Source of the DNA: a virus | Taxonomy: Duplodnaviria; Caudoviricetes | Virus record (IMG/VR): IMGVR_UViG_3300048599_000089 | Span: 1-33,309 of that record | Direction: 5' to 3' (one strand) | Length of the DNA stretch: 33,309 nucleotides | Shown: one piece after another, positions 1-33,309 of the stretch | Layout of the letters: each line of letters starts with the position of its first letter | Numbering within the stretch: the stretch's first letter is position 1 | Program-made: the position numbers and the translations under genes | The notes under the pieces: model-generated | What the model was told of the DNA's origin: nothing | Databases searched by the model: none | The model's input: the letters and a program-made list of their open reading frames with translations, nothing else

Positions 1-102
1 GTTGGAGGCTGTGTAAGACCTATTGCTCTTTGTAACGGTAGGCCGTGGCTGATGAATCAGGAAACGCTCGTTGATGTTCCTTTGGAAGCCCCCGCTTCTT
101 AG
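1..102 (+). CDS. tnpB: 3' end of IS200/IS605-family TnpB (partial)
   Basis: Frame 1 reads VGGCVRP...MNQE...EAPAS* (TAG 100-102), a typical TnpB C-terminal tail, and runs directly into an IS605-type right end. Confidence 0.7.
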   Translation, partial: VGGCVRPIALCNGRPWLMNQETLVDVPLEAPAS

Positions 103-127
103 TGGAACGTAAGCGGGGGTAGTTCAC
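85..127 (+). mobile_element. IS200/IS605 right end / omegaRNA scaffold 3' hairpin
   Basis: Perfect 9-bp hairpin CCCCCGCTT (89-97) / AAGCGGGGG (111-119), followed by TAGTTCAC; the TCAC end is typical of these elements. Confidence 0.75.
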
Positions 128-130
128 GAG

Positions 131-160
131 AACCGTCCAATCGTGGGCGGTTATTTATTT
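131..160 (+). terminator. Stem-loop, probable intrinsic terminator
   Basis: AACCGTCCA-ATCG-TGGGCGGTT followed by ATTTATTTTT. Confidence 0.5.
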
Positions 161-173
161 TGGAGCTGATATT

Positions 174-539
174 ATGCCACCTAAAGCAAAAAAGCCATGT
201 AGTTACCCAGGCTGCCCAGCATTAACCACTGAGCGTTTTTGTGAAAAACATAAACAATCTGAACGCAAACGATATGACAACCAGCGAGGAACTGCAGCAC
301 AGAGAGGTTATGGCTATAGGTGGCAGTTGGCACGCATATATTTTTTAATGCAGTACCCTTTGTGTGCTGAGTGTGGGAAAAATGGCAAGGTTGTATCAGC
401 TACTGTTGTTGACCATATCATTCCGCATAAGGGTAACCAGGAACTGTTTTGGGACACGAGGAACTGGCAACCTTTATGTAAGAGGTGTCACGATGTTAAG
501 ACCGTCAAAGAGGATGGAGCATTTGGAAATAATAAATAA
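174..539 (+). CDS. Phage HNH endonuclease (terminase-associated, HK97 gp74-like)
   Basis: CAEC...VDHIIPHKG...NWQPLCKRCH HNH motif, N-terminal CxxPGC zinc motif, directly upstream of terS. Confidence 0.93.
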   Translation: MPPKAKKPCSYPGCPALTTERFCEKHKQSERKRYDNQRGTAAQRGYGYRWQLARIYFLMQYPLCAECGKNGKVVSATVVDHIIPHKGNQELFWDTRNWQPLCKRCHDVKTVKEDGAFGNNK

Positions 540-554
540 TAAATAATAAATAAT
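527..554 (+). repeat. Tandem heptamer (AAATAAT)x4
   Basis: Four exact copies spanning the HNH stop codon. Confidence 0.9.
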
Positions 555-567
555 TTTTATCTTTGAT

Positions 568-645
568 GGGTAGGGGGGATCTAATCTCTAGGGAAAACAA
601 ACTCTAGACCGAGCGTGGCCCTTTCCGTACAAAAAAGTCCCCAGA
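568..645. other. Putative cos packaging region
   Basis: HNH-terS intergenic region containing GGGTAGGGGGG...GACCGAGCGTGGCCC, the usual position and composition of cos in HNH/HK97-type Firmicute phages. The exact cut site cannot be determined. Confidence 0.5.
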
Positions 646-691
646 AAAGTTTTACAATAATAAGCTGGTGCTATGTGAGGAGGTGAGCAGT

Positions 692-1186
692 TTGCCAAAA
701 ATAGTAACATTCGATAAAATGGCTGTCGGTAAAAAAGGTGGCGGTAAGCACTGGACAAAAGACGAAGTTGATCGCAGATCGGCAGCTGCTCAAAAACTCC
801 AGCGCAAGGTACCAGTGAGATTCAAGGTTCCGATGTGGCTAGATGATGAAGCTCGCCAGGTTTGGAAAAAGACCCTAAAGGATTTATCGGGCCTGGACAT
901 ACTGGATAAAGTTGACGAAGAAGCTCTAGCCGTATACTGTGATGCAGTGGTCAGGCACAGGGAAGCAACTTTGTTTATACGGGAAAAGGGTTATGTGGTT
1001 ATAAGCGGATCGGGTGCCGAAACTGTTAGCCCCTACGTCAAGGCAGCGCAGAGCTATGCCAGGATAATAGCTCAGTTTGCTGACAAGCTAGGGTTGACCC
1101 CAACCGGAAGGGCAAGACTGGCCAAGAAAATAGCTGATGGCCCAAGCGAAAAGGAATTAAAAGAAAAAGATATGTTCGGTGATTAG
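692..1186 (+). CDS. terS: Terminase small subunit (P27 family)
   Basis: P.WL...A...W, LAVYC and LGLTPTGRARL motifs. Start moved to TTG 692, which follows the RBS GAGGAGGTGA. Confidence 0.92.
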   Translation: MPKIVTFDKMAVGKKGGGKHWTKDEVDRRSAAAQKLQRKVPVRFKVPMWLDDEARQVWKKTLKDLSGLDILDKVDEEALAVYCDAVVRHREATLFIREKGYVVISGSGAETVSPYVKAAQSYARIIAQFADKLGLTPTGRARLAKKIADGPSEKELKEKDMFGD

Positions 1187-1198
1187 TGGTGGTAATTC

Positions 1199-2941
1199 AT
1201 GCCGGAGCGAGGGTTGCAATACGCCAAGGACATAGTATCAAAAAAATATATATCCTGTGAGCTGGAGTACCTTGCCTGTAAAAGATTCCTGGATGACCTG
1301 GAGAGAGAAGATTTTGAATACGTCTTCGACCTAACTAGGGCACAAAGGATTATCGATTTCTTTGAGAATTATTGCAGGCACGTCAAAGGGGTATTTGCTG
1401 GCCAGACAATAGAGTTATTGCCTTTTCAGGTTTTTGACTTAATAAATATTTTCGGCTGGGTAGATTCAAACGGTGCCCGTAGATTTACTAGGGCATTCAT
1501 CGAGGAAGCCAGGGGAAATGCAAAGTCAGCCATAATGTCGGGAGTAGGTTTATACGGCATGATGGCTGATTGTTATTATCCCCCGGGATGTCCTGATGAG
1601 GCTCAGTATGAATTAAACCCCAGCGTTGTATGTACGGCCTACGATAAGGAGCAGGCAAGGATTGTTTGGAGAGATGCCTGTGACATGGCCAACGCTTCGC
1701 CGGAAATATCAAAAAGGCTAACCGTAAAGCGTACATATGTTGAGCATAAGACCCGTGGCGGTCACATGAAAGCCCTCTCAAAGGACACTAAAAATAAAGA
1801 TGGTATGTCAGTAACTGTTGCGATAGCCGATGAAATTCATGTCTGGAAAACTTCAGAGGTTATGGATATTATATTATCTGGATTCGGTAAAAGATTTCAG
1901 AACCTATTTTGTGCAATAACGACTGCTGGCGCTGATGCAGAAAACAGTGTAGGTAAAAAAGAGCATGACATTTGCGCTAAGATACTTAGGGGCGAGATAA
2001 AAGATGATGCATACTATGCCGCAATAAGACAACTTGATGCTAAAGATGATCCTCACGATGAATCTCTTTGGCCTAAAGCAAACCCGATGCTCAGATATGA
2101 AAACGAATATACCGTCAGGCTAAAAAAAGAAATACAGCAGCAGCATAATATTGCTTACGGTTCCGGTGACCCGTCAAAGATCCGTGAGTTTTTGATAAAG
2201 CGGTGCTGCCTATGGCAGACAGATGCCGAGAATAAATATTTCTCAGGTATTATGGACAGGTGGAAAGCTCTGGCCGTATCCAGAAAGGAATTTTTTGAAT
2301 TAGTCCGTGGGCGTGAATGCTATAACGGCGAGGACTTATCAAAATGCATTGACTTGACTGCATCTGGTTTTGTTTTTAGGCTTGACGATGGAAGATATGC
2401 TGTATGTGCTCACGGGCTTATGCCGGAAAACACAGCTACAAAACACGAGCGCACAGATCGTGTTCCGTACAAACAATGGGCGAAAGAGGGTTGGTGTACT
2501 CTCACTGATGGTGATGTAACAGATGACAGCTTCATAAAAAATTACATACATGAGATGGAATTCGACGAAGGTTGGAAAATAAAAGAGATATGTTTTGATC
2601 CATACGGGGCCAGGCAATTTGCCAACGATATGACCAAAGAGGGTTATTTGTGTGTAGAGATCAGGCAAGGGGTTCAAACACTTTCAGAACCGACCAAGAA
2701 ATTCAGAGAGCTAATCCTACAGGATAAAATAGTTCACGATGGCAGTCCGCTGCTAACTTGGTGTTTGTCAAATGCGGTCGAGGTCGTGGACAATAACGGG
2801 AATATAAAACTGTCTAAAAAGCATGTCAACGATAGTCAGAGAATCGACTTAGTGGCGGCTATAATAAATGCTATGGTTAGGGCGCTACTCAGTGAGACTA
2901 AAGAGTCTGTTTTTGAAAAACGCGGAATGAGATCACTGTAA
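1199..2941 (+). CDS. terL: Terminase large subunit
   Basis: Walker A variant ARGNAKS, Walker B IADEIH, ITTAG coupling motif, nuclease DLS...DLTA and RIDLVAA. Confidence 0.97.
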   Translation: MPERGLQYAKDIVSKKYISCELEYLACKRFLDDLEREDFEYVFDLTRAQRIIDFFENYCRHVKGVFAGQTIELLPFQVFDLINIFGWVDSNGARRFTRAFIEEARGNAKSAIMSGVGLYGMMADCYYPPGCPDEAQYELNPSVVCTAYDKEQARIVWRDACDMANASPEISKRLTVKRTYVEHKTRGGHMKALSKDTKNKDGMSVTVAIADEIHVWKTSEVMDIILSGFGKRFQNLFCAITTAGADAENSVGKKEHDICAKILRGEIKDDAYYAAIRQLDAKDDPHDESLWPKANPMLRYENEYTVRLKKEIQQQHNIAYGSGDPSKIREFLIKRCCLWQTDAENKYFSGIMDRWKALAVSRKEFFELVRGRECYNGEDLSKCIDLTASGFVFRLDDGRYAVCAHGLMPENTATKHERTDRVPYKQWAKEGWCTLTDGDVTDDSFIKNYIHEMEFDEGWKIKEICFDPYGARQFANDMTKEGYLCVEIRQGVQTLSEPTKKFRELILQDKIVHDGSPLLTWCLSNAVEVVDNNGNIKLSKKHVNDSQRIDLVAAIINAMVRALLSETKESVFEKRGMRSL

Positions 2942-2953
2942 GGAGGTGAATAT

Positions 2954-4249
2954 TTGAAACTAAGACAGAGAATCGGCATGGCCAGTCGAATGATATTCAA
3001 GAATAACTGGTTTGAAGATTACATAAGGTCGTTTCTCCGGGGCGATGATGTACCAGGCACACCGGGATATATGCGCATAAACACCGAAACAGCCATGAAA
3101 TACACGGCTGTTTTTTCATGCGTCCGGGTGCTATCAGAGACTTTGGCGTCAATGCCAGTCATGCTTTACAGAAAACTACCAAACGGCGACAGAGAACAGA
3201 GAAATGACTTAGCCGCTTATGACATACTACACAACGCACCGAACGATGAAATGTCGCCTTTTAATTTTAAAGAAATGTGTATGGTCGCGCTGAACACTGG
3301 CGGCAATGCTGTTTGCGAAAGATTGGTTAATCGTTATGGTCAGTTGGTAGGACTTTACCCGTATCCGTGGCAAATGACCCCGATTGACCGAGACAGAGAA
3401 ACCGGGAAGCTGATATATAAAATACGTGACGGAACTAAGTGGAGAGAATTAAGCAGGCCACAAGTTTTTCACATACCCGGTTTAAGTTTCGACGGCGTGA
3501 TAGGTGTATCTCCAATCGAGTATGCAGCTTCGGCTATCCGACTGGGCCTGTCATATGAGCAGTTCGGAAATAGCTTTTTTAATAATGGAGCTAATGCGAG
3601 CGGGGCTTTTTCGCATCCCGGTGCTCTAAGCGATATCGCGTATGAGCGATTAAAGAAAGATTTGACCGCTAACTATACAGGTTTGAGGAATACTGGAAAG
3701 TTTATGCTGCTTGAAGAAGGCATGGACTTTAAACCGTTTACGATTAAGCCAGTGGATGCCGAGTTACTGGAGAATAAGAAGTTTCAGATCGGAGACGTGG
3801 CGCGGATATATCGCGTGCCATTACATCTCATACAGCAGCTCGACAAGGCTACTTTTTCCAATATAGAACACCAGTCACTTGAATTCCAAATATTCACAAT
3901 GCTTCCGTGGGTGCAGAGGTGGGAGCAGGCTATTAACAGTCAACTGCTTACGCGTCAAGAGCGGATGGCGGGATTTTATGTTGAACTCAATATGAACAGT
4001 ATACTGCGCGGCGATCTGAAGTCAAGGTATGACGCTTATGCAGTAGGGATTCAATGGGGTATTCTTAGTATTAACGATTGCCTAAAATTAGAAAATATGA
4101 ACTCTATTGGCCCTGATGGTGACAAGAGAATACAACCTTTGAATATGATCAACATAACAAAGGCCGATGAATATTACTCAAAACAAAATGATCAGGTAAA
4201 GGCTATGATAGAAAAGATGCAGATGTCGATTGAGAGAAATGCTAGTTGA
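2954..4249 (+). CDS. Portal protein, HK97 family
   Basis: AVFSCVRVLSETLASMP, GVSPI, ARIYRVP, ATFSNIEHQ. Confidence 0.97.
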   Translation: MKLRQRIGMASRMIFKNNWFEDYIRSFLRGDDVPGTPGYMRINTETAMKYTAVFSCVRVLSETLASMPVMLYRKLPNGDREQRNDLAAYDILHNAPNDEMSPFNFKEMCMVALNTGGNAVCERLVNRYGQLVGLYPYPWQMTPIDRDRETGKLIYKIRDGTKWRELSRPQVFHIPGLSFDGVIGVSPIEYAASAIRLGLSYEQFGNSFFNNGANASGAFSHPGALSDIAYERLKKDLTANYTGLRNTGKFMLLEEGMDFKPFTIKPVDAELLENKKFQIGDVARIYRVPLHLIQQLDKATFSNIEHQSLEFQIFTMLPWVQRWEQAINSQLLTRQERMAGFYVELNMNSILRGDLKSRYDAYAVGIQWGILSINDCLKLENMNSIGPDGDKRIQPLNMINITKADEYYSKQNDQVKAMIEKMQMSIERNAS

Positions 4250-4267
4250 GGTAGGTGAAAAATAAAA

Positions 4268-5074
4268 ATGGCATTCTGGAATTTTATTAAAAACGAAGAA
4301 AATCTGGAAGAGGTTGAACTTCGGATTGAGGGCGAAATCGTTTCCGATGATGACGCTTGGATTTATGAATGGTTTGGAATACCAGCAGCAACGCCAAATG
4401 CTTTTAGACAGGCGTTAGCAGAGCATAGCGGTAAAAATATCAACGTCTGGATTGATAGTTGGGGTGGGGATACAACTGCAGCAGCAGGTATCTATAACGC
4501 TCTGAAAGAGCATAAAGGCAAAGTAACCGTTAAGATTGACGGTAAAGCTGTTTCTGCTGCCTCTGTAATAGCTATGGCGGGTGAAGAAATACATATTTCG
4601 CCTGTTGGTATTATGATGATCCATAATCCCTGGAGCAGTATCAGAGGTGCAGAGGCCAAAGATATGCGCCATATGGCTGATGTTCTTGACGAGGTTAAGG
4701 AATCCATCATAAACGCTTATCAAGCTAAAACAGGCCGCTCACGCAAGAAAATATCCGAAATGATGGATAATGAATTCTGGATGAGCGCAAGAACCGCAAA
4801 AGCAGAAGGCTTTGTCGATGAAATCCTTTATTCTGGTGCGGGGGAAGCTGACACTATCGAAAATTCTTTTATGCTCAGTGGATTAGCTATACAAAACAGT
4901 GTTAGACAAAGTATGGATCGTCTCTTTGACGGTTATGCTCAAAAACTTAAAGAGATGGAAAAAAGAAAAGACCCCGATGGTATACTCGAAAATAAACCGG
5001 AACCAGTTAAGCAAGTGCCGGTTGATATATACCAAAAACAAATTCTAATAAACAGGAGGAAAGCCAATGTTTAA
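4268..5074 (+). CDS. ClpP-like (S14) prohead maturation protease
   Basis: IDS.GGD, AVSAASVIAMAG, MMIHNPW, GFVDEI; lies between portal and capsid. Confidence 0.95.
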   Translation: MAFWNFIKNEENLEEVELRIEGEIVSDDDAWIYEWFGIPAATPNAFRQALAEHSGKNINVWIDSWGGDTTAAAGIYNALKEHKGKVTVKIDGKAVSAASVIAMAGEEIHISPVGIMMIHNPWSSIRGAEAKDMRHMADVLDEVKESIINAYQAKTGRSRKKISEMMDNEFWMSARTAKAEGFVDEILYSGAGEADTIENSFMLSGLAIQNSVRQSMDRLFDGYAQKLKEMEKRKDPDGILENKPEPVKQVPVDIYQKQILINRRKANV

Positions 5075-6353
5075 AGCACTTTTAAAAGCAAAGATTGACG
5101 AACAGCAGGCACTTGTTAACAAGGCACTTGCTGAGCAGCGGGGCATGAATGACGAGGAACAGGATAAATTTAATGCCTTGCAGACAGAGATTGAAGGTTT
5201 GGAAAAGACTATCGAGGCTGCCAATAAGCTGGATGACCAGCAGACTAAGATGAATACTGCGGTTAATAAGCCTGCGCATGTTGATGTAGGTGCCAATCGT
5301 GCAGCAGAAAAGCCTTTTAACTCTTTCGGGGAATTTTTACAGTGCGTTCGTGCAGCTGCCGAACCCGGTGTACAGCCTAATGATTGGGATACACGTCTAA
5401 AATGGCAAAATGCTGCTACAGGCATAGGATCTTCACCTTCTGACGGAGGTTTTTTAGTACAACGTGATGTAGCAACTGAAATTGTAAGTCATGGATACGA
5501 ACAGAGTGTTCTTGCTCCACTTTGCCGTAAAGTCCCGATCGGTGAGGGTTCAGATGGTTTGTCCGTCAATATTGTTGACGAGAGTAGCAGGGCCACTGGA
5601 TCCCGCTGGGGCGGGGTTCAGATGTTTTGGAGAGGCGAAGGGGATACTGTTGCTGCATCCAAGCCTAAGTTTGCAAGAATGGATGTACCGCTAGAAGACC
5701 TCATGGGATTATGTTACGTTACTCGTGAGATGATGCGTGACGCTGTTCAGCTTGGTTCGATTGTCGAACAGGCATTTTCTGAGGAAATTGCATGGATGCT
5801 TGACGAAGCTATTATTGATGGTAGCGGGGTAGGCAAACCGTTAGGCATTAAGAAAAGTCCCGCGCTTATCACGGTAGCGAAAGAAAACGGGCAGCCTGCA
5901 GCGACTATCCAGACCACTAATTTAAGTAAAATGTGGGCTAGGTTATGGGCTAGATCCAGAATGAACGCTGTATGGGTTTACAACCAGGATATAGAACCAC
6001 AGCTTGACGAATTGGCGATTATAGCCGGTACAGGTGCGCTTGAACCAAGATTTATCACTTACAGTCCTGAAGGTGTCTTAAGAATAAAAGGCAGGCCGAC
6101 TGTTGCACTCGAACAGGCAGCTACACTTGGTACTGTCGGGGATATCATGCTTGCAGATTTTTCGCAGTATGTGCTGATCGATAAAGATGCGGTTGAAATG
6201 GCAGAATCTATTCACGTTAGGTTCATTTATGGTGAAAACGTATTTAGATTTATGTACCGTGTCAATGGAAAACCCTACTGGCAGAAAGCTTTAACTCCGG
6301 CTAACGGCTCAAATACACAATCGCCTTATATCGCTTTAGCTACACGTGCATAA
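5067..6353 (+). CDS. Major capsid protein, HK97 fold
   Basis: Coiled-coil N-terminal delta domain, DGGFLV, G.G.GKPLGI, GRP; synteny. Confidence 0.96.
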   Translation: MFKALLKAKIDEQQALVNKALAEQRGMNDEEQDKFNALQTEIEGLEKTIEAANKLDDQQTKMNTAVNKPAHVDVGANRAAEKPFNSFGEFLQCVRAAAEPGVQPNDWDTRLKWQNAATGIGSSPSDGGFLVQRDVATEIVSHGYEQSVLAPLCRKVPIGEGSDGLSVNIVDESSRATGSRWGGVQMFWRGEGDTVAASKPKFARMDVPLEDLMGLCYVTREMMRDAVQLGSIVEQAFSEEIAWMLDEAIIDGSGVGKPLGIKKSPALITVAKENGQPAATIQTTNLSKMWARLWARSRMNAVWVYNQDIEPQLDELAIIAGTGALEPRFITYSPEGVLRIKGRPTVALEQAATLGTVGDIMLADFSQYVLIDKDAVEMAESIHVRFIYGENVFRFMYRVNGKPYWQKALTPANGSNTQSPYIALATRA

Positions 6354-6357
6354 TCGC

Positions 6358-6378
6358 GGCGGGGCTTTAAGCCCCGCC
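6358..6378 (+). terminator. GC-rich hairpin after major capsid gene (terminator or mRNA stabiliser)
   Basis: GGCGGGGCT-TTA-AGCCCCGCC; weak U-tract. Confidence 0.65.
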
Positions 6379-6411
6379 TATATTAAATAATTTACCAGGA
6401 GGAATGGAAAA

Positions 6412-6927
6412 ATGTCTTTAGCTCATATTTTGGGTAATAAAGTCGATATTGTTGAAGGTTTTCCAGCTGTTGATCTTTCCGCTGGAGCTAATAGCGGAGA
6501 TTATATAAGCCTTAAAAACGCTGAAAGAGTGACTGTTGTTTTTGTAAGCGGTGTTGGTACTGCGGGGGATGATCCCACCTTGACACTGCAGCAGGCGCAA
6601 GATGTGGCTGGAACTGGTGCAAAGGATTTTGATTTCACAAATATATACACAAAGCAAGCTGCAGTAAGTTTGGCCGCAGTAACCGCATGGACAAAAGTAA
6701 CGCAAGCAGCCGCAAACACATATACCAACGCGACAGCTGCAGAACAGTCCTTGATATGGGCTGTGGAAATTGATCCGAATGAACTTGATGTAGAGAATGG
6801 ATTTGACTGTATTCGTGCAACCGTGGCCGATGTTGGTAACAATGCACAACCTGGCTATATGTTTTATATGATCGAACCAAGTTACAAGTGTGGTCCCACC
6901 AATACTAACGGTTATATAACCGATTAA
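6412..6927 (+). CDS. Putative capsid decoration / minor head protein
   Basis: Strong RBS (AGGAGG), A/T/V-rich beta-type sequence, directly after the capsid gene. Confidence 0.6.
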   Translation: MSLAHILGNKVDIVEGFPAVDLSAGANSGDYISLKNAERVTVVFVSGVGTAGDDPTLTLQQAQDVAGTGAKDFDFTNIYTKQAAVSLAAVTAWTKVTQAAANTYTNATAAEQSLIWAVEIDPNELDVENGFDCIRATVADVGNNAQPGYMFYMIEPSYKCGPTNTNGYITD

Positions 6928-6932
6928 GAAGC

Positions 6933-7079
6933 ATGAAATGGCCTAAAGGTAGCGATAAAACATCGGCTAGATTACCGGTTAATAATTTATGCCCTAGATG
7001 CAGCAGTATAATAATTAATACCAAGTACGGTAATTTAGTTTGTACTAATAAGGATTGTAATTACTGGTATAAGAAATAA
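6933..7079 (+). CDS. 48-aa zinc-ribbon-like protein (not in ORF track)
   Basis: MKWPKGSDKTSARLPVNNLCPRCSSIIINTKYGNLVCTNKDCNYWYKK; CxxC...CxxxxC; fills the intergenic gap; weak RBS. Confidence 0.5.
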   Translation: MKWPKGSDKTSARLPVNNLCPRCSSIIINTKYGNLVCTNKDCNYWYKK

Positions 7080-7135
7080 TAAAATTCGCCCGGTTAACGC
7101 CGGGCGCTCTTAATTGAGCGAAGGAGGGTAAAATA

Positions 7136-7852
7136 ATGGGCGTAAACAGTAAGTATGTAAATGGTAATCTTGTTTTTATTGACGCGGCTAATAAGCAAAG
7201 ATTTTTAGATGCTATCGGCCCGAACGTGTGCAAATTTATTGAGGACTTTGTAGGCACTCCTTTTTCCGGTGCCGATGCGCCTGCGGCTTGGACAGTAACG
7301 CTTGTCGAGGCAGGTGCTGGTGACAGTACGGTAGCACTTACTGACGGTGCGGGCGGTTTACTCCTGATCACCACTGATGCCGCTGAGAACGACGGCGTGA
7401 ATATGCAGGTAACAAAAGAAGCATTTAAACTTGCATCCAATAAGCCCTGTTACTTTGGCACACGGTTTAAAATTTCTGATGCCACTGAAAGCGATTTCAT
7501 CGCCGGTCTTTGTATCACCGATACTACTTTGCTTGGCGGTATGACTGATGGCGTGTATTTCAGAAAAGTAGACGGCAGCACCGATGTTAAATTCGTGCTT
7601 GAGAAAAACTCAACAGAAACTGAAAGTGATGCTGTTCTGACAGCGGCTAACGATACCTACATGGTGCTTGAGTTTTACTTTGATGGTACAAACGTCGATG
7701 CCTATGTCAACGGTACGCTGCAAACAAGGCTTGTAATGACTAACCTGCCGGACGATGAGGAATTGACTCCGAGCCTCGCCTTTTTGACTGGTGCTGCAGC
7801 AGCTAAAACTATGACTGTTGACTGGATCAAGTGCATCCAGATTAACGCGTAG
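7136..7852 (+). CDS. Putative virion head protein with lectin/concanavalin-like beta-sandwich
   Basis: RBS AAGGAGG; beta-strand pattern such as LEFYFDGTNVDAYVNG; head-module position. Confidence 0.55.
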   Translation: MGVNSKYVNGNLVFIDAANKQRFLDAIGPNVCKFIEDFVGTPFSGADAPAAWTVTLVEAGAGDSTVALTDGAGGLLLITTDAAENDGVNMQVTKEAFKLASNKPCYFGTRFKISDATESDFIAGLCITDTTLLGGMTDGVYFRKVDGSTDVKFVLEKNSTETESDAVLTAANDTYMVLEFYFDGTNVDAYVNGTLQTRLVMTNLPDDEELTPSLAFLTGAAAAKTMTVDWIKCIQINA

Positions 7853-7864
7853 AGGTGATATTTT

Positions 7865-8332
7865 ATGGCTGCTATTTTAGTCACAACAATTAAAAGATTT
7901 ATTGGTACAGCTGCTGAAATGGCAGCTTTAAGTGTCGTTGGGGTGCCTACAGGAAGTACATTTTTTCAAACTGATACAGGATTTATGTACACTCTCAGTA
8001 GTGCAGGTACTTGGGCAATAGAAAAAATAATAGGTGATGTAAATCTCCAAGTTAACGATGTCGATGTCAGCGCGGCTAATCCTGTTCCTACCCAACTAAC
8101 GGGTAGTAATGTCAAGAAAGCTTTTACGATTACACCTAATGATTCAGTAGATTTGCCTGTAAACGCTCTATCTCTAACGTGTGTTACAGACGGTATTGCT
8201 TATGTTGATTTTATTGACGGAGGAACAAACATACCGATACAACTAAGTGCCGGTTACTGGAACCCAGTTAATGTAAAACGTGTTAGAGCAACCAATACAA
8301 CTGCGACAGGTATTATGGGGCAAGAATCATGA
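7865..8332 (+). CDS. Putative head-spike base protein (RcGTA Rcc01079-like C-terminal domain)
   Basis: AFTITPNDSVDL...LSAG...PVNVKRVRATNTTATGI matches my recollection of the spike-base family; ATGA overlap with the next gene. Confidence 0.7.
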   Translation: MAAILVTTIKRFIGTAAEMAALSVVGVPTGSTFFQTDTGFMYTLSSAGTWAIEKIIGDVNLQVNDVDVSAANPVPTQLTGSNVKKAFTITPNDSVDLPVNALSLTCVTDGIAYVDFIDGGTNIPIQLSAGYWNPVNVKRVRATNTTATGIMGQES

Positions 8333-9669
8333 TCGGTGTAGGAGTAGGCATCCCTTTTGGTAATCAAAAAGCTAAGATATATGGCGTATCTTGGGATAAA
8401 AGTTCATCTCCTGTATTGACACGTACGGATTCTGCATTTGGGATGATTGCAAATGCCGGTATTGATACCGAACTAGTTAGAAATGACTTCGACAGAGCAG
8501 CAATTTTTAGCGAGATGCACGAAGTAACAGACGCTTTGGGTAATGTTTTTATCCGTATACCAAAATTTTATATCCGCAAAACAGACGGGGTAAATTTAAG
8601 GACATGGCAAATCTCAAAAAGAAAATATCCTGGTTTTTACCTTCCTTGGTGTTTTTGGGATTTTACCAGCAGCAGAGAATTGCCGCATATAGATGTTGGT
8701 AAATATAAAGCAACAAAAGATGGTAGTAGCAGGTTAGAGTCAAAGCCAAACCTATATCCACTAATCAACGACAACATTGTAAATTTCCGAACATATGCAC
8801 AGAACAATAATATAGGCGGGCTAAGTGGATATCAGCAGCTTGATATCCACGCCGTTGATGTTTTACAAACGCTTTTCCGAGTCGAATTTGCAACACTAGG
8901 CAGTCAGTCAGTTATGCAGGGATTTACGGCTGGGCAATATACTGCGACACACCTTGCAACAGTATCGGAAAATAGCACTAATCGGATTATTGTCTCAAAT
9001 GCTATTGCCGATCTATATCGAGTTGGTCAAACAATTTCCATTGGTACGTCTCAGGGTGGGAATCAGATATTTTACGGTAGGACAATCACTGATATAAGTA
9101 TTTACGATGTTAGCAATAAAGCTATTAGTTTTGACGGTTCTCCTGTTAATATCGCTGCAGGCAACATGCTTTACAATACGGGATGGAAAAACGGCTTTAG
9201 CAGTGGCATAGCAGCAAGCAGCGGAACTATTATTGCCGATGACGGTAAATATCCCTGTGTATATCGGGGAATTGAGTCTCCATTTGGTGACATTTGGCAG
9301 TTTGTTGATGGGGTAAATATCACCGATTATCAAGCTTGGGTTTGTAAAAATGCAGCTCAATACGCCAGTAACGTGTTTGCTTCTCCGTATGAGGTTTTAA
9401 ATTATATCAATCATAACGCAAATGGCTATGTGACTCAGATGGGCTTTGATACCAGTTACCAGTTTGCGGAATTTTCTGCGGCAATAGGCGGTGGAAGTAC
9501 AACATATTATTCTGACTACTATTATCAGGCTACCGGACAGAGAGTTGCCCGCTTCGGGGGTGCCTGGAATTACGGGTCTGATGCGGGCCTGTCGTGCTGG
9601 TATCTGAATTTCGCGTCTTCGGCTGCGGCTGTGAGCTTCGGCGGGCGGCTTCTTAAAAAACCTCTTTAA
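8329..9669 (+). CDS. DGR target protein with C-terminal CLec-type variable domain; putative head-spike fibre
   Basis: C-terminus ...RFGGAWNYGSDAGLSCW...FGGRL is encoded by the VR; YRGIESPFGDIWQFVDG motif; N-terminus MIGVGVGIP. Confidence 0.9.
   Translation: MIGVGVGIPFGNQKAKIYGVSWDKSSSPVLTRTDSAFGMIANAGIDTELVRNDFDRAAIFSEMHEVTDALGNVFIRIPKFYIRKTDGVNLRTWQISKRKYPGFYLPWCFWDFTSSRELPHIDVGKYKATKDGSSRLESKPNLYPLINDNIVNFRTYAQNNNIGGLSGYQQLDIHAVDVLQTLFRVEFATLGSQSVMQGFTAGQYTATHLATVSENSTNRIIVSNAIADLYRVGQTISIGTSQGGNQIFYGRTITDISIYDVSNKAISFDGSPVNIAAGNMLYNTGWKNGFSSGIAASSGTIIADDGKYPCVYRGIESPFGDIWQFVDGVNITDYQAWVCKNAAQYASNVFASPYEVLNYINHNANGYVTQMGFDTSYQFAEFSAAIGGGSTTYYSDYYYQATGQRVARFGGAWNYGSDAGLSCWYLNFASSAAAVSFGGRLLKKPL
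9545..9655 (+). repeat. DGR variable repeat (VR) including IMH
   Basis: 111-bp ungapped match to 9745-9855 with 24 mismatches, 23 of them opposite TR adenines. Confidence 0.97.
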
Positions 9670-9676
9670 TGGGGGT

Positions 9677-9695
9677 TTGGGGGCGTTAGCCCCAA
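9677..9695 (+). promoter_or_regulatory. DGR target-recognition hairpin/cruciform
   Basis: GGGGC-GTTA-GCCCC (9680-9693), extendable by TT/AA, just 3' of the VR and stop codon. Confidence 0.75.
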
Positions 9696-9744
9696 GTAAT
9701 GATTTGAAATTAAAAGTTTATATACAGGGATATAAGGTGCGCGC

Positions 9745-9855
9745 TTGCCCAATTCGGAGGTAACTGGAATAACAGGTCTAATGCAGGCCTGTCGTACTGG
9801 AATCTGAATAACACGTCTTCGAATGCGAATGTGAACATCGGCAGGCAGACTCTTA
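9745..9855 (+). ncRNA. DGR template repeat (TR) including IMH*
   Basis: AAC/AAT-rich copy of the VR (conceptual AQFGGNWNNRSNAGLSYWNLNNTSSNANVNIG), intergenic, upstream of the RT. Confidence 0.97.
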
Positions 9856-9972
9856 TTAGCAAAAATTTTTGTATTGCACCCTATAATCCTCACCGCTTGG
9901 TGGAAATTAGGCCGTAAAGAGCATGGTTTAGTAGAGTATCGAAACACCATGAGGCTAATAAGAAGGTAGATT

Positions 9973-11064
9973 ATGAAGCGAATTGGATATGTCTTTGAAA
10001 AAGTTTACGATTTAGACAATATCAAATTAGCAATAATGAAATCTTCGCTCGGCAAAAGAACTCAAAAAAGAGTTAAGCGTGTAATAGATAATATTGATGT
10101 GTATGCCGTAAAAATTAAGCACCTATTAATAACTAAGCAATATAGTCCATCTCCGTATAACGTAAAAATTATACAAGATGGTTCAAGCGGAAAAATTAGA
10201 ACTATCTTCAAGCCGTGTTATTATCCTGACCAAATTATACACTGGGTTTTGATGTTACAATTACAGGTTGTAATTATGCACGGCATGTATAAGTATAATT
10301 GTGGTAGCGTACCAGGAAGAGGAACAAGCTTTGGGCAAAAAATATTAAGGAAATGGCTTGATTCGGACTATAAAAACACAAAATACTGCTTAAAAATGGA
10401 TGTAGCAAAGTTTTATCCATCCGTGAATAACGAGTTATTAAAGCGGATGTTTCGTAGAAAAATAAAAGATAAGGACTGCCTATGGTTGATTGACACTATT
10501 ATAAACAGCAGTTCTGGTTTACCTATCGGCAATTATACCAGTCAGTGGTTTTCTAACTTCTTCTTACTGGGATTAGACCACTATATTAAAGAAAAATTGG
10601 GCGTAAAATATTATGTAAGATATGTTGACGATCTAGTTTTGCTGGGCCCGAATAAAAAGAAACTGCACAAAGCAAGGAAATTAGTATCCGAATACCTTAA
10701 CGGCATTGGACTAAATATAAAAGACGACTGGCAGGTATTCAGAGTAAGTAACAGGGCAATAGACTTTTTGGGATTCCGATTCTTTAGGAATAAAACTATT
10801 CTAAGAAAGAGAAATGCCCTTAGGATTAGGAGAAGAATCAATAAAATCACAAAGAAAGGTTATATAAATTATAAAGATGCCTGTGCGGTTGTATCTTACT
10901 GGGGCTGGATTAAAAGAAGTAACAGTTATAATTTTTACCATAAATATGTAAAACCAGCCGTAACTGTTGGTTTTGCTAAGAAAGTGGTGAGCGATATTGC
11001 AAAAATACGGAATCGTACAGGACGGAAAATTGACATTAAGCGAAAATTACCAAGAAGGATATAA
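9973..11064 (+). CDS. DGR reverse transcriptase
   Basis: YVRYVDD catalytic motif, LPIGNYTSQ (DGR-type SQ motif), KMDVAKFYPS, IDFLGF; 363 aa with no maturase or endonuclease domain. Confidence 0.96.
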   Translation: MKRIGYVFEKVYDLDNIKLAIMKSSLGKRTQKRVKRVIDNIDVYAVKIKHLLITKQYSPSPYNVKIIQDGSSGKIRTIFKPCYYPDQIIHWVLMLQLQVVIMHGMYKYNCGSVPGRGTSFGQKILRKWLDSDYKNTKYCLKMDVAKFYPSVNNELLKRMFRRKIKDKDCLWLIDTIINSSSGLPIGNYTSQWFSNFFLLGLDHYIKEKLGVKYYVRYVDDLVLLGPNKKKLHKARKLVSEYLNGIGLNIKDDWQVFRVSNRAIDFLGFRFFRNKTILRKRNALRIRRRINKITKKGYINYKDACAVVSYWGWIKRSNSYNFYHKYVKPAVTVGFAKKVVSDIAKIRNRTGRKIDIKRKLPRRI

Positions 11065-11218
11065 ACCTGTAGTTTTTGCAGAAATACCTGACGCATTTGA
11101 TCAAATGACGCAATGTATATTCCAGGGGAATGCTCTCGATAAGGGTGACTACATTGAGGTTGGAATAGAAATCAGGAATATAGAACCCGAAGAAATTATT
11201 GGAGATAGTTATGATTAA
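10997..11218 (+). CDS. Small acidic hypothetical protein overlapping the RT 3' end
   Basis: TTG start with GTGGTGA RBS; 73 aa. Confidence 0.6.
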   Translation: MQKYGIVQDGKLTLSENYQEGYKPVVFAEIPDAFDQMTQCIFQGNALDKGDYIEVGIEIRNIEPEEIIGDSYD

Positions 11219-11372
11219 CGGTAAAATTAAGACCTGCATGGATTTATTAGAGTTAATTAGCCAGCAGGAAAAAATAATTGCAAAGCAAAATGAAACAATC
11301 GCAAAACTTGTTAACAAGAACATGGAACAGGAAAATATGATAAACACATTAATGCGAGATTTTGAGGTGTAA
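11211..11372 (+). CDS. 53-aa coiled-coil protein (not in ORF track)
   Basis: MINGKIKTCMDLLELISQQEKIIAKQNETIAKLVNKNMEQENMINTLMRDFEV; GGAG RBS; overlaps the previous stop. Confidence 0.65.
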   Translation: MINGKIKTCMDLLELISQQEKIIAKQNETIAKLVNKNMEQENMINTLMRDFEV

Positions 11373-11374
11373 AA

Positions 11375-11500
11375 ATGAAAGAATATAAGGAAATTATAGT
11401 AAAAAATCTTGATGGTAAAACTTCGCGTTGGTATATCGGTGAACCGCCAAAGGTTATGAATAAAATTTCCACCCCAAAACTAATAAAGAAACCTTTATAG
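11375..11500 (+). CDS. 41-aa hypothetical protein (not in ORF track)
   Basis: GAGGTG RBS; MKEYKEIIVKNLDGKTSRWYIGEPPKVMNKISTPKLIKKPL. Confidence 0.45.
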   Translation: MKEYKEIIVKNLDGKTSRWYIGEPPKVMNKISTPKLIKKPL

Positions 11501-11579
11501 TTTATCCAACTAACGAATAGGCGAGCATAGAAAAGAACTATATAGAAGATATTTCTAAACAAACAGGAGGTGACTTAAC

Positions 11580-12182
11580 ATTGCCTTAAAATTAATCACA
11601 GGCCCGACAACCGAACCGGTAACGCTTGCTGAAGCAGATGCGCACTGTAGGCTTGAGTCTACAGACGATGCAGCGGAAAACGCATACAGGCAAGGGCTTA
11701 TAAAAGCAGCTTCGGAATTCTGCGAAACGTATCAGCGCCGGGCTTTTTTAACACAAACTTGGGAGTTATGGCTAGATGACTTTCCCTGCAAAGATTACAT
11801 CGACATACCCAGGCCGCCGCTTCAGTCGGTAGCCTATGTGAAATATTACGACACAGAAAATGTTGAACACACTATGCCTGAAGCTGACTATTTTGTTGAT
11901 GTGATTAATGAGCCCGGGCGTGTATCGCTTGGGTACAGCAAACTATGGCCAACTGAAACACTAAGACCAGCAAATGCTGTTTGTGTGAGGTTTACAGCTG
12001 GTTATGCACCTGACGGTGATGATTTAACTGCCAACATCCCTCAGAAAGTTAAACAGGCTATATTGTTACTCGTTAGTCACTGGTACGAGTACCGGGAGCC
12101 GGTGCAGGGAGGTAACATTTCAAAAGAGATTGAGTTCGCCGTTTCGTCGCTGCTTGGCCAGGACCGCGTTATTTTAGTTTAG
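11580..12182 (+). CDS. Head-tail connector (gp6/gp15-like, phiE125 gp8 type), apparent ATT start
   Basis: Frame open from ATT 11580 (IALKLITGPTTEPVTLAEA..H.R...QTW...PPLQSV), after RBS AGGAGGTGA; C-terminal KQAILLLVSHWYEYRE. Confidence 0.88.
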   Translation: MALKLITGPTTEPVTLAEADAHCRLESTDDAAENAYRQGLIKAASEFCETYQRRAFLTQTWELWLDDFPCKDYIDIPRPPLQSVAYVKYYDTENVEHTMPEADYFVDVINEPGRVSLGYSKLWPTETLRPANAVCVRFTAGYAPDGDDLTANIPQKVKQAILLLVSHWYEYREPVQGGNISKEIEFAVSSLLGQDRVILV

Positions 12183-12195
12183 GAGGTGGTTAGCT

Positions 12196-12519
12196 TTGGG
12201 TGCCGGTAAATACAGGAACAGAATAACAATCCAGCAGCTAACCACTTCCAAAGGTAGCATGGGTGGCGCGGTAAAGACTTGGACAACTTTTAAGGAAGTT
12301 CACGCGCAGGTTCAGGCTTTATCCGGGCGCGAGTATTGGCAGTCAAAACAAGTTAACGCTGAGACTACACACAAAATAAATATTCGGTATTTGCAAGGTG
12401 TGTTGAAAACCATGAGGGTTATATTCGGTAGTCAGGTTTTGGAAATTGAATCTGTCTTACCGGATGAACGAAAAACTGAAGTGGTTATGATGTGCATAGA
12501 CCGAGGTGAGACTGTTTAA
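12196..12519 (+). CDS. Head closure / head-tail adaptor (SPP1 gp16-like)
   Basis: AGKYRNRITIQ...W....EVHA...LSGREY...IRY motif. Confidence 0.9.
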   Translation: MGAGKYRNRITIQQLTTSKGSMGGAVKTWTTFKEVHAQVQALSGREYWQSKQVNAETTHKINIRYLQGVLKTMRVIFGSQVLEIESVLPDERKTEVVMMCIDRGETV

Positions 12520-13067
12520 TGTCTAGAAGAAGGAGCAGAACTGGCAGCGCAAAAACAAGAGCTGTAATAAACGGCGAAGCTGAATTAATGAATAGACTCA
12601 ACGGTATGGCTGCTGGACTTAAAAAAGAAATAACAACAGAAGCACTAAAAGCAGGTGCAGAGGTAGTTAAACGCGAAATGTCAGCAAAAGCGCGTGGTAG
12701 TACAGCGCAGTCTATAGAAATACAATTTCCTTTGACCACAGGCATGCCTAAAGTTATTATCGGCCCGGATAAAGATCACTGGTACGCAGCTTTTCAGGAA
12801 TTTGGTACAAGAAGACACATCATAAAAACGAAAGTGAGCGGCTTAAGTCGCAGTAACGCTCACGGCACACTAAGAACAAGTTTAAATTTTAATCAAGGTG
12901 ATAGATATAAAAAGGTACTTGCTGGAGATGGTGAAATATTCGGTAGAGTAGTAAATCACCCCGGCACGAGTAGAAAGCCGTTTGTAAGACCTGCTATCGA
13001 TGACCACGAAGCAGAAGTAAAAGCAGCTATGATGGCAGTTATTCGCAGACGTTTGGGGGTGACTTGA
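12519..13067 (+). CDS. HK97 gp10-family tail/neck component
   Basis: ALKAGAEVV, WYAAFQEFGT, HPG...KPFVRPA. Confidence 0.88.
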   Translation: MSRRRSRTGSAKTRAVINGEAELMNRLNGMAAGLKKEITTEALKAGAEVVKREMSAKARGSTAQSIEIQFPLTTGMPKVIIGPDKDHWYAAFQEFGTRRHIIKTKVSGLSRSNAHGTLRTSLNFNQGDRYKKVLAGDGEIFGRVVNHPGTSRKPFVRPAIDDHEAEVKAAMMAVIRRRLGVT

Positions 13068-13450
13068 TGGGATTGATTGAGGATTTTTACGGTAGGTTAT
13101 CTACTTATCCCGGTTTGGTTGCCTTGGTAAATGATCGCATATGGCCAGTAGAAGCCGAGCAAGGAGTAAAAGAACCATATTGCGTATACGAGCAAGTTTC
13201 GGGTGGTAGGAGGTATTCCCATAGCGGTTACAGTAACCTACAGCGCTCCCGGATGCAGGTTAATTGTTATGCTGACACATTCGAAGCAGCAAAAGAAATA
13301 GCGGCTCAGGTTACTGCTGCACTGGAAAGCTGGTCGGAGGCTAATGTAAAAGCAGTAGGCAGTTTTCAGCAAAATGAGATCGACATGATCGACATTGACA
13401 CGGGCTTTTATGTTGTCATGGTCGATTTTTTTGTTTGGTATAAAGGATAA
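13064..13450 (+). CDS. Tail terminator/completion protein (DUF3168-like)
   Basis: LV.DRIWP...PY.VY...RMQVNCYA; synteny. Confidence 0.85.
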   Translation: MMGLIEDFYGRLSTYPGLVALVNDRIWPVEAEQGVKEPYCVYEQVSGGRRYSHSGYSNLQRSRMQVNCYADTFEAAKEIAAQVTAALESWSEANVKAVGSFQQNEIDMIDIDTGFYVVMVDFFVWYKG

Positions 13451-13470
13451 AAATAAGGAGTGATACATAA

Positions 13471-14187
13471 ATGACTGAAGCTAATGCAGCTTTTGGCACG
13501 ACTTTAACAATTAGCAGTACAGCAATTGCCGAGCTTACAAACATTGGCGGCGTTGATATCTCTATGGATACCATTGATGTTACAAACCATGACAGTCCTG
13601 ATGCTTACAGGGAGTTTATAGGTGGACTTATTGATGCCGGGGAAGTGCCGGTAGAGGGTAATTTTTATCCTGGGGATGTAGGGCAGGTAGCTTTGTTAAC
13701 AGCCTTAAATTCCAGAACAACCGCCGCCTTTGTGATAACTTTCCCTGCTGCCGTAGGTGCTAACTGGAATTTTAATGCACTTGTTACCGGTTTTAAAGCA
13801 GCAGACGCACCTGTTGACGGGCAATTGCCCTTCAGCGCTACTCTGAAAATTTCAGGCAAGCCTACACTTAACATAACAGCTTCTACTGGCCTGACAACTC
13901 CGTTCTTCACAGTCAGCGGCGCCGGTACTTTGATAGTGCCTGCGGCATCCGGTAGTGTGTATGACTACGTGGTTAATATCGCTACAGGGGTAAGCTCTGT
14001 AACTATTACGCCGACCGCCAGCGCAGGAACTATTACGGTCAACGGAAATACAGTGACTTCAGGGCAGGCATCCAGTGCAATTGCTTTAGGCGCTGCCGGT
14101 AGTGTTACGACAGCCACTATTGTGGTACAGGAAACTAATAAGACACCCAAGACGTACACACTGCGCCTAACAAGGGCTGCAGCGTAG
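13471..14187 (+). CDS. Major tail tube protein with C-terminal cadherin-like Ig domain
   Basis: DTIDVT.HDS...REFIGGLIDAGE...LKISGKP, followed by SVTITPTA...ITVNG...KTYTL. Confidence 0.92.
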   Translation: MTEANAAFGTTLTISSTAIAELTNIGGVDISMDTIDVTNHDSPDAYREFIGGLIDAGEVPVEGNFYPGDVGQVALLTALNSRTTAAFVITFPAAVGANWNFNALVTGFKAADAPVDGQLPFSATLKISGKPTLNITASTGLTTPFFTVSGAGTLIVPAASGSVYDYVVNIATGVSSVTITPTASAGTITVNGNTVTSGQASSAIALGAAGSVTTATIVVQETNKTPKTYTLRLTRAAA

Positions 14188-14197
14188 GAGGTAAACG

Positions 14198-14548
14198 ATG
14201 AGTAATATCAGTAAAAGCAAAACAATAGCTGTTGTAAGTATCGAACTGGATAAACCCCGGCAGCTTAAATACACCAATGGGGCGCTGAGGAAATTTCAGG
14301 AAAAAACAGGCAAAGCAGCCTTGAAAATGAAACCGGAAGAATTTAATGAGTATCTATCTGAAATACTTTGGGCTGGCTTGTTGCACGAGGATAAGGATAT
14401 AACGGTTGATCAGGTTGATGAAATGATTGGTCCCAGTAATATGTATTATGTGATAGGTAAAGTAACAGAGGCGTGGGGAATGTCCATGCCGGAGCCTAAA
14501 GAAGTTGAGGCTAACGCAGACCCTTTGCAGGAGAACCTCCCGACCTAG
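14198..14548 (+). CDS. Tail assembly chaperone (gpG equivalent)
   Basis: Follows the tail tube gene; IELDKPRQLKY motif; ends near a slippery site. Confidence 0.85.
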   Translation: MSNISKSKTIAVVSIELDKPRQLKYTNGALRKFQEKTGKAALKMKPEEFNEYLSEILWAGLLHEDKDITVDQVDEMIGPSNMYYVIGKVTEAWGMSMPEPKEVEANADPLQENLPT

Positions 14549-14889
14549 ATGACCTCTGGGTGTTTGGGAGGTATGATTTACGATTATCTGAGCAGGAATT
14601 TTGGGTTTTAACACCGGGGCAGTTTGACTTGTTAGCAAAGCGCCATATAGAGCAGAGAAAGTCAGAAATTTACTTAGAGCAAACAAAGATAAAGCGGTCT
14701 GACCAGCAGGCCGCTTTAATTTGTTGTGTGCTGGCTAACATCAACCGGGATAAAAAGAAAAAACCTACCCCGTATAAGGTAGATGATTTTATGCCTGTGG
14801 AAATTGGTAAAAAGAAAAAGCAAACAGCACAGGAACAGTTTCAGATTGTGAAGATGCTTAATGCGGCGTTTGGTGGGGCGGTTACCTAG
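14521..14889 (+). CDS. Tail chaperone extension (gpGT), expressed by -1 frameshift at CCCTTTG
   Basis: C-CCT-TTG heptamer at 14521-14527; the -1 frame is open from 14515 to 14889; EFWVLTP motif. Confidence 0.82.
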   Translation, partial: PFAGEPPDLDDLWVFGRYDLRLSEQEFWVLTPGQFDLLAKRHIEQRKSEIYLEQTKIKRSDQQAALICCVLANINRDKKKKPTPYKVDDFMPVEIGKKKKQTAQEQFQIVKMLNAAFGGAVT

Positions 14890-15124
14890 GTTTATCGTCC
14901 CACCAAAATTTGCAGTCCTGGCATTCATAGCGTTTAGGGGTAAACATAAGTAAAAAAGGTATTATTAGAACAACCGGTATTAACCATAATAAAAATGTGA
15001 AAAATAACCCAAATAAAAATAAAATAACACTAAGCTTTATGGATGCTGAAAATATTTCAGCCTTACTTTTGATTTGTACTCTATTTGATTTGCACCTTGG
15101 GCAAGGTGACCAATTGTCTGTCAT
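14882..15124 (-). CDS. Antisense moron: small membrane protein with split zinc finger
   Basis: CPRC, hydrophobic hairpin, then CQDC; AAGGAG RBS; AT-rich. Confidence 0.8.
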   Translation of the reverse strand: MTDNWSPCPRCKSNRVQIKSKAEIFSASIKLSVILFLFGLFFTFLLWLIPVVLIIPFLLMFTPKRYECQDCKFWWDDKPR

Positions 15125-15147
15125 GGTTTCAACTCCTTTTGTACATA

Positions 15148-15176
15148 ATTATGCTTTATAGTTGACTAATTTACAA
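15148..15176 (-). promoter_or_regulatory. Sigma-A-like promoter for the moron
   Basis: TTGTAA-N17-CATAAT on the minus strand. Confidence 0.55.
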
Positions 15177-15189
15177 TAAAAATATAATT

Positions 15190-17832
15190 TTGGAAGTGGT
15201 AAATTTGAGTGTTGGTCAATTGAATGTCGAGCTTATGCTTGACACATCGGATATGGTTGCTGCTCTTAGAGAATCACAGGAGAGGCTTGCTTCATTGGGC
15301 AGGGAAACTTCTAGGCAGATGCAAATTGTCAGAGCTGAATTTAATGCTGCCACTCTTCGCATGGATGAGAATACCGATTCAACTGAAAGATTAACAGCAC
15401 AGCAACAATATTTAGGCCAAAGATTAGAACAGCAACGTAATATAATAGACCTTTTAAACGACACATACCAGAGAAGTGTTGAAGTAAACGGAGAAAACGC
15501 TGATGCTACACAGCGCCTGGCTGTTCGTCTTGCGCGGGCCCGTGAGGAAGAAGCAAGAACCGAAGCTCAGATCAGAGAAACAAACCGACAGCTGCGCGAT
15601 CAATCGGAAGCAGCAGATGATAATAGCAACAGCATGCAGGACATGCTTGAAAGATTAAGTGGTCTTGGCGAGAGAATGAAGGGTATCGGAGAAGGAATGA
15701 GCAAATATATCACCGCTCCGATGGGAGTTGGGCTTGCCTTAGTAACCGAAGGAACGGAAGAGCTTCGCCGCGAACTAGGTCTATTAGCAACAAATGCAGA
15801 AATGGTTGGTGCTAAATTAGAGGATGTTAATAAAGCGTATCGGACACTTTACGGTTTTCGTGATGATTTGGGAGCAAATAACGAGGCAATGTCAGGCATT
15901 TTAAATATGGGTTTTAAAGGTGAAGATATACAAAAAATAACAGAGCAGATTATTGGTGCGTCAGTTAAATTCAAAGACACATTGAACCCGGAAGGTATCG
16001 CTGCAGACATGCAGGAATCTTTAGCGCAGGGCCAGACTACTGGTATGTTTGATGAGATGCTGAACCGCATGGGAGTTAATTTGGATGATTTTAACGCTAA
16101 ATTAGCTGAAGCAAAGAAAAACGGAACTGAGCTTGATTTAGTGTTACAGACTTTATCGAATCTTGGTTTAACCCAGGTTTACGATAAATACGTTGAGGTG
16201 AATGACGTTGTTGTAAAAAACAGAGAGGCTACATTTGATCTAAATATGCAGCTAAAAGAGCTGGGTGATACGCTGCAACCCATAACAACCAAGCTCACTG
16301 AATTAAGTGCCAAATTGGTAGAGCTATTTAATATGCTTCCTGAATGGGCGAAGGATGTCACCTTGGTTTTTGGCGGCTTGCTTTTTATTTCAGGTCCGAT
16401 AATTTATACATTAGGTCAAATAGCTGGTTGGCTAGGTAAATTGAAAGATGGTTTTGTGTGGCTTGTTGACAAGCTAAAATGGCTTGCCGGTCTAAGATTT
16501 GTCACCATCATTGAAAGCCTAACAACATTAGCCGCAAATGTCTTACCTGCGCTTGTTGCAGGTTTTGCTATTTTATGGGAGATAATAACAGCTCCATTAA
16601 CACTCGTAGCCGCCGCCATTGCCGGATTAATCTATTTGGGTTATGAGTTATATAAAAACTGGCAAGGAATAAAAGATCTTTTCTCTGATATAGGTGAAAA
16701 GCTAGGTTTAATTGAAAAGAAGAAAGATATTAATATTGATACTAATCAGGTAGATAAAGCTAATAGAGATATTCAAAATCTGCAAAACAATATCGACCAT
16801 GTAGAAAATAATAAAGAAATAACCTTTAAAGGATCGCCTGATGATTTGATAAAAAGTTTAATTGAAAATAGCGGATTTTGGGCTGATCTGGCTGGAGAGC
16901 AAGATCCTGTTTTTGTTGACATTGAAGCCGGCCCCATGATGGACTCCATCATAGAGGATTTCGGAACACTGGATAAGAGTATAAAAAATATTAAATTCAA
17001 TCTATCCAAAGACAATATTTTAAGTTTAGTTGTTGATACTGAACCTATTGATACTTTTTCCAATAAGCTCGGAACATTATCCGAAAAGTTAACTGAATTA
17101 AAATCTAATACTTTGTATGATTTTGGATTTGCTTTTGGTGAATTTATACGGAATATATTAACTGAAGGTGAAAAAATAATAAATTGGTTCGCTGATTTAC
17201 CAGGTAATGCCCATAAGTATATGATAGAATTCAAAAATAACGTTGTAAATGAATCAAGTGAGATGCTCAATGGCGCTATCGGCTATATCAAGGAATTACC
17301 TGAAAAAACCTATATTTACTTCAGAGAAATGATAGATTCTGCTATTAGATCAGGTAGAGACTTCGTAAATGGTTTTATCGAAAGCATAAAAGATCTGCCT
17401 AATAGATTCTGGGAGTACCTTTTAAGTATAATAGACGGCATAATTAATTTCATACCTAATTTAATCAAAGAAGCGAAGCGCATGGGCAACGAGTTTATTA
17501 AAGGTTTTAAAGATGGATTAACCGGCAAAGAAGTAAAAATAAATGTCGGATCTGCTGCTTCAAGTATCAGTTTGCCGGGATTGGCTTCAGGAGGTACCAT
17601 AACTTCTGCGGGCTCTGTTTTAGTCGGTGAGTACGGCCCGGAGATACTTAACTTACCCAGGGCAGCTTCTGTTACTCCGCTCGATAGCAGCCAAGGCAGC
17701 GGCATAGATTATAACCGCTTGGCAAATGCAATGATTCAGGGCTTAACCGGAGCTAAATTTGTATCCGATATAAATACAGGAACCGTAAAATTAATGGTTG
17801 GAAATATTCTCCGAAAGGAGACAAGAATATAA
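15190..17832 (+). CDS. Tape measure protein (start may be TTG 15205)
   Basis: VGQLNVEL N-terminus, coiled coils, hydrophobic and W/F-periodic repeats, C-terminal LASGG...VGEYGPE. Confidence 0.93.
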   Translation: MEVVNLSVGQLNVELMLDTSDMVAALRESQERLASLGRETSRQMQIVRAEFNAATLRMDENTDSTERLTAQQQYLGQRLEQQRNIIDLLNDTYQRSVEVNGENADATQRLAVRLARAREEEARTEAQIRETNRQLRDQSEAADDNSNSMQDMLERLSGLGERMKGIGEGMSKYITAPMGVGLALVTEGTEELRRELGLLATNAEMVGAKLEDVNKAYRTLYGFRDDLGANNEAMSGILNMGFKGEDIQKITEQIIGASVKFKDTLNPEGIAADMQESLAQGQTTGMFDEMLNRMGVNLDDFNAKLAEAKKNGTELDLVLQTLSNLGLTQVYDKYVEVNDVVVKNREATFDLNMQLKELGDTLQPITTKLTELSAKLVELFNMLPEWAKDVTLVFGGLLFISGPIIYTLGQIAGWLGKLKDGFVWLVDKLKWLAGLRFVTIIESLTTLAANVLPALVAGFAILWEIITAPLTLVAAAIAGLIYLGYELYKNWQGIKDLFSDIGEKLGLIEKKKDINIDTNQVDKANRDIQNLQNNIDHVENNKEITFKGSPDDLIKSLIENSGFWADLAGEQDPVFVDIEAGPMMDSIIEDFGTLDKSIKNIKFNLSKDNILSLVVDTEPIDTFSNKLGTLSEKLTELKSNTLYDFGFAFGEFIRNILTEGEKIINWFADLPGNAHKYMIEFKNNVVNESSEMLNGAIGYIKELPEKTYIYFREMIDSAIRSGRDFVNGFIESIKDLPNRFWEYLLSIIDGIINFIPNLIKEAKRMGNEFIKGFKDGLTGKEVKINVGSAASSISLPGLASGGTITSAGSVLVGEYGPEILNLPRAASVTPLDSSQGSGIDYNRLANAMIQGLTGAKFVSDINTGTVKLMVGNILRKETRI

Positions 17833-18180
17833 ATGGCCGCTTTATATACTGCCGCTGGAGCACTTATTACAGAGCGCGTTACTTCTGTCATTCCTGATTA
17901 TGAGATTTCAGAAGTAGAAAATAAACTGCTTGATAATTCAATACACACGCAGATAATAGGTACTCCGGCTCGTATCTGTAAAATTTCTTTGGTCGTTACT
18001 TCTGTGTCGGCTAAAAATAGCATAGACACATATAAATCCCTAAAAACACCGGTCAAAGTGACTGCTGACGGCAACTATTATATGGGTATAATCCGCGGCA
18101 GTCCTGAGTGGGATAGGTTGGCACCTGGCGTATACCAAACAAACCTCACTCTGATAGTCTCCGAGGAGGGCACAGTATGA
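17833..18180 (+). CDS. Distal-tail (Dit-like) protein
   Basis: Position immediately after the tape measure gene; N.LLD.S.H.Q.IG motif. Confidence 0.6.
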   Translation: MAALYTAAGALITERVTSVIPDYEISEVENKLLDNSIHTQIIGTPARICKISLVVTSVSAKNSIDTYKSLKTPVKVTADGNYYMGIIRGSPEWDRLAPGVYQTNLTLIVSEEGTV

Positions 18181-18644
18181 GAAATGATTTACCTCCAGAA
18201 ATTCAGGCCAGGATAAACTTTGTGCAGCAGACTTTGTACAATAACGCGGACCCGCGCATGGAAGCTGTGATCGTCAAGGCCAACCGCACCCTAGATATAC
18301 AAACAATCAGCACCGGCACAGTGGGAAGTATTGACCTGGCAGCAAAAATAGTAGACGGTACCGTAACTGAAATATGGATTATCTCCGTAGTGGATGCGCA
18401 GGCTGTCGTAAATGTCTACACCTACGCTGAAACTATTGATTTTACTACTCCTGACAGGACATTTACGTTGGACACGGAGGAGGCCGGCGCTAAGGTTAGG
18501 GACGTATCAATTGCTTTTGACGGTGACCTGCCTTGGCTGTTTTGGGTAGAGCGTGGTGTTTCTTATGACAAAATTTTTGCTTTACAATGGGATGGCACCG
18601 GAACACAACCGGCAGGCACAGAATTAGTGTCTGTAGCAAGGTGA
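18177..18644 (+). CDS. Tail-tip protein (possibly the N-terminal part of a split gene)
   Basis: MR...QTLYNNADPRM N-terminus; ATGA overlap with the previous gene; PWLFWV. Confidence 0.6.
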   Translation: MRNDLPPEIQARINFVQQTLYNNADPRMEAVIVKANRTLDIQTISTGTVGSIDLAAKIVDGTVTEIWIISVVDAQAVVNVYTYAETIDFTTPDRTFTLDTEEAGAKVRDVSIAFDGDLPWLFWVERGVSYDKIFALQWDGTGTQPAGTELVSVAR

Positions 18645-18648
18645 TAAT

Positions 18649-21600
18649 ATGGCAACAACAATTTTAACCCCGGCAGATTTAAATAGCATACGCTCTAACC
18701 TATCCGGTGACTATGTATTGGGATCAGACATTGATTTATCAACATACGCGAACTGGGAGCCTATAGGCACTGCAGCGTCACCTTTTACCGGCACTTTAGA
18801 TATGGCTAGACACACAATATCTAACCTAACCATTAATAGGCCGACAGAGGATAATGTCGGTCTTTTTGGTGTATGCAGCTTCACAGTGCTGGCCAAGGCT
18901 CCTAATATAAAAAGCGGTACCGTATCAGGTACAGTCACGGGTCAAGATAATGTCGGCATCATGGCCGGGAAAATACTAACAACGCTATACGTCGTAGACG
19001 CAGGGCTTGACCTGATTCTTGATTGCAGCACAACCGGCACTATACAGGGCCGGAATAACGTTGGCGGTATGATAGGCTATATCCAAGGCCCGGCGTATGC
19101 TGGACATACCACAGCTCCTAATATATACAGTTATGCCGTTTTAGAGGAATGTTTAGCACGAGTAGCTGAGTGCAATTCAACGGCTGCCGTGACTGGCTCC
19201 GGACAAAATATAGGTGGTTTGGTCGGGTACCTGAATGAAATTTTTGTACTCCAAAGTCGTGCCTCTGGAAATGTCACCGGTGGAAACGTTGTCGGCGGAA
19301 TGATTGGCTACTATTACCGGGGTGCTTGTCGTTACTGCTACGCTACTGGAAACGTAACAGGTACCCTGGTTGTTGGTGGTTTAATTGGTCAGGCAAGATA
19401 CAGGCCGAGAATATCCAAGTCATACGCAGAGGGCAATGTAACCGGCACGGCTACACTCACAGATGAACCAACAAATTATTTAGGGATAGGATACGGCGGC
19501 CTTGTTGGAGATTGTGATCTAGAAGTTATTGATCGCTGTTATGCCGTCGGTAATGTAACAGGACCAACAAGAGTTGGCGGTCTTGTAGGCGGCTGCTATG
19601 GTGGCAAATATGCTAGTCCAAATATTTCAGACGTATTTGCTGCAGGTGATGTGTACGCTGCAAATGGCACTTTTGGCCATGCCGGTGGCTTGATAGGCTA
19701 TGTATTTGCTCCTGACGCCGAGTTTTCAAGAGGATTTTCTTACGGAGCGATAACCTCAGAGACTGAAACGGATGCCGTTATTGGAGAAATCGGAACTTCA
19801 GCTTTAAATCAGGTTGTTGGTACGCCGACAATATATGAAAATTTCTACTATAACAGTGATACTAACCCAAGTATATCGACGGTTAATGGTGGCGAAGGAC
19901 TAAGTATTTCTGATTTCCAGAGTGCAGATCCGTTTGACGATGAGTGGAATAATTTTGATAACACATGGGTGATAGACTTGGATGAGGCTGATTACCCAAT
20001 ACTAAAGGTGTTTTATGACCCATTGGGCATTGTTGTTTCTGCAGTGAAGGGCACGGCAGCGCAAGGGCTTATATGTGCCTATACGGTTGACGGTAAGACG
20101 TACTACAGAAAATTTGACGGTACTTCCTGGGCGACTGCAGTGGAGATAACAGAGTTGCCTGCCGGTACCGACACACTGAGTACATTTAGAACTAACGATG
20201 ACAGAATCGGTTTTATAGCTGATGTTGACGGTGCTATGAATTTGGCGTTGACTCAGGCAGACAGCATGACCATTGAGCACACAAAAACCCTCCCTGCCGG
20301 TACATGCGGAAATTTAATTCAGACCGACGAGGATAAGCCGAAGCTGTATTATGTTAATTCCATACAGGCACTAAGTAAAAGTGAGGCTGTTTTTACCGGA
20401 GATTGGGCGGCTCTTGCCTTTACTGCAGTTATTAATTTGGCTTCAGATAGTTATATTTCGAGGCTTAGAGCAAAGCATTTTGACGAAAAGACATGGATTG
20501 CCTGGCGGTCGCGAGGTCAGCACAGGATATACCCACAGAGCGAAGCCGCAGACGTTGAGGAATCTTTGAAGTTGGTTAGTGGCAGCATCGAGATCCGTCA
20601 GGATACCCCGGTTGTGTCGGTGTCGTTGGAGGTTGATGGTTTTGACAGGCCGGAGGGTGAGGCTGGTGGAGGTTCAGAAGAAGTTATTGGGTATCAAGAA
20701 GTTACGCCTATACCTTATATACCTGTCGAGTATGAACAAAAAATAGTTGTACCAGAAACGTATGTACAAAAAACAGAAATACCAGAAGGCTACACTGGTA
20801 TTTATGCTGTTGATGATCTACTGGCTATTCAAAGTGATATGGCCGGTAAATACATTCAAATGGCTGATATTGATTTGACCGGTATTGGGTGGTCGCCTTT
20901 AGTAGGAACATCCGGTGAAAAGTTCGGTGGTATATATAACGCCAACTTATATAAAATAACAGGATTAAACGGTTCACCTCTTTTTACAGATATAGATGGT
21001 GCTGCAAATTATAATGCACCAGGTAAAGTAGAAAATCTTATTCTGGATTATTGCGAAAATGCAGCAATATGTAGCGCTAACCTTGGTATTCTCAAAAATT
21101 GTACTGTAACTGGAACAAGCCAACTATATTTTGGTGGTGGAGGTTCGGTTGTAAGTTGTATTGTCAATGGAGAAACAGTTGGTTTTGTTGGTGGTGAAGG
21201 AACTGAAGATGATCCTTTTCTCGTATCCAGTGGTGCAGATTTTGAATTTGTCGCTTGGGATATGTCTGCTTATTATCTTCAGGTTGCTGGCATTGATATG
21301 AGTGATTACGGTGATTTAGTTCCAGTGGATGGGCCACCTCAAGGCATGTTGCAAGGTGATTACAATGGCAACTTGTACAAAATAACCAACTTAGCAAATC
21401 CGCTATTTAACGGCACACATGGTCCTTTATCCATACCTGGCACAAATGGGATTGTCCGGAACGTAATTGTTGAGTCAGATAATGCTAGTATTTGTGGTTA
21501 TCATATGGGAACGTTAAGAAATTGTACCGTAGTTGGAAGTAATTCTCGCTTAGTTGCCTCATACAATCAACCTGGTGCAATTGTAAAATCATTCGAAAAT

Positions 21601-23937
21601 GGTGTGCAAGTTGGAATGGAAGATGGTTCTGGTACCGATGAAGACCCCTTCATAGTTAAGACAGTGGAGCAATTGATACTAATTAAAAATAATATGACCG
21701 CATACTACAGGCAGATATCTGATATTGATTTGTCTGTTTACCAAGATTGGCAGCCTATCGACGGCCCTCCTAATGGAATGCTTGAAGGCGGTTATGATGG
21801 GAATGGATACAAGTTTACGGGGGTAAATAATGATGGATTATTTACCGGCACGTATGGTTTAAATTCATCAACCGCGATAGGTGAAATAAAGAATGTTAGG
21901 GTTATAAATGCAAATTTGGGCGGTAAACCGGCGATAGTAACTTCATATAATGAAGGCAAGATAACTAACTGCTATGTGAGTGGTAATGCATGTGTAGCTG
22001 TCGGTAATTATTACGGCGGAGAAATTAGTTATTGCACTGTAGATGCTGATATTGACTGCAATGAAAATGTAGGCGGCATCTGTGGCGGCAATTATGATAG
22101 CGATAGTAAAATACATCATTGTATAGTTAATGGTAACATTGAGGTTAGAGGCACAGGAAACGCTGGTGGTATTTGTTATAGCAATGATGGAAATATTTGT
22201 GATTGCATAACAACATGCAATATCACTGCTGAGAGAGATGCGGCTGGTCTAATTGGGCAGAATTACTCTAGTGTGCCGGTAAAAAATTGTCACACTGAAG
22301 GAAATATCTTATCCACTGGTTATGCAACATCTTATGGAACAACAGAAGGAGACGCTGCTGGTTTAATTGAGTATTGTGCCGGAGAAGTGGAAAATTGCCA
22401 TGCAACGGGAAACGTAAAAGGTGTTGGGTATGTTGGTGGCTTGTTTGGATATTTAGGAAAATCAGTTAGCAAATCATATGCTACAGGAGACGTTGAAGGT
22501 GGTCATGATTCAGGTGGGTTTACTGGAGGTATGGGTGGCGAAACAACCGTTGTAGAGGAATGTTTTGCTAGTGGGAATATAATTGGAGATGGAAAAGCCG
22601 GTGGCTTTGCTGGTGGTTGTTGGGATGCTAAAATACTTAATTGTTTTGCAACGGGTGATGTAACAACAAATTCGACTTCAGGCAGTGATTGCGTCGGTGG
22701 TTTTATAGGTGTGGGTGGTGGTGATTGGGAAAACTGCTATTCAATCGGGAAAGTTACAGGGGAAATTGATGATATCGGTGGATTTTTGGGGTGGAATTAT
22801 ATAGCCTGGGAAAGCGGCGACTATATAATAAATAACTGCTTCTATAACTCTGAAACCTCTGGTCAATCAGATACCGGTAAGGGCGAACCTAAAGCCACAG
22901 CAGAACTAAAAAATCAATCAACTTTCACCGACTGGGACTTTGACGCTATCTGGAAACTGTCAAGCATAACACAAGGATATCCAGCACTGCAATGGCAGCT
23001 CGGAAATGATGAATATACACCAAATTATCCCCCTGCCAGCAAAATACGCCTGTACTATAAAGCCGGTGATTCAGAGCCATTGCCAATGGGCTATTTCTAT
23101 ATAGACAGAACTCAATTTGAGGTAGGGCAGCCTAACGTCTCAGTAGATGCGAGGAACAGCATAGGCAAGTACCTAAAAGACCAAACATTTGATGAAAGAA
23201 ATGTATATTCAAAACAGCAGGTACAGACACTGCTTACGCAGATCCTTACCGGGGCAGGCATAACAAACTATTTTGTAGGCCCAGAAACAACCGAAGTAGG
23301 TATTGAGTTTTCACCTAATCAGGACGTTCTGAGTGGCATTAATGATGTGCTTACTACAGTTCGGGACTGGATGATCCGAGAGGAAACTGCTGACGGAAAA
23401 GTTATTGTTGCTGAGAGGACAGATGAAGCTTTTACACAGCCTGGCACTTATACTTTTTACCGTAACCGCGACGTATTCAGTCGATCAGTTGCCAAGGATG
23501 ATAATAATACCTATGGCAGAGTATGCGTGCATACTTCTGATTTCTCGGTTAGGGTGTATAGGAGCGTATCATCAAACCTCGGATGGTTGCCCCCAGCACA
23601 AAAAACACTGTACCAACAATGCCCTGATGGAACTACCTCCGCACAGGCAGCTGCACTGGCAACAGAGATAGCGGAGCAGTTAAGCAATTCTGGAGAGGTT
23701 GAGGAATTCGCCGGTCCAATCAGACCGCAGCTAATGCCCGGGGATGAGGCTATCATTATTGATGAGGACGGCCCCAGATTGGTTGGAATTATTACAACGG
23801 TTACTCATAATTTCGGGCTTGACGGGTTTTATACTCAGTTTACTGTTGACAGCGGAGGTAAGATTAATAAGCCGCTGCTGAGTGATTACCTGAAGCAAAT
23901 CAGTACAGGAACAATAAAGGCAACGATAATCAATTAA
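18649..23937 (+). CDS. Giant tail-tip/hub protein with GLUG beta-helix repeats (putative receptor-binding)
   Basis: Many C.A.GNV.G...VGGL.G repeats; four DIDL...W.PI...F.G.Y.GN caps; hub-like C-terminus (RPQLMPGD...ITTVTHNFG..GFYT). Confidence 0.85.
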   Translation: MATTILTPADLNSIRSNLSGDYVLGSDIDLSTYANWEPIGTAASPFTGTLDMARHTISNLTINRPTEDNVGLFGVCSFTVLAKAPNIKSGTVSGTVTGQDNVGIMAGKILTTLYVVDAGLDLILDCSTTGTIQGRNNVGGMIGYIQGPAYAGHTTAPNIYSYAVLEECLARVAECNSTAAVTGSGQNIGGLVGYLNEIFVLQSRASGNVTGGNVVGGMIGYYYRGACRYCYATGNVTGTLVVGGLIGQARYRPRISKSYAEGNVTGTATLTDEPTNYLGIGYGGLVGDCDLEVIDRCYAVGNVTGPTRVGGLVGGCYGGKYASPNISDVFAAGDVYAANGTFGHAGGLIGYVFAPDAEFSRGFSYGAITSETETDAVIGEIGTSALNQVVGTPTIYENFYYNSDTNPSISTVNGGEGLSISDFQSADPFDDEWNNFDNTWVIDLDEADYPILKVFYDPLGIVVSAVKGTAAQGLICAYTVDGKTYYRKFDGTSWATAVEITELPAGTDTLSTFRTNDDRIGFIADVDGAMNLALTQADSMTIEHTKTLPAGTCGNLIQTDEDKPKLYYVNSIQALSKSEAVFTGDWAALAFTAVINLASDSYISRLRAKHFDEKTWIAWRSRGQHRIYPQSEAADVEESLKLVSGSIEIRQDTPVVSVSLEVDGFDRPEGEAGGGSEEVIGYQEVTPIPYIPVEYEQKIVVPETYVQKTEIPEGYTGIYAVDDLLAIQSDMAGKYIQMADIDLTGIGWSPLVGTSGEKFGGIYNANLYKITGLNGSPLFTDIDGAANYNAPGKVENLILDYCENAAICSANLGILKNCTVTGTSQLYFGGGGSVVSCIVNGETVGFVGGEGTEDDPFLVSSGADFEFVAWDMSAYYLQVAGIDMSDYGDLVPVDGPPQGMLQGDYNGNLYKITNLANPLFNGTHGPLSIPGTNGIVRNVIVESDNASICGYHMGTLRNCTVVGSNSRLVASYNQPGAIVKSFENGVQVGMEDGSGTDEDPFIVKTVEQLILIKNNMTAYYRQISDIDLSVYQDWQPIDGPPNGMLEGGYDGNGYKFTGVNNDGLFTGTYGLNSSTAIGEIKNVRVINANLGGKPAIVTSYNEGKITNCYVSGNACVAVGNYYGGEISYCTVDADIDCNENVGGICGGNYDSDSKIHHCIVNGNIEVRGTGNAGGICYSNDGNICDCITTCNITAERDAAGLIGQNYSSVPVKNCHTEGNILSTGYATSYGTTEGDAAGLIEYCAGEVENCHATGNVKGVGYVGGLFGYLGKSVSKSYATGDVEGGHDSGGFTGGMGGETTVVEECFASGNIIGDGKAGGFAGGCWDAKILNCFATGDVTTNSTSGSDCVGGFIGVGGGDWENCYSIGKVTGEIDDIGGFLGWNYIAWESGDYIINNCFYNSETSGQSDTGKGEPKATAELKNQSTFTDWDFDAIWKLSSITQGYPALQWQLGNDEYTPNYPPASKIRLYYKAGDSEPLPMGYFYIDRTQFEVGQPNVSVDARNSIGKYLKDQTFDERNVYSKQQVQTLLTQILTGAGITNYFVGPETTEVGIEFSPNQDVLSGINDVLTTVRDWMIREETADGKVIVAERTDEAFTQPGTYTFYRNRDVFSRSVAKDDNNTYGRVCVHTSDFSVRVYRSVSSNLGWLPPAQKTLYQQCPDGTTSAQAAALATEIAEQLSNSGEVEEFAGPIRPQLMPGDEAIIIDEDGPRLVGIITTVTHNFGLDGFYTQFTVDSGGKINKPLLSDYLKQISTGTIKATIIN

Positions 23938-23960
23938 GCACTCTGTAGGGTGTTTTTTAT
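23938..23960 (+). terminator. Putative terminator
   Basis: GCACTC-TGTA-GGGTGT followed by a T run. Confidence 0.5.
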
Positions 23961-23980
23961 TTTATTTACCGGGGGGTGAG

Positions 23981-24175
23981 GTGATATTGGAACAGGAGGA
24001 AATTGTTCGAAAAATATCAACTCTTGAAGCAGAGGTGAAATACTTGAAAGAGCGTGATACACAGCTTAACGGCACGATTCAGAAGGTTGATGCAAAAGTG
24101 GACACCTTGAAAAACTGGCTAATTGCAACTCTGGCAGGAGTATTGGCCAGTATTTTTGTTAATTTAGTAAAATAG
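23981..24175 (+). CDS. XhlA-like small membrane protein (lysis cassette)
   Basis: Coiled coil plus a single C-terminal TM segment; upstream of the endolysin. Confidence 0.75.
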   Translation: MILEQEEIVRKISTLEAEVKYLKERDTQLNGTIQKVDAKVDTLKNWLIATLAGVLASIFVNLVK

Positions 24176-24184
24176 GAGGAAATC

Positions 24185-24844
24185 ATGAAAAACAAACCAA
24201 TTCACTACCTGCAATACGATTCCCGTTGGGGCAGTATTATGTTTTCTAATCACGGCGACAAAAAGCAGACAATTGCTTCATCTGGATGTGGTGCAGCATC
24301 CTCCGCCATGGTGCTGGCTACGTTTTGCGATCCTGCGATAACCCCGGAGGGTGTGGCATATAACATCTTAGAGCACGGCAAGCGCACCTATAGCAATGGG
24401 GTAGACTGGTCCTGGTTCCCTGTTATGGCGCAGTTATACGGGCTGCAGTTTGAGCAGACAGGCAGCACCGACAAAGCTATTCAGGCTATCCGTGATGGCG
24501 CATTGGTAGTAGCCAGTATGGGCCCCGGATACTTTACCTCGTTTGGTCACTATATCATGCTTTGGGGCCTAGATGAGGCAAATAAGCAAGTTCTTGTTAA
24601 TGACCCGAACAGCACGGTCAGGACGAAGGCCAGCTACGATGTGTTTAAGCAGCAGTCATCACAGTATTTTATTTTTAGGAAGGATGATGGTCCGGTGGAA
24701 AAAATTAAAATCATAGTCGAAGGTAAAGAAATTGATGGTTTTTTGATTAATGACCGGGCATATGCACCGGTTAAGGATGTTGTCGATGCTATGAACAATA
24801 CCGTCAAATGGGATGACGCAACCAGAACGGTTACTGTAAGTTAA
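24185..24844 (+). CDS. Putative endolysin: C39-like cysteine peptidase with C-terminal copper-amine-oxidase-N-like domain
   Basis: YLQYDSRW...SSGCG...GHYI...VNDP; C-terminal RAYAPV...VKWDDATRTV. Confidence 0.85.
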   Translation: MKNKPIHYLQYDSRWGSIMFSNHGDKKQTIASSGCGAASSAMVLATFCDPAITPEGVAYNILEHGKRTYSNGVDWSWFPVMAQLYGLQFEQTGSTDKAIQAIRDGALVVASMGPGYFTSFGHYIMLWGLDEANKQVLVNDPNSTVRTKASYDVFKQQSSQYFIFRKDDGPVEKIKIIVEGKEIDGFLINDRAYAPVKDVVDAMNNTVKWDDATRTVTVS

Positions 24845-24872
24845 ATAAAAATAATTTTAGGAGGTACAAGCG

Positions 24873-25295
24873 ATGCAACAAATAATATATCAGTCATTAG
24901 GTCAATTATTATCAGTGCTTATTTATGTAGCAGTATTTACTTTGATTTCTTATGTCGGAGTAGTGTTTAGGAGGCTTTTCCCTGTCGTTAATACCTGGCT
25001 TGAAGCTAACACCAGCGCAGCCCAGCAGAAACTCATTAAGGAGCTTGGCCAGCAGGCTTTTGTTTACGCTGAGACAGTTTTTCGCGACAAAAACGGGGCC
25101 GACAAACTGCATGAAGCATTAGCGTATTTTAATAAAAATATGAGTAAATACGGCATAGAATTACCCTATGAAAACATTAGAAATGCGGTTGAACAGGCCT
25201 GGCTATCGGACAAGAGTCTAAGGACGTTTAACCTGGATGCCGTTATTGATGATATGCAGGATGAGCCTATTCCGGAGCCGGAAGAAACAGTTTAA
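24873..25295 (+). CDS. Holin, LL-H family-like
   Basis: N-terminal TM segment; A..YAE...G.DKL..A...I...VE pattern. Confidence 0.8.
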   Translation: MQQIIYQSLGQLLSVLIYVAVFTLISYVGVVFRRLFPVVNTWLEANTSAAQQKLIKELGQQAFVYAETVFRDKNGADKLHEALAYFNKNMSKYGIELPYENIRNAVEQAWLSDKSLRTFNLDAVIDDMQDEPIPEPEETV

Positions 25296-25303
25296 TATTT
25301 TAT

Positions 25304-25336
25304 AAGCCCTGGCCTTTGCGGTCGGGGCTTTTTGTT
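25304..25336 (+). terminator. Late-operon intrinsic terminator
   Basis: AAGCCCTGGCC-TTTGC-GGTCGGGGCTT followed by a T tract. Confidence 0.85.
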
Positions 25337-25394
25337 ATTTTCTATATAATAGGTAGTAACCTTATAAAACGAAAAAATACAAGAGATGGAAAAT

Positions 25395-25512
25395 TTAAAG
25401 TGCCCTACAATTAGGACACTTCCATGTTGGATAAATTAAATCGGTTAGTGCGTGTGAAGGTTGTAAGATAAATAGTAATAATAGAGTATATTTCAATACA
25501 CTTGCACCAACC
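25395..25512 (-). ncRNA. Orphan ~120-nt transcript (sRNA or 33-aa peptide mRNA)
   Basis: Lies between a perfect TTGACA-N17-TATAAT promoter and a 10-bp hairpin (25398-25421). Confidence 0.5.
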
Positions 25513-25518
25513 AAAATA

Positions 25519-25547
25519 ATTATAAGATGTAAGTTCTAAAATGTCAA
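25519..25547 (-). promoter_or_regulatory. Perfect consensus sigma-A promoter
   Basis: TTGACA (25547-25542), N17, TATAAT (25524-25519). Confidence 0.85.
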
Positions 25548-25705
25548 TCCTGTTCCTTTTCTAAATCATGTTCCTTCGCCTTAATATAATTTAAAAGGGC
25601 TTGGTTAGTTACGGACGCTTTTGATTCACCTGTTTTTTTAATATATTCATTGAGCAAATTGAGCGTCTCCGGCTCAATCTGTGTGCTATACGCTATCTTT
25701 GCCAA
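25544..25705 (-). CDS. 53-aa ribbon-helix-helix DNA-binding protein (not in ORF track)
   Basis: MAKIAYSTQIEPETLNLLNEYIKKTGESKASVTNQALLNYI...; beta-alpha-alpha RHH pattern; TTG start with G-rich RBS. Confidence 0.75.
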   Translation of the reverse strand: MAKIAYSTQIEPETLNLLNEYIKKTGESKASVTNQALLNYIKAKEHDLEKEQD

Positions 25706-25716
25706 CCCAAGACCCC

Positions 25717-26016
25717 CTAATACTCAGTATATTTATCGTCAACCGCTAAGCCAAAACTACTGTCATATTCAGCATCGACGACGATATATTGATCTACAAA
25801 TCTATACCCCTTTTCAAGTACATACTTAACCGGTACTGGCACCTCATAGTCGTCCATGCTAGATTTTTGGGCTTCCTCTAAATGTGTTTCTAAAACGCAC
25901 ATAATGGAATGGCCGGAGTCTGATATATAATAATGATATGGTTTTAGCTCCTCCGGCAACCCCTGATACTGTTGATTCTGAACCATATGAGCAATGTCTT
26001 GTAGGCTTTTCCTCAA
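25717..26016 (-). CDS. Hypothetical protein
   Basis: Start placed at TTG 26016 (or GTG 26019) after GGAGGGG; last large gene of the operon. Confidence 0.65.
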   Translation of the reverse strand: MRKSLQDIAHMVQNQQYQGLPEELKPYHYYISDSGHSIMCVLETHLEEAQKSSMDDYEVPVPVKYVLEKGYRFVDQYIVVDAEYDSSFGLAVDDKYTEY

Positions 26017-26029
26017 CACAATCCCCTCC

Positions 26030-26551
26030 CTAAATCCATGATTTTGAATATTCTCGATCCTTAAATAGTGCAGCAAGTCCGGTAATTTGCTTTAATCTAA
26101 GTAATTCATCAACATCCATTCCAAGATGCTTTGCAATCCAACTGTCCGACTTTCCCATTTCCACAAGCTCAGCCACGATGTTGCTCATTAGGTCAATGTT
26201 GTGCGTACCCCTTGCTCGATTGTGCCGGATGGTAGAGGCCATGCGGTCACTAATGGGTTTATCTATTACGGATACTGGCATTAATCCGTTTTCTCGCTCA
26301 TAAATGTCCTTGTGTTTTAACATTACGGTATATCGGTGGTAGCCGTCCACTAATTCGTATATATCGTTTTCTGCATCATAGTAGCAAACTATCGGCATTG
26401 TGTAGCCGTCCTCTTTAATTGAGTCATATAAAAGTTTCATTTCAGGAGGAGCAACGGCATTAGGATTCCATGAATTGGCCCGTATTTTTTCTACCGGTAC
26501 TGGTATGACGTTATAAACCGGACTCTTAAACTGTTTCGCTTTTACTTTCAT
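26030..26551 (-). CDS. ibrB: IbrB/YbdM-like ParB/Srx-domain protein
   Basis: ANSWNPNAVAPPEMKLL..SI..DGYTMPIV, VDGYHR, RMASTIRHNRARG. Confidence 0.9.
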   Translation of the reverse strand: MKVKAKQFKSPVYNVIPVPVEKIRANSWNPNAVAPPEMKLLYDSIKEDGYTMPIVCYYDAENDIYELVDGYHRYTVMLKHKDIYERENGLMPVSVIDKPISDRMASTIRHNRARGTHNIDLMSNIVAELVEMGKSDSWIAKHLGMDVDELLRLKQITGLAALFKDREYSKSWI

Positions 26552-26951
26552 TAATACCGTACTCCTTTACATACTCAATGAAACTTCCGCGTTGCTTACC
26601 TTCCAGAAATCCTTCGTTGGTAAGCATTTCTATAAGGTATTTATTTTTCGTGGTCATAGTGACAACGCCTTTAATATCCTTAATGGCGTTATTAAATAAC
26701 TTCCTAAATATACCTTTCTGGCGGTATCTTTCAACAACATAGCAACTTCCGATCTGATAGTGAGATTTTGTCTTCTGCCAAAGGTAGCAAAACCCAACAG
26801 CCTTCTTCATTTCAAGAGCAATAATCCATACTTTCCCATCGTCGTCGTAAATTCTGTAACCAATTTCATTGTCAACATCACGACGAGCTAGAAATTGACC
26901 CAGCGTGGAGTAAAAGTTCTTATCCTTGTTGGTTAGTCTAATTATTTTCAT
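26526..26951 (-). CDS. GNAT-fold acetyltransferase-like protein
   Basis: YV...YRQKGIFRKL acyl-CoA binding motif A; C-terminal GF. Confidence 0.7.
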   Translation of the reverse strand: MKIIRLTNKDKNFYSTLGQFLARRDVDNEIGYRIYDDDGKVWIIALEMKKAVGFCYLWQKTKSHYQIGSCYVVERYRQKGIFRKLFNNAIKDIKGVVTMTTKNKYLIEMLTNEGFLEGKQRGSFIEYVKEYGINESKSETV

Positions 26952-26960
26952 GGCTACCCC

Positions 26961-28253
26961 CTAAAGGTTCCGGTACTTTTCAATTAACTGCCTCTGCCTC
27001 TCAACTTGATTTTTTGTCTGTGCAAATGACAATCCTTTGCACAGGTGATCATTCTTCAGTATGCACATGGCCATCCTGCGCCATGTCGGTGCATAATGCT
27101 TGCTTTCGATTTCTCCGGGTAAGCAGTCTTCAATCTTGGTATACCTGACAACCTTTTTATTTTTCTTTCCCCTGGTGGCCATCCTGTCCGTTACCACAGC
27201 AGATCCAGGTAACTTACTAAGGCACTCATCCGGCAACCCGCATCCATTCTGGTTCCAATACCGCATAAACCGAATAAACCGGCTAACGTAATTATCTCTT
27301 GTTTCCGGCGGCAATGATGCAAGTAATAGCTTTGTATAGCTTTTCCACGTATGACCTTTCGGTAGTTGCACCTGCCGGTAACCCAGGGCTTTTGTGCCGC
27401 AATAAATGTTGCCGAAGTTTGCGCCAGATACCCTGTTAACTACCCTGGCCCAAGTTTCTGGCTCAATGGCCCGGAATAGGTTAAGCCCGATTCGCTGATC
27501 GTCGCCATATGGCTGACATATTCTCATATCATGGATGCCGACACCTGCTTTGTAGAATAGGTCGTACAGCTTATTGTAGTTCCAGTTATTCTTACCGTTG
27601 GCGGACCAAATATCTTCCGTCCGCCAGTCATAAATAGGGTAGCAGTTATAAACATTATCAGCCGTTTTGGTGGTCCAACTAATGCCGGCATAAGATTCCT
27701 TGTTTTGCATTGCAATTGTACGGAACCGGTTAAGGCTTTCGTCGGAGCGTATACCAACCAGACAGGCAGTTCTTTTTCCTCCAGAAAACCACTTCCCGAA
27801 TTCTGGCACAAAATCTTCAAACTCCATCCGGTATCGATAAAACGGAAAATAATCCTGATCATTGATAATAGGAAAATCAGGAAACTGCCTAATCCATTTA
27901 TCCTCCAGACCAGGCTCCCAGCAACACCAAAACGGCTGATAGACAGACACGGCATTACGTAAATTAAGAGGAAGACATACCCAATATGAGATAATGAGAT
28001 CGGCGTTGTTTTCGAGCATTTCCTGTATGTAGTCAACAGTATCAGGGTATTGACCCTCTAGGTCGACAACTAGGACACCAATTTTATCACTAATGTTATT
28101 TTTACGCATATAGTCCAGAATAAGATTCAAAACAACTCCGCTGTCTTTCCCGCCAGAAAAGGAAACGTATATTTTTTCAAACTCAGCGAAAATGGTTTTA
28201 ATCCGTTCATTTGCAGCATTATACACGTTTTGTTTAAGATATCTCTTACTCAC
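26961..28253 (-). CDS. ibrA: IbrA/YbdN-like PAPS-reductase-family protein with DUF3440
   Basis: PP-loop SFSGGKDS, GIRSDESLNR, PIYDW, MRICQPYGDDQR, RVSGANF. Confidence 0.92.
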   Translation of the reverse strand: MSKRYLKQNVYNAANERIKTIFAEFEKIYVSFSGGKDSGVVLNLILDYMRKNNISDKIGVLVVDLEGQYPDTVDYIQEMLENNADLIISYWVCLPLNLRNAVSVYQPFWCCWEPGLEDKWIRQFPDFPIINDQDYFPFYRYRMEFEDFVPEFGKWFSGGKRTACLVGIRSDESLNRFRTIAMQNKESYAGISWTTKTADNVYNCYPIYDWRTEDIWSANGKNNWNYNKLYDLFYKAGVGIHDMRICQPYGDDQRIGLNLFRAIEPETWARVVNRVSGANFGNIYCGTKALGYRQVQLPKGHTWKSYTKLLLASLPPETRDNYVSRFIRFMRYWNQNGCGLPDECLSKLPGSAVVTDRMATRGKKNKKVVRYTKIEDCLPGEIESKHYAPTWRRMAMCILKNDHLCKGLSFAQTKNQVERQRQLIEKYRNL

Positions 28254-29641
28254 AGCGACTCAATCAACCTCCTTAACTTCCCTTTCTGATTCTTAACCTT
28301 ATCCACCTCCCGCCTGAAAGCATGGACCGTACTACCTTTTTCGGCTAGAGCCGCAGCTATTCGATCATCTATACTGTTACTGCAGTGTATATCGATATAT
28401 GTAACCTTATGCTCCTGTCCTATGCGGTGGCATCTGTCCTCAGCCTGGAGCCTTTCAGAATATTTGAATGCATTATTGTAAAATATTACATAGTGTGCCT
28501 CGTTAAGTGTCAGGCCATGGCCCCCACAACTTTGAGTTGCCAGGAAAAATCGTGCGCCATTGCGGAACTTTTCAACTTCATGTTGCCTCCTGCGCTCGTT
28601 AAGATCCCCGTAAAATAGCGCAACGTCCTCGCCAAGCATCTCCCGGATATGCTCTATATCATAGCGATACTTGGTCCAGATAATAACTTTCCGGCCCCTT
28701 GGAATGTCATATATTGTATTCATGAGTGTTTTCAAGCGATCATGCTCGAACTCCAGCATCTCCCCCTTGCGATTCCAGAACCCGCATGCGATGCCCTGCA
28801 ACACACTAAATAGTCTGAAAATAGTGATCGACGTAAAATAATCGTCATGTTCATCTATCTCAGATAATATTTCATCCTTCGCCCACTCGTAATATTCCCG
28901 CTGCTCTCTTGTCATGCTGAAATACCGAGTGCCGTACAGTTTATCTGGCAGATCCAGACATTCCTCCTTAGTCACCTGATAGACATAGGGCTTTATTTTG
29001 GTGGCCAAGTACGGCACGTTGTGTGCCCGGACAATCATACCAGGGAACTTGTCGCTGTATTCCAGGTGGTTTGCGGCAAAGGAATAGAACGAATCGTACC
29101 CCAGTATTTTAGGCGACAGGAACCTCATTTGAGCAAATAGATCAACTACCCCCTGCGACAATGGTGTTCCGGTCAATATTAACCGATACCGGGCTCGCTT
29201 CGACAGTTCTGTTATCCTCAGGGTACGGGTTGCCCGGTGTCCTTTAATATAACTGCTTTCGTCGCAGATAACGAAAGTCTGATCCGTAACAAGCTTATTT
29301 ATAGCCAAAACTACCCGGTCACTACTGCTCATAGACTCTATGCCGACTATATACCAAAGCACTGCCGGAACATTGCGCTCATTGGTTTTGTTGCTAAATA
29401 CGCATATAGCATCCGTGGTGCAGTCTGTATGCTTTAAGATCTCCTGCTTAACTGCTTCTTTCAGACTGACAGGGCAAAACCAGATTACTTTATCAATCTT
29501 AGTTTTGCGCCGGTCAACAAGCTCTATGGATGTGCGCGATTTTCCGGTACCCATATCCATAAATAGCGCACCGATGCGGCTAGATATAATCTTGTTTACC
29601 GCATCTAATTGATGCGGTAATAACTCAGTCCGCAAATTCAT
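28250..29641 (-). CDS. SNF2-family ATPase/helicase
   Basis: MDMGTGKS, DESS, LTGTP, GLTL, QAEDRCHRIGQ. Confidence 0.93.
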   Translation of the reverse strand: MNLRTELLPHQLDAVNKIISSRIGALFMDMGTGKSRTSIELVDRRKTKIDKVIWFCPVSLKEAVKQEILKHTDCTTDAICVFSNKTNERNVPAVLWYIVGIESMSSSDRVVLAINKLVTDQTFVICDESSYIKGHRATRTLRITELSKRARYRLILTGTPLSQGVVDLFAQMRFLSPKILGYDSFYSFAANHLEYSDKFPGMIVRAHNVPYLATKIKPYVYQVTKEECLDLPDKLYGTRYFSMTREQREYYEWAKDEILSEIDEHDDYFTSITIFRLFSVLQGIACGFWNRKGEMLEFEHDRLKTLMNTIYDIPRGRKVIIWTKYRYDIEHIREMLGEDVALFYGDLNERRRQHEVEKFRNGARFFLATQSCGGHGLTLNEAHYVIFYNNAFKYSERLQAEDRCHRIGQEHKVTYIDIHCSNSIDDRIAAALAEKGSTVHAFRREVDKVKNQKGKLRRLIESL

Positions 29642-30779
29642 CCAACACCACTACCTCCCCTGGCACTTCTAAGGTTGGTGGCTTGCCCGCGGCAATAAAT
29701 CTCTCGCGTTTTTCAGGGGCATCTACATTTACAACTAAAGTAGCTTTTTTGATTTTCTTAGCTTGATCTATGGCACCAAAAGCCATTTCCGATACCTTGA
29801 ATCCGTAAATCTTGGCAAAATCCAGAACTTCCTCGAAATTTTCCACCGGGACAACCATGCTGGGGCTACTCCATCTGGCACCGGGTAACCTCTTGGCTAC
29901 CTTGTAGAAGTCGTCGGAGCGATCCCAAGATATAGCCAGCCAGCCTTTGTATTTTTCTCCGGTACGCAACTGTATCCAACGTGTACATTCCGTTTCGTAA
30001 GTTCCAGCAATGGCAGCTTGTCTAATTGCTTCGTCGTAGATCCGAATTGGAAATCCTGCTGCCAGTAACCTATGTCCTGCCTCTGCCGCTCTGTCTGCCG
30101 GAGTGCCGTTCTTGGAAATCAGTTTACGCTTCCACGAACCTTCCCACTCCATTTTTAACTGTTTTTTAACTATTTCCCGGAAGTCTTCACGCTTTTCCGG
30201 GAAAACAATTTGAATGCCGTTATCCAGAGTGCGAATCTCAGCAACCGTTTCCGTTACCGGTTTTTCCGGGCGAACGGTGGCTTCTACTTTAGCATCGGCA
30301 ACAACTTCGGCTGGGACTAATCGCTTGTTGCTAATTACTTCATATTCCTTACTGAGCAAAGTCTCTATTTCATAACTCCATCCGCTACCGTTAAGATGGC
30401 GGTGATCAATCCACCAACGGGCTTCTGTTCTGGTGTTTTTAATAGATTCCAGTGCTTCGATAGCTTCCATACTAATTGTTTTGTCGCGCTCAACATATAT
30501 TTCTTGCTCAATGCGGGATATTAACTGCTGACGTAAGGTTTCAGCCCAAGTAATCTGCTTTTCTGAGCCTGTTAGTACTGGCAGTTTCATATCCTTAGCT
30601 GCCTCGGCAGCTTCAACATTGTCCTTTTCGCGCTTTTCGGCTAATTCGCGTTGGTAGCACTCATAGCAGAGCTTATGCGGTTCGACGTTTTCAAGACGCC
30701 ATTCCCGGTTTTTATGCGGTCCGATGAGATTAACAACCTCATCATGGCCACAACTTCTAGTAACTGTATATTTAGCCAT
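29625..30779 (-). CDS. Hypothetical protein: zinc motif, LTGSEKQ.WA motif and possible HARP-like repeats
   Basis: CGH...CYEC; LTGSEKQITWA; AGGAGG RBS; overlaps the SNF2 start. Confidence 0.75.
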   Translation of the reverse strand: MAKYTVTRSCGHDEVVNLIGPHKNREWRLENVEPHKLCYECYQRELAEKREKDNVEAAEAAKDMKLPVLTGSEKQITWAETLRQQLISRIEQEIYVERDKTISMEAIEALESIKNTRTEARWWIDHRHLNGSGWSYEIETLLSKEYEVISNKRLVPAEVVADAKVEATVRPEKPVTETVAEIRTLDNGIQIVFPEKREDFREIVKKQLKMEWEGSWKRKLISKNGTPADRAAEAGHRLLAAGFPIRIYDEAIRQAAIAGTYETECTRWIQLRTGEKYKGWLAISWDRSDDFYKVAKRLPGARWSSPSMVVPVENFEEVLDFAKIYGFKVSEMAFGAIDQAKKIKKATLVVNVDAPEKRERFIAAGKPPTLEVPGEVVVLDEFAD

Positions 30780-30848
30780 CGTAGCACCTCCTATTAAATT
30801 TTAGTTTGCCCTCTAAGCTACCCCCAGCAGGGGCAGGAACAAGGCAAG

Positions 30849-31124
30849 CTATGGCAATTTTCTTTTCATGCGCGGTAAGTATGTCTCAGAAATGAGATGT
30901 ATCATAGATTTATCTCTAATTCTGTTAGGCGAATTTAAGTAATCGCCATCAACCATTTTACCAAAAATTTCCCTGTCGTATTTCCATCCATGGCCGAACC
31001 AAGCGGCCATACCAGCGGATATGTTTTTGCCTTTAGCGTGCAACTGAAAAATTTGTCTTGCATAGCAGGCTTCTAGCTTGCCAGACCGAACTAAAGATCT
31101 TAAGTTTTTAAACATTTCTTTCAT
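30849..31124 (-). CDS. Small hypothetical protein
   Basis: AAGGAGG RBS, 91 aa. Confidence 0.75.
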   Translation of the reverse strand: MKEMFKNLRSLVRSGKLEACYARQIFQLHAKGKNISAGMAAWFGHGWKYDREIFGKMVDGDYLNSPNRIRDKSMIHLISETYLPRMKRKLP

Positions 31125-31231
31125 TTTATCCTCCTTCCGCCAGGCTACCAGCCTGGCACTACAGCACTCGCTGCATAGTAGTTGTTTTCGCAGGTACCTG
31201 CGATATGGTTACTTACTCCAGTATCATGGTC

Positions 31232-31582
31232 CTAGTCGGTTATATTGTTTTTAATTAGGCTATCTATAAATGACGCCTTAAATTCTTCACCTACCCACAC
31301 GGAATTGCTTCCGTATTGATAGAAGCTAGCCTCGTATAGTCCGGCAGATACAATATCCCTAGTAAGTTGTCTGATTTCCTCCACGGTTTCCCTTGTTTTG
31401 GCATTCCCTGCCATCATGCGCAAAGCCTCTGCCATTGTGAATTTACCGCCAACTACGTTGCCTGTTATGTAGCGGTACAGGTGCGCCCACTTCTTGGTAG
31501 GCATTGTTCCAATATCATTCTCTCTTGCAAGAACTACTACTAATTTACCGGTAGTAGTTCCTAATTCTGCTGGTGTTCTCAA
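31232..31582 (-). CDS. Small hypothetical protein
   Basis: AAGGAGGT RBS, TTG start, 116 aa. Confidence 0.75.
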   Translation of the reverse strand: MRTPAELGTTTGKLVVVLARENDIGTMPTKKWAHLYRYITGNVVGGKFTMAEALRMMAGNAKTRETVEEIRQLTRDIVSAGLYEASFYQYGSNSVWVGEEFKASFIDSLIKNNITD

Positions 31583-31601
31583 TTAAATACCTCCTTTTTT
31601 A

Positions 31602-31662
31602 AACCCTTGAACTGTGGAGGCAAAGCCTCCTGCCGGGATTCTCGACACTCCATTAGCGGGTT
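31602..31662 (-). ncRNA. Twister-sister-like structured RNA (candidate self-cleaving ribozyme)
   Basis: AACCC-GCUAA-UG...[UGUCG-7nt-CGGCA][GGAGGC-UUU-GCCUCC]-ACA-GUUCAA-GGGUU. Confidence 0.45.
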
Positions 31663-31978
31663 ACCTTCCTGGAATTGTGTAATATTTAGCTACTATTGCC
31701 TGAGCCAAGTAAGATTCTTTTTTAGCGTCCGGTACTTCAATAGCCTTTAACTTGCACTCTATATCGCCAATCAATTTACCCATATTAATTCTAAAGTCTT
31801 TCATTCTGTAAACTATAATGGAATTGCCGTCTTTAACGGCTACCTGGTTTCCATTATAGTTCACAACTGTGCCGTCACACATAGCTTCCCAACCGGCACT
31901 AAACATCTCCTTAGCTTCTTTAATTTTTACATCTGCGTTAGCTTCATCTTTAAGAGCTTTAATTATTTTATCTATCAT
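31661..31978 (-). CDS. Small hypothetical protein
   Basis: AAAGGGGA RBS, 105 aa. Confidence 0.75.
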   Translation of the reverse strand: MIDKIIKALKDEANADVKIKEAKEMFSAGWEAMCDGTVVNYNGNQVAVKDGNSIIVYRMKDFRINMGKLIGDIECKLKAIEVPDAKKESYLAQAIVAKYYTIPGR

Positions 31979-32014
31979 TTAGTTTGTCCCCTTTCAAAGT
32001 TATTTTCTATATAT

Positions 32015-32043
32015 AATGTAACACATACATACATGCATGTAAA
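32015..32043 (-). promoter_or_regulatory. Sigma-A promoter with overlapping palindromic operator
   Basis: TTTACA-N17-TACATT; perfect palindrome TACATGCATGTA at 32030-32041; AT-rich upstream element. Confidence 0.65.
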
Positions 32044-32062
32044 GTATTTTTTTGCAATAAAA

Positions 32063-32090
32063 TAAAAAAACTTCGGCAATTAGGGCCGAA
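32063..32090 (-). terminator. Intrinsic terminator
   Basis: TTCGGC-CCTAATT-GCCGAA-GTTTTTTT on the minus strand. Confidence 0.75.
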
Positions 32091-32163
32091 ATAGTATTGT
32101 ATAATAAACCAACAGTCCCTCCCGCGCCTCTTAGCAATGCGCACCGGGTACCTGATAGGATAT

Positions 32164-32213
32164 CCTGCTACGGCCTTGCTGGCCGTTTCGCTGTCTACAG
32201 CTCGTCAGGCAGG
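32164..32213 (-). ncRNA. Type I hammerhead ribozyme
   Basis: CCUGC-CUGACGA-GCUG(UAGA)CAGC-GAAA-CGGCC(AGCAA)GGCCG-UA-GCAGG: complete catalytic core with three perfect stems. Confidence 0.93.
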
Positions 32214-32483
32214 CTTTATTGTTTTTAGCGGACTGTCTTTGCATACATAGCGGTTAGGGCACTCCTTGCACCCGCCACTATTTTTGTGCATTTCGCAAAA
32301 TGTTACTACATCATGGTTTACACCTAAGCTTTCTGCAAGATCCCTTATTGCTCTGAGAGAATAACTGGATATTTCGTGATCTTTCCAGTTACCGGTCTTT
32401 TTCCCTGCTTCGTAATAGTGCTGAACTATTTTTCTATGCTCTATTACGGCATCTTGGATGATTTCAATTTCCCGTTTAGTCAT
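32205..32483 (-). CDS. Small protein with Cys-rich C-terminus
   Basis: C..H....CKECP....C; AAAGGGGA RBS. Confidence 0.75.
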   Translation of the reverse strand: MTKREIEIIQDAVIEHRKIVQHYYEAGKKTGNWKDHEISSYSLRAIRDLAESLGVNHDVVTFCEMHKNSGGCKECPNRYVCKDSPLKTIKPA

Positions 32484-32506
32484 TTAGTTTGTCCCCTTTT
32501 CTGTTT

Positions 32507-32728
32507 TTATTTGTAATCCGGTATAATCATTGCCCGGTATTCTTGGTAAATCTCTGCCTCATTTTCAATGTCCATGTAAGCTGCAGCTGCAAACCAGGCT
32601 GATATTGCTCCAAGAGCATGGCCCTTGTACCATTCAGTATTGTGCTTTGCCTTAGCCCAGTCAGTGACGTGCATCATGATGCAGTTATGCAGGCTTTGTA
32701 GGATGTTTTGTTGGGTGTCGGTTGTTAT
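32507..32728 (-). CDS. 73-aa hypothetical protein with ATA start (or start-loss pseudogene)
   Basis: Open frame ITTDTQQNILQSLHNCIMMH...IPDYK starting 8 nt after AAAGGGGA; fills the space between the promoter and the next gene. Confidence 0.5.
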   Translation of the reverse strand: MTTDTQQNILQSLHNCIMMHVTDWAKAKHNTEWYKGHALGAISAWFAAAAYMDIENEAEIYQEYRAMIIPDYK

Positions 32729-32753
32729 AATTCATATCCCCTTTCGGTTTCCT

Positions 32754-32806
32754 TCTTGAAAATAGTTTACCATAATCATCTTGAATATGCAATACCATTT
32801 TCAAAA
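32754..32806 (-). promoter_or_regulatory. Sigma-A promoter with three TTGAA(A/T)AT boxes
   Basis: TTGCAT (32792-32787), N17, TAAACT (32769-32764); boxes at 32754, 32779 and inverted at 32797. Confidence 0.65.
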
Positions 32807-32846
32807 ATATTTACGAAAAAGAGCAAAAACCTCATAACCACGATGG

Positions 32847-33032
32847 CTACAAGGTTTTTGCTCTTATATATTCACTTACGTTAGGGTAACCTGCCTTCTT
32901 TGCGTTCTCTTGAATGCGTTCCCACTCCGGATCATTAGCAACAAATGCACGGGCTTTGCGCCTGCCCCCCGGGGAAAATGGTTTTCTCCCTGCTCCAGGA
33001 CGCGCACCACCGTGTTGTTTAGTTTCTAACAT
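32847..33032 (-). CDS. Small DNA-binding protein (GGARPGAGRKP hook plus RHH-like)
   Basis: HGGARPGAGRKP; W..I...AKKAG..NVSEYIR. Confidence 0.8.
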   Translation of the reverse strand: MLETKQHGGARPGAGRKPFSPGGRRKARAFVANDPEWERIQENAKKAGYPNVSEYIRAKTL

Positions 33033-33053
33033 GATGCCACCTCACTTGATTGT

Positions 33054-33082
33054 AGTATACTAGAATAGTTGGGTCATGTAAA
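33054..33082 (-). promoter_or_regulatory. Sigma-A promoter
   Basis: TTTACA-N17-TATACT upstream of a GAGGTG RBS. Confidence 0.65.
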
Positions 33083-33138
33083 GGTATGTTACTGCTGTCG
33101 AAGATATTACTACTACGTACATATAAAAGGCTCTGAAA

Positions 33139-33309
33139 CTGCCCACATTTTACCCACAATGCGAGTCTTTTTTACCCCCAAAAGGATGTTTAAAGGCATG
33201 TAAAGCAGGGCAATCAAAAACACCATGAGCCCTTTAAAATTAAGGTGTTATGGTGTTTAGATGTGGTTAAACGGGCAGCTAAATAGTAAATGGGCGGCAT
33301 GATGTAATT
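33139..33309 (+). mobile_element. Probable attR: arm-type repeats plus core duplicating the groEL 3' end
   Basis: Direct repeats TGCCCACAT/TACCCACAA/TACCCCCAA; inverted repeat AAACACCAT/ATGGTGTTT; terminal ATGGGCGGCATGATGTAA encodes MGGMM*. Confidence 0.75.

Follow-up and report, generated by a model that had tools for sequence, protein, structure and literature searches.

The stretch of DNA analysed here, referred to as the window, is the whole 33,309-base record of a virus. The plus strand carries head, tail and lysis genes. The right end carries, on the minus strand, a NikA-like ORF and five small ORFs without family matches, together with genes for a 384-aa protein, an SNF2 helicase, a PAPS-reductase/DUF3440 protein, a GNAT acetyltransferase and a ParB-like protein. 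A diversity-generating retroelement is present on the plus strand (9545-9655, 9745-9855, 9891-9965 and 9973-11064). It comprises a 111-nt repeat pair, in which 23 of 24 mismatches lie at template adenines, an Rfam RT-18 RNA and a reverse transcriptase, and its target is a 446-aa tail protein (8329-9669). The last approximately 20 bases of the window (plus strand) read MGGMM-stop, which we take to resemble a chaperonin C-terminus, and 19 identical bases are found in the locus L219 (2400-2418); these 19 bases are probably an attachment site. The accessory region has no match among annotated phages. A related phage, L228, has the genes for the 384-aa protein and the SNF2 helicase in the same order as in the window and flanking genes as in the window, and its record, which is about 48% complete, gives no hammerhead pattern match. 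The closest relatives of the hammerhead element lie in Bacillota and Peptococcaceae records, pointing to a Bacillota host. The features of the right end are as follows.

32864-32820, minus strand: terminator behind the NikA-like ORF
32804-32775, minus strand: promoter-like site with the predicted transcript start (consensus match only)
32677-32507, minus strand: 56-aa ORF, the first gene of the predicted transcript
32483-32205, minus strand: 92-aa ORF (ORF92), ending in KTIKPA on the ribozyme UGA; a mosaic protein in which residues about 60-87 form a 28-aa Cys-rich module
32219-32214, minus strand: A-rich 5' flank common to the closest ribozymes, including an out-of-frame UAA at -11, which is the stop codon of an ORF in the related locus L163
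32213-32164, minus strand: type I hammerhead ribozyme (sequence, fold and covariation), with the core UGA at 32207-32205 and the predicted cut at 32169/32168
32168-32063, minus strand: predicted noncoding 3' cleavage product of about 105 nt
32092-32063, minus strand: intrinsic-terminator-like hairpin (stem 32092-32070) and U tract
32043-32015, minus strand: promoter-like site for the next transcript, from ORF105 onward (consensus match only)
31662-31602, minus strand: candidate ribozyme of the twister-sister type, lying between ORF105 and ORF116 and predicted to cut at 31609/31608
31231-31125, minus strand: third spacer, separating ORF116 from ORF91 and containing three hairpins
30779-26030, minus strand: block of the 384-aa protein, SNF2 helicase, PAPS-reductase/DUF3440, GNAT and ParB-like genes, downstream of both ribozymes

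The minus-strand segment 32213-32164 is confirmed, at the level of sequence, as a real and complete type I hammerhead motif. Stem I is formed by pairing of 32213-32209 with 32168-32164 (5 bp), stem II by 32201-32198 with 32193-32190, closed by the loop UAGA, and stem III by 32186-32181 with 32175-32170. The core consists of CUGACGA (32208-32202) and GAAA (32189-32186). The cleavage triplet GUA (32171-32169) places the predicted cut 36 bases past the UGA stop, at the position that the preliminary description of this DNA had read from the sequence. The core bases and core-flanking pairs needed for a hammerhead, as set out in the available text of Perreault et al. 2011 (PMC3088659), are all found: C3, U4, G5, A6, N7, G8, A9, G12, A13, A14, A15.1, U16.1 and H17 are present, the core-adjacent pairs are intact, stems II and III are loop-closed, and stem I is open. 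The hammerhead fold is both the minimum-energy and the centroid structure of the 50-nt piece (-20.7 kcal/mol; z -2.96, with 1 of 200 shuffles equally good). When searched with a type I descriptor, the window yields this site alone, and 150 Markov resamples of it, searched on both strands, yield no match. In five related copies (the window, L211, L506, L516 and L163), pairing holds in 45 of 45 cells of stems I and II, and three pairs of these stems are changed on both sides over this small set of five sequences. The sequence of stem III differs among the related copies with its pairing kept, and loop II (UAGA or UAAA) and the A-rich flanks are conserved in the five. The earlier reading of a canonical hammerhead with a complete core and stems I-III is thus borne out by its bases, its fold and its covarying relatives.

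Rfam covariance models gave no ribozyme match on 2.6 kb around the element, either at their cut-offs or at E ≤ 10. On a 101-nt stretch, weak matches were obtained to Hammerhead_3 (RF00008; 15.5 bits, E 0.45, cut-off 48.5) and to RAGATH-1-hammerhead (RF03152; 14.5 bits, E 2.4, cut-off 56.3). The core is as in Hammerhead_3, and the core, the type I topology and the A-rich 5' flank are as in RAGATH-1-hammerhead, but by score the window hammerhead belongs to neither of these curated subfamilies.

As had also been described, the UGA at 32207-32205 is the stop codon of the ORF at 32483-32205, and stem I covers its last two codons. The 92-aa product has no Pfam or PHROG match, and no relatives of it were found in viral contigs. 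ORF92 nevertheless looks coding, judging from its codon score (+0.107 versus -0.60 and -0.50 in the other two frames), from a 20-nt leader identical to that of ORF105, and from a Cys-rich module that has database relatives. The identical leaders lie at 31975-31994 (ORF105) and 32480-32499 (ORF92), and a weaker copy lies at 30800-30814, upstream of the 384-aa gene; such repeated translation-start leaders are possibly recombination points for the shuffling of small genes. The Cys-rich module (about 32223-32306 of the window, minus strand) was traced in 17 loci (L211-L227), where it stands alone or is the N-terminal, internal or C-terminal part of otherwise unrelated small proteins. The type I descriptor matches one of these loci (L211), and a variant core in L214 was seen by eye; the other 15 of the 17 give no type I match, and so the module is not tied to the ribozyme. 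Arrays of type II hammerheads lie near the Cys-module gene in L224 and L225.

A cut at 32169/32168 had been proposed to release a 3' RNA of about 100 nt ending at a terminator. The terminator-like hairpin (stem 32092-32070) is present, so the predicted 3' piece is about 105 nt long; its structure is unremarkable (z -0.44). The accessory transcript had also been suggested to process itself by means of a second ribozyme-like element. Such an element does exist, as a twister-sister-type candidate at 31662-31602, but it is separated from the hammerhead by the terminator (32092-32070) and a promoter-like site (32043-32015), and so the two ribozymes are probably carried on two consecutive transcripts.

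The TAA of ORF105 (31663-31661) overlaps the start of the P1 stem of this candidate. Its catalytic loop has strands of 5 and 6 nt with a C-A cleavage dinucleotide and is closed by P1 and P2, and the strands match the twister-sister loop described in the available text of PMC11620745. Its P4 hairpin carries the conserved 9-nt loop within a 3- or 4-way junction. P1, the 5-nt and 6-nt loop strands, the 9-nt L4 and the three-way junction agree with the Rfam consensus (RF02681), whereas the consensus G-C pair of the catalytic loop is A-U in the candidate and P2 has only two pairs. Eight of the nine L4 bases are identical to those of L557, which belongs to the class of L211's genome and has a 50.5-bit twister-sister match and two similar elements with near-identical L4, and the L4 also fits the pattern derived from four Rfam cut-off matches. 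A descriptor built from these four matches, written after the candidate had been seen, finds the candidate, two of the four and the second copy in L557, with no match in 1.16 Mb of reversed sequence or in 400 Markov windows. The candidate has no match to RF02681 at E ≤ 10, and it does not stand out in a sequence-only alignment to four true twister-sisters. Eleven pattern matches for it in viral contigs are unrelated, and nothing beyond short, chance-level matches came from DNA and pattern searches of 162 genomes; the sole pattern match in these genomes (L556) does not fit the descriptor. A hatchet-like reading of the loop was dropped, other parts of a hatchet being missing. Two twister-sister ribozymes at the Rfam cut-off are seen in L050 (575-645 and 1100-1171, minus strand). 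The third spacer (31125-31231) has no ribozyme family match and no homologue among the 162 genomes.

A pattern search of the 162 genomes, which are of the class of L211's genome, yielded 30 loci taken from 33 matching genomes, and several relatives of the hammerhead end their upstream gene exactly as in the window. L211 has a window-like 5' half of the ribozyme and an ORF ending IKPA on the core UGA, with an unrelated stretch of about 55 codons between the Cys module and the tail and with a stem III that differs from that of the window. The genes of L506 and L516 both end KPA on the core UGA, the L516 gene being a DUF3873 gene unrelated to the others. The KPA-stop on the core is thus found in the window, L211, L506 and L516 behind three unrelated C-terminal regions. 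The comparison indicates that the ribozyme is conserved as RNA and that the residues KPA are dictated by it. Other relatives have a stop codon of their own. L214 encodes a bare 30-aa Cys module that ends on a TAA nine bases upstream, in frame with the core UGA. The hammerhead of L214 is a U15.1-A16.1 variant, and such variants cleave slowly according to the available text of PMC3088659. In L509 (two copies) and L512-L514, the gene's own stops are at -11, -21, -13 and -12, i.e. 11-21 bases upstream, and one L509 copy has no adjacent ORF. L163 has a 5' half nearly as in the window and ORFs that stop at -11 and -19. Core stop and own stop therefore both occur among related ribozymes.

Gene ends at phage hammerheads were counted in seven pattern scans of viral contigs and in genome and metagenome loci, with at least 450 bases upstream required; full flanks were available for 80 loci in each of three viral-contig scans, among the matches listed. 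The loci were picked by sequence patterns, and genes were called as the longest ORF. Among the matches listed there are 120 distinct type I, 76 type II and 29 type III hammerheads, the type I loci, which fall into 114 clusters, not being phylogenetically independent; reversed sequences gave no match. ORFs of at least 60 codons that reach the core in frames 0, 1 and 2 number 40, 8 and 10 at type I, 8, 3 and 4 at type II, and 1, 1 and 2 at type III hammerheads, among the matches listed. With L211 excluded and a single gene taken for each ribozyme, the type I set comprises 119 copies from viral and genome loci; among the matches listed, 35 of the type I genes end on the core UGA and 50 stop before the ribozyme, while four use another stop before the cut, four pass the cut and 26 copies have no gene. 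The corresponding numbers for types II and III, again among the matches listed, are one on the core UGA, 66 before the ribozyme, three at another stop, six past the cut and 29 without a gene. Core-UGA endings thus make up 35 of 93 type I genes (38%) versus 1 of 76 at types II and III among the matches listed (Fisher p 5e-10), in which the cut lies upstream of the UGA; this control is confounded by depth, since in these two types the UGA lies 40-60 nt inside the ribozyme.

The overall share of 38%, among the matches listed, is close to the one third expected if genes simply ran into the ribozyme at random and one frame in three met the UGA. The right denominator, however, is the genes that enter the ribozyme, and 35 of these 43 type I genes are in the core frame among the matches listed (binomial p 1e-10 versus 1/3). 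The raw frame counts of 40, 8 and 10, among the matches listed, speak against reading-frame chance in the same way. Such chance is already contradicted, unless the longest-ORF rule systematically missed genes in other frames, and we regard it as extremely improbable. Eight of the 40 type I core-frame ORFs have PHROGs matches, compared with none of the nine type II/III core-frame ORFs and none of 17 other-frame ORFs, among the matches listed. A competing ORF that stops earlier exists for all nine type II/III core-frame ORFs versus seven of the 40 at type I, among the matches listed. Sharing of the stop codon is real, recurrent, far from random and specific to the permutation in which the cut follows the stop; transcription, cleavage, its timing and the selective cause of the overlap are what we infer.

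These observations lead to a plausible explanation, to which we assign a probability of roughly 60%, in which dense packing of genes against the ribozyme and a subsequent filter make the invariant UGA a free and harmless stop codon that is tolerated rather than used for translational control. Phage genes would end at the 5' edge of type I ribozymes, where the fixed UGA lies 5-7 bases inside and upstream of the cut. Because of this position, a gene that lost its stop, or was recombined onto the ribozyme in the core frame, would gain a few residues (two to four), its message would keep a stop, and it would still function. Genes in the other frames would reach far into the ribozyme or extend beyond the cut, the latter giving a stop-less message, and would mostly be lost; use of the UGA in types II and III, or passing the cut, would likewise give a stop-less message in these phages. 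Rescue pathways for stop-less messages are established. In the window, the type I hammerhead is predicted to cut the transcript 36 bases past the stop, probably without needing translation and likely during or soon after transcription, and cleavage would leave an intact message and a separate noncoding 3' piece of about 105 bases. According to the available text of PMC3088659, cleavage of clustered prophage hammerheads takes place both in vitro and on expression in E. coli, and natural hammerheads are thought to work co-transcriptionally (PMC1636495, available text). Bacillota are classed in the accessible part of PMC13323073 as having an RNA polymerase that outruns the ribosomes, and so folding of the ribozyme could precede the arrival of any ribosome.

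Among the matches listed, genes lie just as tightly against the 5' edge of type II hammerheads as against that of type I. The excess of core-UGA endings is larger than avoidance of stop-less messages alone would give: readings in the other frames meet a stop before the cut in 73 of 238 cases, yet only four genes use such a stop versus 35 that use the core, among the matches listed, and so either entering deeper must carry a cost or the core stop itself must be selected for. That the overlap arose solely through loss of redundant in-frame stops is unsupported, as upstream in-frame stops are not depleted (16 in frame versus 20 and 13, among the matches listed). That all four closest copies keep the overlap also counts against packing.

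The preliminary description had inferred that a terminating ribosome would block folding and that cleavage may be coupled to translation. In its general form, this alternative holds that ribosomes terminating at the core UGA block folding, or melt misfolded structures and so permit it, that release of the 3' RNA thereby depends on translation of the upstream gene, and that the overlap is selected for this. Several observations are in its favour. The core UGA is far commoner than the other safe stops (35 versus 4, among the matches listed), and the four closest copies all keep the overlap behind three unrelated gene ends. The helix predicted to compete with the ribozyme in the window uses exactly the last codons and the stop, and in L211 and L506 the predicted active fold drops from 0.8 to about 0.01-0.1 when untranslated upstream sequence is included. 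A terminating ribosome must, by its established footprint, cover stem I and the core. A gene stopping 8-13 nt upstream would cover stem I too, and so the overlap would not be needed for interference. The drop in the active fold is equally large with shuffled upstream sequence and in non-overlapping copies, among the matches listed. At related ribozymes the gene has a stop of its own, 9-21 nt upstream, which argues against coupling by design, and a terminating ribosome would block briefly, cleavage being a one-time event. The assignment of Bacillota to the uncoupled class in the available text of PMC13323073 weighs against coupling and gating alike.

Comparison of overlapping with abutting copies gives no sign of such control either. 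Predicted folding measures do not differ between 40 core-stop and 51 abutting copies (p 0.46-0.89), and sequestration by real versus shuffled upstream sequence and the predicted formation of stem I are the same in these two sets, in each case among the matches listed. Overlap shows no link to the N7 base (C in 22 of 37 core-stop versus 27 of 49 abutting copies), to stem lengths (stem I has 4.9 versus 5.2 pairs in overlapping versus abutting copies, p 0.057) or to folding, among the matches listed. A conserved ribosome-gated alternative fold specific to the overlapping copies was not found in these predictions, which contain no tertiary terms. Coupling as first proposed is therefore not supported, and a translation-gated ribozyme appears unlikely. 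Two side observations on the same copies, among the matches listed, are that A is the last base of the cleavage triplet in 11 of 37 core-stop versus 6 of 49 abutting copies, and that own stops peak at -9 (11 of 49).

The competing helix itself bears on whether this particular copy is active. A stretch about 14-20 bases past the cut is able to pair with the stop and the codons just before it, and the predicted active fold of the window copy falls from about 0.8 to 0.01 once 20-40 nt downstream are included, at which lengths L211 and L506 behave differently. Two downstream substitutions may thus have created a 7-bp helix that involves the core and prevails over stem I, leaving the copy inactive or slow. 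The core and stems are perfect, however, the gap is 2.7 kcal/mol in a fold prediction without tertiary contacts, and the predicted active fold recovers to 0.7 when 70 nt downstream and a short upstream context are included. Moreover, 44-50% of natural copies are below 0.1 in the prediction, among the matches listed; a drop predicted in about half of the natural copies makes that in the window weak evidence, and an inactive or slow copy is very unlikely. The competing downstream helix is the one place where, in the model, a ribosome could help rather than block.

A different origin of the arrangement is raised by the sequence that follows the cut in the closest relatives, in which one further feature is found.

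L211 4329-4590, plus strand: hairpin array of about 260 nt, prophage ends

L211, L506, L516 and a decayed copy, L554, share this GC-rich noncoding segment directly after the cut. The segment is 79-84% identical to L211 in the other copies, ends near a terminator-like hairpin, and is predicted to form several hairpins (z -1.40). The L211 segment has no Rfam match at the cut-off. The ribozyme could accordingly serve to generate the 5' terminus of a structured noncoding RNA, in which case the overlap would be incidental and the window would carry a shortened or decaying cassette, since its 3' piece matches only the first approximately 25 nt of the segment. Ribozyme and segment remain joined behind differing upstream genes in the four copies, and 5 of 58 predicted pairs are changed on both sides, both of which fit this possibility. 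Against it, the segment is confined to 3 of the 162 genomes of one class (four copies), with none in a 401-genome sample of the phylum or in 30 other genomes, and it is absent from the annotated phages and plasmids searched. The folding score is only -1.40, the segment could be a DNA element or reflect recent shared descent, and in L554 the segment persists although the ribozyme has decayed. Most type I copies are closely trailed by a gene, one lying at most 80 nt downstream in 75 of 101 copies among the matches listed. The segment may be an undescribed RNA with a ribozyme-made 5' end, which four sequences cannot establish, and we consider it quite unlikely that this accounts for the overlap. 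A bolder combination, in which phage type I hammerheads are selected to carry the stop and terminating ribosomes reset or gate the ribozyme, so that release of the approximately 260-nt RNA is tied to translation of whichever small gene was recombined onto the cassette, is in our judgement similarly doubtful.

Packing with a harmless UGA is thus the reading that we prefer, and if packing alone is the cause, three bases have a triple use without any new mechanism. If gating were true, the element would be a natural ribosome-gated ribozyme. Among the matches listed, a simple rule emerges, in which about four in ten adjacent genes end in the core of a type I hammerhead and almost none in that of types II and III. 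Such sharing implies that type I ribozymes act on translated messages, and relatives with an own stop and with a core stop form matched natural pairs for testing the effect of the ribosome on cleavage. Searches confined to intergenic regions clip ribozymes that share a stop, and Rfam missed both ribozyme candidates in the window.

The terms "stop codon" and "overlap" are absent from the main text of PMC3088659, as is "stop codon" from that of PMC10085705, and the available texts of PMC13725137, PMC6154101 and 10.1101/2025.04.24.650125 have nothing on sharing of a core UGA. Use of the core UGA as a stop codon was not found in print in a search of largely freely accessible papers. In zeta/betaviroid-like circular RNAs, start and stop codons sometimes overlap hammerhead motifs (10.64898/2026.09.16.752053). 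These are circular RNA replicons with type III hammerheads, unlike the window, and the available text does not state that the core UGA is the stop. Hammerheads cluster with other ribozyme classes near phage genes for purposes given as unknown in the available texts of PMC6765202, PMC4604425 and PMC10085705, and the first of these describes the role of many phage self-cleaving ribozymes as still open. The closest known system is the set of hammerheads between prophage genes that are active in vitro and in E. coli (PMC3088659). As far as its available text goes, these resemble the window element in having a canonical core, a location in a region of small genes and a second self-cleaving motif nearby. 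Processing of phage transcripts was proposed for them and their cleavage was observed, whereas cleavage in the window is predicted. The window cut would release a noncoding piece that runs to the terminator and not a downstream gene as in that system, and the partner of the window hammerhead is of the twister-sister type, unlike the partners in the clusters described there.
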